Part shown: positions 1 to 64,000 of the stretch, piece after piece
How positions within the stretch are numbered: the first letter of the stretch is position 1
How the letters are laid out: each line of letters opens with the position of its first letter
From: Bacteroidaceae bacterium
GTDB taxonomy: Bacteria; Bacillota; Clostridia; Oscillospirales; Acutalibacteraceae
Assembly (NCBI GenBank): GCA_963589785.1
Contig: CAVAMJ010000013.1
Coordinates: 8-64,007, forward strand
DNA length: 64,000 nucleotides
Reading direction: 5' to 3'
Translations under genes and position numbers: made by a program
The notes under the pieces: model-generated
Database searches by the model: none
Seen by the model: only the letters and a program-made list of their open reading frames with translations
What the model was told of the DNA's origin: nothing

Positions 1-102
1 AGCGTCCAGCACGCAACGCTCACATTCATCCTGTGTAACCTGATAGACACCGTAGCCAAGCTGCGGCATTTTTACGCCATTGCTTAAAGTAACATATTCC
101 AT
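1..102 (-). CDS. aldo/keto reductase family oxidoreductase, first 34 codons only (gene runs off the left edge)
   Basis: Reverse-strand translation from the ATG at 102..100 reads MEYVTLSNGVKMPQLGYGVYQVTQDECERCVLDA, a typical AKR N-terminus. An aagga RBS lies upstream. Confidence 0.6.
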   Translation of the reverse strand, partial: MEYVTLSNGVKMPQLGYGVYQVTQDECERCVLDA

Positions 103-303
103 AACAATTTCATCCTTTCGACTAATAATAATTAATATAGGAAAGCCATTCAGTTACATCGGAATCAGGCCCGCCACCGCTGAACTGATAACCATCCTGC
201 CAGTTAAATAATTGCATATTGACATCAAGATGTCTTATACATTATCATTATAATAGTCGGTAGTTACTACCGGTCAAGATTTTTTTTAGAAAGCAGGAAT
301 TTA

Positions 304-714
304 ATGTATTCGATGAAAAAAGCTTGCCAGCTTACAAATATGACATATGAAAATCTGAAATTTTATTGTAATGAAGGTCTTGTGCCGAATGTAAAACGAG
401 ATCAACGCAATTATCGAGTCTTTGATGAACATGATATAAAGTGGATTCAGAGCCTTAATTGTCTGAAAAGATGTGGAATGACTATTGCCGAAATGAAGGA
501 GTATCTTTCACTTTGTTTACAGGGAGAGAAATCAATTCCACGGCGGAAAGAAATTTTGGAGATAAAACGGAAATCCTTGATTGAGTCCATGAAAGAGCTT
601 CAAGATTCTATTGATTTTATTGATTGGAAACAGCAGTTCTATGCAGATGTGCTATCCGGAAAAACAGCTTATTACAGCAATTTGATTCCAGAAGAGTACC
701 CAACTGAAGATTGA
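304..714 (+). CDS. MerR family transcriptional regulator
   Basis: 136-aa ORF. The N-terminal HTH (MYSMKKACQLTNMTYENLKFYCNEGLVPNVKRDQRNYRVFDEHDIKWI) matches the MerR pattern, followed by a coiled-coil dimerisation helix. Confidence 0.8.
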   Translation: MYSMKKACQLTNMTYENLKFYCNEGLVPNVKRDQRNYRVFDEHDIKWIQSLNCLKRCGMTIAEMKEYLSLCLQGEKSIPRRKEILEIKRKSLIESMKELQDSIDFIDWKQQFYADVLSGKTAYYSNLIPEEYPTED

Positions 715-715
715 A

Positions 716-1304
716 ATGCCGTGCTTTATGTTTTTGACAGCATTTACCAATTTATTCGGACTTGGAGGTTCAAGTCTTATTTCTCGTTGTCTTGGTTCCG
801 GTGATAAAGAAAAAGCCAGAAATACTGCAGCGTTCTGTATTTGGACAGGCATAGCAGTTGCATTTCTTTATGGTATTATCATTTTGTTATTAGAGCCGTT
901 TTTGTTCCCAATTCTTGGTGCAAAAGCAGAAACCTGGGTTTATCTAAAAGAATATGTTTTCTGAATAATTGGGGTGGGGGCTGCTCCTATTGCAGGAAGT
1001 TTTATTTCGGATGCTGATACAGTTGGTTATGGGCAGTAATTTTAAAAATCATCTGTCTTGCTGCCCGACAACAGCAATTAACTTTATGGCTATTACAGTT
1101 TTTCAGGCAATTGGTAAAAAAATACAGCCTTTATTTTTATCATTACTGCGCAAGGGCAGTTTAGATGTTGTGTTTATGTTGTTGCTTAACAAAGCAATAG
1201 GAATATCAGGTATCGCATGGGCAACACCGATTGCTGATTGGATTGCATTTGTTATTTCTACATCCCTCATTATTCCATATTTGAAGAAATTAGAAGAGAA
1301 TTAA
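716..1304 (+). pseudogene. MATE family efflux transporter remnant (5'-truncated, in-frame TGA, large internal deletion)
   Basis: ORF 716..964 (NLFGLGGSSLISRCLGSGDKEKARN...LGAKAETWVYLKEYVF) matches MATE residues about 55-140. An in-frame TGA at 962..964 is followed by IIGVGAAPIA. ORF 969..1304 ends with a MATE C-terminus (FQAIGKKIQPLFLSLLRKGSLDV...GIAWATPIADW). The total is about 590 nt, against about 1350 nt for an intact gene. Confidence 0.7.
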
Positions 1305-1327
1305 AAACAATTTAATATTAAAAGAAA

Positions 1328-1374
1328 ATAAGGTATGCAAATGTTGTTTTAGAACATTGCATACCTTATTTTTG
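1328..1374. terminator. bidirectional rho-independent terminator between convergent genes
   Basis: Hairpin aaggtatgcaaatgt / acattgcatacctt, flanked by an A-run and a T-run. Confidence 0.7.
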
Positions 1375-1393
1375 TTTATTAAGAAGTATTGGT

Positions 1394-2329
1394 TTATCCA
1401 ATATTAAATGTATTTTTGAGTTCTTGGAGCGCAGAAATAATCTCTAAGATATTGTCTTTGTGGGCGTTATTTTCAGAATAACTATATAGATAATCTCTCA
1501 TATCTAAGCTGCCACTATCGGAGCATATTACGATATTTTCTCTTTCTGTAGATTCCAAAAAATCAACGACATTTGGAGAATTATATAAATACCCAATTTC
1601 TTTACCAACCATCTGTATGCCGGTTAGCATATTTCCGGTTCGGTAAATTCTTGCCGGATGCAGTCCCGTACGAGTGATCAGCTGCTGATAATTGTGATTC
1701 AGTCCTTGGGCACTTGATGGCATAATGACAGGAATGTTGTCAAGAACAGATGAGTCGAGAATATATGGATTATTCTTGCTATTATTGCGCAATGTCTCTT
1801 CGGAGAGTTTAAGAAATTTATTTGGAACTAATATAGCGATAGATTCATTCCATAGCTTTCCATATATGTAATCGCTGTTATCAATCACGGTAAATCCAAG
1901 AAAAAGATCGATCTGACCATGTTTCATTTTCTTCATCAAATCTACTTCTCCACCCTCAAGTATAGAAATATTCAAATGAGGACACTTCTCGCTCAAAAAC
2001 TTAATCAGGGACGGACAGATTATATTACTATGCAAATGTCCGATTCCTATACTGACGGTCTCAATCATTTTTTCCCTTAACCTGAGTTCTTCTTTCAAAT
2101 TTTCTTCTTCGGAGAGAATCAGCCGCATTTTATCAATATACAATTGACCGTTTGGAGTAAGCTGGATAGGGGTATGATTTCTGTCAAAAATATGAAAGCC
2201 AAGATCCGCCTCCAATCGGTTGAGATAACCGGTAAGGGAAGGCTGACTGATATAAAGTCTTCGTGCAGCTTTTGTAATGTTTTTTTCTTCTGAAAGAACA
2301 ATAAGATAGTTAAGTTTTTCCAGTGTCAT
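1394..2329 (-). CDS. LysR family transcriptional regulator
   Basis: 311 aa. N-terminal LysR HTH (LNYLIVLSEEKNITKAARRLYISQPSLTGYLNRLEADLG) plus a substrate-binding domain. Transcribed divergently from the sugar-acid genes. Confidence 0.9.
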   Translation of the reverse strand: MTLEKLNYLIVLSEEKNITKAARRLYISQPSLTGYLNRLEADLGFHIFDRNHTPIQLTPNGQLYIDKMRLILSEEENLKEELRLREKMIETVSIGIGHLHSNIICPSLIKFLSEKCPHLNISILEGGEVDLMKKMKHGQIDLFLGFTVIDNSDYIYGKLWNESIAILVPNKFLKLSEETLRNNSKNNPYILDSSVLDNIPVIMPSSAQGLNHNYQQLITRTGLHPARIYRTGNMLTGIQMVGKEIGYLYNSPNVVDFLESTERENIVICSDSGSLDMRDYLYSYSENNAHKDNILEIISALQELKNTFNIG

Positions 2330-2471
2330 AACCCGTCTCCTGCGTTATAGCTTTTATCCTATAATAACATTTTAAACAAAGTATTTCAAATCTTTTCACT
2401 AATCCATTAAACTTAAAACATAAAAACTCGCGAGTAATACTTTTATATTAGGTCTGGCAAGGAGAAGAGTA

Positions 2472-3647
2472 ATGAAAATTACTAAAGTCGAAGTAATCAG
2501 AGCCAACAGATCCGTATTTATAAAAATCCATACAGATGAAGGGATTGCGGGAATTGGTGAAAGCGGTGCATGGGGACTGTTAGAAGCCTCGGCAAAAGAG
2601 CTAGAATTGTTTGGCGAATATCTAGTGGGAAAGGATCCATTGATGATTGAATATCATTGGCAGTACTTATTCCGATTCAGTCACTTCAGAGGAGCTGCGG
2701 TTATGGGTGCATTGTCAGCAATGGATGAAGCTCTTTATGATATTGCAGGAAAATTCTACGGAATACCTGTATATCAGCTGTTGGGCGGCAAATGCAGAAA
2801 CAAAGTCAGAGTGTATAACCATACAGCCGGCAGAACAGAAGAGGAACTCGTTGAAAATGCAATAAAGGGAAAAGAGCAAGGCTTTACCGCACTGGGACAT
2901 TTAAATCCTTATCTGGATGAGCCGAGAAATCAGCCATTTGCAGATAACAATACATCTCTTTTGTACAAAGCAGAGAGACGAATCGCCAAGGTAAGGGAAG
3001 CAGTAGGCGAGGACATAGATCTTTGCCTTGAGTTACACCGAAGACTTGAGCCGGGACTTGCAGTGCAGTTAAGTTCCAAATTAGAAAAATATAATCCGAT
3101 GTTTTTAGAAGATCCGATAAGACCGGATAATTTTGACGAGATGGCAAGAGTTGCAGAAAAGTCTAAAATCCCGATCGCAACAGGGGAAAGAATCAACAGT
3201 TACTATGAGTTTGAAATGCTTCTGGAAAGAGGCGCTTGCAGTTATGTAAGAGCAAGCATTGGAGTATGTGGCGGATTTACAGGAATCAAAAAGATTGCTG
3301 CAATCGCAGAAGCACATCACGTCAGTCTCGTACCGCACAATCCATTAAGTCCTGTAACTACGAACGCTGTGCTTCAGGCAGCAGCTGCAATTGATAACAT
3401 TGCTATATGCGAATATCCGAATCTCCATGCAGCTTCTACCGCAGATAATTTGACCGGAAGCGGCTTTAAACTCAGACAGTCAGACATGGTAGATGAAATA
3501 GCTGAGTTCAAAGACGGATATCTGATAGTTCCGGATTAACCAGGTATCGGAATCAATTTGATTGAAGACTTAGAAGAAAAATTCCCATTTAGACCTCATG
3601 TTGTATGCACAAGATTAAATATTGATGGATCTATATGTGATCAATAA
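2472..3647 (+). pseudogene. D-galactonate dehydratase (DgoD)-like enolase-superfamily dehydratase interrupted by an in-frame TAA
   Basis: MKITKVEVIRANRSVFIKIHTDEGIAGIGE... is collinear with DgoD. The reading frame hits TAA at 3537..3539 and continues in the same frame as PGIGINLIEDLEEKF... to TAA at 3645..3647. DgoD has ..TKPGLGVEIDE.. at this position. Confidence 0.75.
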
Positions 3648-3667
3648 GGTGTGGAGGAACTGTAAAA

Positions 3668-4951
3668 ATGATTGTTTGTTTGATTATATTTTTACTGACA
3701 GTTATAGGATACTGTTCAGGAATATGGAGTCTCGCTACGGTTTCAATTATATCAATGGTAGCACTTACCGTCACCGGTTGTATAAGCCCGTCAGAAGCAC
3801 TTACTTATTTTGGAAATAATAACGTGGTAATGATAACTGGTATGTGTGTCGTAGCAGCTGGTTTTAACAAAACGAAATACTGCAGACTGATGGCAGAAAA
3901 AATATCTTCGCTGGCAAAAGGAAACCTCGTTAAAGTAATGTTTGGATATGTGATAATCGGAGTTCTTCTGTCACAGTTCATTCAAAGCCCACTTGTTGTA
4001 TTTGGCATTGTAGCACCTATGTTGGCTGCTTCCGCTAAAGCTATGGGAATCAATAACTCAAAAGTAATGTTTGCACTTGGTGTTTCCACAATCATTATAT
4101 GCTGCACACTTCCACTTGGTGCAGGTGCAACAGTTGCCGCAGAATTGAATGGTTATCTTGAGAGCTATGGTTATACAGAACATATGGTAGGACTGCTTGA
4201 TCCTGCAATAGGAAGAATTCCTCTTTTGATCATTGTAGTTATTTTCTGTGCTGTTGTCCTTCCTAAGATTTCTCCTGATAAGCCTGTTGTAGAAACAAAA
4301 ACTATAAGAGAAGAAAACAGAGAGCAGAAGGTAGAATTAGCACAATTTGGACAGATTGCCGGTCTGATTATCTTTGTGGCAGATGCTCTTGCGCTAATGT
4401 TTGCAAAACAAATTCATATGGAAAACTGGCAAATCACTGTCATTGGTGCTCTTTTGATGATTGTGTTTGGTGTATTAAAGCCTGTTGAAGCAACAAGATC
4501 AATACCCTGGAGCATGTTGTTGCTCATCGTTGGATCTCTTGCAATTTCCGGTGCACTTTCTTCTACCGGTGCCGGAGAACTCATTGGAAATCAAATGGCG
4601 AAAATCGTTGCTGCATTTAATGGCAATTCATATTTGGTAGGAGCAATATTCTTTATTGTGCCATTCCTCCTTACACAGGTTATGTCTAACCGAGGCGCAA
4701 TGCTTATATTCCATCCGATAGCAATTGCTACTTGCGCTTCCATTGGTGGAAATCCTGTTGGACTTATGATTATTATATAGGCAGCATGTCTTAGTGCTTT
4801 TATGACTCCGATGGCAACCGGTGCAGTACCATTTATTATGGACTACGGCGGATATGATCAGGTTTCAATGATTAAACAGTCATGGCTTTTATCACTTATC
4901 TGCTTTGTAGTTTCTGTTGGTTGGATAATGACAATTTTCCCAATTTTATAA
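3668..4951 (+). pseudogene. SLC13/ArsB-NhaD-type anion (di/tricarboxylate-like) permease interrupted by an in-frame TAG
   Basis: Polytopic membrane ORF of 370 codons ends at TAG 4778..4780. The same frame continues as AACLSAFMTPMATGAVPFIMDYGG...IFPIL to TAA 4949..4951, which is the conserved C-terminal hairpin region of this family. Confidence 0.7.
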
Positions 4952-4969
4952 AATAGTGAGGTATTTGTA

Positions 4970-6045
4970 ATGAAGATTACTGATGTACATGTAGAGCGTT
5001 ATCGCTGGCCAAAAGAAAAACCAATTGCAAACGGCAAGCATGTTTATACCCACAACGAGTTGAATCTTCTTGTAATCGATACCGATGAAGGTATTACAGG
5101 ATACGGATGCAGCTGGGCAATAAATTTTGCAGATAGCATGGGAAAGCAATCATAGGTGAAGACCCTCTCAATAATGAAAAGCTGTGGAAAAAAATATATG
5201 TCCCTAAATTTATAGGCAGAAAAGGAGACAGTGCAAAAACTGTCTCCGCCATTGACATAGCTCTTTGGGACATTAAGGCAAAGGCTGCCAATATGCCGCT
5301 ATACCGTTTGCTTGGCGGTGCAAAAGAAAAAATACCATTTTATATTGCCGGCGGCTATTATGCGGAGGATAAAGGCCTAAAAGAGCTACAAAAGGAAATG
5401 GAAGAATACTTAAGCTGGGGTGCAAAGGCTGTAAAAATGAAAGTCGGTGCTCTTAGTCCGAGAGAAGATGCCGAAAGAGCAAAAGCAGTCCGCAAGGTAA
5501 TCGGACCGGATGTAAAGCTTATGTTAGATGCGAATTGCGCTTACAAATTCTTTGAAGCAATAGAATTTTCAAAGATGGTTGAAGAGTACAATCCATATTG
5601 GTTTGAAGAACCTGTAGACGCAGATGATTATGATGGATATCGAAAGGTAGCCGCAAAGTCTATGATTCCTATTACCAGTGGAGAAAATGAAATAACTCGT
5701 TTTGGATTTAGAAATCTTATAGCTACTCAAGCAATCAGCATTTTGAATCCTGACGCGGCTTGTCTTGGAGGCGTAACCGAGTATATGAAGATTGCCGGCA
5801 TGGCAGATGCTAACGGACTCGTTATGAGTCCACATGGTCAGCAGCAACTACATGTACATCTTGATTGTGCGGTGCCAAATGCTACAATCGCAGAATTTTA
5901 TCCGCCACAATATGACGCAAAGGTATACGAAGCTTTTAAAAATCCGGTTATAACGAATAGTGACGGAACAGTGAGCCCAAGCCAAGAACCGGGATTGGGA
6001 CTCGATATAAACAGGGATGTTCTTGCACCTTATAGAGTTGGTTGA
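4970..6045 (+). pseudogene. mandelate racemase/muconate lactonizing enzyme family protein (enolase superfamily) with a 1-nt frameshift
   Basis: The N-terminal 58 codons (MKITDVHVERYRWPKEKPIANG...DEGITGYG) are in one frame. The rest (IIGEDPLNNEKLWKK...AIDIALWDIKAKAANMPLYRLLGG...EEP...GENE) is in the -1 frame. The junction is at ggaaagc (5141..5147), consistent with loss of one A from an A4 run. Confidence 0.75.
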
Positions 6046-6061
6046 TTTAAACAGATATATT

Positions 6062-6453
6062 ATGAAAAGAGAAGAGTTTATAAAAGAAAAATATAATATA
6101 TCAAGAGAGGAACTTCTTAAAATCGCCGCCGATATAAGGCAAAAGACAGAAAGACCATTTCCGCCGGAACTTGAAGCTAAATTTCATAGTTTAGATAACG
6201 AAGTTACATGTACAGAAGAGTATGTAAATACAGATTTTGGAAAAACACATGAGATATAATAGTTGGTGGTCTGGATAAACTAATGCCTGAAGGAGTGCAA
6301 TATTATAATGTGCTGAAAGAGGCAGGAGTACAGGCTACATTCAAATGCTTTAAGAATAGCCATCACAGCTTTTTGGTTAACCTTAGAGATGAATGGAAAG
6401 ACGGAGAAAAGTACGTTGTTTCATTGATCAAAAATCACTTGAAATGTGATTAA
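6062..6453 (+). pseudogene. alpha/beta-hydrolase (esterase/lipase fold-3 type) remnant with an internal deletion
   Basis: An N-terminal 65 codons (..TEEYVNTDFGKTHEI, stop at 6257) abuts a C-terminal 64 codons in another frame (IVGGLDKLMPEGVQYYNVLKEAGVQATFKCFKNSHHSF). The catalytic core between them is absent. Confidence 0.6.
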
Positions 6454-6460
6454 GAACAAA

Positions 6461-6506
6461 AAAGGAAACCTTTACTGTTACTATGGTAAAAGTTTCCTTT
6501 TTTGTT
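6461..6506 (+). terminator. rho-independent terminator
   Basis: Hairpin aaaggaaacctttac / gtaaaagtttccttt followed by a T-run. Confidence 0.65.
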
Positions 6507-6611
6507 GTGATATTTAGAAAAGTGAATAGAAAAAGCATTTTTTCACTAAAGGTGAGAGATTTTTCTATCTATTCAAAATGCATGTGGGACGATTTTGACC
6601 GTGTTCTTCGA

Positions 6612-6640
6612 TTGACAATTCTTATGCTTGTAATTATAAT
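6612..6640 (+). promoter_or_regulatory. consensus sigma-A type promoter upstream of the Sel1-repeat gene
   Basis: TTGACA (6612..6617), a 17-nt spacer, then TATAAT (6635..6640), about 60 nt upstream of the ATG at 6701. Confidence 0.7.
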
Positions 6641-6700
6641 CGGAATTAGAACATCATTCCATTTTAGCTAAGGGGATTTTTACAAAAGCGGAGGTGCAGC

Positions 6701-8596
6701 ATGGCAAGATTTGAAATAGGAACGCCTGTTGAAGTTGTTTCTTCTGGGCAAATAGGCACAGTAATAAACAAGCTTAGAAAAAGTGTTGTTGTTGAATTTT
6801 TCGATAAATCGAGTGTTGTTCCGGAGGTCCGGAAGTTTAATTATCATGAACTTATGCCGGTTGAATTACCGCAAATAAGGACATCTCAGCTTGGTCCATT
6901 TGTCCGAGGGGAGATTTCTTTAACAGAGCTTTCAAATGGAGTGCACCTTATAGCCAAATATGTCAAAATCGACTCGAAGCCGTATAAAGTTACAGCCGAA
7001 GACATCCTTATAGGTATCAAACATTATGAAGGAATGACAGATGATGATATATTTCGGTGGCTTGATATCATTATGCAGTTTGGTGATGATATGTCATTTC
7101 CGTCTAACTCATGGACAGATATTCAGGATGAAGTTACAGAAAAAGATTTTCTCAGTTATGTTTATGATGAATTGAATGATATTCATTGGGAACTATGTAT
7201 CGGAAGACCCGAAGAAATTGTTCAAGAGTATATAAAGAATGTTAGTGAACAGCTTGAAAAATGGGTTGACTCCGATGGAAAAGAGTATCCGGAAGAAATA
7301 CGACAAATGATAGCGGCACAATATGACTGTGATGATATAGATAGACAGTCTGAGGCTACCCAAAAGCTTTTTAAAGAATGCCTTGATTATTGCTGTGATG
7401 TCAAAAAAGACCCTAAAGCCATTCAGCGAAGAGGATATTGTTATTATTGCGGAACTAAAACCTATCCAAACGATTGGCACAAAGCAAAGGACGCTTTTCT
7501 TGACTACTACCAAATGACAGGTGATGCATCCGCAGCAAATACTCTTGGATATATTTATTATTATGGAAGATGCAATGGCGGTGTACCGGAATATGAAGAA
7601 GCTTTTAAATATTTCAGTATAGGTCATGCCTATTCATATTATGAAAGTACATATAAGCTTGCTGATATGCTTGCTCACGGATATGGTGTAGTAAAGGACG
7701 GAAAGTCAGCCTATCATCTATATTTAGATGTTTACGCGGATAATTTAAAACATTTTATACGAGGCGATTTTGAGAGCAAATTTGCAGATGCCGCCCTTAG
7801 AATGGGAAATTGTTATAGAGACGGAACAGGAGTAGATAAGGATCTTGAATCAGCTTATTACTATTACTTACAGGCTGATTATGCAATTCGTGAAAGGACG
7901 AAAGCCGCTAATCATTACGGTGACACGGTTGTCTTTAGCGGAATTCAAAATGCCCTTACAGAGGTAAGAACAGAATACACCGAAAGAGGTCGCAGCGTAA
8001 AATTCTTCTATCCTGAATGGACAAAATGGGTTTTAATCAATCATCGAAGATGCAAGCTTGTTATAAATAAGCTTAAAGACGATGTACTGGCAATTGATGC
8101 AACTGTATTGAAGCGAAAGAATGAAGACAAAGCTCCACAGATGTTTATAACTGTTTCAAAAGCCGATTACTGTGCATTACGAAAGAAAATTCGCATTAAA
8201 ACAGCGCAGAAAAGCCGTTATGAAACCTTTAGTGAAAAATCAGAAATGATTTTTGACAGTATAGAGTTTAATCAGAAAGAATGCAAAACAAGTTTTTATC
8301 TATATGATGATCTTGTGGGAGAAATTTACACCGATTATTATACCTTTTTGGCTCCTGCAAAGAAAATAATTCCAAAGACGGGGAACTTTTATCATTTTGT
8401 TTCGGTTTGCTTTGAAGAAAGCGGTCGATGCTATGATTATCTTTGTGATGATCCATCGGTAGCAGAGGGCGATTTTGTTGTAGTAAACGGCTACGATGGG
8501 GAAAAGACAGTAAAAGTAGTGAATGTTGCAGATAAACACGAAAGTGAACTGGGACTTCCCATTGAGCGATATAAAAAGATAGTGAGAAAAATATAA
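6701..8596 (+). CDS. Sel1-like repeat protein with uncharacterised N- and C-terminal domains
   Basis: 631 aa with a GGAGG RBS. Central Sel1/TPR-like repeats (AANTLGYIYYYGRCNGGVPEYEEAFKYF; YKLADMLAHGYGVVKDGKSAYHLY; ALRMGNCYRDGTGVDKDLESAYYYY). The flanking domains are unrecognised. Confidence 0.7.
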   Translation: MARFEIGTPVEVVSSGQIGTVINKLRKSVVVEFFDKSSVVPEVRKFNYHELMPVELPQIRTSQLGPFVRGEISLTELSNGVHLIAKYVKIDSKPYKVTAEDILIGIKHYEGMTDDDIFRWLDIIMQFGDDMSFPSNSWTDIQDEVTEKDFLSYVYDELNDIHWELCIGRPEEIVQEYIKNVSEQLEKWVDSDGKEYPEEIRQMIAAQYDCDDIDRQSEATQKLFKECLDYCCDVKKDPKAIQRRGYCYYCGTKTYPNDWHKAKDAFLDYYQMTGDASAANTLGYIYYYGRCNGGVPEYEEAFKYFSIGHAYSYYESTYKLADMLAHGYGVVKDGKSAYHLYLDVYADNLKHFIRGDFESKFADAALRMGNCYRDGTGVDKDLESAYYYYLQADYAIRERTKAANHYGDTVVFSGIQNALTEVRTEYTERGRSVKFFYPEWTKWVLINHRRCKLVINKLKDDVLAIDATVLKRKNEDKAPQMFITVSKADYCALRKKIRIKTAQKSRYETFSEKSEMIFDSIEFNQKECKTSFYLYDDLVGEIYTDYYTFLAPAKKIIPKTGNFYHFVSVCFEESGRCYDYLCDDPSVAEGDFVVVNGYDGEKTVKVVNVADKHESELGLPIERYKKIVRKI

Positions 8597-8617
8597 AAAT
8601 TAGCAGTGAGGTTAAAT

Positions 8618-9001
8618 ATGAAAATCGAACATATTGCGTTGTATGTAAATGATTTAGAGAGAGCAAAAAACTTTTTTCTGAAGTATTTTGGTGCTGAGGC
8701 GAATGACGGCTATCATAATACAAAAACTGATTTTCGCTCATATTTTCTTTCGTTTGAAAACGGAGCAAGACTTGAGATTATGAATAAACCGAAAATGTCG
8801 GATTTGACAAAAGATCTCGCACGCACAGGATATGCACATATAGCATTCAGTGTTGGAAGTAAAGAAAAAGTGAACGCATTGACCTCGCAGTTAAAAGCTG
8901 ACGGCTATGAGGTGATTAGCGGTCCGAGAACCACAGGAGACGGATATTATGAAAGTTGTATAGTGGCAATCGAGGGAAATCAAATAGAAATAACTGTATA
9001 A
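8618..9001 (+). CDS. VOC (glyoxalase/bleomycin-resistance/dioxygenase) family protein
   Basis: [20 protein letters not shown]...HIAFSV...IEGNQIEI is the typical VOC fold signature. The ATG at 8618 is preceded by a gtgagg RBS. Confidence 0.8.
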
Positions 9002-9007
9002 CCTAAT

Positions 9008-9056
9008 AAAACTGCCCTTTGAGAAAGCAGAAAAACTTTTCCCAAAGGGCAGTTTT
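9008..9056. terminator. bidirectional terminator between convergent genes
   Basis: Perfect 14-bp stem aaaactgccctttg / caaagggcagtttt. Confidence 0.75.
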
Positions 9057-9069
9057 GATTTAATTTAGC

Positions 9070-9360
9070 TTATGCTACTTCATAGAAGCGAACATCGGGA
9101 TCAGCAGCCCAAGTTGGCTTAAGACCGACAAATACATCATTCTTGAACATATCGGTTTCAAGATAAGCCTTTGCGTGCTCCATGCTGTCGAAGCCGTGGA
9201 TAACCTGAACATCCTCGTCACGGATAAGCAGCTCTTTTGTCAATGCACCCTCGATAGTATCAAGGAACGGCTGACGATAGTCAGTATATACCTTTGCTGC
9301 AGCAGGACGATTTTCAGGATTGATAACCATTGTGATTTCAAGATAAGCTTTAACTTTCAT
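9070..9360 (-). CDS. small conserved hypothetical protein (possibly dimeric alpha+beta barrel)
   Basis: 96 aa starting MKVKAYLEITMV, with a GGAGG RBS 9 nt upstream. Divergent from the HxlR regulator. The family assignment is uncertain. Confidence 0.55.
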   Translation of the reverse strand: MKVKAYLEITMVINPENRPAAAKVYTDYRQPFLDTIEGALTKELLIRDEDVQVIHGFDSMEHAKAYLETDMFKNDVFVGLKPTWAADPDVRFYEVA

Positions 9361-9539
9361 AAATAAAGACCTCCGAGTGTTTAATATTTGCATTTCCTGA
9401 ATGCAAGAACAATATAACTCACTTGCTTGATAAACGGAAGATATAAAGAAGTTTATTAGTCACTTATAAATTTAATAGTGACTATATTCCATGAAGTATA
9501 TATGCTATAATCAAAGCAGAAATCATGGAGGTGCTCAAA

Positions 9540-9917
9540 ATGTATCAAAAAAAATTAGAATCAGATATTAGGTGTCCGCTTGAATACGGATTAGAGTTAT
9601 TTGGGGGCAAATGGAAATCCCGTGTAATTTGCGTACTAAACGAAAAAGGCACTTTGCGTTACAGCGGCATTCGCAAGGAGATGATTAATATCACAGATGC
9701 TGTTCTTGCTTCAACATTAAAAGAATTAATCAACGATGGTCTGATTATACGCAAGCAGTACGATGAAATACCGCCAAGAGTGGAGTATTCCTTGTCTGAA
9801 AAAGGAACGTCTGTTGTTCCTATACTCCAAAGCATATGTAAATGGGCGGGTATTTTTCAGAGAGAAAACAGCGGAAATATTATGACTCAGTGTCAAAAAT
9901 GTGATTACAACAAATAG
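9540..9917 (+). CDS. HxlR family (winged-helix) transcriptional regulator
   Basis: CPLEYGLELFGGKWKSRVICVL...LRYSGIRKEM..ITDAVLASTLKELINDGLIIRKQYDEIPPRVEYSLSEKG is the canonical HxlR signature. Confidence 0.85.
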   Translation: MYQKKLESDIRCPLEYGLELFGGKWKSRVICVLNEKGTLRYSGIRKEMINITDAVLASTLKELINDGLIIRKQYDEIPPRVEYSLSEKGTSVVPILQSICKWAGIFQRENSGNIMTQCQKCDYNK

Positions 9918-9968
9918 CTTAAATGCGGAAAATGTAAGCTACTTGCAATATTAAGGTAACTTCCATTG

Positions 9969-10004
9969 AAAGGGCGATGAATGTTTGTATCATCGCCCTT
10001 TTTC
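9969..10004. terminator. bidirectional terminator
   Basis: Hairpin aagggcgatga / tcatcgccctt plus a T-run. Confidence 0.7.
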
Positions 10005-10017
10005 TCATATCATTAAA

Positions 10018-10893
10018 CTATTCACTTTTAATTTCCGGAGCATTTACTGTGCCACTCATTGAATTATTTTTCTCGTCATAATACAAATAGACATTATAGC
10101 CTTCTTCATTATCAGCTGAATAAAATCCCTCAAAGCTACTCGGTGAGGCTGTATATCCAAGTCCTTTGCAATCCTCAACATAAGCATTAAACTGCTCCAA
10201 TGACAAACCGTAAGCATCAAACATATAGATATCTTCGTCATCTCTGCCGCTTTTTACCACCTTGACATCCGGTTTAGGAATTTTGTTGCCAAGATCTGTT
10301 TGTGACCACTGATACGCTGTCTCTGTTTCTGCTTCGGCAGAATACTTCTTTGAGCTGAAATCATAATATACAGTAAAAATTTTATCCTCATCGATATACT
10401 TAATGGTAGCAATATCAGGCTCAACTAAGTTATAGTGATTAATGTCTTTCAGATAAAAGGTGCCACCATAATAATAGCAGTTTATATTTGAAGCGGATTC
10501 ATTTGGATTCACAACTCTTTCAGTTTCGGTGTGCATTGAAATCGCTTGACTCCTAAGCTCTTCCATATCTTCTTCACTTGCTTCAAGCATTTCTTGAATA
10601 TCCGAGTAGAAATTAGCTTTTTCTTCATCGGAAATATCGCCCTTTTCTTTGAATGTGATTTCAAAATCAGTTATCGTATACTCTGTATTGTTCGTGTAAT
10701 TAAGAAGTACATAACGGTCACCGTCAACAATACCTTCATCAACGCTCCAAGAGATATCTTCTATATTAATCTTTTCTTTTTCTGCACTGCTATTTGAGAT
10801 GCCAGCTGACTCACTATTGCTGCATCCGGCAAAGCATAATGTCAAGCTAATGATTACCGCTAAAGTGGATAATACTTTTTCTTTTCTGTTCAT
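10018..10893 (-). CDS. lipoprotein, function unknown
   Basis: Signal peptide with a lipobox (LSTLAVIISLTLCFAGCSNSE). 291 aa, acidic, two-domain. Confidence 0.75.
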   Translation of the reverse strand: MNRKEKVLSTLAVIISLTLCFAGCSNSESAGISNSSAEKEKINIEDISWSVDEGIVDGDRYVLLNYTNNTEYTITDFEITFKEKGDISDEEKANFYSDIQEMLEASEEDMEELRSQAISMHTETERVVNPNESASNINCYYYGGTFYLKDINHYNLVEPDIATIKYIDEDKIFTVYYDFSSKKYSAEAETETAYQWSQTDLGNKIPKPDVKVVKSGRDDEDIYMFDAYGLSLEQFNAYVEDCKGLGYTASPSSFEGFYSADNEEGYNVYLYYDEKNNSMSGTVNAPEIKSE

Positions 10894-10927
10894 AATTTAA
10901 GTCTCCTAAAAACACTTGTTAATTCTC

Positions 10928-11122
10928 TTAGATTTCAACTATCTCGTAGTCCGGATCTTCATAATCATCCTCATCATAATCACCGGGATTAGACATATGT
11001 AGAATTTCCGCACCTTCACGGAAACAAGAACACATGTATAAAGCGTATTCTTCTGCATCTTCTTCTGTATTAAAGATTTCATCCTCGTACTCACCGTCAA
11101 ATAACACCTTGAATTTTGCCAT
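10928..11122 (-). CDS. very acidic 64-aa hypothetical protein
   Basis: MAKFKVLFDGEYEDEIFNTEEDAEEYALYMCSCFREGAEILHMSNPGDYDEDDYEDPDYEIVEI. GGAGG RBS. Lies 34 nt upstream of the lipoprotein gene on the same strand. Confidence 0.55.
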   Translation of the reverse strand: MAKFKVLFDGEYEDEIFNTEEDAEEYALYMCSCFREGAEILHMSNPGDYDEDDYEDPDYEIVEI

Positions 11123-11338
11123 TTTTAACCTCCATTATTACTCATAGAATATAGATGTTTTACTGCATTATGACCTTCATAGACGAATTATCCACTTGGA
11201 GCATCCTTTAAAAGCGATGTGCTCAGTTCTGCACATTAAGTCTATTGGTTATCCGGTTCATTCTTTTGTTTTTTATCTCCTTTCCCTTTGATGATTAAAG
11301 CTTAACACATACATTTTCAAATTTGGTTTTATCAATGC

Positions 11339-11383
11339 AAAACACGAGAGCTTGGACAGTAATTGTCTAAACTCTCGTGTTTT
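11339..11383 (-). terminator. rho-independent terminator immediately after the STAND-kinase gene
   Basis: 12-bp stem aaaacacgagag / ctctcgtgtttt. The stem ends in a U-run on both strands, and the hairpin lies 8 nt beyond the stop codon. Confidence 0.8.
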
Positions 11384-11390
11384 GTAAATA

Positions 11391-14300
11391 TTAAGTTGTT
11401 TTGCTTTCTATAACTTTTCGAATTTCTTCAGGAACAATAATTTTGTTTTTGAAATCAACAATTTCTTTGTTTTCAGCTTCTACAAGTTCAATCATATTTT
11501 GGCAAAATTCAAACTTCTGTGCGTCAATTCCAACCTGCCAAAGATGCTCATATAACTCTTGCCTTATACGAACATATGAATCCGAATTTACGTGTTTTGC
11601 ACAAAGTCGAGTTCCTTCATAGAGCAAGTCTATCGACTTATTATGACATTTCAGTTCAAAGTAAATATTCGCACATGGTATAATGACATCTTCAATTTTC
11701 TGCAAATCAGTCGGGATGATAATTTCTGACAGCTCTCGTGCATCTTTAATAAACTCATCCGCGCTTTCTAAACTATCAAAACACAAAGCGAAATACCAAG
11801 CACATACCAAATAATAGTGAAGACGAACATCTGCATATTGTGAGGTGTTTTCGGTGATTATCTTATTTGCTTTATCGATAAGTTTACCAATTTCTTTTTC
11901 TGTGCCTCGACAGCTTCGCATTAAAACCGTAGCCTTAGCGAGAACATTTTTTGCGTACAAATGATTGTCGTCGCAAGAAATACTTCGCTTTGAATAATGA
12001 AGAGTTTTCTCAATGGCATCAAGCATTTTATTCAGCAAAAGCTCTTCATCAGGATCTTCTGTGTCGTAATTACCATCGAGAAGAACATCATAATATTCAG
12101 AAACCATATCATAGTAGATAGCATAAGCTTCTCTTTTCTGAAACTGTTTTGCTGCTTCATTCGCCTTATCAAGCAAAGTTCTCATTGCTTCTTTGTCACC
12201 GTAAGCATCATAGATTGAAAATACAAGTTCATATATTTTCATAATAGCAACAGCATCTTGTCTTATATCATCCCTATCAATTCTTTGATTGCCAAATTCT
12301 GCTTCTTTAATAATCTCTGCAAAAAGACGACTTGTTTCAGAGAAAATGTAATCTTCTCTATACTGTGGCATATTTAACAATACAATAAACTGCAAGTTTG
12401 CAAATAGGAGTGTATCATAAATTGCTTTTTCTTGATGACATTGCTTAACAATGCTTTCCGCTTGAAAAAGCAATTTTGTCAATCTCTCAATATCAGTAGG
12501 GGACTCGTCTTTGATACGAGCTAACCGTTCACATAATACATTACCGTAAATGCTGTTATCATCTTTCTTATTAAAAGCAAGCAACTTATTTAACAACAAG
12601 TTGTCTTTCGGATTCGAGTTCAGTTTAGTATAGGCGGCGGATAAGTTTTTTCGCAGTTTCTTCGGATAGTTATTTTTGGTAGACTCCAAACGAATTTCCA
12701 CATAAAAGTATGTTAAAAACCGCTCGGCAGCTTTAAGATACTCAGGTGTCCATTCCCAACGATGTACTGTTTCACAAATTACATTGTGCATAGAAATAGT
12801 ATTTCCTGACATCATTAGCCAACCGTCAATAATCAATTCATTCAAATCGTCCTTAGACGCAAGCTTCATAATTTTCTGAAAGCAATTGATATCTAGCCCG
12901 TCATCTCCGAGAAGTGACGCAACTTTCATCAAGATTTTCTTTTCCATAGAAAGCTTATTAGCTACAAAAATGGCATCAATAATGTTTCCGATGGTATCAT
13001 TTGTTTGCTTGCTGTCTTTTTCAAAGTTCACTTTTTCAGGGGCAATACGGGAAAAGCCATGCTCAGCTGTTAAAAATGCCGCACTCGTTATAGTAAGGTA
13101 GCTGTTAGCAATCTGTTTTGCAATAAGTTCGAGAACCAGTGTATGTCCTTCTACACGCTTCAAAATATGCTCAAATCCGTCTTGTTCATTATCCTCAATA
13201 GAACGGCCAAGATTTGCTTCAAAGATACAGCGTAGTGCATTCTTATCTGAAATTGCAAAAAGCTTCATTTCTTGACAATTCTGATAAGTGGGAGTCTTAC
13301 GGCTTAAAAGAATAACCTTTAGTTCCGTAGAGAGAAGCGCATGTAAATCATCATCAAATTCTCCGTCAAAATTATCGATTACTAAAACAGATGAAGTTCC
13401 TCTAACTATTTCTCGTATTTTGGCTAACTTCTTATCAAAATATCTTGTTCTGTTGTTGATTTCTTCGTCTCGTCTTAATGTGTTAATTTCGATATTACTG
13501 TCATTAGATATGGTTGCCTCAATGCTATCTTTGTAATAAACATATAATATTGTATCAAACCTTTCGCGGTGGCGTATCAGATATTCTCTAATAAATGAAC
13601 TTTTTCCGATACCTCCCATACCGGTAATAAAAAGACAATTGTAATCACCATTTGCCAAGAGTCTATCGAATTCTTTTAACTCATGCTCGCGACCATAGAA
13701 ATTTTTTTGCTTAGTGATATGTGTAGAATAGATTCTTGGAATCATTAAGTCAGCATATTTTTCTATCTTTTGTAATTGTCCCAAAACTTCTTGCATATTT
13801 TGGTATCTGTCAGCGTAATAAATAGCCAAAGCATTGTGAAAAAAGTCACTTAATGAACCTAAAAGTCTATCATCACACTTTTGATAGTCATAGTGAATTT
13901 TAGTGAAATCATATACAGCATCTGTTTCACAATTTGGGATAGTAGGCGGGTAACCAAACAAAAGATAAAAAAGCAAAGCGCCAATACTATAAACGTCAGT
14001 ATGTGGTCCCAATCGTTTAATTTTAGATGTTAGAAGTTCAATGGGAGCAAATCCCTTAGAATAAGAGAGTCTAAAATCATCGCAACCCAGCTTGCTTGAT
14101 TTTTGAACTTCTTTCCATTCAAGAAGCGAATCAAAGTCAAAGAGCTGAACTTGCTTTTGATATCCGTCAACAACCAACACATTGTCAGGCTTAATATCCA
14201 AATAAAGATACCCTTGCTTATGAATATTACCCAAGACATAAGCTACTTGCTTCACAAGCGTAACACATTCTTTAAGAGATTTTGGTCTATATGTTGCTAA

Positions 14301-14705
14301 TGTTTTCTTAGAAGAATAGGCTGATAGAATGTATGTTGTTCCATTCAATTTGAAAATGTCGATTTGATTTGTAACGGAAGAATAATTCGCACCGGAGTAA
14401 AACAACTGATTTGTTTTTGAAAAGTCAGAGCGCAGCTTCTCCTGCATTTGATCAAATTCAGTGGCATCAAAGCTCGATGGAATAAGTCGGTTGTTTTCAT
14501 CACGAATAATTTTGAGTTTATAAGGATAAAATTCCTTTACTCTGTAGAATGTTTTATCGCCGGTATCAGCTATTCGAGATGCCTCATACACAATGCAAGA
14601 ACCGCCTCGTCCTATTTCACTTTCAATAACACAATGCAATTTTTCGCCTCTATCATTACAAAGACAAAGTGGGGTATTCAATTCCAAAGCAATTCTATTA
14701 TCCAT
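11391..14705 (-). CDS. Ser/Thr protein kinase - NB-ARC/STAND P-loop NTPase - helical(TPR-like)-repeat protein
   Basis: Kinase motifs: GRGGSCIVYEA, FYRVKEF, YLDIKPDNVLV, LFDFDS, GFAPIE. NTPase motifs: Walker A ITGMGGIGKSS, Walker B VLVIDNFD, GHTLVLELIAKQ. About 550 aa of helical repeats follow. The ATG at 14705 has an aaggtgg RBS; an alternative GTG is at 14717. Confidence 0.85.
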   Translation of the reverse strand: MDNRIALELNTPLCLCNDRGEKLHCVIESEIGRGGSCIVYEASRIADTGDKTFYRVKEFYPYKLKIIRDENNRLIPSSFDATEFDQMQEKLRSDFSKTNQLFYSGANYSSVTNQIDIFKLNGTTYILSAYSSKKTLATYRPKSLKECVTLVKQVAYVLGNIHKQGYLYLDIKPDNVLVVDGYQKQVQLFDFDSLLEWKEVQKSSKLGCDDFRLSYSKGFAPIELLTSKIKRLGPHTDVYSIGALLFYLLFGYPPTIPNCETDAVYDFTKIHYDYQKCDDRLLGSLSDFFHNALAIYYADRYQNMQEVLGQLQKIEKYADLMIPRIYSTHITKQKNFYGREHELKEFDRLLANGDYNCLFITGMGGIGKSSFIREYLIRHRERFDTILYVYYKDSIEATISNDSNIEINTLRRDEEINNRTRYFDKKLAKIREIVRGTSSVLVIDNFDGEFDDDLHALLSTELKVILLSRKTPTYQNCQEMKLFAISDKNALRCIFEANLGRSIEDNEQDGFEHILKRVEGHTLVLELIAKQIANSYLTITSAAFLTAEHGFSRIAPEKVNFEKDSKQTNDTIGNIIDAIFVANKLSMEKKILMKVASLLGDDGLDINCFQKIMKLASKDDLNELIIDGWLMMSGNTISMHNVICETVHRWEWTPEYLKAAERFLTYFYVEIRLESTKNNYPKKLRKNLSAAYTKLNSNPKDNLLLNKLLAFNKKDDNSIYGNVLCERLARIKDESPTDIERLTKLLFQAESIVKQCHQEKAIYDTLLFANLQFIVLLNMPQYREDYIFSETSRLFAEIIKEAEFGNQRIDRDDIRQDAVAIMKIYELVFSIYDAYGDKEAMRTLLDKANEAAKQFQKREAYAIYYDMVSEYYDVLLDGNYDTEDPDEELLLNKMLDAIEKTLHYSKRSISCDDNHLYAKNVLAKATVLMRSCRGTEKEIGKLIDKANKIITENTSQYADVRLHYYLVCAWYFALCFDSLESADEFIKDARELSEIIIPTDLQKIEDVIIPCANIYFELKCHNKSIDLLYEGTRLCAKHVNSDSYVRIRQELYEHLWQVGIDAQKFEFCQNMIELVEAENKEIVDFKNKIIVPEEIRKVIESKTT

Positions 14706-14782
14706 TATATTACCCACCTTTTCTTCATGATAACTTAATTATATCCTGTGTCATCTAATACCCGGTTTTACCGTTACAAGAA

Positions 14783-16006
14783 TCAATCATCATACTCTTT
14801 TTCCTTTACGGCAAATACTTCACTCATATATGTTCTAAAAGCTATGAGCGGATGTTCATCGTTCAATGCCCACATAAATAGCCAATCATACGGATTGCCT
14901 ACATATAGCTCCGGATACCCCGCATCCAAAAGACGGGCATTTATCATATCCAAACATCTTTCAGAATCAGATAATTTTGCGGAGTAAAAGGCATTGTTAT
15001 TACTGATAATAAGTTTTGACCAATAGGTATAGAAAGCGAGAAATATTAGCATCTTTCTAATAATTTCATCGTTACCAACCAAATCTCCTCGAATGAGCTT
15101 GTCGATATTTTGCCTGTTCGGAAAACAATAATCAGCTTTTAGCGGCATTAACTTGTTTCCGGATAGTATAGAAGTCAATGAACGGTCATGCTTTTTTGCA
15201 TACATATTCTTTTGGTAATTATCTAAACCGATTATCTGAGAAAAAATAACCCATGTTGAGGCATCTGAATTTGCTACTACATAATTATCCGACTTTGCAT
15301 TTTTGTCACTATTATACGTCCTGTTTATAATAAAGCCTTCTTTTTCTGCCAAACCATTGGAACGGGAAATTTTAGTCCAAAATTCTTGAATATATTTGAT
15401 AGCAGTAACATTATTATATTTAAAACTGTCGATGTTATCTTTGATATATTCTATCAAAGACGCTTTGTCGGTAATATTATCAATATTATCTTTTACTTTT
15501 CCTGTACAAAGGACATCTGCGCATTCGGAAATAGATTTTATTTTTGTGGGAATGGTAATACAATCAATTATATCTTGTGTTTCTTGGTATGAAAGTCCAT
15601 TTCTTATGCAGAAGTAATAAACAGCCTCATTTATTGTATGGCAATCAAAACTACGTTCAAACTGAACACATCTGAAAAAGTCATTCGTTTCATTGACGTC
15701 TAAGTTAAATGCAAAGCAGATTTGAAATGCTGTCTTACGAGCTATCTTTTTATTCGGCACAAACCACTCCTTAAAATCACGAGGCAGTTTAACATTAGCT
15801 GTCTTGAACTTTTCACGAAGAAAATGAGCCTTTTCTGACACATCAGCTAAATCGCCTTTGTATCCATGCTCTTTCATAAATGAGGTTAACGCCTCATCAA
15901 ATCCGCGAAATAGGGAAGCTACTTGAGCCAAATTTTCTTCGTACCCGTCTTCATCCATTAACAATGTTTCTGCTTTGAGGTTGAGCAATTCTGTATATTG
16001 AGACAT
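14783..16006 (-). CDS. hypothetical protein (407 aa), first gene of the STAND-kinase unit; weak XRE-like HTH signature
   Basis: Long uninterrupted ORF on the same strand, 65-78 nt upstream of the kinase gene. No catalytic motif recognised. The segment KEWFVPNKKIARKTAFQICFAFNLDVNETNDFF resembles the C-terminal half of an XRE-type HTH. Confidence 0.6.
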   Translation of the reverse strand: MSQYTELLNLKAETLLMDEDGYEENLAQVASLFRGFDEALTSFMKEHGYKGDLADVSEKAHFLREKFKTANVKLPRDFKEWFVPNKKIARKTAFQICFAFNLDVNETNDFFRCVQFERSFDCHTINEAVYYFCIRNGLSYQETQDIIDCITIPTKIKSISECADVLCTGKVKDNIDNITDKASLIEYIKDNIDSFKYNNVTAIKYIQEFWTKISRSNGLAEKEGFIINRTYNSDKNAKSDNYVVANSDASTWVIFSQIIGLDNYQKNMYAKKHDRSLTSILSGNKLMPLKADYCFPNRQNIDKLIRGDLVGNDEIIRKMLIFLAFYTYWSKLIISNNNAFYSAKLSDSERCLDMINARLLDAGYPELYVGNPYDWLFMWALNDEHPLIAFRTYMSEVFAVKEKEYDD

Positions 16007-16038
16007 ATTCTTTTAATTCCTTTAAATTTACTTGTATT

Positions 16039-16092
16039 TTAAGCAATAGTTGCGAGAGTCTTTTATTGCTAACCGTTAACTCTAAGCAATAT
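16039..16092. repeat. three copies of a TAAGCAATA-like motif (one inverted) in the 5' leader of the 407-aa gene
   Basis: TAAGCAATA occurs at 16040..16048 and 16083..16091. The near-perfect inverted copy TATTGCTAA is at 16064..16072. Confidence 0.5.
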
Positions 16093-16100
16093 TCAAACTT

Positions 16101-16129
16101 ATTGTATCACGAATAATTACTTATTCCAA
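16101..16129 (-). promoter_or_regulatory. sigma-A type promoter (extended -10) for the 407-aa gene / STAND-kinase unit
   Basis: The minus strand reads TTGGAA, a 17-nt spacer, then (TGa)TACAAT. It lies about 95 nt upstream of the ATG at 16006. Confidence 0.6.
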
Positions 16130-16293
16130 CAAAATGAAATTGGTTTTATTTAGTCTTGGCAAATGATATAAGCTTGCAAGAAAGTTAACACCTCTAAAGG
16201 AGACATGGTGTTACAAAAGAAATATTGTAAAATGACAAATAATGTGGTAATATCTATTTAAAAATATTATTTAAAAAGATTAAGGAATTAACC

Positions 16294-16719
16294 ATGGCTA
16301 AATCAAAAAGAAGAGAACAAAGAGAAACTGCATTTGTACTTATATTTGAGAATTCTGTTACAGGTGCACAGCTTGATGAAATTATTGATAACGCACTCGA
16401 TTCAAGAGAAATTACTCTCGATTTATTCGGTAGAAAGCTTGCTCAGGGTGTAGTAGATAATATTGAAAAGCTTGATGAAGTAATTTCAAACAATATAAAA
16501 GGCTGGAGTATAAAAAGACTTTCAAAGGTAAGCCTTTCCGTATTAAGACTTGCTGTTTATGAGCTTATGTTTGAGAGCGATATTCCCGTTGGAATAACTA
16601 TAAATGAGGCAGTCGAGCTTGCTAAGAAATATGGCGATGAGGGAGACTCTTCGTATATTAACGGTGTTCTCGGCGCAATCTCAAAATCTGATGTTGTTTG
16701 CAAGAAGGACGGAGAGTAA
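16294..16719 (+). CDS. nusB: transcription antitermination factor NusB
   Basis: 141 aa. RREQRETAFVLIFE...LSVLRLAVYELMFESDIPVGITINEAVELAKKYGD is the canonical NusB sequence. Confidence 0.9.
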   Translation: MAKSKRREQRETAFVLIFENSVTGAQLDEIIDNALDSREITLDLFGRKLAQGVVDNIEKLDEVISNNIKGWSIKRLSKVSLSVLRLAVYELMFESDIPVGITINEAVELAKKYGDEGDSSYINGVLGAISKSDVVCKKDGE

Positions 16720-16720
16720 T

Positions 16721-17671
16721 TTGTATCTAGGCATAGACACCAGCAATTACACTACATCCGTTGCTATTTTTAGCGATGGAATAGAAATAAACTCTAAAAA
16801 ACTTCTTCCTGTCAAGGATGGTGAAATAGGTCTTAGACAAAGCGATGCTGTTTTTCACCACGTAAGACAATTGAATGAGGTTTTTAAGAATGCTGTTGCA
16901 CATCTTCCGCACGGTATATCATTAAAAGACTTAACTGCGATTGGTGTGTCTGTATCTCCGAGGTCTGTCGAAGGCTCGTATATGCCTTGCTTTTTGGTTG
17001 GCAAAATGTTAGCTGAAACATTATCCGACACTCTCGGTGTGCCATGCTACCATATTTCTCATCAGCAAGGTCATATTGCGGCGGCTCTTTATTCTGCAAA
17101 TAAGTTGGAACTTTTGAACAACCGTTTTTTAGCATACCATCTTTCAGGCGGAACAAGCGAAGGTTTACTTGTTGAACCTGATGAATATGGATTGCCGAAC
17201 GCTAAGCTTGTTTGTACATCTCTCGATTTAAAAGCGGGACAAGCTATAGACCGAATAGGAGTAGAGTTAGGCTTTCCCTTTCCGGCTGGGAAATACATTG
17301 ATGCTGCGGCAACGAATGTTGAATTTAAAGAAAAGCTCAAGCCGTCAATGAAAGGTGCTGATTTCAATCTCTCAGGACTGCAAAACAAATGCGAAAATCT
17401 GATTGCAAAAGGAAAATCAAAGGAATATGTTTCAAGATATTGCTTGGAATATATTTCTTCGACTATTGAGATGTCAGTGAAAGCACTAAAAAAAGAATAC
17501 GGCGATTTACCTCTGGTTTTCAGCGGAGGTGTTTCGTCAAACTCTCTTTTAAAGGCGAGAATGCAGAATGAGTTTGGTGCAGTCTTTGCAGAGCCGGCTT
17601 TTTCTGCTGACAACGCATTTGGTGTTGCCGTTCTCGCTATGCTTGAAAACAAAAAGAAAAATGAACAGTAG
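16721..17671 (+). CDS. TsaD/Kae1-like (peptidase M22/ASKHA) protein, divergent paralogue
   Basis: A TTG start at 16721 gives (M)YLGIDTSNYTTSVAIF. HQQGH matches the TsaD HxxxH metal site, and FSGGVSSNSLL matches the GGVaaN motif. About 316 aa. Confidence 0.7.
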   Translation: MYLGIDTSNYTTSVAIFSDGIEINSKKLLPVKDGEIGLRQSDAVFHHVRQLNEVFKNAVAHLPHGISLKDLTAIGVSVSPRSVEGSYMPCFLVGKMLAETLSDTLGVPCYHISHQQGHIAAALYSANKLELLNNRFLAYHLSGGTSEGLLVEPDEYGLPNAKLVCTSLDLKAGQAIDRIGVELGFPFPAGKYIDAAATNVEFKEKLKPSMKGADFNLSGLQNKCENLIAKGKSKEYVSRYCLEYISSTIEMSVKALKKEYGDLPLVFSGGVSSNSLLKARMQNEFGAVFAEPAFSADNAFGVAVLAMLENKKKNEQ

Positions 17672-18866
17672 TATTTTAACAATATCTCAAGTCAATACAT
17701 ATATACATTCAATTATTGACAGCGATAAAATTCTGAATAATGTTCTCATAACAGGTGAGATATCAAATTTTACGGATCACTATCGAACAGGTCATCTTTA
17801 CTTCTCACTCAAGGACTCGAAGAGCGTTTTAAAAGCAGTTATGTTTGATGATTCTGCGAAAAGGCTTAAATTTAAACCTCATGACGGAATGAAGGTCATT
17901 GTTTCCGGAAGAATTACTGTCTATGAGCCAAGCGGCCAATATCAGGTTATAGTGAAAAGCATGCAACCTGACGGAATCGGCGCACTTCATATCGCATATG
18001 AACAGCTTAAAGAAAAGTTATCTAAAGAAGGACTTTTTGATAAAGCAAGGAGCATTCCACAGTATCCGAAACGAATTGCTGTAATTACTTCCGAAACAGG
18101 AGCGGCGGTTCGCGATATAGAAAACATCTTAGGCAGACGATGGCCGATTGCAGAGGTTTTGCTTATTCCGTGTACTGTACAAGGCGAGTATGCTGAAAAT
18201 CAATTGTGCAGAGCAGTTAAATACGCCAATGCTTTACCTAACATTGATGTGATTATCATAGGTCGTGGCGGCGGATCTATAGAAGATTTGTGGGCATTCA
18301 ACAGTGAAAAGCTTGCACGAACGATTTATGCTTCTGAAACACCTGTAATATCCGCTGTTGGTCATGAAACAGATTTTACAATTTGTGATTTTGTATCAGA
18401 TCTTAGAGCGCCAACACCGAGTGCCGCCGCAGAGCTTGCAACTCCCGATATGAATGAGGTTTATTCATCTTTAGTATCAACACTTGAGTTCATAAAAAAA
18501 AGAACGTCATATATTATCAATTCAAAATATCAACAACTTGATTTACTAAGCATGAACAAAATGCTGAAATCTCCTGAAGTTATTTGGGAAACACAAAAAG
18601 TGGAACTTGACAAGCTTTCTGTGAAAATGGATCATCTGATTCGTACTCGAAAGGAAAAAGAGCTAAATTCTCTTTCTGAGTTATATGCAAAGCTTGACGC
18701 ACTCAATCCACTGAACATCCTATTGCGGGGATACAGCATAGTAACCAAAGATACTAAATTTGTAGCGAGTGCAAAAGACCTTAGTGTTAATGACAGCATT
18801 GATATAAAAATGAATGACGGAAATATTGTTGCCAATGTGACAAGTATTTCCTTGAAAGAGGAATAA
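17661..18866 (+). CDS. xseA: exodeoxyribonuclease VII large subunit
   Basis: MNSSILTISQVNTYIHSII...GEISNF..HYRTGHLYFSLKD...GRGGGSIEDLWAFN. Overlaps the upstream stop codon. Confidence 0.9.
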   Translation: MNSSILTISQVNTYIHSIIDSDKILNNVLITGEISNFTDHYRTGHLYFSLKDSKSVLKAVMFDDSAKRLKFKPHDGMKVIVSGRITVYEPSGQYQVIVKSMQPDGIGALHIAYEQLKEKLSKEGLFDKARSIPQYPKRIAVITSETGAAVRDIENILGRRWPIAEVLLIPCTVQGEYAENQLCRAVKYANALPNIDVIIIGRGGGSIEDLWAFNSEKLARTIYASETPVISAVGHETDFTICDFVSDLRAPTPSAAAELATPDMNEVYSSLVSTLEFIKKRTSYIINSKYQQLDLLSMNKMLKSPEVIWETQKVELDKLSVKMDHLIRTRKEKELNSLSELYAKLDALNPLNILLRGYSIVTKDTKFVASAKDLSVNDSIDIKMNDGNIVANVTSISLKEE

Positions 18867-18867
18867 T

Positions 18868-19080
18868 ATGACTGCTAAAAAACTAACCTTTGAAAAATCA
18901 ATAGAACGAATTAAAGAAATAGTGGCGTCATTGGAAGACGGCACAAGTTCTCTTGATGAAGCCGTCAAGCTTTATGAAGAAGGCGCTAAGCTAACAGCTT
19001 CGTGCTATAAAATGCTTGAAGAAGCAGAACAGAAAATTTCAATTGTACCATTACCAAACGGAGAATCAAACAATGAGTGA
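18868..19080 (+). CDS. xseB: exodeoxyribonuclease VII small subunit
   Basis: 70 aa. LTFEKSIERIKEIVASLEDGTSSLDEAVKLYEEGAKL. Confidence 0.9.
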   Translation: MTAKKLTFEKSIERIKEIVASLEDGTSSLDEAVKLYEEGAKLTASCYKMLEEAEQKISIVPLPNGESNNE

Positions 19081-19942
19081 AATAATTGAAGAAGTATTGA
19101 AAACAGCACTTAAAAACAGTGGTTCTCAGTACGCTCAAAATATATACGACGCTATGTCTTACAGCGTTTTTGGTGCCGGAAAGAGAGTTCGTCCTTTATT
19201 AACTGAGCTTTTCTATAAAGCTTGCGGTGGAAATGATGACGGATATATATTTCCGGCTGCAGCTGTTGAAATGATTCATACCTATTCGCTTATTCATGAT
19301 GATCTGCCTTGTATGGATAATGATGACATGAGAAGGGGCAGACCGTCTAACCATAAGGTTTACGGTGAGGATATAGCTCTGCTTGCCGGAGACGGTTTGT
19401 TAACCAGAGCCTTTGAATTGCTTTTAAGCCAAGGCTGTGTTGAGGCTCTCGGTACTGAAAAAGCTCTGAGCTGTGCGGCCTATTTAGCAAAGCGTTCCGG
19501 TGCAGACGGAATGATTGGTGGACAATGCATCGATTTAGCTTCTGAGGGTCATGAAATCTCTTTGGAAGAATTAGATGATATGGTCATTGGTAAGACCGTT
19601 TGCCTGATAATGGCTGCTTCCGTCATGGGTGTAATTGCCGCCGGTGGAAACTCTGTGGAAATTGAAGCTGCAGAAAACTTCTCCATGGGTATCGGTCTTG
19701 CTTTCCAAATTCGTGACGATATTCTTGATGTTATAGGCGATGCTGACATAATGGGTAAAAATGTCGGTGTAGATAATGCCAATAACAGAAAAAATTACGT
19801 TACATTATACGGTCTTGAAAAAGCTCAGGAATTAGTTGAGTCCTTTACAAACAGCGCTATAACAGCACTTGAGATATTTGATAAATCAAAAACTCAGGAG
19901 TTAAAGTCTTTTGCGTTAAACCTAGCAACAAGAAACAAATGA
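19073..19942 (+). CDS. ispA: polyprenyl (farnesyl/geranylgeranyl) diphosphate synthase
   Basis: FARM motif LIHDDLPCMDNDDMRRG and SARM motif FQIRDDILD. Conserved position after xseB. Confidence 0.85.
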   Translation: MSEIIEEVLKTALKNSGSQYAQNIYDAMSYSVFGAGKRVRPLLTELFYKACGGNDDGYIFPAAAVEMIHTYSLIHDDLPCMDNDDMRRGRPSNHKVYGEDIALLAGDGLLTRAFELLLSQGCVEALGTEKALSCAAYLAKRSGADGMIGGQCIDLASEGHEISLEELDDMVIGKTVCLIMAASVMGVIAAGGNSVEIEAAENFSMGIGLAFQIRDDILDVIGDADIMGKNVGVDNANNRKNYVTLYGLEKAQELVESFTNSAITALEIFDKSKTQELKSFALNLATRNK

Positions 19943-20817
19943 GCAGTATAGAATCTAAAATCACAGCAGAATATGATGGCTTTATAATTAAAGACTATCT
20001 TCGTAAAGTTCTTCAAATATCTTCAAGGAAAATTAAAAAGCTCAAAGCAATGGATGATGGAATCATGCTAAATTCGAAGCATGCAATAGTTGTCGATGAG
20101 CTGTGTGAAGGTGATGTACTTTCCGTTAATTTTACAGACGAAGAAAAAAACTATGATTTTTCTGATATTGAGCCTGACATTGTTTATGAGGATGACTTCT
20201 ACCTATATGTAAACAAACCGGCTAATATGACCGTCTACAAATGTGGAGATGTAAAGGAAAACCTCTTGTCAAGCGTTTGTGGGTTTTATTCTAGACTAGG
20301 AAAAAATCTTGTGTTTAGACCGTTTTATCGTCTTGACAAAAATACAACAGGTGTAGTTGTAATTGCAAAAGATCCGCTTATCATGAATTCTACGGAAATA
20401 GAAAAATCATACTACGCTGTCTGTGAAGGTAAAGTAGTTAACAGCGGTGTTGTTTCCAATAGAATTCAATTAGAAGAAAACAGTAGAATTAAACGTGAAG
20501 CGGGATGCTTTGGAGAAATTGCAAGTACAGCCTTTGAAACCGTAAACAAAACAGAAAAGTTTAGTCTTGTAAAGTTCAAACTCTTTACAGGAAGAACCCA
20601 TCAAATCAGAGTGCACATGAATTATTTGGGGCATCCTCTTTGCGGTGATGACCTTTACGGTGGTTCAATGGATGTTATCTCAAGGCAAGCACTTCACTGC
20701 AAAACAGTTTTAGTTAAAAATCCTGTTATAGGATATGAGAAGTTTATAAGCATTGATTTTCCAGACGATATAAAAAAATCTTTCCCAAGCCTATGCGTCT
20801 CGGAGAATAGGAGTTAG
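19939..20817 (+). CDS. RluA family pseudouridine synthase
   Basis: S4-like N-terminus, catalytic RLDKNTTGVVV, and HQIRVH. Confidence 0.85.
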   Translation: MSSIESKITAEYDGFIIKDYLRKVLQISSRKIKKLKAMDDGIMLNSKHAIVVDELCEGDVLSVNFTDEEKNYDFSDIEPDIVYEDDFYLYVNKPANMTVYKCGDVKENLLSSVCGFYSRLGKNLVFRPFYRLDKNTTGVVVIAKDPLIMNSTEIEKSYYAVCEGKVVNSGVVSNRIQLEENSRIKREAGCFGEIASTAFETVNKTEKFSLVKFKLFTGRTHQIRVHMNYLGHPLCGDDLYGGSMDVISRQALHCKTVLVKNPVIGYEKFISIDFPDDIKKSFPSLCVSENRS

Positions 20818-20819
20818 TT

Positions 20820-21692
20820 ATGCCGGCAGCAATTGTACATTATCTTCATTCGGACAAGGTTTTAAAAAACATAGATACTAAAATCTCTAACAAAAGAGCA
20901 TATTACCTCGGTGCCCAAGGTCCCGATTTTCTTTTTTGCCATAGATATTTTCCGTGGATGAAAGGGGAAAGCCTTGAAAAGCTTGGAAACACAGTACATG
21001 AAGCTAATGCAAACAAGATAATCCTTTCAATGTATAACTATTGCAAAGAACACAAAACGGAAACACTCTATTCCTATTTTTACGGATTTTTGTGTCACTA
21101 TATAATCGATTCCATTGCACATCCTTATATAAACGCAAAGTCGGAACAATTACTTGAAATAAATCCGAAAGAAAATTTAAACACATTACATAATGAAATA
21201 GAATCTGCTTTAGATACTATTATGTTACGAAGTGAAACAGGTGAACTACCTGGAAAAACAAGCCTTAAATCATTGGTTGTTTGTGATATCGCTTCTTTGA
21301 ATCAAATCGGAAGATTATGGAAAAATGTTTTGGATGATGTTTTAAATATTAAGGTTTCCGAAAGTCAAATGGTAGAGGCTTTTAAAGATACTGTGAAAGT
21401 TTTCGCTTTACTTAATGATAGAACTGGTATAAAAAAACAGTTAGTATCTAAAATTGAGTCAGGTAAAGCTCATACAATTTCTTGCCATATAAGACCTATT
21501 CTTGAAAATATGGAACAGGATTATGCCAATACAAACAAAGCTGAGTGGGACAAGGAACATTCTTCTGCTGACTTTTTTGAGCTTTTTGACGATGCTGTTA
21601 TATCAGCGACCGAAATTATAAACGGTTTCGCACATAAAAAAATAAACGCCGAAAATATCAGCGTTTACACAAAAAATAGATCATTTGGATAG
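20820..21692 (+). CDS. zinc-dependent phospholipase C family protein
   Basis: MPAAIVHYLH...YYLGAQGPDFLF..HYIIDSIAHPYIN is the pattern typical of this family. Confidence 0.7.
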   Translation: MPAAIVHYLHSDKVLKNIDTKISNKRAYYLGAQGPDFLFCHRYFPWMKGESLEKLGNTVHEANANKIILSMYNYCKEHKTETLYSYFYGFLCHYIIDSIAHPYINAKSEQLLEINPKENLNTLHNEIESALDTIMLRSETGELPGKTSLKSLVVCDIASLNQIGRLWKNVLDDVLNIKVSESQMVEAFKDTVKVFALLNDRTGIKKQLVSKIESGKAHTISCHIRPILENMEQDYANTNKAEWDKEHSSADFFELFDDAVISATEIINGFAHKKINAENISVYTKNRSFG

Positions 21693-21726
21693 AAAAAAGG
21701 AGCCTTTAAAAGGCTCCTGAACTTTT
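21692..21726. terminator. hairpin terminator, strongest for rpmB on the minus strand
   Basis: Hairpin aggagcctt / aaggctcct. A T-run follows on the minus strand. Confidence 0.65.
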
Positions 21727-21732
21727 CTGCAA

Positions 21733-21921
21733 TCAGATTGCGCGAGTAACTTTACCTGAACGTAAGCAACGGGTGCAGGCGTAAACATGCTTTGGTGTAC
21801 CGTTTACAACTGCCTTAACACGTCTGATATTTGGCTTCCAAGTTCTGTTAGAACGTCTGTGTGAATGGGAAACCTTGATACCGAAAGATACGTCCTTGCC
21901 GCAAAATTCGCATTTTGCCAT
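21733..21921 (-). CDS. rpmB: 50S ribosomal protein L28
   Basis: MAKCEFCGKDVSFGIKVSHSHRRSNRTWKPNI. Confidence 0.95.
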   Translation of the reverse strand: MAKCEFCGKDVSFGIKVSHSHRRSNRTWKPNIRRVKAVVNGTPKHVYACTRCLRSGKVTRAI

Positions 21922-22194
21922 AGTGCTGCACCTCCTTAAAGGTAACTCTCTAATTTACAACAGTTGATATTTTAACAGATTATTTATTAAATTGCAAGAT
22001 ATTTTTTGAAAGTAATTGAGTTTTTTTTCAATTTGTATTATACTTTTCGAGAACGGGGCAAAATAAACGCTTTGTGTTGTTTGTTCATACCTGTTTAATA
22101 TTAGAATGTGATAATAACAAAACAATATTTCTTTTAAATAGAGATATTTGTCGTTTTATCTTTAATAATCAAACTTTAATTAAGGAGATTTGCG

Positions 22195-22899
22195 ATGCTT
22201 TTCAGTGCAATTCGAACGATGCTTTCAGGTGGTCATGTTGACTTGACCGCTATTGTGGCTCAAATCATCTCAGTTCTTTTCGTAGCAATTGTTATCTTGC
22301 CACTTCATGAGTGTGCACACGGTTTAATCGCTGTTAAGCTTGGAGATAACACACCGAAATGGGATAAAAGACTTACTTTAAATCCGCTTGCAAGCTTAGA
22401 TCCTATGGGAGCTTTATGGCTATTGCTTTTTGGCATTGGATGGGCAAAACCTGTTCAAGTTAATCCAAGAAACTTTAAAAATCCAAAAAGAGATATGGCT
22501 CTGGTTGCATTAGCAGGTCCTGTGGCCAATTTATTAGCCGCCTTGATTGGAGCAGTGATTTTTGTTCCTTATGTTATTTTTATTCTTTCAAATCATGCAA
22601 ATGTTATAACTTATTTCTTCTACTATTTTTTGAGTTCTTATATCACTGTTAATGTTTCACTGGCAGTTTTTAATTTTATTCCAATTCCGCCGCTTGACGG
22701 TTCAAGAATAGTAGCTGCTTTTTTGAGCGACAAAGCAATGTATACTTACTATAGATATCAGAACATTGTGGTAATGATTTTCTTTGTCATTTTGCTTTCA
22801 GGTTCTCTCAATGTACCGCTAAGTATAGCAGAAAACTATCTTTGCAACGCTATGCTTTGGATTGCTGAACGCCCGTATGTTCTTTTTGGTTTGATATAA
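22195..22899 (+). CDS. site-2 protease (peptidase M50) family membrane protein
   Basis: HECAHG zinc motif, multiple TM segments, and FNFIPIPPLDGSR. Confidence 0.85.
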   Translation: MLFSAIRTMLSGGHVDLTAIVAQIISVLFVAIVILPLHECAHGLIAVKLGDNTPKWDKRLTLNPLASLDPMGALWLLLFGIGWAKPVQVNPRNFKNPKRDMALVALAGPVANLLAALIGAVIFVPYVIFILSNHANVITYFFYYFLSSYITVNVSLAVFNFIPIPPLDGSRIVAAFLSDKAMYTYYRYQNIVVMIFFVILLSGSLNVPLSIAENYLCNAMLWIAERPYVLFGLI

Positions 22900-22908
22900 G
22901 GTGATAGT

Positions 22909-23625
22909 TTGGAACAACTTTCTTATAAAATTGATGTTTTTGAAGGTCCGTTAGATCTTTTGCTGACTCTGATATCAAAAAACAAACTAAATATATATGA
23001 CATTCCGATATCTGAATTGCTTGAACAATACATGGAGCAAATCGAACTTATGCAAAGCAATGATATGGATATAGCCAGTGAGTTTCTCGAGATGGCATCG
23101 AGACTTGTACATATAAAATCTGTTTCATTATTGCCTAAGAAAGAAGAAGCTGAAGAGCTCAAGCGTGAACTCACAGGTCAGCTCATTGAATATCAGCAGT
23201 GTAAAGCTGTTGCCGCGAAATTATCGGAGTTAATAAGCTTTGATTGCATTTCTCGAAAAGAAGAAGCTATCGAAGCGGATTATAGATATAAGTTAAAACA
23301 TGAACCATCGGTTCTATATAATGCTTATATGAACGCTTTTGGTAAAAGTAAAAAGCCTTTTGTTTTAAACCGTGATAAATTAGATAGAATTGTGACAAGG
23401 AATTTTGTCAGTGTAAATTCTCAGATTATTTACATTCTTAGAAATCTCTGGAACAAAATCCCTGTCAAATTAAATTCACTGATTTTCCAAAAAAAAGATC
23501 ATTCCGAAAGAATCGCCGCTTTTTTAGCACTGCTTGAACTGGTGAAACACAAACGAGTTAAAGTTCACGAAAAAAATCACGAAACTTATGTTAGAATATA
23601 TAACGGAGAAGACATAAATGAATAA
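22909..23625 (+). CDS. scpA: segregation and condensation protein A
   Basis: FEGPLDLLLTLISKNKLNIYDIPISELLEQY. TTG start. Confidence 0.9.
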   Translation: MEQLSYKIDVFEGPLDLLLTLISKNKLNIYDIPISELLEQYMEQIELMQSNDMDIASEFLEMASRLVHIKSVSLLPKKEEAEELKRELTGQLIEYQQCKAVAAKLSELISFDCISRKEEAIEADYRYKLKHEPSVLYNAYMNAFGKSKKPFVLNRDKLDRIVTRNFVSVNSQIIYILRNLWNKIPVKLNSLIFQKKDHSERIAAFLALLELVKHKRVKVHEKNHETYVRIYNGEDINE

Positions 23626-24145
23626 TCTTCAGGCTTCTGTTGAAGCTGTTATATTTGCCTCAGGGGATCCGGTGCCTCTCGATAAATTGTCGATGGTACT
23701 TGAAATATCATCAGAAAAACTGGACGAAGTTATTAATATAATTCAAGACAAATTTGATGATGAAAATTCAGGAATTTGTCTTATGAGGTTTAAAGATTCA
23801 GTACAGTTTGTTTCTAAATCAGAGTATGTTGATACTGTTCGCAAAGTTCTTGAAATCAATAAAAGCGCACCTCTCTCAAATGCGGCTATGGAAGTTCTTG
23901 CACTTGTCGCATATAATGAACCCGTAACTAAAGCTTATATTGAACAAGTAAGAGGAGTAGATTGTTCAGGAGTTCTCGGAAATTTAATTCAAAAGGAATT
24001 GATTGAGGAAAGAGGTCGTTTAGAATTACCGGGCAGACCGCTTCTTTATGGAACAACAGAGAACTTTTTAAAATGCTTTGGTATATCCTCCATTGAAGAA
24101 CTTCCGGAAATTCCGAAGTCCGACTCGCAGAATACAGATAAATGA
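23618..24145 (+). CDS. scpB: segregation and condensation protein B
   Basis: VEAVIFASGDPVPLDKL...LSNAAMEVLALVAYNEPVTKAYIEQVRGVD. Confidence 0.9.
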   Translation: MNNLQASVEAVIFASGDPVPLDKLSMVLEISSEKLDEVINIIQDKFDDENSGICLMRFKDSVQFVSKSEYVDTVRKVLEINKSAPLSNAAMEVLALVAYNEPVTKAYIEQVRGVDCSGVLGNLIQKELIEERGRLELPGRPLLYGTTENFLKCFGISSIEELPEIPKSDSQNTDK

Positions 24146-24810
24146 TTGTATTAATAATTATTCTTGGCGTTTTAGCCTTATTTTTACTACAACCGATAAG
24201 AGTTAAAATAGTCTTTGAAGAAGAGCTCTCTTTTAGAGTTTATTACTCTTTGTTTCCGGTGTTTTCTTATCCTAAGGTTGAGTCTAAGCAAGATGATGCC
24301 GAAGAAAAGCCCGAAGAAGAACCACAAGAAGAGGAAGAAAAAGAGGATAGCAGCGAAAGCACTTTAGACAAACTAAAAAAAACAATCAAGAAAACAGGAT
24401 TAAAAGGCTTTTTGGATTTAATCTACGAACTTCTTAAAGTTGTTTTGTCGGGAGGTAACCTTTTAATTCGACGAATTAAACTTACAGATGCCGATATCTA
24501 CATATGTAGCACGGACGATAACGCCGCCGATGCGGCATATAATTATGGAAAGCTATGTGCGGCAGTGTATCCCGCTGTTTCAGCAATATACAGCTTTTTT
24601 AGGTGCAAAAAAGGCAAAGTCACAGTAGATGTGGATTATGATGCAGAAGATTCTGTTGTAAAAGCTTATGCGAATTTAAGGATTACTTTTTTGTTTGCAT
24701 TAGCCGCTGTGTTAAAGATAATATTCAATGCTTTACCACGCATTATTAAGGTATTAAAAACCGTGAAGAAAGGAAATAAAAATGAGCGAGAAAGTAAACA
24801 GTCTGCTTGA
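24142..24810 (+). CDS. DUF2953 domain sporulation-associated membrane protein
   Basis: N-terminal TM segment, an acidic linker, and the conserved position directly upstream of ytfJ/gerW. Confidence 0.65.
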   Translation: MIVLIIILGVLALFLLQPIRVKIVFEEELSFRVYYSLFPVFSYPKVESKQDDAEEKPEEEPQEEEEKEDSSESTLDKLKKTIKKTGLKGFLDLIYELLKVVLSGGNLLIRRIKLTDADIYICSTDDNAADAAYNYGKLCAAVYPAVSAIYSFFRCKKGKVTVDVDYDAEDSVVKAYANLRITFLFALAAVLKIIFNALPRIIKVLKTVKKGNKNERESKQSA

Positions 24811-25201
24811 AACAACCGTTGATAAAATTAAAAGTGTTGTAGATGTTAATACTGTTATTGGAGACCAGATTATCACTCCTGACGGAACGGTAATTATACC
24901 GATTTCAAGGGTAAACTACGGATTTGCGGCAGGAGGATCAGATCTCCCTTCAAAAACTCCCGGACTTTTTGGCGGTGGTTCAGGCGCAGGCGTTACAATT
25001 ACACCAATAGCATTTCTCTCTGTCTCTAATGGTAATGTAAGAGTCATTCAGGTTGAACCGTTTATTAGCTCTGTTGACAGAGCAATTCAAACAGCACCGG
25101 ATGTAATTGACAGAATTACATCGTTATTCAAAAAAGACAAGGCAGAATCGGATGTTGATTTATCAGAACCAACAACCGAGGCTGTAGTATCGGAAGGTTA
25201 A
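24782..25201 (+). CDS. ytfJ: GerW/YtfJ family sporulation protein
   Basis: VIGDQIITPDGTVIIPISRVNYGFAAGGSD...GGGSGAGVTITPIAFL. Confidence 0.85.
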   Translation: MSEKVNSLLETTVDKIKSVVDVNTVIGDQIITPDGTVIIPISRVNYGFAAGGSDLPSKTPGLFGGGSGAGVTITPIAFLSVSNGNVRVIQVEPFISSVDRAIQTAPDVIDRITSLFKKDKAESDVDLSEPTTEAVVSEG

Positions 25202-25204
25202 TAT

Positions 25205-26017
25205 ATGGCAAAAGACTGCAGATTACAAAAATATATCGCCGAATGTGGACTTGCTTCAAGGAGAAAAGCAGAAGAGATGATCCTTGCGGGTCGTGTTACC
25301 GTAAACGGCAGAAAAGCTACTATAGGTGATAAAATTGACAGAAAAACAGATCTTATCAGGGTTGACGGCGAGCGCCTTGTCGTAAGTGATAAGAAATGGT
25401 ATTTAATGATTAATAAGCCAAGGGGATATGTAACCACTATGAGTGACGAAAAAGGCAGAAAGTGTGTTGCCGATTTAGTCGCTGATATACCTGAGAGAGT
25501 TTATCCCGTCGGAAGACTTGACAGAGAATCAGAGGGCCTTCTGATAATGACTAACGACGGAGAATTTTCTAATTTAATATCTCATCCATCGGGACATATT
25601 CCAAAGCTTTACAGAGTAACTGTAAGACCAAATCCTAGTGAGGATATGCTTGTTAAGATGTCCGTTGGAATGGTTATTGATGGTGTTAAAACTGCTCCGT
25701 GTACTGTACGAGTTCTTACTGTAGAACCCGAGAGAACAGTGCTTGAAATAGTTTTGAACGAGGGCAGAAACCGTCAGATCAGAAAAATGTGTGAGCATTT
25801 CGGTTTAGAAGTAATCCGACTTAAAAGAAATGCTATCGGTCCTGTAAAGCTTGGTATGCTTCAACTTGGTGAGTATCGTGAACTTACTAAGGAAGAAATT
25901 CTTGCATTGAAAAATTACGCCTCAAAGGTTAAAAGAAAAAGCGAAACGAAAAATTCAAATAGTGCTGAAGCCAAGAAATCAGTTAAACGCAATGCGAGAA
26001 AATTCAAAAAGAGATAA
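25205..26017 (+). CDS. rluB: RsuA/RluB family pseudouridine synthase with S4 domain
   Basis: RLQKYIAECGLASRRKAEEMI, catalytic GRLDRESEGLL, and a basic C-terminal tail. Confidence 0.85.
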   Translation: MAKDCRLQKYIAECGLASRRKAEEMILAGRVTVNGRKATIGDKIDRKTDLIRVDGERLVVSDKKWYLMINKPRGYVTTMSDEKGRKCVADLVADIPERVYPVGRLDRESEGLLIMTNDGEFSNLISHPSGHIPKLYRVTVRPNPSEDMLVKMSVGMVIDGVKTAPCTVRVLTVEPERTVLEIVLNEGRNRQIRKMCEHFGLEVIRLKRNAIGPVKLGMLQLGEYRELTKEEILALKNYASKVKRKSETKNSNSAEAKKSVKRNARKFKKR

Positions 26018-26037
26018 ATCTTGTTTGTTTCGGGTTA

Positions 26038-26066
26038 GAAAAGGTTACAAATTTGTAACCTTTTCT
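26038..26066 (+). terminator. rho-independent terminator after rluB
   Basis: Hairpin agaaaaggttacaa / ttgtaaccttttct. Confidence 0.65.
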
Positions 26067-26095
26067 TGCTATATTGATAGCAAATCGATTATAAT
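26066..26095 (+). promoter_or_regulatory. sigma-A type promoter upstream of the yicC-remA-gmk-rpoZ-priA block
   Basis: TTGCTA (26066..26071), an 18-nt spacer, then TATAAT (26090..26095). Confidence 0.5.
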
Positions 26096-26192
26096 AAAGT
26101 GTAAACGCAGATGTCCGCACACTGTTTGTTGTTAAGATTAGAGTAGTGTGCTCTGATATAAAATAGGACGTACTATAGAAAGGACGGATAGA

Positions 26193-27071
26193 ATGCTAAA
26201 AAGCATGACCGGTTTCGGCAGAGCCGATGAAATCGTTGACGGAAGACATATAATAGTAGAAATAAAATCGGTTAATCATAAATATTTCGAGTTTAGCACC
26301 AGAATTACTCGAGGATATGCTTTTTTGGAAGAAAAATTAAAATCTTTCATTCAGTCAAGTGTTTCTCGTGGAAAAGTAGATGCTTATGTCCATATTGAGA
26401 ATATTGACGTTGATGATGTCGAGGTTACAGTAAATCATTCTCTTGCAGCAGGATATATTAACGCTTTAAGAGAACTAAACAAAGAATATTCACTTGAAGG
26501 TGATGTAACCGTCGACAGTCTCACAAAGTTTACTGATATTTTTTCCATTCACAAAGCTCCTGAAGATGAGGAAAGAGTTTGGAATGATGTCAAAACAGTA
26601 GCCGAAAAAGCTCTTGCTAATTTTATTGAAATGAGAGAGCGTGAAGGCAGCAAGCTTTATGATGACATTATCAGCCGTGCCGAAACAATTCTCGAAACTG
26701 TCGGTAAAATCGAAATTCGCTCACCTGAAACAGTTAAAGAGTATAGAGCTAAGCTCGAGGCTAAGCTAAGAGAACTTCTCGAAGACAGAAATATCGATGA
26801 CACAAGAATTTTGACTGAAACTGCTATATTTGCAGACAAGATTGCTGTTGATGAAGAAACTGTCAGATTGAGAAGCCACATCTCTCAGTTAAAACAGTTC
26901 GCTGACAGTAAAGACCCTATCGGCAGAAAGATGGATTTCTTGGTTCAGGAAATGAATCGTGAAACAAATACAATCGGCTCAAAATGTTCTGATTCCGATA
27001 TTGCATACATGGTAGTTGATATCAAAGCAGAAATTGAGAAAATTCGCGAGCAGGTTCAAAACATTGAGTAA
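26193..27071 (+). CDS. YicC family stress-induced protein
   Basis: MLKSMTGFGRA...NHKYFE...EMNRETNTIGSK. Confidence 0.9.
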   Translation: MLKSMTGFGRADEIVDGRHIIVEIKSVNHKYFEFSTRITRGYAFLEEKLKSFIQSSVSRGKVDAYVHIENIDVDDVEVTVNHSLAAGYINALRELNKEYSLEGDVTVDSLTKFTDIFSIHKAPEDEERVWNDVKTVAEKALANFIEMREREGSKLYDDIISRAETILETVGKIEIRSPETVKEYRAKLEAKLRELLEDRNIDDTRILTETAIFADKIAVDEETVRLRSHISQLKQFADSKDPIGRKMDFLVQEMNRETNTIGSKCSDSDIAYMVVDIKAEIEKIREQVQNIE

Positions 27072-27080
27072 GGTGATAAA

Positions 27081-27338
27081 GTGAGTCTGATAAATATCGG
27101 TTTCGGTAATATGGTCTCGAGCGGTAAAATAGTTGCAGTTGTCAGCCCCGATTCGGCTCCTGTAAAAAGAATTGTTCAGGAAGCGAAGGAAACCGGCAAA
27201 GCAATTGATGCATCTCAAGGCAGAAAGACAAAATCTGTTATTATTACAGACAGTAACCATGTGGTGATGTCTGCACTTACAACGGATATTATTGCTAATC
27301 GTATAAACAATGGTAATGAAGGTGATATAAATGAGTGA
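27081..27338 (+). CDS. remA: RemA/DUF370 family regulator
   Basis: INIGFGNMVSSGKIVAVVSPDSAPVKRIVQEAKE.GKAIDASQGRKTKSVIITDSNHVVMSAL. GTG start. Confidence 0.9.
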   Translation: MSLINIGFGNMVSSGKIVAVVSPDSAPVKRIVQEAKETGKAIDASQGRKTKSVIITDSNHVVMSALTTDIIANRINNGNEGDINE

Positions 27339-27945
27339 AGGTCTTGTTATCGTAGTATCAGCCCCTTCCGGCGGTGGCAAAGGTACTATTCTTAAAGAAT
27401 TATTTAAACGAAACTCTAATATTAAATTCAGTGTTTCAGCTACAACAAGAAATCCGCGTCCCGGAGAAATTGACGGTGAAAACTATTATTTTATAGATAA
27501 AAACCATTTTGAAGAGCTTATTTCAGAGGGAAAGATGCTTGAGCACGCAGAATATTGCGGAAATTATTACGGAACGCCAAAAGAACCGATTGAAAAAGCC
27601 GTCAAGGACGGATTTGATATTGTTTTGGAAATAGAAGTCCAAGGTGGGGCACAAATTAAGAAGAAAATTCCTGACTGCGTATCTGTTTTCATCACACCAC
27701 CGTCTATGGAGATTCTTGAGAAAAGGTTAAGAAACCGCGGAACCGAGACAGATGAGGTTATCAAAAATCGTTTGAATACCGCATTAGTGGAAATTCCTCA
27801 CGCTGAGGATTACGATTATATTGTTGTTAATGATGAGCTTGAGAAAGCAGTAGATGAGCTCGAGTCCATTATAAAAGCTGAGAAGCTTAAATATACAAGA
27901 AATAAAGATTTAAAAATATTCAAAGATATAATTAAGGAGAATTAA
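27331..27945 (+). CDS. gmk: guanylate kinase
   Basis: SAPSGGGKGT...TTRNPRPGEIDGENYYF. Confidence 0.95.
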   Translation: MSEGLVIVVSAPSGGGKGTILKELFKRNSNIKFSVSATTRNPRPGEIDGENYYFIDKNHFEELISEGKMLEHAEYCGNYYGTPKEPIEKAVKDGFDIVLEIEVQGGAQIKKKIPDCVSVFITPPSMEILEKRLRNRGTETDEVIKNRLNTALVEIPHAEDYDYIVVNDELEKAVDELESIIKAEKLKYTRNKDLKIFKDIIKEN

Positions 27946-27948
27946 AAA

Positions 27949-28161
27949 ATGCTTAAACCATCAGCAAACATAGTAAGAACACCACACAACAGCCGTTATT
28001 CACTCGTTATTGCAATCGCAAAGAGAGCAAGAGAGATTACTACTGAAATTGAAAATGCAGATCCGCCTGTTACAGTAAAGCCTGTTGAACTTGCTTGCAG
28101 AGATTTCGTTGCGGGAAAGTATATTATTAACGAGCCGGATCCGTTTGATTATGAATTTTGA
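27949..28161 (+). CDS. rpoZ: DNA-directed RNA polymerase subunit omega
   Basis: 70 aa. NSRYSLVIAIAKRAREI. Conserved position after gmk. Confidence 0.85.
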   Translation: MLKPSANIVRTPHNSRYSLVIAIAKRAREITTEIENADPPVTVKPVELACRDFVAGKYIINEPDPFDYEF

Positions 28162-30584
28162 TTGCTGAAATTGCTTTAGAAAAAACATCATATTCCTTCG
28201 ATAGACTTTTTTCCTATATCATTCCTGACAAAATGAAAGTTCAGGTTGGTATGAGAGTAAAGGTGCCTTTTGGAAACAGTAATAAATCAAAAATTGGAAT
28301 TGTTTTCAGAATTCGTGAGAAAATCGACTCTGATTCGGTTAGATTAAAGAGCTTGCTTGATGTTCTGGATGAAGAACCGGTGCTGTCAGAAGAACTTTTG
28401 ACAATAGCTGATTGGATGACAAAAAGGTATTTTTGTACATATGATGAAGCAACTCGCGTTCTTCTTCCTAACGGATTATCACAAAAGCTGATTTATACAT
28501 ATAGCTTTAATCAGAATGCGGTTTTAGAGAACTTCTCTTTCTCAGAACTTCAGATTAAGCTGATAAAACGTGCTAAGAAAAGTAGTTTTAATTCTAATTA
28601 CATAGTTAACACATTGAAATCAGATGATTCTGATGAAGAGTTGCTACAGTTAGTAGACGATAAAATTCTTTTTAAAGCACAGGATACCGTTCAGAGAGTA
28701 TCTGATGCAACCGATAAAATTATTACTGCCAAGGAATATGATTCATCTCTACTTAAGTCCAAACAGCAAAAAAAAGCCTATGAATTTATCTATAACTGTG
28801 AAGCTGTAACTGTAAATGAAGCTGCTTATTTTGTCGGTTGTACTAAAGCTGTTTTAGACAAACTGGTTTCTTGCGGTGCTGCCGAATACTCTTTTATCGA
28901 GAAATTTAGGCGTCCGACCGTAACCGCCGAGAGGGCAAAATCAAGTGAAGAAATAATATTAAATGAATCCCAACTTGAGGTTTATAACAATATCTGCAAA
29001 AACTACGACAACAAAGTTAACAAACCGATATTATTAAACGGTATTACGGGCAGCGGAAAAACCTCTATTTATATTAAATTGGCAGAGAGAGTCATTTCCG
29101 AAGGCAAGCAAGCTGTTATCTTAGTACCTGAAATATCTTTGACTTCTCAAACGGTGCAAATTTTCAAAAATGCCTTTGGTGACAAAGTTGCAGTTCTCCA
29201 CAGCGGACTTACAGTTGCCGAACGTTACGACGAATGGAAACGTTGCAAGAACGGAGAAGCGAATATTGCCGTGGGAACCAGATCAGCTATATTCGCACCA
29301 TTTGATAATATCGGATTGATTGTGGTTGATGAAGAACATGATAAATCATATAAATCTGATAAAAATCCTAGGTACGATGCAAGACAAATTGCAATTTTAA
29401 GAGCTTCAAGAACAAAAGCCATTTGTTTGTTGGCTTCAGCTACACCTTCCATAGAATCAGCTTATCAAGCCCAATTGGGCAATTATCTTCCTTACTACTT
29501 AAATTCAAGATACGGAAATGCTCATTTGCCAGAAGTTGAAGTGGTAGATGCTCTTGATTCCGACGGAAATCAAAGTGAGCTTTGTGCGAGAACAAGATTT
29601 CTTCTGCAAAAGAATTTTGATGACAATAAGCAATCGATTATTCTTATAAATCGTAGAGGCTACCACAGCTTTGTCAGGTGCACTGAATGCCGCGAGGTAA
29701 AACTGTGCCCTAATTGCAGTGTATCTCTTAATTATCATTACGATAACAATAAGCTCGTTTGTCATTACTGCGGTTACATTGAAGATTATTCTTCTGTATG
29801 TCCTAATTGTCACCAAAATTCTATGGCTACATATGGCACTGGAACACAGCGAATCGAAGAAACTCTGAGAGAAATTATTCCTAAAGCTAGGGTTTTAAGA
29901 GTAGATTCAGACTCGGTTTCGCTAAGGAACAATCTTGATGAATTGCTTGATAACTTTGACAGGCATAGATATGACATAATGGTTGGCACACAAATGGTGT
30001 CTAAAGGATTGAACTTTGAAAATGTCACTCTTGTCTGTGTGCTGAATATAGACCAGATGCTCTATGCTGATGATTACAGCTGCAATGAAAGAGCATTTGA
30101 TTTGATTACACAGGTAATAGGAAGATCGGGCAGAGGAAGATATAAAGGTACTGCTTTAATTCAGACAGAGCAGCCTGAAAATGTTTATATCCAACTTGCT
30201 AAGACACAGAATTATGCGGATTTTTATAAGCTTGAGATAAATTTCAGGCATATGCTATTATATCCGCCTTTTTGTGATATTAATGTTATCGGTTTTGTTT
30301 CACCGGATGAATCTTTGGTGAAATTTGCTCCCATCAAATTCTCAGGAATTTTGGCAGAAGCTCTTAAAAACAAGCTCCCGTCTCACCCTATTAGGATTTA
30401 TCCTCCTACGGAGGCATCTGTCTATAAAGTCGGTAATAAGTTCAGATATAAAATTATCATAAAAACGAAATGCAATAAACAGTATAGAGCATTGCTGTCT
30501 GAAGTATATAAAAGCTTTCTAAATGATAAGGAGTTCAAGAAAGTTTCTGTTTTTATTGATACAAATCCAAGTGAAAACTATTGA
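28158..30584 (+). CDS. priA: primosomal protein N' (replication restart helicase PriA)
   Basis: 808 aa. Walker A GITGSGKT, DEEHD box, and Cys-rich zinc-finger insert (CTECREVKLCPNCSVSL..CHYCG). Confidence 0.95.
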   Translation: MIAEIALEKTSYSFDRLFSYIIPDKMKVQVGMRVKVPFGNSNKSKIGIVFRIREKIDSDSVRLKSLLDVLDEEPVLSEELLTIADWMTKRYFCTYDEATRVLLPNGLSQKLIYTYSFNQNAVLENFSFSELQIKLIKRAKKSSFNSNYIVNTLKSDDSDEELLQLVDDKILFKAQDTVQRVSDATDKIITAKEYDSSLLKSKQQKKAYEFIYNCEAVTVNEAAYFVGCTKAVLDKLVSCGAAEYSFIEKFRRPTVTAERAKSSEEIILNESQLEVYNNICKNYDNKVNKPILLNGITGSGKTSIYIKLAERVISEGKQAVILVPEISLTSQTVQIFKNAFGDKVAVLHSGLTVAERYDEWKRCKNGEANIAVGTRSAIFAPFDNIGLIVVDEEHDKSYKSDKNPRYDARQIAILRASRTKAICLLASATPSIESAYQAQLGNYLPYYLNSRYGNAHLPEVEVVDALDSDGNQSELCARTRFLLQKNFDDNKQSIILINRRGYHSFVRCTECREVKLCPNCSVSLNYHYDNNKLVCHYCGYIEDYSSVCPNCHQNSMATYGTGTQRIEETLREIIPKARVLRVDSDSVSLRNNLDELLDNFDRHRYDIMVGTQMVSKGLNFENVTLVCVLNIDQMLYADDYSCNERAFDLITQVIGRSGRGRYKGTALIQTEQPENVYIQLAKTQNYADFYKLEINFRHMLLYPPFCDINVIGFVSPDESLVKFAPIKFSGILAEALKNKLPSHPIRIYPPTEASVYKVGNKFRYKIIIKTKCNKQYRALLSEVYKSFLNDKEFKKVSVFIDTNPSENY

Positions 30585-30601
30585 TTAATGAAAGGAATTA
30601 T

Positions 30602-31096
30602 ATGGCACTTCGTAATATAGTAAAAGATGGCGACCCCATTCTTACAAAGGTATGCAGACCTGTAGAAAAGTTTGATCACAAGTTAGAAGTTTTGCTCGAC
30701 GATATGTATGAGACAATGTTGGATGCTGACGGAGTCGGCATCGCCGGTCCGCAGGTCGGTATGATGCGTCGTTTATGCGTTATCGATGTAGGCGAAGGAA
30801 GACTTGATTTAGTCAATCCGGAAATAATCGAAACATCCGGAACTCAGGATGGTGTTGAGGGTTGTCTATCTTTCCCTGGCGAATACGGCATGGTTGAAAG
30901 ACCTAACCATGTAAAGGTAAGAGCGCAAAACAAAACCGGAGAATGGTATGAGGTAGAGGGCGAAGAGTTGCTTGCAAGAGCACTTTGCCATGAGATTGAT
31001 CATCTTGACGGTGTCTGCTTTGTTAAAAGAGCAAGCAGAATGATTGATCCCGAGGAGCTTAGAAGCGCTCCAGACACTGAAGAAGAGGAAAATTAA
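30602..31096 (+). CDS. def: peptide deformylase
   Basis: GIAGPQVG, EGCLSFPG and HEIDHLDG motifs. Confidence 0.95.
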   Translation: MALRNIVKDGDPILTKVCRPVEKFDHKLEVLLDDMYETMLDADGVGIAGPQVGMMRRLCVIDVGEGRLDLVNPEIIETSGTQDGVEGCLSFPGEYGMVERPNHVKVRAQNKTGEWYEVEGEELLARALCHEIDHLDGVCFVKRASRMIDPEELRSAPDTEEEEN

Positions 31097-32017
31097 TTGA
31101 GAGTTGTTTTTATGGGTACCCCTGATTTTGCGGTACCAACATTAAAGAAGCTTATTGAAAACAAATATAATATAATTTCTGTTTTCACTCAGCCTGATAA
31201 GCCGAAGGGCAGAGGGCATAAAATGCAGTTTTCTCCCGTTAAAGAATTAGCTTTGGAGAACAACCTGGAAGTATTTCAGCCGAATACGCTAAAGGATGAC
31301 TCTGTTATCAATCTTATAAAAGAGCAAAATCCTGATGTTATTGTAGTTGCTGCATATGGTAAAATATTGCCTGAAGCTATTTTGAATATTCCAAAGTATG
31401 GTTGTGTTAATGTTCACGGCTCTCTTTTGCCAAAGTACCGAGGCGCTGCGCCTATTCAGTGGGCAGTTTTAAACGGCGACAAAGTTACGGGTGTCACCAC
31501 AATGCTTATGGGTAAGGGGCTCGACACAGGCGATATGCTCTTGAAAAGAGAAGTCGAAATCCCATCAGATGAAACTTCCGGAGAATTATTTGACAGACTT
31601 TCGCTGATAGGAGCAGATTTATTGATTGAAACTCTTACTGCGTTAGAATCAAACAGTTTAACACCTGAAAAACAAAATGATGCAGAATCAAATTATGCAT
31701 CACTTATAACAAAAGCTCTTTCTCCGATTGACTGGAACAAATCAGCAACTGAGATACACAATCAAGTCAGAGGTTTAAACCCTTGGCCGTGTGCATCCTC
31801 TCATTATGGAGAGAAAGCAATTAAGATTCACCGTACAAAGGTAATCGAAGGAAACGGCAAAGCCGGCAAGCTTTTCGTGTCAGAAAAACACTTATGTGTT
31901 TACTGTGGCAAAGATGCTTTGCAATTGCTTGAAGTTCAGCTTGAAAACGGTAAAAGAATGGCAGGAGACGTTTTCTTAGTAGGTCATCCTGTAGATGAAA
32001 ATTCATTTCTAAATTGA
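31097..32017 (+). CDS. fmt: methionyl-tRNA formyltransferase
   Basis: VVFMGTPDFAV...HGSLLPKYRGAAPIQ. TTG start. Confidence 0.95.
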   Translation: MRVVFMGTPDFAVPTLKKLIENKYNIISVFTQPDKPKGRGHKMQFSPVKELALENNLEVFQPNTLKDDSVINLIKEQNPDVIVVAAYGKILPEAILNIPKYGCVNVHGSLLPKYRGAAPIQWAVLNGDKVTGVTTMLMGKGLDTGDMLLKREVEIPSDETSGELFDRLSLIGADLLIETLTALESNSLTPEKQNDAESNYASLITKALSPIDWNKSATEIHNQVRGLNPWPCASSHYGEKAIKIHRTKVIEGNGKAGKLFVSEKHLCVYCGKDALQLLEVQLENGKRMAGDVFLVGHPVDENSFLN

Positions 32018-32028
32018 AAGTGGGAAAT

Positions 32029-33330
32029 ATGATAACAGGTTCACGCATTGCAGCTCTTGAAGCTTTGCTTCAGGTCTCTGAAAATGAAGGCTATTCAAAT
32101 ATAGTTATTGATAAGTGTTTAAAGAAGCACGAACTGGATAGAAGAGATAGTGCTCTGGCTAGCATCATCTTCTATGGAGTTCTTGAAAATAAAATAACTC
32201 TTGATTACTGTATATCTCTGTTTTTGAAAAACAAAAGCATGAAGCTTTCAGAGACTACAAGGACTATTCTTCAAGTGGGTTGTTATCAGATTTTGTTTCT
32301 TGATAAAATACCTGAATCTGCAGCTGTTAATGAATGTGTTGAACTGGCTAAGCGTTATAAATGCAATGCATCGTTCATTAACGCAGTTCTTAGAAATATA
32401 ATCCGAAACAAGGATAATATTCCCCTTCCGGACAGTCTTGAAATCAAATATTCTGTGCCTAACGAATTAATAACAATGTGGACGAATGCTTATGGCGAAA
32501 AGAACACAATAAATATTCTTGAGTCGGTTCAGGAGAAGTCTAAGATTTATTGCAGAATCAATAGCATAAAAACTACTTTTGATAATTTTGCCGAATCGTT
32601 TTCCTGCTCTGAAATCGGCATAAAGAAATATAAAAATATGCCTTATACTTGCGTTATAACTTCGGGCGGTGATATAACGAAGCTATCGCAGTATGAGGAC
32701 GGTCTCTTTCACGTTCAAGATTTATCGTCCCAATATCTTTGTGAAGTAGTTTCCCCAAAAGAAAATGAGATACTTGTTGATGTATGTGCAGCACCCGGTG
32801 GAAAAAGCTTTACATTAGCTGAAAAAATGAACAATACCGGAACGGTTTACTCATACGACTTATATAAAGGTCGTGTTAAACTGATCTTTAACGGCTCTAA
32901 GCGACTTGGCTTAACCAACATTCATGCATTTGTCAGAGATGCTGCAAAAGACGATACCCACGGGATTGTTGCCGACAGAGTGTTGTGTGATGCTCCGTGC
33001 TCCGGCTATGGAACAATTCGAAGAAAACCTGAGATTAGATATAAATCCCTTGAATCGGTATCCGATTTGCCTGATATTCAGTATCAGATTCTTGAAAACT
33101 CAGCTAAATTTGTAAAATCGGGCGGATATTTGTTTTATTCAACATGCACTTTAAATCCTAAAGAAAACAGTGAAATAGCGGACAAGTTTCTTACTAATAA
33201 CACAGATTTTTATGCTGAAGATATAAACATTGATATTCCAAGAGCTATATCGGAACCCAAAAATCAATTAACGATGATGCCATTCAATGATTGTGACGGT
33301 TTTTTTGTTGCAAAATTCAGAAGGAAATAG
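32029..33330 (+). CDS. rsmB: 16S rRNA (cytosine967-C5)-methyltransferase
   Basis: NusB-like N-terminal domain plus the SAM motif DVCAAPGGKS and DAPCSGYG. Alternative TTG/GTG starts at 32014 and 32020. Confidence 0.9.
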   Translation: MITGSRIAALEALLQVSENEGYSNIVIDKCLKKHELDRRDSALASIIFYGVLENKITLDYCISLFLKNKSMKLSETTRTILQVGCYQILFLDKIPESAAVNECVELAKRYKCNASFINAVLRNIIRNKDNIPLPDSLEIKYSVPNELITMWTNAYGEKNTINILESVQEKSKIYCRINSIKTTFDNFAESFSCSEIGIKKYKNMPYTCVITSGGDITKLSQYEDGLFHVQDLSSQYLCEVVSPKENEILVDVCAAPGGKSFTLAEKMNNTGTVYSYDLYKGRVKLIFNGSKRLGLTNIHAFVRDAAKDDTHGIVADRVLCDAPCSGYGTIRRKPEIRYKSLESVSDLPDIQYQILENSAKFVKSGGYLFYSTCTLNPKENSEIADKFLTNNTDFYAEDINIDIPRAISEPKNQLTMMPFNDCDGFFVAKFRRK

Positions 33331-33331
33331 T

Positions 33332-34384
33332 ATGTATATAATAGACGGAAAAAAAGATATAAAATCGATGAACCTCGAAGAGCTGAGAGCCGAGATAAAA
33401 GAAGTCGGTCTCCCAAAATTCAGAGCGGATCAGATATATAAGTGGGTTCATTCGTCTGTTTCGTCATTTGATGAAATGACTAATCTTTCAAAGGATTTAA
33501 GAGCAAAACTGAATGAGCTTTATGTTATTCCAAATTGTCAGATTCAACTCAAGAGAGTATCTAAACTTGACGGTACTGTAAAATATTTATATAAATTATA
33601 TGACGGAGATTATATCGAAGCCGTTGTGATGAAATACCATCACGGTAATTCTATCTGTATATCATCACAGGTTGGATGCAAAATGGGATGCAACTTTTGT
33701 GCGACAGGAAAAAACGGATTCACAAGAAATCTTTTGCCGTCGGAGATGCTTTCCCAGGTTATGACAGCTCAAAATGATATCGGAGAGAGAATTTCTAATA
33801 TTGTTCTTATGGGCATGGGGGAACCGCTTGATAATTATGACAATGTGATTAAGTTTTTGGAACTTGTCTCCGATGCAAACGGTTTAAATATCGGTATGCG
33901 TCATATTTCTCTCTCTACTTGTGGCTTAGTCAATAGAATTTATGAACTTGCAGACAAGAATCTACAGCTTACATTATCGGTTTCTTTACATGCGCCTAAC
34001 GATGCGCTTCGTGATTCAATGATGCCTGTTAATCATCGCTGGAATGTTGATGAGCTCTTGGAAGCTTGCAGATATTATTGCCAAAAAACAAACAAAAGAA
34101 TATCTTTTGAATATGCGATGATAAGCGGTAAAAATGACAGCGATGCTCATGCTAAGGAACTTGCAACAAAATTAAAAGGAATTATTGCTCATGTTAATCT
34201 TATACCTGTAAATGATGTTACAGGCACGGGATATAAAAAGAGCAATTCCGATAGATTAAATAAATTTGTAAAAATACTTTCAGAACGCGGATATACCGCA
34301 ACAATAAGACGAACATTGGGATCTGATATAGAAGCGTCTTGCGGACAGCTTAAAGGCAAAGCCCTTGACACCGGGAGGATTTAA
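33332..34384 (+). CDS. rlmN: 23S rRNA/tRNA (adenine2503-C2)-methyltransferase, radical SAM
   Basis: CKMGCNFCATG cluster, GMGEPLDN, and C-terminal ASCGQL. Confidence 0.95.
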   Translation: MYIIDGKKDIKSMNLEELRAEIKEVGLPKFRADQIYKWVHSSVSSFDEMTNLSKDLRAKLNELYVIPNCQIQLKRVSKLDGTVKYLYKLYDGDYIEAVVMKYHHGNSICISSQVGCKMGCNFCATGKNGFTRNLLPSEMLSQVMTAQNDIGERISNIVLMGMGEPLDNYDNVIKFLELVSDANGLNIGMRHISLSTCGLVNRIYELADKNLQLTLSVSLHAPNDALRDSMMPVNHRWNVDELLEACRYYCQKTNKRISFEYAMISGKNDSDAHAKELATKLKGIIAHVNLIPVNDVTGTGYKKSNSDRLNKFVKILSERGYTATIRRTLGSDIEASCGQLKGKALDTGRI

Positions 34385-35118
34385 TGAAAATTTACGGTGA
34401 AACTAATGTCGGATTTAAAAGAAAAAACAATCAAGACACCTACAGAAACAAACTTATAAATGATAATTTTGGATGGTCGCTTGTTTGTGACGGAATGGGC
34501 GGCGTAAACGGTGGAGATGTTGCCAGTAATCTTTCTGCTGAAACAGTAGAGGAATACCTTGACACTGAGCTTAATGAAAATCTTTCTGATGAAGAAATAC
34601 TTCAGATGATTAATGTTAGTTTTCAAAAAGCAAATTCGGCTGTTTGGCAAAAAGCCATTGAAACAAAAGAATACAGAGGAATGGGAACAACAGCTGTTCT
34701 GGCAATAATCAAAGGAAACAAACTCCTTATCGGTCACATAGGGGACAGCAGAGCATATCTATTCAGTGATAATAACATTAGTCAAATTACAACCGACCAT
34801 TCTTATGTACAAAACCTTGTAAATCACGGTCAGCTTACTAAAGATGAGGCTAGGTTTCATCCTCAAAAGAATATAATTACAAAGTCTCTTGGAGTTCATT
34901 CATCCGTAGATCCTGAGATTAATTTCTATGATTTAAAAGCAGGAGACAAAATCATTATTTGCACCGATGGATTAGGAGATTATTTGACTGACAAGGTATT
35001 GAATGAGTATGTAGCAAACACTGATGATGAAAAACTACCTGTAAAGCTAATAAACTTTGCACTTAGATGTGGTGGCGTTGATAATGTGACAGTTACAACA
35101 ATAGTTATTGAGGGGTAA
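34384..35118 (+). CDS. stp: PP2C-family Ser/Thr phosphatase (Stp/PrpC)
   Basis: NQD...VCDGMGG...GDSRAYL...CTDGL...GGVDNVTV. Confidence 0.9.
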   Translation: MKIYGETNVGFKRKNNQDTYRNKLINDNFGWSLVCDGMGGVNGGDVASNLSAETVEEYLDTELNENLSDEEILQMINVSFQKANSAVWQKAIETKEYRGMGTTAVLAIIKGNKLLIGHIGDSRAYLFSDNNISQITTDHSYVQNLVNHGQLTKDEARFHPQKNIITKSLGVHSSVDPEINFYDLKAGDKIIICTDGLGDYLTDKVLNEYVANTDDEKLPVKLINFALRCGGVDNVTVTTIVIEG

Positions 35119-35124
35119 GATCGT

Positions 35125-37203
35125 ATGGAAAACTATTTAGGCAAAAGATTGGACGGCAGATATGAAATCCACCAACTTCTTGGAGTTGGCGGAATGGCTT
35201 ATGTCTACCGTGCTTATGATAATCAGGAGAACCGATGGGTAGCAATCAAGATACTCAAAGAAGAGTTTTCCGGTAACGCTGAATTCCTGAAGAGATTTAG
35301 GAATGAATCCAAGGCAATAGCTGTCCTAAACCATCCTAATATTGTAAAGGTTTATGATGTCAGCTTTGGTGACAGAATTCAGTATATTGTTATGGAATAT
35401 ATAGATGGTATCACACTGAAAGATTATATTTCACATAACGGAGCACTTCCTTGGAAAGAGGCTCTTCATTTTACTACACAAATTCTTAAAGCTTTACAGC
35501 ATGCGCACGGCAAAGGCATTGTTCACAGAGATATAAAGCCTCAGAATATTATGCTGCTCCAAAACGGTGCGATTAAAGTAACTGATTTTGGAATTGCCCG
35601 CTTTTCTCAAAACGAAACAGCAACGGTAACAGACAAAGCTTTAGGCTCGGTTCACTATATTGCACCAGAGCAAGCCAAGGGAGAATTCACCAGTGATAAA
35701 GCCGATATTTATTCAGTTGGTGTAATAATGTACGAAATGCTGACAGGTCAGCTTCCGTTTGAAGCGGACAATGCTGTTTCTGTTGCATTAATGCAGCTTT
35801 CAGCAGAGCCGGTAAAGCCAAGATCCATTAATCCCCAAATTCCTGTAGGTCTTGAGGAAATCACCATGAAAGCCATGGAGAAAAACCCCTCAAACCGTTT
35901 TAAATCTGCGGGAGATATGCTCAATGATATAGAACGATTCAAGATTAATCCGTCTCTTACATTCGGTTATTCTTTCCAAGAGGATTTTGGCGCAACAAGA
36001 CAAGTAAATCTTTATAATAATGTTCAACCGACGAAAAGAAACGCGACAAGAACTGCCCCCAGCTATGAGGACAATTTCGAATATGAGGTTGAACTTGAAA
36101 AGTCAAAGCGTCACGCAAAGGGATCAAGTATAATTAAGGGAATAGTTGCCGCTTTATTAATTGTAGTTGTTGCTGTTGGTGCATATTCTGTTTATAATCT
36201 TGTTCAAAACTCAAACACAGAGGACACAAGCTTAGTGCTTCTCCCTAATTTTGTTGGTATGAACTATGATTCTCAAATTGCTAACAACTCCGATTACAGT
36301 GACTTTAAATTTACAATTCAGACTCAGTACGATGAATCAAAATCCGAAGGAGAAGTAATACGTCAGACACCTAACGGCGGAAAAAATGTTAAAAAAGGTA
36401 AAGAAGTTACTCTTGTTGTCAACAGATCACAGCAAAGTGAAAAAACCGCATTGGTTATGCCTGATTTTACGAATTATTCTCAGGCTGACACAATCAGCAA
36501 CCTTTCCGATAACGGTCTTAACTACGAAATTCAAACTCAGAACGATGATAATATAGCTTCCGGAAATGTCATTCGTACAAATCCTGCCGCAGGCTCTACT
36601 GTATACCAGGGCGATACGATAACAATTTATGTAAGCTCCGGACCATCCGAAACACAGGTTTCAGTCCCGTCTATTCTGTATTCATCATATGATTATGCTG
36701 TAACTCTTCTCAATGAAGCAGGACTAACAGTTGGCTCTGTTACATATGATGACAGCAGTTCACTTGACGCAAATACAGTTCTTTCCTGTTCACCTGATGT
36801 AGGTGCTTCTGTTTCTAAGGGCTCAGCAGTTAACCTTGTAGTTGCAAGGGGAGAAACAAGTGTTTCGCTTACAATAAGCTTACCATCTAATGTTTATGAG
36901 GATTTAAATCTAAAGATTTACTGTGACGGAACTCTTTCAACTGATACTTATGTAAATCCTGCATATTCTTCAACCTATACCGTTACTTTCAGCGGTACTA
37001 GCGGTTCACAAAATATAGTTGCTACACTTAATGGCTCTGACTATGTTACTTGTGTAGCTAATTATGAACTGGGAAGTATAACCGATTATTATCAGTATCC
37101 ATATGAGACGGAAGTTATTACTCCTGAACCTGAACCGGAATCAAGCGAAGAGTCTTCAGAATATAGCAGTGAAGATTCTTATTATGAGGATAGCAATGAG
37201 TGA
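35125..37203 (+). CDS. prkC: PASTA-domain Ser/Thr protein kinase PrkC
   Basis: Hanks kinase (GVGGMAYVY, VAIK, HRDIKPQN, DFG, APE), a TM segment, three PASTA repeats, an Ig-like domain and an acidic tail. Confidence 0.95.
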   Translation: MENYLGKRLDGRYEIHQLLGVGGMAYVYRAYDNQENRWVAIKILKEEFSGNAEFLKRFRNESKAIAVLNHPNIVKVYDVSFGDRIQYIVMEYIDGITLKDYISHNGALPWKEALHFTTQILKALQHAHGKGIVHRDIKPQNIMLLQNGAIKVTDFGIARFSQNETATVTDKALGSVHYIAPEQAKGEFTSDKADIYSVGVIMYEMLTGQLPFEADNAVSVALMQLSAEPVKPRSINPQIPVGLEEITMKAMEKNPSNRFKSAGDMLNDIERFKINPSLTFGYSFQEDFGATRQVNLYNNVQPTKRNATRTAPSYEDNFEYEVELEKSKRHAKGSSIIKGIVAALLIVVVAVGAYSVYNLVQNSNTEDTSLVLLPNFVGMNYDSQIANNSDYSDFKFTIQTQYDESKSEGEVIRQTPNGGKNVKKGKEVTLVVNRSQQSEKTALVMPDFTNYSQADTISNLSDNGLNYEIQTQNDDNIASGNVIRTNPAAGSTVYQGDTITIYVSSGPSETQVSVPSILYSSYDYAVTLLNEAGLTVGSVTYDDSSSLDANTVLSCSPDVGASVSKGSAVNLVVARGETSVSLTISLPSNVYEDLNLKIYCDGTLSTDTYVNPAYSSTYTVTFSGTSGSQNIVATLNGSDYVTCVANYELGSITDYYQYPYETEVITPEPEPESSEESSEYSSEDSYYEDSNE

Positions 37204-38089
37204 TAACGTTTTAACAGGTAAAATTATCAGAAGTTTAGGCGGCTTTTATAATGTATATGCTTCTGATGATAATATATATCCTTGCAAACCTAGAGGAATA
37301 TTCAGGAAAAATAAGATTACACCTCTTGTGGGAGATAAAGTTAAAATCTCCCACATTGAGGATGAAACAGCATCAATAGATGTGATCGAAGAAAGAAAAA
37401 ATGTTCTTGTTCGTCCTCCTGTTGCAAATATAGACAAGTTATTTATTGTAGTATCGACAATTGATCCGAGCCCTAATCTCTTGATTATAGACAAGACCAT
37501 TGCTGCAGCAGAAATGAATCACATTGAGCCAATTTTAATTATTTCTAAGACGGATTTGCTCTCAATGGAAAAATTAAAATCTACATACAGCTCGATAGGA
37601 ATTAAAGTTCTTGAATCTTCTCCCGACAACAATGATTGCATTGATGAAATTAAGGATTTGCTCCTTAATTCGGTTTCTGCATTCACAGGTAATTCAGGTG
37701 TCGGAAAGTCTACAATAATCAACAGGATTAATCCTGAATTGCTTCTTCAGACAGGAGAAACAAGTAAAAAGCTCGGTCGAGGCAAACATACAACAAGACA
37801 TGTCGAGCTTTTTGAAGTCGCAGAAAACTCATATGTTGTGGACACTCCCGGTTTTTCTACATTTGACATAGAAAAATACAATATGAAAGATCGAACTCAG
37901 TTATACAAAGGCTTTCGTGAGTTTGAACCATATGTAGGTTATTGTAAATTTACCTCATGTTCACATACTACAGAGAAGGGCTGTGCTATAATCGAAGCGG
38001 TTAATTCAGGTGAGATACCTAAATCAAGATTCGATAGTTATGTTAGTATGTACAACGAAATAAAGGACATAAAAGAATGGCAGAAATAA
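37196..38089 (+). CDS. rsgA: ribosome small-subunit-dependent GTPase A
   Basis: GKIIRSLGGFYNV..., circularly permuted GTPase motifs (ISKTDL; GNSGVGKST), and a C-terminal zinc-binding CKFTSCSH. Confidence 0.9.
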   Translation: MSDNVLTGKIIRSLGGFYNVYASDDNIYPCKPRGIFRKNKITPLVGDKVKISHIEDETASIDVIEERKNVLVRPPVANIDKLFIVVSTIDPSPNLLIIDKTIAAAEMNHIEPILIISKTDLLSMEKLKSTYSSIGIKVLESSPDNNDCIDEIKDLLLNSVSAFTGNSGVGKSTIINRINPELLLQTGETSKKLGRGKHTTRHVELFEVAENSYVVDTPGFSTFDIEKYNMKDRTQLYKGFREFEPYVGYCKFTSCSHTTEKGCAIIEAVNSGEIPKSRFDSYVSMYNEIKDIKEWQK

Positions 38090-38715
38090 ATAAATGTATG
38101 ATAATAAGTGCTGTTCCGCTTGAGGACGGCAGATTATTTGAAGAATTTAATCCTAAAGATTATTTAGTTATATGCGCTGATGCCGGTTACGAAACAGCTC
38201 AAAAATATAATATTACACCCGATTATATAGTTGGTGATTTCGATTCTGCTAAGGTAAAACCACAGCCTTCAGAAAAGGTGCATGTTCTGCCTGTTGAAAA
38301 AGATGTGACAGATACTATGTATGCCGCTATGCTCGGAATTCATTTGGGATGCCGTGAATTTGTCATTATTGGCGGTAACGGTGGTGAAAGGGCAGACCAT
38401 ACAATTGCTAATTATAATGTTATGCTTTTCATAGCTAACAAAGGCGGTTTCTCTGTTATGGTCGACAATAATTCTCAAACATTTCTGCTAAAAGGGAAAA
38501 AATTAACTTTGACAGAAATGAAAGGAAAAATAGTCTCAGTATTTCCTTTTGGAACCAACACTTGCAATCTTACTTATACAGGTCTTAAATATCCACTTAA
38601 CAGAGAAGATTTAAAGGTTGGAGACACTCTTATGGGTGTAAGCAATGAAATTACAGAAGATAAAGCCGAAATTATGGTTAATAACGGTTGTGTTCTTGTC
38701 ATAGTGTTAAATTGA
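38077..38715 (+). CDS. thiN: thiamine diphosphokinase
   Basis: ICADAGY...PDYIVGDFDS...D.TD... Conserved position after rsgA. Confidence 0.85.
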   Translation: MAEINKCMIISAVPLEDGRLFEEFNPKDYLVICADAGYETAQKYNITPDYIVGDFDSAKVKPQPSEKVHVLPVEKDVTDTMYAAMLGIHLGCREFVIIGGNGGERADHTIANYNVMLFIANKGGFSVMVDNNSQTFLLKGKKLTLTEMKGKIVSVFPFGTNTCNLTYTGLKYPLNREDLKVGDTLMGVSNEITEDKAEIMVNNGCVLVIVLN

Positions 38716-38729
38716 TTAGTTGGTGAGTT

Positions 38730-40598
38730 ATGTTCAGTAAAGAGGTAGAAAAAGTACTGTTAAAGGTTCAGAAGCCCGGTCGATATGTAGGCGGTGAACT
38801 GAACTCTGTTATCAAGGATAAAAAAGATATTGATGTTCGTTTCGCATTTTGCTTTCCCGATACATATGAGATTGGAATGTCTCATTTGGGAATAAAAATT
38901 CTTTACAGTCAATTTAACGAGAGAGATTATATTTGGTGCGAAAGAGTTTTTGCCCCTTGGATTGATATGGAAGAGCAAATGAAAATCAACAATATTCCGT
39001 TATATGCTCTTGAAAGTGGAGATCCTTTAACGGAATTTGATTTCATTGGCTTTACACTTCAATACGAAATGAGCTTTACTAATGTTCTCAACATGTTAAA
39101 ACTTGCCGGTATACCTCTTTTGAGCAAAGACAGACACGATCTCAAAAATATAGTTGTAGGCGGAGGTCCTTGTGTTTGCAATCCTGAGCCGATTACAGAT
39201 TTCTTTGATATCTTTTTCCTTGGAGACGGAGAAGATGTTGACCTGGAAGTAATGGACCTTTACAGGGAATGCAAGAAAAATAATGCTTCCAAAATTGAGT
39301 TTTTGGAAAAAGCAGCGCAAATAGAAGGAGTTTATGTTCCGGCTTTTTACGATGTTGCTTATAATGAGGATGGTACAGTAAAATCTTACACACCTACGCA
39401 CGGTGCCCCGCAAAAGATAGTAAAAAGAAACTGCATGGATCTTGACCACACATATTATCCGGATAAATTTGTTGTGCCTTTTTTGGAGGTCGTTCATGAC
39501 AGAATATCTGTTGAAGTTTTAAGAGGATGTATTCGAGGATGCAGATTTTGTCAAGCTGGATTCATTTACAGACCTTATCGAGAGAAGAGTATCGAGACAA
39601 TTAACGAGCAATGCCGTTGCTTATGCGAATCAACAGGTTATGATGAGATTTCCCTTGCATCTTTAAGTACAAGTGACCATAGTAAGCTTAATGAACTTCT
39701 TGATTTATTGCACACATGGACAATTGATGCAAAAGTAAGTACTTCTCTTCCGTCACTGAGAGTTGACGGATTTTCTAAAGAACTTACAGATAAAATAGCC
39801 TCCATAAGAAAAAGCGGTTTAACTTTTGCACCTGAGGCAGGTTCTCAAAGAATGCGAGATGTTATAAACAAAAATGTAACCGAAGAAGAATTGATGAAAA
39901 CGGTTAACATCGCTTTCTCTAATGGGTGGAGCAAGGTCAAGCTTTATTTTATGATTGGTCTTCCAACTGAAACCATAGAGGATGTCGAAGAGATTACGCA
40001 TCTCGGACAAAGAGTAGTAGATGCATACTATGCAAATCCTGATAAGCCTCGTGGGGGAAAAGGAGTATCTGTTACAGTCAGTGCCGCCGCTTTTGTTCCA
40101 AAGCCTTTTACGCCGTTCCAATGGTTCGGACAGGATACAATAGATAGCTTCGAATATAAGCAAAAACGCATGAGAGAAGCTAATCGTTCTAAAAAGCTTG
40201 AAGTAAACTATCACGGTGCGGAAACAAGCTTCTTGGAAGCTGTATTTGCACGAGGAGACAGAAAGCTTAATAAAGTTATGCTCGAAGCATCCAATCGAGG
40301 ATTTAGATTTGACGGTTGGTCGGATTGCTTTTCGTTTGACGGCTGGATGAAAATTTTCGAAGACTTAGGAATAGATCCTGCTTTTTATGCCAATAGAACA
40401 AGAAGCTTTGATGAAGTTTTGCCATGGGATCATCTTGATTATAAAATTAGTAAAGAGTTTTTGATATCTGAATGTAAAAAGGCATACGAATCTTCAACAA
40501 CTCCGAATTGCCGCTTAAAATGTTCAAATTGCGGTGCAAATTATTTCAAAGGAGGCATATGCTTTGAAAAACATAAGAATATGGTTCAAAAAGACTGA
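38730..40598 (+). CDS. TIGR03960-type radical SAM protein (function unknown)
   Basis: 622 aa. CIRGCRFCQAG cluster. Collinear with the conserved B12-binding-like/radical-SAM family that is paired with TIGR03936. Confidence 0.8.
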   Translation: MFSKEVEKVLLKVQKPGRYVGGELNSVIKDKKDIDVRFAFCFPDTYEIGMSHLGIKILYSQFNERDYIWCERVFAPWIDMEEQMKINNIPLYALESGDPLTEFDFIGFTLQYEMSFTNVLNMLKLAGIPLLSKDRHDLKNIVVGGGPCVCNPEPITDFFDIFFLGDGEDVDLEVMDLYRECKKNNASKIEFLEKAAQIEGVYVPAFYDVAYNEDGTVKSYTPTHGAPQKIVKRNCMDLDHTYYPDKFVVPFLEVVHDRISVEVLRGCIRGCRFCQAGFIYRPYREKSIETINEQCRCLCESTGYDEISLASLSTSDHSKLNELLDLLHTWTIDAKVSTSLPSLRVDGFSKELTDKIASIRKSGLTFAPEAGSQRMRDVINKNVTEEELMKTVNIAFSNGWSKVKLYFMIGLPTETIEDVEEITHLGQRVVDAYYANPDKPRGGKGVSVTVSAAAFVPKPFTPFQWFGQDTIDSFEYKQKRMREANRSKKLEVNYHGAETSFLEAVFARGDRKLNKVMLEASNRGFRFDGWSDCFSFDGWMKIFEDLGIDPAFYANRTRSFDEVLPWDHLDYKISKEFLISECKKAYESSTTPNCRLKCSNCGANYFKGGICFEKHKNMVQKD

Positions 40599-41220
40599 TA
40601 CCGCAAAGTATATTTCTCATCTTGACTTAAGCAGATGCATGACAAGAGCTATACATAAAGCAAAGCTTCCTTTTTGGTATACACAGGGCTTTAACCCTCA
40701 TGTGTTTTTGACTATCACAATGCCGATTTCTTTGGGATATACAGGCTTAAGAGAGTCAATGGATGTCAAACTTGTAGAAGATGATTATCCGTTTGAGGAT
40801 ATTATTACCAAGCTTAATCAAGGTCTTCCTAAAGATGTACAGGTTTTTGATGTAACTGAGGTTATTATGAAACCGAGCGAAGTCAATTTCTCTGAGTATA
40901 TTGTGAGCATAGAATGTGAAAGCAGTGAAATTATGAAAAAAGAGTTCGAAGACCTGCTTTCCGCTGAAACACTTATAACCGAAAAGAAAACCAAAAAGGG
41001 CATCAAAGAGATTGATATTAAACCGGAATTTCAAAAGAATCATTTTGATTGTTCCGACAGTCATAAACTTCAAATCAAAATGATTCTTTTGAGCAGTAAT
41101 TCCGGCTCGATTAACCCTAAGCTTTTATTTGATATATATAGTGATAAATATTCCCATGAAATCTACCCGGAAGTGACAAGAATTAATTGTTACAATAAAA
41201 ACATGGAAGAATTTGTTTAA
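40564..41220 (+). CDS. TIGR03936/DUF2344 radical-SAM-associated protein
   Basis: A TTG at 40564 with an AAGGAGG RBS gives (M)KNIRIWFKKTDTAKYISHLDL..., the typical DUF2344 N-terminus. Confidence 0.75.
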   Translation: MKNIRIWFKKTDTAKYISHLDLSRCMTRAIHKAKLPFWYTQGFNPHVFLTITMPISLGYTGLRESMDVKLVEDDYPFEDIITKLNQGLPKDVQVFDVTEVIMKPSEVNFSEYIVSIECESSEIMKKEFEDLLSAETLITEKKTKKGIKEIDIKPEFQKNHFDCSDSHKLQIKMILLSSNSGSINPKLLFDIYSDKYSHEIYPEVTRINCYNKNMEEFV

Positions 41221-41226
41221 AATTGC

Positions 41227-41255
41227 TTGCATTATTTATTTTTTTGTGATATTAT
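41227..41255 (+). promoter_or_regulatory. sigma-A promoter (extended -10) for rplS
   Basis: TTGCAT, a 17-nt spacer, then (TGa)TATTAT. Confidence 0.6.
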
Positions 41256-41261
41256 CTTAGA

Positions 41262-41387
41262 GCATTTGAAATCCGTCAGCTCCTCAAATACTGCTGATGG
41301 GATTCATAATTCGACAATGTCGGAATATTGAAACTGACAGTCCTCTGCTTTTGCAAGAATGTCAAGAAAATTTGGAGGAAGAATCAA
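41262..41387 (+). promoter_or_regulatory. structured 5' leader of rplS (possible L19 autoregulatory leader)
   Basis: A leader of about 130 nt with hairpins ccgtcagc/gctgatgg and tcgaca/tgtcgg directly upstream of the rplS RBS. Confidence 0.4.
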
Positions 41388-41732
41388 ATGGACGCATTAA
41401 AACTTATTGCACAGGATTCTGTTAAGACAGAGATCCCACAGTTCAACATCGGTGATACAATTCGTATCGGTGTTAACATCCGCGAGGGTGACAAGGAAAG
41501 AATTCAGTACTTCGAGGGAACAGTTATTGCTCGCAAGGGTTCCGGAGTTGCTGAGACATTCACAGTTCGCCGTGTTTCTTACGGTGTTGGCGTTGAGAGA
41601 GTTTTCCCAATTCACTCACCAAACGTTAAGGATGTTACAATCATACGTAGAGGTAAAGTCCGCAGAGCTAAGCTTTATTATCTCCGTAACAGAGTTGGTA
41701 AGGCAGCAAAGGTTAAAGAGCAGATTAAATAA
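41388..41732 (+). CDS. rplS: 50S ribosomal protein L19
   Basis: [44 protein letters not shown]. Confidence 0.95.
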
Positions 41733-41746
41733 TTTGATTTTTGGCT

Positions 41747-41772
41747 AAAGGGACATTCTTTGTCCCTTTTTT
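41747..41772 (+). terminator. rho-independent terminator after rplS
   Basis: Hairpin aaagggaca / tgtcccttt plus a T-run. Confidence 0.75.
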
Positions 41773-41792
41773 GCTATTCAAAAGTATAAAAT

Positions 41793-42338
41793 ATGGAAAA
41801 CGAAAAAAATATTTCAAAAGATATATTCGAATGGCTTGAGGAATTAGCGATTGCTATTATGTTGATAGTTGTCTTATTCTCGTTTTTGTTCAGAGTGATA
41901 ACTGTCAGCGGAGAGTCAATGTTCGATAATTACTATGACGGCGACAGGCTTATAGTCACAACCTTAACCGGTGAGATTGAACAAGGCGATGTTGTGGTAA
42001 TTATAGATGCATTGGAAAAGCCGATCATCAAGCGTGTTATCGCGACAGAAGGTCAAACGGTTGATATAGATAATTCGACAGGAACTGTTTATGTAGACGG
42101 CGAAGAGTTAGATAACACACAGTTTGATGTAGAAAACGGAATAACTTATACCAGCGATCAAGATGCTTCAAGATTTCCTCTGACGGTTCCCGAAGGTTGC
42201 GTTTTCGTATTAGGTGATAACCGAGTGGTTTCTCTTGACAGCCGATATGCAGAGGTTGGTACGATTCCGACCGAGAAGATACTTGGAAAATCTATAGTTC
42301 GTATATATCCTTTTTCGAGAATCGGAACAACAAAGTGA
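41793..42338 (+). CDS. lepB: signal peptidase I
   Basis: VSGESM...IKRVIA..G...GDNRVVSLDSRY. Confidence 0.9.
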   Translation: MENEKNISKDIFEWLEELAIAIMLIVVLFSFLFRVITVSGESMFDNYYDGDRLIVTTLTGEIEQGDVVVIIDALEKPIIKRVIATEGQTVDIDNSTGTVYVDGEELDNTQFDVENGITYTSDQDASRFPLTVPEGCVFVLGDNRVVSLDSRYAEVGTIPTEKILGKSIVRIYPFSRIGTTK

Positions 42339-42353
42339 TAAGGAATTAATATT

Positions 42354-43226
42354 ATGAGTGAAGCTCAGTATATACAGTGGTTTCCCGGTCATATGACCAG
42401 AACAAGGCGTCAAATAGAAAAAAGTCTGAAGCAAGTAGATATTGTTGCTGAAATAATTGATGCCAGAATACCTGTCAGTAGCAGAAACCCTGTTTTAAAA
42501 TCTATCATCAATAATAAGCCGAAAATTATTTTGATGAACAAGTGTGACATTGCCGATAAGCGTTGCACAAATGAATGGATAGCTTATTTTAAAAGCAAAA
42601 ATATTACTGCACTTCCGATTGACTGCAAAAGCGGAAAGGGCTTAAAAGCCATACTTCCCGCATGTAAAGAGGTTCTATCGGAGCAAATTGCCGCATGGAA
42701 CAGAAAAGGCATGGTCGGCAGACCAATCAGAATTATGATTGTAGGTATACCGAATGTCGGCAAATCGTCTCTGATAAACAGAATGTGCTTGAGCGGAAAA
42801 AACGGTAAAGCAGAAGTTCAGGACAGACCCGGTGTCACAAGAGAGAACCGCTGGTTCACTATCGGAAAGGGCTTTGAACTGCTCGATACTCCAGGTGTAC
42901 TGTGGCCTAAATTTGACGATAAAACCGTAGGTGAACATCTTGCGTTTACCGGTGCAGTAAAGGATGAAGTTGTTGATGTCGAAGCTTTGGCATCAAGATT
43001 ACTCGAAACCATTGCCAAGCTCTATCCGGATGCTATAAACACACGTTACAAAACTAATATTGAGAATATAGCCGAAATGGAAGGTTATGAAATATTAAAG
43101 GCTATAGGAAAGAAGCGCGGAATGCTTGTTTCAGGTGGCGAGATTAACACAGAGAGAGCGGCGATAGCTGTTCTTGATGAATTCCGATCTGCTAAACTCG
43201 GATATATAACGCTTGAACAATTATAA
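42354..43226 (+). CDS. rbgA: ribosome biogenesis GTPase YlqF/RbgA
   Basis: IQWFPGHM...NKCDI...GIPNVGKSSLIN...DTPG (circularly permuted GTPase). Confidence 0.9.
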   Translation: MSEAQYIQWFPGHMTRTRRQIEKSLKQVDIVAEIIDARIPVSSRNPVLKSIINNKPKIILMNKCDIADKRCTNEWIAYFKSKNITALPIDCKSGKGLKAILPACKEVLSEQIAAWNRKGMVGRPIRIMIVGIPNVGKSSLINRMCLSGKNGKAEVQDRPGVTRENRWFTIGKGFELLDTPGVLWPKFDDKTVGEHLAFTGAVKDEVVDVEALASRLLETIAKLYPDAINTRYKTNIENIAEMEGYEILKAIGKKRGMLVSGGEINTERAAIAVLDEFRSAKLGYITLEQL

Positions 43227-43237
43227 GGGTGTTTTAT

Positions 43238-43840
43238 ATGACATACGAATACGAGAATTCTGCATTAGATAAAGGCTATGAATATGTCTGCGGAATCGAT
43301 GAGGCAGGCAGGGGACCACTTGCAGGCCCTGTTTATGCAGCTGCCGTAATCCTTCCAAACGGAATTGTTATCGAAGGACTAAACGATTCCAAAAAGCTAA
43401 CCGAAAAAAAAAGAGAGAAGTTGTTCGATGTAATAATTGAAAATGCAGTAGCTTATGGTATCGGCTCAGCTTCCGAGAAAGAGATTGACGAGATTAATAT
43501 TTTACAGGCTACATTTCTTGCTATGAGAAGAGCAGTCGAAAATATGAAAATCTCCCCAAATTATGCATTTGTTGACGGCAATCGTGATCCTATGCTTGAC
43601 ATCCCCACTGAAACTGTGGTAAAAGGAGATGCAAAGGTTCCGTCTATCGCAGCGGCTTCAATACTTGCAAAGGTTTCAAGAGACAGAGTCATGTATGAAA
43701 TGGATGAGAAATATCCACAATACAGCTTTGCTAAACACAAGGGATATGGAACTAAGGTACATGTTGAAGCCTTAAAGAAATACGGGCCTTGTGAGATACA
43801 CAGAAAAACTTTTCTCAAGAAAATTCTTAATGAGGATTAA
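43238..43840 (+). CDS. rnhB: ribonuclease HII
   Basis: GIDEAGRGPLAGPV...DSKKL. Alternative GTG start at 43229. Confidence 0.9.
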   Translation: MTYEYENSALDKGYEYVCGIDEAGRGPLAGPVYAAAVILPNGIVIEGLNDSKKLTEKKREKLFDVIIENAVAYGIGSASEKEIDEINILQATFLAMRRAVENMKISPNYAFVDGNRDPMLDIPTETVVKGDAKVPSIAAASILAKVSRDRVMYEMDEKYPQYSFAKHKGYGTKVHVEALKKYGPCEIHRKTFLKKILNED

Positions 43841-43842
43841 AT

Positions 43843-44202
43843 ATGCCTGACAATTCAACAGGTAAAATAGCCGAAGACTTCACTTCAGATTATCTTGTAA
43901 AGCACGGCTATGAAATAGTTGCAAGAAATTACCACAGCAGATTTGGTGAAATTGACATAATAGCCAAGGACAAAGATTTTATAGTTTTTGTAGAAGTAAA
44001 AGCAAGAAAGAAAAACGGACTTACTAATCCTTTGGAGGCTGTAACAAAATCTAAACAAGTTAAAATTATCAAAACAGCCCAGTTATTTTTGTTACAAAAC
44101 TTTTTTGATTTACAGCCACGATTTGATGTTGCCGCTGTTCATACAGTAGACAAGCAAATAGAGTCTATCGATTATATTAGATCTGCCTTCGGGCTTAACT
44201 GA
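43843..44202 (+). CDS. YraN family (UPF0102) endonuclease-like protein
   Basis: GKIAEDFTSDYLVKHGYEIVARNY.SRFGEIDIIAKD...VFVEVKAR. Confidence 0.85.
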   Translation: MPDNSTGKIAEDFTSDYLVKHGYEIVARNYHSRFGEIDIIAKDKDFIVFVEVKARKKNGLTNPLEAVTKSKQVKIIKTAQLFLLQNFFDLQPRFDVAAVHTVDKQIESIDYIRSAFGLN

Positions 44203-44238
44203 AACTTAATAAGCATATATTACCAGGAGGTATCAGCC

Positions 44239-45741
44239 ATGTTATACAAAAGCACAAGAAACGACAAACTTAAAGTAACTGCTTCCCAGGCTATTTCTCA
44301 GGGAATTTCTGAGGAAGGCGGTCTTTTTGTACCTGATGTGATTCCGTCAATCAAAGATGATTTGTCTCGTTTAGCAGAGATGGATTATTACGGAAGAGCA
44401 AAGGAAATATTGAAGCTTTATCTTTCCGATTTTTCAGAGGAAGAGATTACTTATTGCGTTGATAACGCATATGCACCTGAGAAATTTGAGAATTCAGAGC
44501 CTATAAAGATGGTTAAAATTTGTGACGGTGCAAAAAGCATTTATTCCTTGGAATTGTGGCACGGTCCTACTTGTGCATTCAAAGATATGGCACTTCAGAT
44601 TCTCCCTTATCTTTTGACAACATCTTTAAAGAAGAATTATGACGGAAAAACAGCCGTCATCCTTGTTGCTACATCAGGAGATACAGGTAAAGCGGCATTA
44701 GAAGGATTTAAAGATGTTGAAAACACAAAAATCATGGTTTTCTATCCTGATAATGGCGTAAGTGCTATGCAGTTAAGACAGATGATTACTCAGGAAGGCG
44801 AAAATGTTTGTGTTTGCGCTGTTAAGGGTAACTTTGATGACTGTCAGACTCAGGTAAAAAAGATTTTCACCAATAAAGAAATTAAGCAGAAGCTTGCTGA
44901 CAATTCAATGATGTTCTCCAGTGCTAATTCAATTAACTGGGGAAGACTTTTGCCTCAGGTAATTTATTATGTTTCTTCATATTTGGATCTATATAAAAAC
45001 GGCGAGATTGAATCCCTTTCGTCTCCAGTAAATGTAGTAGTTCCTACCGGCAACTTTGGTAACATTCTTGCAGCATATTATGCAAAAAGAATGGGAATTA
45101 ATATATCAAAGTTTATCTGTGCATCTAATTCAAATAATGTTTTAACAGATTTCATTAAAACAGGTAAGTATGATGTCAACAGATCATTCTACACAACAAT
45201 TTCTCCTTCAATGGATATTCTTGTTTCATCAAACCTTGAGAGACTTCTTTATCATTTGAGCGGCGAGAATTCTGAGCTTGTCAATGATCTTATGAAATCA
45301 TTAGCTACTGACGGAGTTTACACCGTCCCTGAGAACTTGAAGAATGAAATTCAAAGTTTATTCGCTGCAGGTTGCTGTGACGATGAACAAACAAAGCAGA
45401 CAATTGATACTTACTATTCAAAATTCAATTATCTGATGGATACTCATACCGCTGTCGCGTTTAAAGCTTATAACGATTATTTTGATGCCACAAACGACGA
45501 GACTCCGGTTATCATAGCTTCAACAGCAAGTGCTTATAAGTTCTCACCAAGCGTACTTGGTGCACTTGGACACGATGTTCCAAGTGATGACTATGCTTGT
45601 GTAGAGGCGCTTTCCGAGGGAACTGGAACCGAAGCACCATTACCGCTAATGAATCTAAAAAATAAAGAAGTTAGATTCGATAACAGCTGTGACAAAGATA
45701 CCATAAAGGATTTTGTTCTCACAAAGCTTGGTTTAAACTGA
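44239..45741 (+). CDS. thrC: threonine synthase (long form)
   Basis: LWHGPTCAFKDMALQ (PLP lysine) and SGDTGKAA. 500 aa. Confidence 0.9.
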   Translation: MLYKSTRNDKLKVTASQAISQGISEEGGLFVPDVIPSIKDDLSRLAEMDYYGRAKEILKLYLSDFSEEEITYCVDNAYAPEKFENSEPIKMVKICDGAKSIYSLELWHGPTCAFKDMALQILPYLLTTSLKKNYDGKTAVILVATSGDTGKAALEGFKDVENTKIMVFYPDNGVSAMQLRQMITQEGENVCVCAVKGNFDDCQTQVKKIFTNKEIKQKLADNSMMFSSANSINWGRLLPQVIYYVSSYLDLYKNGEIESLSSPVNVVVPTGNFGNILAAYYAKRMGINISKFICASNSNNVLTDFIKTGKYDVNRSFYTTISPSMDILVSSNLERLLYHLSGENSELVNDLMKSLATDGVYTVPENLKNEIQSLFAAGCCDDEQTKQTIDTYYSKFNYLMDTHTAVAFKAYNDYFDATNDETPVIIASTASAYKFSPSVLGALGHDVPSDDYACVEALSEGTGTEAPLPLMNLKNKEVRFDNSCDKDTIKDFVLTKLGLN

Positions 45742-45744
45742 TTT

Positions 45745-46440
45745 ATGGCAATTTACGCAATTGCGGATTTGCATCTCTCACTTGGCACAAATAAACCTAT
45801 GGATGTTTTTAAAGGTTGGCATAATTATGTAAGTCGACTTGAAGAAAACTGGAGACGCTTGGTAAAGGAAGATGACACAATAGTAATCGCCGGGGATATT
45901 TCTTGGGCTATGAAGTTGGAAGAAACCGAAAAGGATTTCAGCTTTATTCACTCATTACCGGGGAAAAAACTCTTTTTAAAGGGTAATCATGACTATTGGT
46001 GGTCAACTAAGGCGAAAATAAATACTTATCTTGACAAAATGGGATTTGATGATATTTCGATTGTTTTCAATTCTTCATCACAAGTTGGCGAGTATGGTAT
46101 TTGTGGAACAAGAGGATGGATGTACAATTCCGAAAGTGACGAAGATAAAAAAATCGTCAACCGTGAGGTAGGCAGACTCAAAGCCTCCATCGAAGACTGT
46201 TTAAGTAAAAGTCTAAAACCAATAGTGTTTCTTCATTATCCTCCCGTATATGACATTTATTCGTGCCAAGAAATTCTTGGAGTTTTAAAAGAATATAATA
46301 TTGATGAATGTTATTTCGGGCATATTCACGGAACACAGGCCGCAAAAAAAGCAATTACAGGGGAATACGAATCGATTAAAATGCATCTAATATCATGTGA
46401 TTACCTCGATTTCTGCCCTTTACTGATTAAAAAAGAATAA
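45745..46440 (+). CDS. metallophosphoesterase family protein
   Basis: IADLHL...GDIS...GNHDYW...HYPP...GHIHG motifs. Confidence 0.85.
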   Translation: MAIYAIADLHLSLGTNKPMDVFKGWHNYVSRLEENWRRLVKEDDTIVIAGDISWAMKLEETEKDFSFIHSLPGKKLFLKGNHDYWWSTKAKINTYLDKMGFDDISIVFNSSSQVGEYGICGTRGWMYNSESDEDKKIVNREVGRLKASIEDCLSKSLKPIVFLHYPPVYDIYSCQEILGVLKEYNIDECYFGHIHGTQAAKKAITGEYESIKMHLISCDYLDFCPLLIKKE

Positions 46441-46584
46441 ATTGTAAATTTTGCGGTAATATTGAAAAAAATATAATTTTTAGTGGAAAAGTTGTTTTCA
46501 CTGTGTTATAATACTAACTGCTGTTAACACAGCATAATGAGACGTGTATTTCATGTAAATACATATTGAAAGGAAAAGTAGAAA

Positions 46585-47874
46585 ATGAATCTTAAATCAA
46601 CAACTAAAGTAGACACAAATAAATACGAGCTTGAGATTGAGGTACCTGCAGACGATTTTAACGCTGCTGTAAATGCTGCATATCGCAAGGAAGTTAAAAA
46701 CATAAATGTTCCCGGCTTTAGAAAAGGTAAGGCTCCTAAGGCTGTTTGCGAGAAGATGTACGGCGAAGGTATTTTCTTCGAGACAGCTGTTGACAATCTT
46801 TACAGACCAAGCGTAATTGCCGCTATCGATGCAAGTGAGCTCGATGTTGTTGCTGTTACAGATATGGACGTAGTTGAGACAAGCAAAGAGAACGGCTTCA
46901 TCTTCAAGCAGACTGTTATTGTTAAGCCTGAGGTAAGCATTGACGGTTACAAGGGCATCGAGGTAACTAAGCATGTTGCTCCTGTCACAGACGAGGATGT
47001 TGACAACGAGATCAAGAAGGTTCAGGACAGAAATTCCAGAATGGTAAACGTTGAGGATCGTGCAGCTTATACAGGCGATACAGCTGTTATTGATTTTGAG
47101 GGATTTGTTGACGGCGTTGCATTCGAGGGCGGCAAGGCTGAGAACTACGAGCTTTCACTTGGTGCAGGTCAGTTTATTCCTGGCTTTGAGGATCAAATTG
47201 TCGGTCATGAGATTGGCGAAGAATTTGATATAAACGTTACATTCCCTGAGGATTATCAGGCTGAGGACCTTAAGGGCAAAGAGGCTGTATTTAAGATTAA
47301 GCTTCACGAGCTCAAGGCGAAGGAGCTTCCTGAGATTGACGATGAGTTTGTTAAGGATGTTTCTGATTTTGATACACTCGATGAGTACAAGGCAAGCGTA
47401 AGGGCTGATCTTGAGAAGAACAGAGAAGACGCTGCTAAGGCTGAGGTCGACAACCAGATCATCAATACTCTTATCGAGAAGCTCGAGGCTGAGATTCCTG
47501 AGCAGATGTATGAGAACGAGATCGACGAAAGCGTAAACAACTTTGCATATCGTCTCCAGTCTCAGGGTCTTGACATTCAGACATATCTCAAGTATACAGG
47601 TCTCACAGCTGAGACAATCCGTGAGCAGTTCAAGGATCAGGCTGAGAGAAATGTTAAGGTTAGACTTGCTCTCGAGAAGATTGTTACTCTTGAGGGAATC
47701 GAGGCTTCCGATGAGGATGTTGAGAACGAGTACAACAAGCTCGCTGAGACCTATGAGATGAAGGTTGAAGAGGTTAAGAGTGTTGTTGATGCTAAGCAGC
47801 TCAAGGCTGATATTACAAATGAAAAGGCAGTAACATTTGTCAGAGACAATGCTGTTATCAAGACAGAAGAATAA
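46585..47874 (+). CDS. tig: trigger factor
   Basis: 429 aa. VPGFRKGKAP ribosome-binding motif plus an FKBP-type PPIase core. Confidence 0.95.
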   Translation: MNLKSTTKVDTNKYELEIEVPADDFNAAVNAAYRKEVKNINVPGFRKGKAPKAVCEKMYGEGIFFETAVDNLYRPSVIAAIDASELDVVAVTDMDVVETSKENGFIFKQTVIVKPEVSIDGYKGIEVTKHVAPVTDEDVDNEIKKVQDRNSRMVNVEDRAAYTGDTAVIDFEGFVDGVAFEGGKAENYELSLGAGQFIPGFEDQIVGHEIGEEFDINVTFPEDYQAEDLKGKEAVFKIKLHELKAKELPEIDDEFVKDVSDFDTLDEYKASVRADLEKNREDAAKAEVDNQIINTLIEKLEAEIPEQMYENEIDESVNNFAYRLQSQGLDIQTYLKYTGLTAETIREQFKDQAERNVKVRLALEKIVTLEGIEASDEDVENEYNKLAETYEMKVEEVKSVVDAKQLKADITNEKAVTFVRDNAVIKTEE

Positions 47875-47892
47875 TTTATTGATATAAACTTT

Positions 47893-47936
47893 AGACAGAT
47901 GCCAATTGCAACCAAATGCGATTGGCTATGTCTTTA
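47893..47936 (+). terminator. imperfect hairpin between tig and clpP (possible partial terminator)
   Basis: Hairpin agaca..gccaattgca / tgcgattggc..tgtct followed by ttt. Confidence 0.4.
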
Positions 47937-47970
47937 TCACAAGCAATTATTATTGCGGAAGGAGTTAGCT

Positions 47971-48552
47971 ATGAGTTTAGTACCATATGTTGTTGAACAG
48001 ACAAGTAGAGGAGAAAGATCTTACGATATTTTCTCGAGATTATTAAATGACAGAATAATTATGCTTAATGAAGAAGTTAATAACGCTTCAGCAAGCGTCG
48101 TATGTGCACAGCTTCTGTACCTTGAAGGTCAGGATCCAGAGAAAGATATTTGTCTTTACATCAACAGCCCAGGCGGAGTCATTACAGCCGGTATGGCAAT
48201 TTATGATACAATGCAGTATATAAAGTGTGATGTTTCTACTATATGCATGGGTATGGCAGCAAGCATGGGAGCTTTTCTACTTGCAGCCGGTGCAAAGGGA
48301 AAGAGAATTGCTCTTCCAAACAGTGAGATCATGATTCACCAGCCAAGTGGCGGAGCACAGGGCCAGGCTACTGATATCCAGATTCAGGCTGAACACATTT
48401 TAGCTATAAAGAAAAGATTAAACAACATCCTTTCTGAGAAAACAGGTCAGTCATATGAAACAATAGCACGTGACACAGAGCGTGATAATTGGATGACAGC
48501 TCAGGAAGCACTTGATTACGGTTTGATTGATAAAATAATCGAAAAACGTTAA
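47971..48552 (+). CDS. clpP: ATP-dependent Clp protease proteolytic subunit
   Basis: [22 protein letters not shown]...[11 protein letters not shown]...IMIHQP. Confidence 0.95.
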
Positions 48553-48573
48553 TTTAAAAGGAAAAACTTTTTG

Positions 48574-49869
48574 ATGAAAGAAGATATTTATTGCTCTTTT
48601 TGCGGCAGACCGCAAGATAGAGTTAGAAAGATAATTGCCGGAACTAAAGCAGGGACATATATCTGCGATGAATGTGTAAATATATGCCTCAGCTTGCTTG
48701 AAGAAGACGATTCTAATACTTCTGAGGTGCAACCATCAAAGGAAAAGTTCAAAACCTTACTTAAGCCACATCAAATAAAAGAAACACTCGATGAATATGT
48801 AATTGGACAAGATGATGCGAAAATTGCTTTGTCAGTAGCAGTCTATAACCATTATAAAAGAGTTGCTTTTGGTAAAGATGATGTTGAGCTTGGTAAAAGT
48901 AATGTTCTTCTTTTAGGCCCAACAGGTGTAGGCAAAACATATCTTGCACAAACTTTAGCAAAAATTCTTGATGTTCCGTTTGCAATTGCAGATGCTACAA
49001 CTCTTACTGAAGCTGGATATGTCGGAGATGACGTTGAAAATATATTGCTCAGATTAATTCAAGCAGCTGATTTTGATATTGATAAGGCTGAACGCGGAAT
49101 TATCTATGTTGACGAAATCGACAAGATTACAAGAAAGTCTGAAAGCACATCTATTACACGTGATGTAAGCGGGGAAGGTGTTCAGCAGGCTTTACTTAAA
49201 ATCCTTGAGGGTACTACAGCTTCTGTTCCTGCTAAGGGCGGAAGAAAGCACCCAATGGAAGATAATATTCTTATTGACACATCAAACATTCTCTTTATCT
49301 GTGGTGGAGCTTTCGACGGAATTGATAAAGTCATAGAGAAAAGATCCGCTTCGACTGTTTTGGGATTTACCGGTTCCGTTGTAAGTAAATCGGAAGACAA
49401 GACAAATATAATGAAGAATGTGACACCACATGACTTGGTTAAATTTGGCTTAATTCCTGAACTTGTCGGTCGTCTTCCTGTAATAACAACTCTAAACGAG
49501 CTTGATACTGATGCATTGGTAAAGATACTCACTGAACCTAAGAATTCTCTTACAGCTCAGTACAAGAAGCTACTTAAGCTAGACGGAGTTACATTGGAAT
49601 TTACTGATGATGCTCTCAAAGCTATAGCACAGAAAGCACTTGATCGAAAGACCGGTGCAAGAGGACTTCGTTCAATAGTCGAGAATATCCTTACACCTCT
49701 TATGTACAACATTCCTTCTGATCCGTCAATAGAAAAAGTGACTATTACTGAGGATGTTGTGAATTCAGGTGCTGAACCTGAACTTGTGAAGGATCCTAAC
49801 AGAGCACCTGTAAAGATTCAAATATCGGCTAATCCGAAGAGAAAATCAAGAAAGAACCCAACCGCCTAA
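48574..49869 (+). CDS. clpX: ATP-dependent Clp protease ATP-binding subunit ClpX
   Basis: Zinc finger CSFCG...CDEC, Walker A GPTGVGKT, and IYVDEIDK. Confidence 0.95.
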
Positions 49870-49877
49870 AATATAAT

Positions 49878-49911
49878 AAAGACTGTGCACATTTTGTTAC
49901 ACAGTCTTTTT
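49878..49911 (+). terminator. rho-independent terminator after clpX
   Basis: Hairpin aaagactgtg / cacagtcttt plus a T-run. Confidence 0.75.
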
Positions 49912-49945
49912 GTGTTATTTTTTAGAAAGGTCTTATTACCTAATT

Positions 49946-52264
49946 ATGCCAGATAACAATTACGAATTGAATTTACCCGTACTTGCTCTGAGAGGACTTG
50001 TTGTATTCCCTGATATGGCAATACAATTTGATGTCGCTCGCAGAAAGTCGGTTAATGCTATAAGAAGAGCTTTAGAGAGTAATCGTATGATTTTTCTTCT
50101 AACGCAAAGAAATTTAGATACGGAAGATCCAAGCAGTGATAATTTATACGAAATCGGCACTGTTGCAAGAATTCGCCAAATAATCAGTGACTCTGAAGAT
50201 TCTGTAAAGGTACAAGTTACCGGTCTGTATCGTGCAAAGGTTATTAACTTTACACAGTTCAACCCATTTATCGCAGCAAATATCACTCCTTGCAAGGAAA
50301 TTGATTATAAGCCGACTGCAAAGGACAATGCCTTTATAAGAAATACTATTTCTCTGTTTGGAGAATATGCAAATTCATTTAAAGGTAACGCACCTGACTT
50401 TACAGCTGATTTTGAAAATGCAAGTTGTGGTACAGTGGCTGATTTTATTGCATCTAACTCAAATCTTACTTTTCCTACAAAGCAAGAAGTTCTTGAGGAA
50501 ATTCATCCTTTTAAAAGAATAGAGATGCTATATAAATTTATCGATGAAGAGCTTGCTGTACTCAAGATTGAGTCTGAAATTATGCGTAAAGCTCAGGAAA
50601 ATATTGATGAAAATCAGCGTGAATATGTTTTGAGAGAACAAATGAAGGTAATCGCTTCTGAACTGGGTGAGGATGATTCTCCCGAAGAAGAAGCTGATGA
50701 ACTTAGAACCTCAATCGAAAAGAGAAATATACCTGAGGAAGTAAAGTCCAAGCTTTTAAAAGAATGTGACAAGCTTCAAAAAATGCCTTATGGTTCTCAT
50801 GAAGCAAGTGTAATCAGACTTTACATAGATACTTGTCTTGAGCTCCCTTGGGATAAAAAATCTGCCGAAACAATTGATTTAAATAAAGCGAGAAAAATTC
50901 TTGATCGAGATCATTACGGCTTAAAAAAAGTCAAAGAGACAATTATCGAAAATCTTGCAGTTAAAAAGTTGTCCGGTAAAAACCCGCCGCATATTATTTG
51001 CCTTGTGGGACCTCCCGGTGTCGGCAAAACCTCCATAGGAAGATCAATAGCAGAAGCTACCGGCAGAAAATACACCAGAGTTTCTTTAGGCGGTATTCAG
51101 GACGAAGCTGATATAATGGGTCACAGAAGGACTTATGTAGGTTCTATGCCCGGCAGAATTATCAATGCTGTAAAGCAAGCTGGGGTCAACAATCCATTGA
51201 TTCTTCTTGATGAAATTGATAAACTCGGTCAAAGCTTCCGTGGAGATCCTTCATCTGCTTTGCTTGAAATTTTAGACCCGGAGCAGAACAAAACATTCTA
51301 TGACCATTATATCGATTTGCCGTTTGATTTGTCCGATGTATTGTTTATAACAACTGCAAATGATGCATCGCAAATCCCTGGGCCGCTTTTTGACAGAATG
51401 GAAGTAATTGAGCTTGGAAGCTATACCCATGATGAGAAGTTCCATATTGCAAGAGATCATTTAATTCCTAAACAGCTTGAGCTCAACGGAATAAAAAAGA
51501 GCCAGCTGAGAATTAATCCGACCGCACTTGATAAAATTATCGACGAGTATACTAAGGAAGCCGGAGTCAGAAATCTTGAAAGAACAATTTCAACAATCTG
51601 CAGAAAAACTGCCATTAAAATTCTTGATTCCGATGATTTTAGCAAAGAAACTGTAACAGTGAAAAATCTTGCTGATATTCTTGGTCCGGCAAAGTTCTTA
51701 AACCATGATAATGTATCTACTGATGAAGTCGGTTTGGTTAACGGTCTTGCGTGGACAAGCGTAGGAGGCGAACTTCTTCCAATTGAAGTTGCTGTTATGC
51801 CTGGAACAGGCAAAATTCAGCTGACCGGTTCATTAGGTGATGTCATGAAAGAATCAGCAAGTGCTGCTATAACTTGTGTTAGAACCATGGCTGATAAGTA
51901 TGATATTGATTCATCGTTCTATTCAAAATACGATATTCACATTCATGCTCCCGAAGGTGCTATTCCAAAAGACGGACCTTCTGCCGGTGTAGCAATGGCG
52001 ACAGCTGTATTTTCTGCACTGAAAGGAAGACCGATTCGACACGATGTAGCTATGACAGGTGAAATTACTTTACAGGGCAGAGTTCTTGCAATCGGCGGTC
52101 TAAAAGAAAAATCGATGGCTGCATATAAGAACGGAATTAAAACTGTCCTCATTCCACAGGATAACGTCCCGGATTTAAGTGAAATCGACAAAGTTGTTTT
52201 AGATAATGTAAAGTTCATCCCCATGTCAAAGGTTAACACAGCATGGGAAAATGCTGTTTTGTGA
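49946..52264 (+). CDS. lon: endopeptidase La (Lon protease)
   Basis: LPVLALRGLVVFP N-domain, Walker A GPPGVGKTS, and proteolytic DGPSAGVAM. The ATG at 49946 lies downstream of the clpX terminator. Confidence 0.95.
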   Translation: MPDNNYELNLPVLALRGLVVFPDMAIQFDVARRKSVNAIRRALESNRMIFLLTQRNLDTEDPSSDNLYEIGTVARIRQIISDSEDSVKVQVTGLYRAKVINFTQFNPFIAANITPCKEIDYKPTAKDNAFIRNTISLFGEYANSFKGNAPDFTADFENASCGTVADFIASNSNLTFPTKQEVLEEIHPFKRIEMLYKFIDEELAVLKIESEIMRKAQENIDENQREYVLREQMKVIASELGEDDSPEEEADELRTSIEKRNIPEEVKSKLLKECDKLQKMPYGSHEASVIRLYIDTCLELPWDKKSAETIDLNKARKILDRDHYGLKKVKETIIENLAVKKLSGKNPPHIICLVGPPGVGKTSIGRSIAEATGRKYTRVSLGGIQDEADIMGHRRTYVGSMPGRIINAVKQAGVNNPLILLDEIDKLGQSFRGDPSSALLEILDPEQNKTFYDHYIDLPFDLSDVLFITTANDASQIPGPLFDRMEVIELGSYTHDEKFHIARDHLIPKQLELNGIKKSQLRINPTALDKIIDEYTKEAGVRNLERTISTICRKTAIKILDSDDFSKETVTVKNLADILGPAKFLNHDNVSTDEVGLVNGLAWTSVGGELLPIEVAVMPGTGKIQLTGSLGDVMKESASAAITCVRTMADKYDIDSSFYSKYDIHIHAPEGAIPKDGPSAGVAMATAVFSALKGRPIRHDVAMTGEITLQGRVLAIGGLKEKSMAAYKNGIKTVLIPQDNVPDLSEIDKVVLDNVKFIPMSKVNTAWENAVL

Positions 52265-52270
52265 GGTAAT

Positions 52271-52855
52271 ATGAATTTTAATAAAGCAGATTTTGAATTT
52301 TCAGCTGGTGAAATCAAACAGATGCCAAAGTCTGACTTGCCTGAAATCGTTTTTTCTGGAAAGTCAAATGTAGGAAAATCATCATTGATTAATAAGTTGT
52401 TGAACAGAAAATCATTAGCAAGAGTTAGTGCCAGCCCAGGTAAAACCGCAACAATCAATTCATACATGGTTGATACTTGCAGATTTATTGATTTACCCGG
52501 TTACGGATATGCTAAGGTTTCACATAACGAGAAAATGAAATGGGCAAAGCTCATAGAGTCGTATTTTAACTCTGATAGACAGATAAAGCTAATTGTTCAA
52601 ATTATCGATATTCGCCACGAGCCGTCAGCACAGGATTTTGATATGATTAATTATCTTATCGAAAGAGATCTGCCGTTTATGTGTGCACTAACTAAAATTG
52701 ATAAATTGAATAAAACCGAAACGACAAAGCAGCTTGCTTATTTTGATAACCTTTTAACACCAAACGAAATTCCTTATATTGGTGTTTCTTCTGTTAAAGG
52801 TACTGGAATTGATGAGCTAAAAGGCATTATTACTTCTTATGCTGAGGGTAATTAA
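52271..52855 (+). CDS. engB: ribosome biogenesis GTP-binding protein YsxC/EngB
   Basis: GKSNVGKSSLIN...DLPGYGYA...TKIDK. Confidence 0.9.
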   Translation: MNFNKADFEFSAGEIKQMPKSDLPEIVFSGKSNVGKSSLINKLLNRKSLARVSASPGKTATINSYMVDTCRFIDLPGYGYAKVSHNEKMKWAKLIESYFNSDRQIKLIVQIIDIRHEPSAQDFDMINYLIERDLPFMCALTKIDKLNKTETTKQLAYFDNLLTPNEIPYIGVSSVKGTGIDELKGIITSYAEGN

Positions 52856-52888
52856 GAGCCTAGACTGTAAAGCAAAATGAATTAACCT

Positions 52889-52925
52889 AAAATCGTCATT
52901 TACTTAACTGTAAGTGACGATTTTT
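52889..52925 (+). terminator. rho-independent terminator after engB
   Basis: 15-bp stem aaaatcgtcatttac / gtaagtgacgatttt (one G-U pair) running into a T-run. Confidence 0.8.
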
Positions 52926-52954
52926 ATATTAATGAATTTTCTTAAAAAATACCC

Positions 52955-52983
52955 TTGACATTTTAGTTATGTTTTAGTATGAT
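52955..52983 (+). promoter_or_regulatory. sigma-A promoter of the leu operon leader
   Basis: TTGACA (52955..52960), a 17-nt spacer, then TATGAT (52978..52983). Confidence 0.7.
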
Positions 52984-53009
52984 TATTTCAATAAATTTAT
53001 TGATAGTGA

Positions 53010-53276
53010 TTAATGCGATGAAACGGGATAAAGTAGTTGCGGAAAGTATTCAGAGAGCTGTCGGTTGGTGCGAGACAGTTGCGGAAAACAGTGAAACTCG
53101 CCCGATGAGCAGCCGGCTGAAGGTTTTAAACTCTAGGTTAGGACGGTATCCCACCGATATTTGGGAGATACATTGTGCAGATGTATTTGAGTGGTTGTTT
53201 ATACAACAAGATAGAGTGGTACCGCGGAAGTTAGCTTTCGTCTCTTTTGATAAAACAAGAGACGAAAGCTTTTTTA
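53010..53276 (+). promoter_or_regulatory. T-box riboswitch leader, leucine specifier (CUC)
   Basis: Stem I begins gcgatga (GA/K-turn). AGAGAG box at 53052. Distal GGTGCGAG. Specifier-loop gaaaCTCg with CTC at 53097..53099. T-box sequence GAGTGGTACCGCGG at 53212..53227. Terminator agctttcgtctctt / aagagacgaaagct plus T6 at 53233..53276. Confidence 0.85.
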
Positions 53277-53341
53277 TTAACTTTTTCTTGTGTTCAACTG
53301 TTCTGCACGTCAAATGAATTATTAATTGGAGGATTAAACTC

Positions 53342-54856
53342 ATGTCTAAAATGATTAAAATATTCGATACAACACTCAGAGATGGCGAACAGTCTCCGGG
53401 CTGTAGCATGAATCTTTCGGAAAAGTTGGAGGTTGCTCGACAGCTTGAAGCTTTAGGCGTAGATATCATTGAAGCCGGTTTTGCGATTGCTTCTCCTGGT
53501 GATGCAGCCGCTATTGCAGCAATTTCCGAAGCTGTTAAGAATTCAACAGTTTGTTCACTTGCTCGTACAGTTGAAAAAGATATTGATGCTGCTTATCACG
53601 CAATAGAGAAAGCTGTAGATCCCAGAATTCATACTTTTATAGCTACAAGCCCAATTCACATGGAGTATAAGCTTCGAATGACACCTGAAGAGGTACTTGA
53701 ATGTGCAGTTCATCATGTTGAGTACGCAAAGAAATACCTTTCGAACATTGAATTCTCTGCAGAAGATGCTACTCGTTCCGATCCGGATTTCCTCTGCAAG
53801 ATTTTTGGTGCAGTTATCAAAGCCGGAGCTACAACTCTTAATATTCCTGACACAACAGGATATATGGTTCCAGATGAATATGCAAATTTGGTAAGATATA
53901 TTCGTGAACATACAGAAGGTGTTGAGAATGTAACTCTTTCATGCCACAATCATAATGACCTTGGTATGGGTGTTGCAACTTCACTGGCTGCTGTTCAGGC
54001 TGGTATCGGTCAGATTGAGTGTACAATTAACGGAATAGGCGAGCGTGCCGGAAATGCATCTCTTGAAGAAATCGTTATGGCACTCAAAACCCGCAAGGAT
54101 TATTTTGACGCTGATACAAGAATTGATACCAAGCAGATTTACAGATCCAGCCGAATGATTGAGACAATAACCGGTGTCGCAATTGCACCGACTAAGCCGA
54201 TTGTGGGAGCAAATGCATTCGCTCATGAATCCGGTATTCATCAGCATGGAGTTTTGAGCAATACTCAGACATACGAAATTATGACTCCTGATTCAGTTGG
54301 AATTCCAAAGAATGCAATTGTTCTCGGAAAGCATTCAGGCAGACATGCTTTTGAAGCTCGTTTGATAGAACTCGGTTATACATTAAGCAAAGATAAATTA
54401 GACAAGGCTTTTGAGAAATTCAAGGTTCTTGCTGATAAGAAAAAGGTAGTAAAAGACAGAGATCTTGAGGCGATAATCGGAGTAGTACCTGTATCGGGCG
54501 AACTTCGTTATACACTTAAAGATTATGTTATTACAAGTGGCAATACTATCAGCACTACCGCTGTTATTAAATTAAGCCGTGGCGATAAAATTTACGAAAA
54601 AGTCGCTTTAAGTGACGGACCTATTAATGCTTCTTTTGCAGCTATTAATAAGATAGTAGGTTATAAAATTACTTTACATGACTATTCTCTCAAAGCACTT
54701 ACAGACGGTAAGGATGCACAAAGTGAAGCAGTCGTGAAAATCAGCTTTAACGAAAGCAAAGAAGTTATCACTGGACGCGGTGTTTCAACCGATATAGTAG
54801 AGGCGTCAATTAAAGCCTATGTAAACGGTATCAATAAATATCTTGATAATAAATAA
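53342..54856 (+). CDS. leuA: 2-isopropylmalate synthase
   Basis: [14 protein letters not shown]...HNHNDLGM...HESGIH, plus a C-terminal LeuA regulatory domain. Confidence 0.95.
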
Positions 54857-54878
54857 AAAGAAAAGAGAGGAAAACTTT

Positions 54879-56141
54879 ATGGGAATGACAATGAGCCAAA
54901 AGATTTTGGCAAAGCATGCCGGTTTGGAAACTGTAACAGCCGGACAACTTATCGAAGCTAATCTGGATTTGACATTGGCTAACGATATTACAGGTCCTGT
55001 TTCTATCCGTGAGCTTGAAAAAGCCGGATTTGACAAGGTCTTTGATAAAACTAAAATAGCACTTGTTATGGATCACTTTGCTCCAAATAAGGATATTAAA
55101 TCCGCTGAGCAGTGCCTTCAGTGCCGTAACTTCGCAAATGAACATGAAATTGTAAACTTTTTCGATGTAGGCACAATGGGTATTGAGCATGCACTTCTTC
55201 CTGAAAAAGGACTTGTAGGTCCCGGAGAACTCATTATCGGTGCAGACTCGCATACATGTACATATGGAGCTTTAGGTGCTTTCTCCACAGGTGTTGGCTC
55301 TACTGATCTTGCAGCCGGTATGGCTACAGGAAAGGCTTGGTTCCGTGTACCTTCTGCTATCAAGTGTAATTTAGTCGGATCACTTCCGAAATACGTATCA
55401 GGTAAAGATGTCATTTTACACTTTATAGGAATGATTGGCGTTGACGGAGCGCTTTACCGTTCAATCGAATTTGCCGGTGAGGGTGTTTCTTCATTATCAA
55501 TGGACGATCGTTTCACCATCTGCAACATGGCAATTGAAGCCGGTGCTAAAAACGGTATTTTCCCTGTTGACGAGAAAACAAAGGAGTATATTTCAGGAAG
55601 AATTAATCGTGAAGTTACTGCTTATGAAGCTGACGAAGATGCTGTTTATGATGAAGAATATACAATTGACTTATCAAAATTAAGACCAACTGTAGCATGT
55701 CCTCATCTTCCTGAAAACACAAAGACCGTAGATGAGCTTGGTAAAATTGAGATTCAGCAGTCTGTTATCGGTTCTTGCACAAACGGACGCATTCAGGATA
55801 TGAGAGATGCTGCCGCTATTCTCAAGGGAAGAAAAGTTAAAAAGACAGTTCGCACTATCGTTATCCCTGCAACTCAGGCGGTCTATTTACAGTGCATTGA
55901 AGAAGGTCTTGCAAAAATCTTTGTTGAAGCAGGAGCAATCTTGTCAACTCCTACTTGCGGACCATGCCTTGGTGGTCATATGGGTATTTTGGCACACGGA
56001 GAGAGAGCTGTGTCAACTACAAACCGCAACTTTGTAGGTCGTATGGGACATGTTACATCTGAAATTTATCTTGCAAATCCGTCAGTAGCCGCCGCTTCTG
56101 CAATCACTGGCTATATTACGGATCCGGCAGAGCTTGATTGA
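54879..56141 (+). CDS. leuC: 3-isopropylmalate dehydratase large subunit
   Basis: Aconitase-family motifs (GADSHT, GSCTNGR, TCGPCLG). About 420-aa short form. Confidence 0.9.
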
Positions 56142-56159
56142 GAAAGGAGTGCATAACAA

Positions 56160-56654
56160 ATGAAAGCAAAGGGAAAAGTATTCAAGTACGGAGATAATGT
56201 TGATACAGATGTTATCATTCCGGCTCGTTATCTTAACATAGCAGATCCTGCAGAGCTTGCTACACACGCAATGGAGGATATTGATACAGAGTTTGTAAAA
56301 AATGTTCAGAAGGGCGATATCATGGTCGCTACAAAGAACTTTGGATGCGGCTCATCTCGTGAGCATGCACCTCAGGTTATTCGCGACAACGGTATATCTT
56401 GTGTTATTGCTTCATCTTTCGCAAGAATTTTCTATCGCAGTTCCATCAATATCGGTTTACCGATTTTGGAAAGCGAGGAAGCAGCAAATGCTATTTCAAA
56501 CGGTGATGAAGTAGAAGTTGATTTCGACTCAGGTGTTATTACTGATTTAACAACAGGGGAGACATTCCAGACAGCAGCTTTCCCACCATTCCTTCAGAAT
56601 ATTATTCAGTCAGGCGGACTTCTTAAGAGCTTGAAAGAAAGAGAGAATAACTAA
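56160..56654 (+). CDS. leuD: 3-isopropylmalate dehydratase small subunit
   Basis: 164 aa. [14 protein letters not shown]...[10 protein letters not shown]. Confidence 0.9.
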
Positions 56655-56656
56655 CC

Positions 56657-57730
56657 ATGAATTACAATATTGCAGTAGTTAAAGGTGACGGTATCGGACC
56701 TGAGATTGTCACCGAAGCTATGAAGGTACTCGAAGCTGTCGGCACAAAATATGGACACACCTTCAACTTTAAAGAATGTTTAGCAGGCGGATGTGCTATT
56801 GACGAATTCGGCATTCCTCTGCCACAGGAAACATTAGACATTTGCAAGTCTTCTGATTCTGTTTTGCTTGGTGCTGTAGGCGGTCCGAAATGGGATACAG
56901 TAGAATCAAGTAAGCGTCCTGAGCGTGCTCTTCTGGGACTTCGTTCTGAGCTTGGACTTTTCGTGAATTTGCGTCCTGCCCAGATGCATGCTGCATTAGC
57001 AGATGCTTGTCCGATTAAGCCTGAAATTATCGGTGACGGATTTGATATTCTTGTTTGCCGTGAGCTCACAGGTGACGTATACTTCGGCAAAAGAGGCCGT
57101 CGTGATTCCGAGCTTGGTGTAACCGGCTGGGACGACATGAATTACTCTGTTACAGAGGTTGAAAGAATCGGGCGTCGAGCTTTTGATATGGCTCGCAAGC
57201 GCAGAAACAAAGTCACTTCTGTAGACAAGGCAAATGTACTTGAGACATCTCGTGTATGGCGTGAAACAATGCATAAGCTTGCCGCAGAATATCCGGATGT
57301 TGAATATCAGGATATGTATGTTGATAACTGTGCTATGCAGTTGGTTCGTAACCCCGGACAGTTTGATGTTATCGTTACCGGAAATCTTTTCGGAGATATT
57401 CTTTCCGACGAGGCAAGTATGATTACAGGTTCAATCGGAATGTTGCCTTCTGCTTCTATCGGCAAAACTACTTTGGGAATGTATGAGCCAATCCATGGTT
57501 CTGCTCCTGACATTGCCGGAAAGGGCATCGCAAATCCTATTGCAACTATTCTTTCAACCGCAATGATGCTTCGCTATTCATTTAATCTTTCAGATGAAGC
57601 AGATGCAATTGAAGCAGCTTGTGAGAAGGCTCTTAATGACGGACATCGCACAGCAGATATAGCAAAGAATGGTGAAAAGGTTCTTTCTACTTCTGAAATG
57701 GGTGATATTGTTTGCCAGCATCTTAAATAA
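56657..57730 (+). CDS. leuB: 3-isopropylmalate dehydrogenase
   Basis: IAVVKGDGIGPEI...NLFGDILSDEASMITGSIGMLPSAS. Confidence 0.95.
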   Translation: MNYNIAVVKGDGIGPEIVTEAMKVLEAVGTKYGHTFNFKECLAGGCAIDEFGIPLPQETLDICKSSDSVLLGAVGGPKWDTVESSKRPERALLGLRSELGLFVNLRPAQMHAALADACPIKPEIIGDGFDILVCRELTGDVYFGKRGRRDSELGVTGWDDMNYSVTEVERIGRRAFDMARKRRNKVTSVDKANVLETSRVWRETMHKLAAEYPDVEYQDMYVDNCAMQLVRNPGQFDVIVTGNLFGDILSDEASMITGSIGMLPSASIGKTTLGMYEPIHGSAPDIAGKGIANPIATILSTAMMLRYSFNLSDEADAIEAACEKALNDGHRTADIAKNGEKVLSTSEMGDIVCQHLK

Positions 57731-57735
57731 TCACT

Positions 57736-57771
57736 AAAAACCGACTTTGTTTAAAGCAGAGTCGGTTTTTT
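57736..57771 (+). terminator. rho-independent terminator after leuB
   Basis: Hairpin aaaaaccgact / agtcggttttt plus a T-run. Confidence 0.8.
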
Positions 57772-57844
57772 GTTTGCATAAAAACTTCGCTATTAAAAAT
57801 GTCTTTCTGCAAATTGATTGAAAATAAGTAATAATTTTAACATC

Positions 57845-57878
57845 AAAAAGACACTGTTTACAAAAGCAGTGTCTTTTT
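57845..57878 (+). terminator. second, orphan terminator-like hairpin
   Basis: Hairpin aaaaagacactg / cagtgtcttttt, with no ORF between it and the leuB terminator. Confidence 0.5.
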
Positions 57879-57927
57879 CTAAATTTCGCACCACTTTATT
57901 GTTTTCCATACACAGCCCAGTAGAACG

Positions 57928-57955
57928 TTGACATTAACACTCGTTGCACTATAAT
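57928..57955 (+). promoter_or_regulatory. consensus sigma-A promoter upstream of the degraded GT2/ABC locus
   Basis: TTGACA (57928..57933), a 16-nt spacer, then TATAAT (57950..57955). Confidence 0.6.
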
Positions 57956-58105
57956 ATACAGTATAATGCTATATATGTTAATTTAAATAGTGTGTTTTAC
58001 ATGAACAAACTTAAAAATAATATCATCATATATTAGAGGTTCCATAAAAGCTTTAAACAATATTCTGCTGACTTCAATTACTCGAAATACAGGAGGATAT
58101 TAGAA

Positions 58106-59483
58106 ATGATCTCTATAATTGTACCCACCCATAACAGACAATCCTATTTAGAAAATACGCTTTATTGCTCTATCCAATCAAAAGCATATAGATAATAGTG
58201 AATTTGAAGTCATAGTAGTCGATGATGCTTCCGAAGATGAAACAGAAGAAATAGTTAAACCATTCTTTAATTTAATCAACTTAGTTTACATTAAAATAGA
58301 AAGCTCTCATGGCAATCCCAGTCTTGTTAGAAATGTAGGTATAAAAAACGCAAAAGGAAAATTAATATCTTTTATTGATTGTGGTGTTGTTATGAACTGT
58401 GATTTCGTTGCAACACTTATACATAAGTATTGTGAATCTGACAATGTGTTTGTAATTCATGAAATATATGGTTTATTTGCCGATGTAGACATGAAAATGG
58501 AGAAATACACATCGGAATTACTTTCACTAAAAGAGTCTAAACAATTCACAAAAATGCTTAAAGAGTATTCATATTCATCAAAGTGGGTTGATCGTCGAAA
58601 AGAACTATTTTCAAGTACCATAGTATATACTCCTTGGTGCTATGCTTGGTCATGTGCTTTAACTGTTTCGAAAGAAATAATTGAAAAAAGCGGGTTATTT
58701 GATGAGTCATTCAAAGGCTGGGGTTCTGAAGATGTTGATTTTGGTTACAGATGTTATTTACATGGCGCTAATTTTATTTTCGATGACACAAACCCTCTTT
58801 TTCATATACCTCATCCTACTGCTCCCAGCAAAGACAAGGAAAAAAGCAATAGAGATAATCGATTAATAATGCATGAGAAAAACTATGCCTTCGAAACTGA
58901 AATATTTGTATACACCTTTAGCACACATATGCAAGCAATTATGTCTTTTTATGACAGCCTCATATTAAGACATGTCCTTCCTGAATATAATAAAGAATTA
59001 TGGAATAAATTTAAGTCGGATTTTTTATGCAATGAAATCATTAGAAAAGCCTTATTCATAGGTGCAGCTACTGCAGAACCTATCGAATCATTAGGCTTTA
59101 TTACCCATGCATTTTACCTTAATAAAAAACAAAATGCTATGCTACAAACTTCAAACCTGAATGTTCAATTAGAAAATCAACTTGGTTGCTCAACAAAATA
59201 TACTGAGCACTACTTTGATGCAATTGTTATTACAGATATTTATAGAATTCTAACGGACACATATTTGATTCCCTTTTTAAAAGAAATGAACAGGATTGGA
59301 AAAAAGATTTACTTAACTTACAACAAATCCTATGCGCCTTATGGTGTTAATATGTATGGGCTTGTATGGAGAAATTCACAAAACATTATCGATATTCTTC
59401 CGAACAACTTAAAGTTAGTAAAAGTCCAAGAAGTATCCGATACTGTCATCTACAGTTTAGAAGATAATGATTATCAAGCATAA
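58106..59483 (+). pseudogene. family-2 glycosyltransferase with extra C-terminal domain, frameshifted near the 5' end
   Basis: AGGAGG RBS plus MISIIVPTHNRQSYLENTL, then the frame is lost at the T-run 58161..58163. The +1 frame continues IALSNQKHIDNSEFEVIVVDDASEDETEE...GSEDVDFGYRC. Removing one T restores a canonical GT2 N-terminus. Confidence 0.75.
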
Positions 59484-59495
59484 AAAGAGGGAAAA

Positions 59496-59696
59496 ATGGG
59501 TAAAATTATTTTTTTACAACTTCCAACATCCATAGGTCACTTTAATCCCACAAAAAAACTTATGAATGACTTGGCTGATAAAGGAAATAGTGTTGTATGC
59601 TATGGAAGTCAAAATCAGTTCAAGATGATTGACAATACTTACAACAAAATTACAACTTTGGTAAAAAACATTGACGAAAGGACTCAAAGAAAATGA
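59496..59696 (+). pseudogene. N-terminal stub (66 codons) of a GT1/MGT-type (UDP-glycosyltransferase) gene
   Basis: MGKIIFLQLPTSIGHFNPTKKLMNDLADKGNSVV matches the GH.NPT N-terminal motif of MGT-family GT1 enzymes, which are normally about 400 aa. Confidence 0.55.
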
Positions 59697-60142
59697 AAAA
59701 ACGCATTGCTATTGGTGCAATAATAAAATACCACTCCAAATATCTTCTGATTAAAAAAATAGCTGAGCACGATGTTCAATCCAATGAATTTCATCCATAT
59801 ATTGATTTTTTGAAGGGCGGAGTTAAAGAAGGGGAATCCTTGACCCAAGCACTCAAAAGAGAACTTAAAGAAGAGATAAATGCAACTGAAGAAATGTACG
59901 ACATTGTTGCTCGTATTGAAGAACCGTTAGTTTTTAAGTTTAAAAATTCTCCATTATACAGCGAACAAGAGACATGTTTTTTTATAATTAAACTGCATGA
60001 TGAATGTTTGAAGCTCAACGCTAACCCAACTGAAGTAGGCGAAATATATTTTGTCGATTATGAGACAATGTTACACTCTCTTGAATTTAAAGAAACAAAA
60101 GAGTTTGTAATACGAAATACTCTTGAATATGGATTAAATTGA
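59693..60142 (+). CDS. NUDIX hydrolase
   Basis: Nudix box GGVKEGESLTQALKRELKEEINA. 149 aa. ATGA overlap with the upstream stub. Confidence 0.85.
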   Translation: MKKRIAIGAIIKYHSKYLLIKKIAEHDVQSNEFHPYIDFLKGGVKEGESLTQALKRELKEEINATEEMYDIVARIEEPLVFKFKNSPLYSEQETCFFIIKLHDECLKLNANPTEVGEIYFVDYETMLHSLEFKETKEFVIRNTLEYGLN

Positions 60143-60161
60143 CTATATAAGGTGTGATATC

Positions 60162-60957
60162 ATGAATAAATATGTTGTGGTATTCCAAAAAGCATTTAAA
60201 TCACAAATAATATAAAAATCGGCTGCATTAAGCGGAATGTTAAGTACGGTTTTATCTTTTGGTATTCAAATCTGCCTTTGGAGGGCTTTGTTAGGCACAG
60301 AATTGTGTGAAGGAAATTCTTTTTATGATATGATTCTGTATGTTTTAATTAACCTCTTTGTGTCTACACTTACCCGAGCAAATGTTTCTACTACAATAGA
60401 AAATGCTATACTTGACGGAAGTATTTCTACCGAATTACTTAAACCGATATCTTATAAATACTATTTACTGTCAAATATTTTCGGTAAAAATTCTTACAAC
60501 TTGATTACAAGAGTGTTACCCGTTGCTGTTATAGGGGTAATCCTTCTGTTAATAGGCAATCAAACAAAACTTTCATTCTTATCTGCGGTCTTATTTTGGG
60601 TAGCAGTAACATTAGGAATTTTGATAATGTTTGAAATTACATATCTTTTTGGCTTACTGGCTTTTAAAATTCAACGCTGTTGGTATTTGCGGTTCTATGT
60701 TGATGCATTCACAAAATTTTTTGGCGGAACAACTGTGCCGCTTTGGTTTTATCCTGCTTTTTTTGCAAAAAGCCAGCTATTTTTTGCCTTTTAGATATAT
60801 AACCTTTGAACCGATTAATATAATTTTAAACCGTGTTTCATTTCAACAATCATGCTTCAGTATTTTAATTGCTGCCATCTGGCTGATTGTTTTGAATCTA
60901 TTAGATTTAAAAATGTGGGATTATGCCACTAGAAATTTATTAATTAACGGAGGTTGA
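60162..60957 (+). pseudogene. ABC-2 family (PF06182-like) transporter permease with an in-frame TAA and a +1 frameshift
   Basis: MNKYVVVFQKAFKSQII-TAA(60213..60215)-KSAALSGMLSTVLSFGIQICLWRAL stays in one frame. At the T7 run (60758..60764) the sequence shifts frame to continue LQKASYFLPFRYITFEP... Confidence 0.7.
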
Positions 60958-60959
60958 GC

Positions 60960-61766
60960 ATGAAAAGATATTTAAAATTATTTTCCAGTTATTTTTCTGT
61001 AACTTTTCGTGCCGGCACAATTTACAGAAGCACATATATTGCGGGCATAATCGGTCAATGGCTAGGATATGGTGCAACATACGCAACAATGTATATTTTA
61101 ACAAGAAAATTTACAAATTTAAACGGTTTGAGTCCCTCAGAGGTCTTGCTGTTATATGGCTTATCTGTGTTGTCTTATTCAATTGCCGCAACATTTTTCT
61201 TTAATTCAGCAACTAATTTAAGTGCTAAAATTAGAACAGGCGAATTTGACCTTACTCTCACAAAGCCACTAAATCCATTTGGTCACGAAATTTTCTCAGG
61301 CATAAATACGGGATGTGTAAGCCATATATCTTTGTCAATAGCAGTAATAATATATGCTTTGATTAACACTTCGTTTGAGTTATCATTCCAAACTGTTGTA
61401 TATCTAATAGTAATGGTTTTAGGTGCAACTCTAATTCAGGCTGCAGCTTTGATAGCAAGTTCAGTTCTCAGCTTTTTTACTTTAAACGAAAATCCTGTGC
61501 TTGATTTTCTTCTGTTCAATTTTAAAGAATTCATAAATTATCCAATAACAATCTATCATAAGGTAATTCAAATCCTACTAACATTTATACTGCCTTTTGC
61601 ATATATTAATTTTTATCCGGCATCATTTTTATTGCAAAAGGGTTCACCTGAGGGTTTCCCTTTTGTTATCGTATATTTGACTCCTGTTGTCGGAGTAGCT
61701 TGCTTTATACTTAGTGTATTGTTTTGGAATTGGGGACTTAAACATTATAAGAGCAGTAGATCTTAA
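60960..61766 (+). CDS. ABC-2 family transporter permease
   Basis: MKRYLKLFSSYFSVTFRAGTIYRSTYIAGIIGQ..., six predicted TM segments, and a GGAGG RBS. Confidence 0.8.
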   Translation: MKRYLKLFSSYFSVTFRAGTIYRSTYIAGIIGQWLGYGATYATMYILTRKFTNLNGLSPSEVLLLYGLSVLSYSIAATFFFNSATNLSAKIRTGEFDLTLTKPLNPFGHEIFSGINTGCVSHISLSIAVIIYALINTSFELSFQTVVYLIVMVLGATLIQAAALIASSVLSFFTLNENPVLDFLLFNFKEFINYPITIYHKVIQILLTFILPFAYINFYPASFLLQKGSPEGFPFVIVYLTPVVGVACFILSVLFWNWGLKHYKSSRS

Positions 61767-61777
61767 AGGAGTTTACA

Positions 61778-62680
61778 ATGTCATATATAGAAGTTAAAGA
61801 TTTGTGCAAAGAATATCAGATAGTTAAAACCGAAAAAGGAATAAGCGGAGCTGTAAAATCCTTGTTTCATCGAGAATATACTGTTAAACAAGCTGTTAAA
61901 AATATAAGCTTTTCGTTGGAAAAAGGAGAAGTTGTTGGTTACATAGGGCCTAACGGTGCCGGAAAATCAACTACTTTAAAAATGCTCTCAGGAATTCTGA
62001 TTCCCACAAGCGGTACAGTAACTGTTGGCGGAATTGTTCCTTATAAAGAGAGAAGTGCAAATGCTAGAAATATCGGAGTTGTTTTCGGTCAGCGTTCACA
62101 ATTATATTGGGATTTACCGATAAGAGATTCATTTGAATTAAATAAAAGCTTGTACAACATTCCTGATGATATTTTCCAAAAAAACACCAACTTTTTCACT
62201 GAAGTTTTAGATATGGAAAGCTTTTTAGATCAACCTGTCAGACAGTTAAGCTTAGGATTAGATGTAGTAAGCAAGAAAATGCTGCGTGAAGCAGTGAAAA
62301 TGATAAACAAAGAAAAAGGCACAACAATAATACTTACCACACACGATATGGATGATATTGAAGCTGTGTGCAAACACTTGATAATGATTAACAAAGGGCA
62401 GATGATGTTTGACGGCGAACTGAAAGCTTTCCGCAACAAGTTTGGACACAAACAAATAATTCGCTTGGAGTTTTCGAGCGGAACACCAACTTGGCAGAAT
62501 ATCGAAGGATTGAGACTTTCAAAAACAGAATCCGATGCACTTGAAATTGAAATTCTTAATAACGATGATATTAAATCGTCTGTTTCAAAACTTTTAAATT
62601 TGTACAATCCACAAAACATATTCATACAGGAACCCAACATTGAGGATATTGTTGAGCTCGCATATAAAGAGCAAGTATAA
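61778..62680 (+). CDS. ABC transporter ATP-binding protein lacking the signature-to-Walker-B segment (probably inactive)
   Basis: Walker A GPNGAGKST, Q-loop and H-loop TTHDMDD are present. The signature stops at QLSLG and runs directly into LDVVSKKML, with no hhhhDEPT Walker B. The LSLG-to-H-loop distance is about 30 aa, against about 55-60 aa in standard ABC ATPases. Confidence 0.75.
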   Translation: MSYIEVKDLCKEYQIVKTEKGISGAVKSLFHREYTVKQAVKNISFSLEKGEVVGYIGPNGAGKSTTLKMLSGILIPTSGTVTVGGIVPYKERSANARNIGVVFGQRSQLYWDLPIRDSFELNKSLYNIPDDIFQKNTNFFTEVLDMESFLDQPVRQLSLGLDVVSKKMLREAVKMINKEKGTTIILTTHDMDDIEAVCKHLIMINKGQMMFDGELKAFRNKFGHKQIIRLEFSSGTPTWQNIEGLRLSKTESDALEIEILNNDDIKSSVSKLLNLYNPQNIFIQEPNIEDIVELAYKEQV

Positions 62681-62689
62681 CTTAGCATA

Positions 62690-62726
62690 GAACCCCTCAG
62701 CTAGATAGGTGAGGGAAGTTCTTTTT
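62690..62726 (+). terminator. rho-independent terminator after the ABC ATPase gene
   Basis: Hairpin gaacccctca / tgagggaagttc plus ttttt. Confidence 0.65.
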
Positions 62727-62794
62727 GACTATATTTATTTAACGGTTCGTTGACAGGTGAGTTCGATTGTAGTAACATCAATTTAAAGGTATAA

Positions 62795-63562
62795 CATTCA
62801 CTTTGTGGCTCAATGGACGGCATGATACTGCCGAGAACACAGCTTGAGCAAGGAATAAGCGAGCCGCCGTTTCACCCTAACTGCAGATGCACAACCGTTC
62901 CTTATGATGAGGATTGGAGTTACACGGGACAGAGAATTGCCAAAGATAAAGACGGCAAATATTATTATGTCCCTGAGACAATGACCTACGAGGAATGGAA
63001 GAAGGAAGTTGTTGAGGGGAAAAGAAGTGGCAAAGTCGGAGACACGTTAGGTGAAACAAAAATCACCGATAAATTTAATATCGATGTTTCTGATGAGAAA
63101 GCAGTCAAAAAGCTTATAGACAAAACCGCAAACGATATTTCTTATGAAAAGCTTGAGCACGCAACAGTTATCACGGCTGACGGAACAGTTTATAAAATGG
63201 TCGGCGGCGAAACCAATGTAAATACAGATTTGGTTGGGGAAAGCTTAGAAGGAGCTACAATCATTCATAACCACCCACCATTAAATGGGACTGATTTTTA
63301 TGATTCGTTTAGCTATTATGATTTTATGGATGCGGTAGCCAATAAGACAAAATTGGAAATAGTTGTCTCAGACGGAAGATTGCAAAAATTCAAATTATTG
63401 AAACAGCTTACTGTTGATAAAGCGTATGACTTATATGAAACAACTAAACTCGAGGCGTTTCAACCTTTTTTTGAAAATAACATAGATATGGATTATCCGC
63501 AATTAGAAACGATGAGAAAGCTTTGTGAGAAAGGTGTGATATGGTTTGAAGAACTTTCATGA
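62795..63562 (+). pseudogene. 5'-truncated phage head-morphogenesis protein (SPP1 gp7 / Mu F family) with uncharacterised C-terminal extension
   Basis: The frame opens at 62795 (HSLCGSMDGMILP...PPFHPNCRCT), which is the C-terminal signature of the family. The N-terminal part of about 200+ aa is missing. A C-terminal part of about 170 aa is of unknown type. Confidence 0.65.
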
Positions 63563-63755
63563 AGCACACAACGAATTGTTAAGGGAAGCACTACAAGATG
63601 TCAATATGTTAGAAAAGCAATATATTAAAGACCATGATAAAAACGGCGAGTACAAAGTTCGTGAAAGATGGATTCGGTATCGTAAGGAAGCAAAAGAGCT
63701 GAGGGAAAAGTATGAAAGCAATGATTTCACAGCCGATGAACGGCTTAACAGCTGA
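63546..63755 (+). CDS. hypothetical small phage-region protein
   Basis: 69-codon ORF overlapping both neighbours. No recognisable family. Confidence 0.35.
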   Translation: MKNFHEAHNELLREALQDVNMLEKQYIKDHDKNGEYKVRERWIRYRKEAKELREKYESNDFTADERLNS

Positions 63756-64000
63756 CGAGATTTTAGAGACAAGAGCTAAAGCGATAAAGTGGCTGGAAGA
63801 TAACGATTACGACTTTGTGGACACGCTTTTTCGCAATCGTTGGTATTCGACTGCATTGTTTCCAAAAATCGGAACGACAAATTATCCGTTATTTCAGCTT
63901 GCCCGTTCTCTTGAGCAGATGAGCAAATGCGATGCGGTTTACTTCTGTAAAGGTTGGGAAAACTACAGAGGTTGCAGAATAGAGCACGAAGCCGCTAAGG
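63712..64000 (+). CDS. DUF4406-like (nucleoside 2-deoxyribosyltransferase-like) phage-associated protein, 3' end beyond the window
   Basis: MKAMISQPMNGLTADEILETRAKAIKWLE...CDAVYFCKGWENYRGCRIEHEAAK is the typical DUF4406 pattern (ISGPMtG...W..S.G...E). Confidence 0.6.
   Translation, partial: MKAMISQPMNGLTADEILETRAKAIKWLEDNDYDFVDTLFRNRWYSTALFPKIGTTNYPLFQLARSLEQMSKCDAVYFCKGWENYRGCRIEHEAAK

Follow-up and report, generated by a model that had tools for sequence, protein, structure and literature searches.

A gene pair of gut and rumen bacteria encoding a kinase-NB-ARC-solenoid protein and a 407-residue partner: a candidate NLR-like module

NLR-like proteins of bacteria (Avs1-5, Avs7-21 and bNACHT) combine an N-terminal enzymatic domain, a STAND NTPase and a C-terminal TPR-like sensor; the sensor evolves fastest, and the distribution of the proteins is patchy, with horizontal transfer. 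The characterised examples act via nucleases, NADases, proteases or pores, and the characterised defence STANDs are usually single genes. Protein kinases are also listed in the literature among the effector domains of NACHT, NLR and STAND proteins, and stand-alone kinase defences (Stk2 of staphylococci, PD-T4-6, MADS Mad6 and BREX PglW) have a Hanks-type Ser/Thr kinase as their active part. In plants (Prf/Pto) and animals (NOD2/RIPK2) NLR-type switches work together with Ser/Thr kinases, and innate immune receptors include kinases of the non-RD type. PknK of Mycobacterium tuberculosis is a protein of about 1,100 aa with MalT-like helical repeats. This soluble Hanks kinase carries a STAND region at its C-terminus and phosphorylates VirS, an AraC regulator encoded adjacent to it (PMC4601284).

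Here, we analyzed a 64-kb stretch of DNA (hereafter, the window) in which a preliminary description had noted two minus-strand ORFs. Both are present, and the features of the locus are as follows:

11391-14705, minus strand: large gene, an ORF of 1104 aa counted from its ATG
13746-14705, minus strand: residues 1-320 of the large gene, a non-RD Hanks Ser/Thr kinase domain (motifs, Pfam and PDB matches)
12756-13700, minus strand: residues 336-650 of the large gene, an NB-ARC/AP-ATPase-type STAND module (motifs, Pfam and fold matches)
11394-12746, minus strand: residues 654-1104 of the large gene, a fast-evolving alpha-solenoid (TPR-like) and putative sensor (AlphaFold2 model)
14706-14782, minus strand: inter-gene spacer of 77 nt with a conserved promoter-like element
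14783-16006, minus strand: partner gene, an ORF of 407 aa, all-alpha, without recognisable family or fold
16101-16129, minus strand: promoter-like site upstream of the partner gene, TTGGAA-17-TACAAT with TG (9/12 match)
11338-11384, minus strand: intrinsic-terminator-like hairpin 3' of the large gene (sequence and folding energy)
10928-11122, minus strand: very acidic ORF of 64 aa, a facultative companion (such an ORF follows the pair in 6 further loci)
10018-10893, minus strand: DUF6591 lipoprotein of 291 aa, a facultative companion of the pair (Pfam DUF6591, 7.9e-15)

The large gene starts at the ATG at 14705, with a ribosome-binding site (AAGGTGGG, 14720-14713) upstream; the resulting 1104 codons agree with the approximately 1100 estimated initially, and the spacer, given before as 65-78 nt, is fixed at 77 nt. 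The pair had looked AT-richer than the core. This is so only marginally, as its GC content is 0.348 versus 0.372 for the 64-kb window (8th percentile), but its GC3 (0.30-0.32) is near the mean of 0.317, and there is no real compositional anomaly.

All of the motifs quoted in the preliminary description were found in the large protein, including a Walker A (G362-S369) at nucleotides 13622-13599 exactly as given there, and the proposed order of kinase, NB-ARC/STAND module and helical repeats is borne out by Pfam, by invariant motifs, by an AlphaFold2 model and by fold matches. The Pfam families expected for the two enzymatic parts all scored over their curated cut-offs (Pkinase, E 8.6e-15, 55.3 bits, cut-off 31.7; AAA_16, 2.7e-8, 34.9 bits, cut-off 32.6; NB-ARC, 2.9e-6, 27.2 bits, cut-off 23.5), but the solenoid had no Pfam match. 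The kinase, whose top PDB sequence match is PpkA (1.7e-13), is of the Hanks Ser/Thr type (GRGGS loop, K57, YLDIKPDN, DFD, GFAPIE and R300), in a variant form with DFD replacing DFG and a catalytic loop that is non-RD (YLD/HLD) in all members examined. The nucleotide-binding part, with Walker A GMGGIGKS (13599-13622), Walker B VLVID, GHTL and a winged helix carrying an MH motif, belongs by its Pfam scores, invariant motifs and fold matches to the AP-ATPase/NB-ARC clade of STAND NTPases. In 28 homologues of 53-76% identity, kinase residues K57, D170, K172, N175, D190 and R300 are invariant, as are K368 of Walker A, D444 of Walker B, H521 of GHTL and the MHD-like M639-H640; the kinase motifs persist in the large proteins of distant pairs. 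The AlphaFold2 model (pLDDT 80.6) has the kinase first, next a NOD comprising a helical and a winged-helix portion, and last an alpha-solenoid of 450 aa, formed by helices only and with a pLDDT of mostly 85-97. In PDB, the fold is best matched by a Pyrococcus STAND-TPR protein (6mfv, 5e-11), plant NLR resistosomes, CED-4 and Apaf-1. As judged from these motifs and models, the large protein is an NLR-like molecular switch with a kinase core predicted to be catalytically intact.

By analogy of domain order, PknK is the closest characterised architecture; both proteins have an N-terminal Hanks kinase followed by a STAND region and, on the description of PknK (PMC4601284), a proposed phosphorylation target encoded nearby. 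However, the target of PknK is the AraC regulator VirS, whereas here it would be a 407-aa protein of unrecognised fold; moreover, the pair described here is mobile and patchy in gut Firmicutes and its kinase is non-RD, with DFD. Unlike Avs and bNACHT proteins, with which the large protein shares its three-part organization, fast-evolving sensor and patchy, horizontally transferred distribution, the pair has a kinase as output rather than a nuclease, NADase or protease, and a second gene is obligatory. No named defence or signalling system was matched by the pair, in keeping with the suggestion of an undescribed module; PADLOC returned no Avs or bNACHT model, and no match at all for the partner. 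The PADLOC matches of the large protein are confined to the kinase domain (PD-T4-6, 1.1e-18; mad6, 1.6e-16) and to the P-loop stretch, where PDC-S27, aligned over profile positions 1-110 (1.6e-9), is the sole match of residues 331-1104 in PADLOC-DB v2.0.0. The NTPase-sensor region thus falls outside Avs, AVAST types 1-5 and bNACHT as represented in PADLOC-DB v2.0.0. Assignment to PD-T4-6, MADS Mad6 or BREX PglW was likewise rejected, as only the kinase domain is matched (in NCBIfam, MAD6 reached 33 bits where its cut-off is 460, and PglW 17 where it is 990); these systems and Stk2 lack an NB-ARC module and a homologue of the 407-aa partner. With Prf/Pto and NOD2/RIPK2 any likeness is one of functional analogy only, with no homology seen beyond that of domains, and the kinase is here fused to the NLR.

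The 407-aa protein, which was thought to be an orphan, in fact founds a large family that lacks annotation and comprises at least 1,200 clusters at the 50% identity level, and has no match in Pfam, PADLOC, NCBIfam or PHROGs. AlphaFold2 gave a confident all-alpha model (22 helices, pLDDT 88, pTM 0.88), but Foldseek matched the fold to nothing in PDB or BFVD, and a profile search of PDB was equally negative. Its best-conserved polar residues are D374, T168, R317 and K318, of which Thr168 is near-invariant and sits in a coil. An R118-x4-H123 motif was the reason for considering HEPN RNases; this assignment was rejected, since just 88/114 relatives have the His, with Arg in 22, and there is no PDB fold match. 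No HEPN family of Pfam matches the partner of the window at E <= 1 (for the 114 relatives, the Pfam matches were summarised by their 25 commonest families). Residues ~75-120 show a faint, register-consistent similarity to Cro/C1-type HTH helices: Pfam HTH_3 weakly matches 3/114 relatives (best E 0.0011), and a home-made XRE model gives E values no better than 0.3-10, in a consistent register. This similarity falls short of significance; it was not supported by hhalign, and Foldseek found no DNA-binding fold.

The large gene lies 14-130 nt downstream of the partner gene in 85 of 86 loci, and departures from this tight arrangement are accounted for by IS insertions and by one locus at a contig end; in three loci IS elements separate the two genes, both of which are still there. 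The pairing persists in divergently oriented loci and down to 25% identity, and the co-localisation anticipated for the two genes thus extends to distant relatives. It is essentially absolute, and the 407-aa protein is an obligate partner of the large protein. The divergence of one correlates with that of the other (Spearman 0.76-0.79). Retained bits per residue are 0.73 for the kinase, 0.67 for the partner, 0.54 for the NOD and 0.15 for the solenoid, which diverges about five times as fast as the kinase or partner. The partner equals the kinase in conservation, in contrast to the hypervariable solenoid, and is never fused to the kinase; we therefore read it as a downstream component (signalling or effector) or as a regulator acting stoichiometrically, and not as the co-sensor that had been considered. 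Its conservation pattern fits a conserved signalling partner, substrate or regulator.

The view of the locus as bicistronic, with a single good promoter in front of the partner gene, is doubtful. The site at 16129-16101 matches the promoter consensus at 9/12 positions, the tally of such sites across the region is that expected by chance, and the region upstream of the partner gene is not conserved among relatives (37% column identity); if a promoter at all, it would be a local one. The spacer contains AAAACC (14769-14764) followed, after 20 nt, by TATAAT (14743-14738), a distance that is invariant in the 12/12 loci whose partner is at least 58% identical. Column identity across the spacer is 71%, and a search there for a conserved RNA fold was negative. 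The large gene thus seems to be equipped with a conserved promoter-like element of its own, and it is because this element sits between the genes that a bicistronic arrangement is not secure. The lack of a sigma-70 -35 box suggests that the element may depend on an activator. The terminator hairpin noted after the stop codon of the large gene is real and strong (-28.1 kcal/mol, z = -9.0; 0/200 shuffles fold as well), with a short U-run (UUUUG) partly inside the stem.

A collection covering 185,579 species by one genome apiece yielded only 142 matching stretches, from Lachnospiraceae, Oscillospiraceae, Erysipelotrichaceae, Coriobacteriia, Selenomonadaceae and Chloroflexi bins; the pair is rare and patchy across gut and rumen lineages, and its chromosomal sites are unrelated between genomes. 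No copy was present in 50,697 phage or 72,556 plasmid records, and just 4 occur in IMG/VR. At some loci the pair lies in mobile elements or has neighbours such as TnpV, MobA/MobL, IS21 and other IS elements, serine recombinases, integrases and methyltransferases, whereas at many the pair is surrounded by ordinary metabolic or housekeeping genes. Of about 47 loci, roughly one in five has Gabija, type I RM, PDC-S41 or PDC-S01 at a distance of 5 kb or less, a rough fraction inflated by PADLOC matches to housekeeping PrkC-like kinases, and NERD genes lie directly 3' of the pair in 6 loci. The neighbourhood evidence for defence is suggestive but mixed. The commonest neighbours are envelope lipoproteins (DUF6591) and not typical defence genes: lipoprotein or zinc-ribbon membrane-protein genes are near the pair in 35/79 loci (32 downstream versus 7 upstream, 31/32 on the same strand), and DUF6591 occurs in 15/39 of these proteins. 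A set of three or four genes, the pair with its companions, recurs at different chromosomal sites. In Coprococcus catus, a 67-aa gene occupies the position of the 64-aa acidic ORF of the window.

We tentatively favour the view that the pair forms an NLR-like module of two components, spread by horizontal transfer and probably engaged in phage or mobile-element conflict. In favour of this view are the architecture with its intact motifs, the obligate pairing, the sensor-like evolution of the solenoid, the mobility and patchiness of the pair, and the matches of the kinase domain to defence kinase models. The solenoid would bind a ligand, leading to nucleotide exchange and oligomerisation of the NB-ARC module; oligomerisation would gather the kinase domains and switch the kinase on, which would then phosphorylate its dedicated partner, with Thr168 as a candidate site, and possibly other cellular targets. 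That the partner is a substrate is an inference only. The partner would be a downstream signalling or effector component, or a stoichiometric regulator, and growth could be arrested or the cell surface remodelled, much as in the kinase defences Stk2 and PD-T4-6. Points against this view are the absence of a toxin-like domain, the many loci among ordinary metabolic genes, the scarcity of copies in phage, plasmid and IMG/VR records, the envelope lipoproteins as the commonest neighbours, the usual single-gene form of characterised defence STANDs, and PknK, in which such an architecture serves ordinary signalling. A bacterial NLR that works by a phosphorylation relay and not by direct killing is an unlikely, more specific reading; in it the substrate of new fold would be the output, for example switching DUF6591-type surface lipoproteins on or off so that the envelope is remodelled against phages or competitors.

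That the two genes are accidental neighbours with unrelated functions is refuted by their adjacency in 85/86 loci, in several phyla-level groups, in divergent orientation and down to 25% identity, and we give the idea almost no credence. The main alternative, possible even if rather doubtful, is adaptive signalling of the PknK kind instead of immunity, in which an intracellular metabolite or an envelope-stress cue would lead to phosphorylation of the partner as a dedicated, possibly DNA-binding regulator of nearby genes, especially the downstream genes for DUF6591-type lipoproteins or membrane proteins and perhaps the large gene itself, through its own promoter. The precedent of PknK and the adjacently encoded VirS (PMC4601284) speaks for it, as do the recurring three- or four-gene set and the AAAACC-N20-TATAAT element without a -35 box. 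The lipoprotein and zinc-ribbon genes, mostly downstream and on the same strand, are consistent with such control; however, half of the loci lack a lipoprotein gene of this kind, and in the window a strong terminator stands between it and the pair. Similarly, the faint HTH-like similarity of the partner would suit a regulator but is not significant and gains nothing from hhalign or Foldseek, and the patchy horizontal spread and hypervariable sensor are more in line with conflict systems than with a housekeeping pathway.

The partner gene precedes the large gene, an order typical of antitoxin-toxin and HipB-HipA arrangements. This order would agree with a toxin-antitoxin-like function, in which the kinase-STAND protein is a latent toxin and the partner its stoichiometric inhibitor or a guarded protein, whose loss, modification or sequestration (e.g., by a phage protein) would free the kinase and arrest growth. 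The strict co-occurrence and co-evolution of the genes point the same way, as does the retention of both in the three loci split by IS elements, and a promoter-like element of its own for the large gene would let the protein ratio be regulated. However, a highly conserved, well-folded protein of 407 aa is atypical as an antitoxin, and autoinhibition already comes with a STAND switch that has a sensor domain of its own. In some assemblies, moreover, frameshifted partner genes lie beside an apparently present kinase gene (L086), which argues against a strong toxin, as this would not tolerate such loss. On balance, we consider a toxin-antitoxin-like function quite improbable.

A widespread, catalytically intact kinase-NLR with a constant partner of unrecognised fold would add phosphorylation signalling to the repertoire of bacterial NLRs, and a role would be assigned to a large family of "hypothetical" proteins of gut and rumen Firmicutes. 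The pair would also offer a simple two-gene system for studying how NLR oligomerisation activates a kinase, with a bearing on Prf/Pto, NOD2/RIPK2 and PknK. Were signalling of the PknK kind to prove correct, the pair would represent a new envelope-signalling pathway in abundant gut commensals; if, instead, the phosphorylation relay is true, it would be a prokaryotic counterpart, with a new protein fold, of the NLR-kinase-substrate cascades of plants and animals.

The pair and the two genes that follow it in the window are all read from the minus strand:

14783-16006, minus strand: partner gene, 407 aa
11391-14717, minus strand: large gene, longest reading of the ORF
11122-10928, minus strand: acidic ORF, 64 aa, downstream of the pair
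10893-10018, minus strand: DUF6591 lipoprotein gene, 291 aa, after the acidic ORF

The large gene most probably starts at the ATG at position 14705, since a ribosome-binding site (AAGGTGGG) lies 8 nt before it and the resulting product of 1104 aa has the length of a 98%-identical homologue (P0121); this start leaves a 77-nt spacer to the partner gene. Pfam families Pkinase (E 8.6e-15), AAA_16 (E 2.7e-8) and NB-ARC (E 2.9e-6) match the protein above their curated cut-offs, and the final ~550 residues gave no match in the Pfam search. The motifs quoted in a preliminary description of this DNA were all found at the positions it gave. In an alignment of 28 homologues (53-76% identity), the glycine loop, K57, Y-L-D170-x-K172-P-x-N175, D190 (of DFD), GFAPIE and R300 of the kinase are invariant or nearly so, as are the Walker A motif GMGGIGK368S, D444 of Walker B, H521 of a GLPL-like GHTL and the MHD-like M639-H640. 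Because its catalytic motifs are intact and so well kept among these homologues, the kinase, which is of the non-RD type, is predicted to be active; the same motifs persist in the far more distant proteins that accompany the partner family at remote loci. The AlphaFold2 model of the large protein (pLDDT 80.6) has the following parts:

residues 1-320: kinase
residues 340-480: nucleotide-binding domain
to residue ~650: helical and winged-helix domains
residues 654-1104: alpha-solenoid

In Foldseek searches the top match of this model was the Pyrococcus STAND-TPR protein 6mfv (5e-11), followed by plant NLR resistosomes, CED-4, Apaf-1 and Hanks kinases; the nearest solved kinase by sequence is PpkA. 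The protein thus falls within both the NB-ARC/AP-ATPase clade of STAND proteins and the Hanks kinases. The hairpin noted past the stop codon of the large gene is strong (-28.1 kcal/mol, z = -9). The region had also been thought AT-richer by eye, but the GC content of the pair is 0.348 vs 0.372 for the window and its GC3 equals the window mean, so that its composition is unremarkable and gives no support to a foreign origin of its bases.

The 407-aa partner, originally regarded as an orphan, turned out to belong to a large family: a word-indexed search returned 488 relatives, and an exhaustive profile search returned 1,208 clusters at 50% identity with E <= 1e-3, 246 of them with E <= 1e-30. 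Nearly all relatives are of ~400-450 aa and none is named. Pfam, NCBIfam, PADLOC and PHROGs gave no match to the partner, PDB sequences searched with the family profile gave none either, and a naming attempt seeded from a distant relative found nothing. The AlphaFold2 model of the partner (22 helices, pLDDT 88, pTM 0.88) had no significant Foldseek match in the PDB (best E 0.13, TM below 0.2) or BFVD. Conservation was scored over 114 relatives, down to ~24% identity: D374 is kept in all 114, T168 (in coil) and R317 in 112 each and K318 in 109, and N371, R118 and E127 are also among the best-conserved polar residues. The resemblance of R118-x4-H123 to a HEPN RNase motif was followed and rejected, as 22 of the 114 relatives have Arg in place of the His; nor was there a HEPN profile or fold match. 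Residues ~75-115 resemble the C-terminal helices of Cro/C1-type HTH domains. Pfam HTH_3 matches three of the 114 relatives (best E 0.0011), a home-made XRE profile aligned to the family in a consistent register at only E 0.3-10, and hhalign output on the same idea was uninformative or artefactual; these sub-significant signals are a lead, not a result. Close relatives are mostly of 431 aa vs 407 aa in the window copy. An N-terminal extension was rejected as the source of the additional 24 aa, which lie in an internal variable loop missing from the window copy. A charged, Ser/Thr-containing loop of 25-35 residues is present in most homologues, but not in the window copy, at the position of residues 232-245 (window 15272-15313); it may be disordered and serve regulation or phosphorylation.

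The pairing was surveyed in 185,579 species, each represented by a single genome, which gave 142 matching stretches and, after selection, 80 loci, to which six metagenomic loci were added. A homologue of the large gene lies directly downstream of the partner gene, on the same strand, in 85 of the 86 loci, usually after a gap of 67-130 nt; at the sole unpaired locus only 363 nt of contig remain. Accidental adjacency of the two genes is thus excluded. Where, at a few loci, the gap is large, an IS256-like or YhgA-like transposase gene has been inserted secondarily; in L017 (11508-12764), L046 (11241-12266) and L042 (11231-11629) such genes sit exactly in the spacer, with both genes still in place. 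Distant relatives of the partner (25-34% identity) again adjoin a giant Pkinase protein with its Walker A kept, and in two distant loci the pair is in divergent orientation. The pairing is obligate and the two proteins co-evolve: the further the partner has diverged, the further every domain in the large protein has too (Spearman 0.76-0.79). The domains diverge at unequal rates, and at loci where the partner is 30-40% identical the retained bits per residue are 0.73 for the kinase, 0.67 for the partner, 0.54 for the NOD (nucleotide-binding, helical and winged-helix domains) and 0.15 for the fast-evolving solenoid. Such a combination of a conserved output module and hypervariable repeats is what one would expect if a receptor's sensor keeps pace with variable ligands, and the unequal rates argue for placing the partner on the conserved signalling side, not on the sensing side.

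The preliminary description took the two genes for a bicistronic unit with a single promoter. This view is not secure. The proposed promoter at 16129-16101 matches at 9 of 12 positions, and such matches occur at the chance rate in the region. By contrast, the spacer (14706-14782, minus strand) has a column identity of 71% vs 37% for the region upstream of the partner gene and contains a conserved promoter-like element, AAAACC, exactly 20 nt and TATAAT, some 40 nt ahead of the large gene's start codon, so that a promoter of its own is probable for that gene. A sigma-70 -35 box is absent from the element, and this promoter may accordingly be activator-dependent. Twelve of 12 loci have the element where partner identity to the window copy is at least 58%, five of 11 at 49-57% identity, and three of about 50 at lower than 49%. 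Spacers of L001, L007-L013, L015, L016, L039 and L098 carry it, with invariant spacing in the closer clade. A search of the spacer for conserved RNA structure was negative.

Downstream of the pair, lipoprotein or zinc-ribbon membrane-protein genes are unusually frequent, and they recur there at different chromosomal sites; as a phmmer-linked group they are present in 35 of 79 loci, with 32 copies downstream of the pair vs seven upstream; 31 of the 32 downstream copies are on the same strand, and ten copies lie 29-178 nt from the large gene. Pfam DUF6591, the commonest family among pair neighbours, was found in 15 of the 39 proteins of the group, a conservative figure because single linkage may have over-joined some proteins (two flavodoxins were pulled in). 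In one subclade a very acidic ORF of 64-69 aa precedes the DUF6591 lipoprotein gene, and in Coprococcus catus the same four-gene set as in the window is found at a different chromosomal site, with the pair between EcsC/DUF4230 and ThrE genes. A protein of 1061 aa, P0218, is encoded by a chimeric ORF: the large protein, up to about residue 920, runs on into the DUF6591 lipoprotein, of which the C-terminal half is present (72% identity over 142 aa). The fusion probably arose by deletion or in assembly, and it confirms the same-strand adjacency of the two genes. The DUF6591-type gene may add an optional third component to the pair or be a target under its control. No paper mentioning DUF6591 was found in the literature searched.

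Across the species scanned the pair occurs rarely and patchily. It was found in Lachnospiraceae, Oscillospiraceae/Ruminococcaceae and Erysipelotrichaceae, and in a few bins labelled Coriobacteriia, Selenomonadaceae, Chloroflexi and Bacteroidaceae; as these come from metagenomes, some of the labels may be wrong. Copies in bins labelled Bacteroides, Bacteroidaceae or Alloprevotella (L008, L018, L056, L076) are 55-69% identical to Clostridia ones and represent either mis-binned short contigs or recent inter-phylum transfer. The pair is mobile, and its surroundings vary between loci: it adjoins nusB-tsaD-xseA in the window and conspecific MAGs, lies among PTS and amylase genes at other loci, and in one context is found inside an element with TnpV, NERD, MobA/MobL and IS21. 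Serine integrases, invertases and methyltransferases are encoded at the four IMG/VR loci, with no phage structural genes among the best matches, and no copy was found in the sequenced phages or plasmids searched. Elsewhere in the window, a 631-aa protein with weak Sel1-repeat matches, conserved in conspecific MAGs, is encoded at 6701-8596 (plus strand), near fragments of enolase-superfamily (MR/MLE) genes at 2472-3539 and 5293-6045 (both plus strand), which look like what had been called a pseudogene island.

PADLOC analysis of 260 neighbouring proteins from about 47 loci detected Gabija (GajA 2e-144, GajB 3e-181), type I restriction-modification and PDC-S41, as well as PDC-S01 in five proteins; matches to PD-T4-6 and mad6 are probably housekeeping PrkC-like kinases. 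PDC-S01 thus recurs near the pair. An ATPase with AAA_14 and DUF4143, suspected to be the PDC-S01 match, stands beside the pair, within 5 kb, in L099, with a similar one in L012, L030 and L037. A NERD-domain gene is directly downstream of the pair in six loci. By a rough estimate, which is suggestive and not a formal defence score, a defence gene, established or candidate, lies no more than 5 kb from the pair in a fifth of the loci.

Taken as a receptor, the large protein would bind a ligand through its solenoid; the NB-ARC module would then oligomerise and activate the kinase, which would phosphorylate its dedicated partner, with Thr168 as a candidate site, and possibly other targets. The role we tentatively favour, with somewhat less than even confidence, is in conflict with phages or mobile elements, because the large protein is built in three parts like an NLR and its sensor is hypervariable, because the pair is distributed patchily and horizontally and has mobile-element and defence genes among its neighbours, and because kinase-based defences set a precedent; kinases are already among the effector domains listed for NLR and STAND proteins in the literature. 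The main rival, in which we have rather lower confidence, is signalling of the kind exerted by PknK, a soluble Hanks kinase that has a STAND region at its C-terminus and phosphorylates an adjacently encoded transcription factor (PMC4601284); this reading agrees with the envelope genes that recur downstream, with the conservation of an activator-type promoter element and with the faint HTH signal of the partner. A toxin-antitoxin-like logic, in which the partner would serve as inhibitor or guardee, is possible and less likely still.

The large protein does not belong to Avs1-5 or bNACHT (PADLOC v2 models), it falls far below the family cut-offs of MAD6 and PglW, and the sole match of its NTPase-sensor part was to the P-loop end of the candidate PDC-S27. 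Kinase-STAND fusions as such are already known; what is new is that the partner is obligate and has an unrecognised fold, that an element in the spacer is conserved, and that the pair is associated with DUF6591-type envelope proteins. No paper describing the pair was found in the literature searched; a 2026 survey of 589 STAND clades (PMC13581612) may contain its clade. The pair is solidly real and widespread in gut bacteria.
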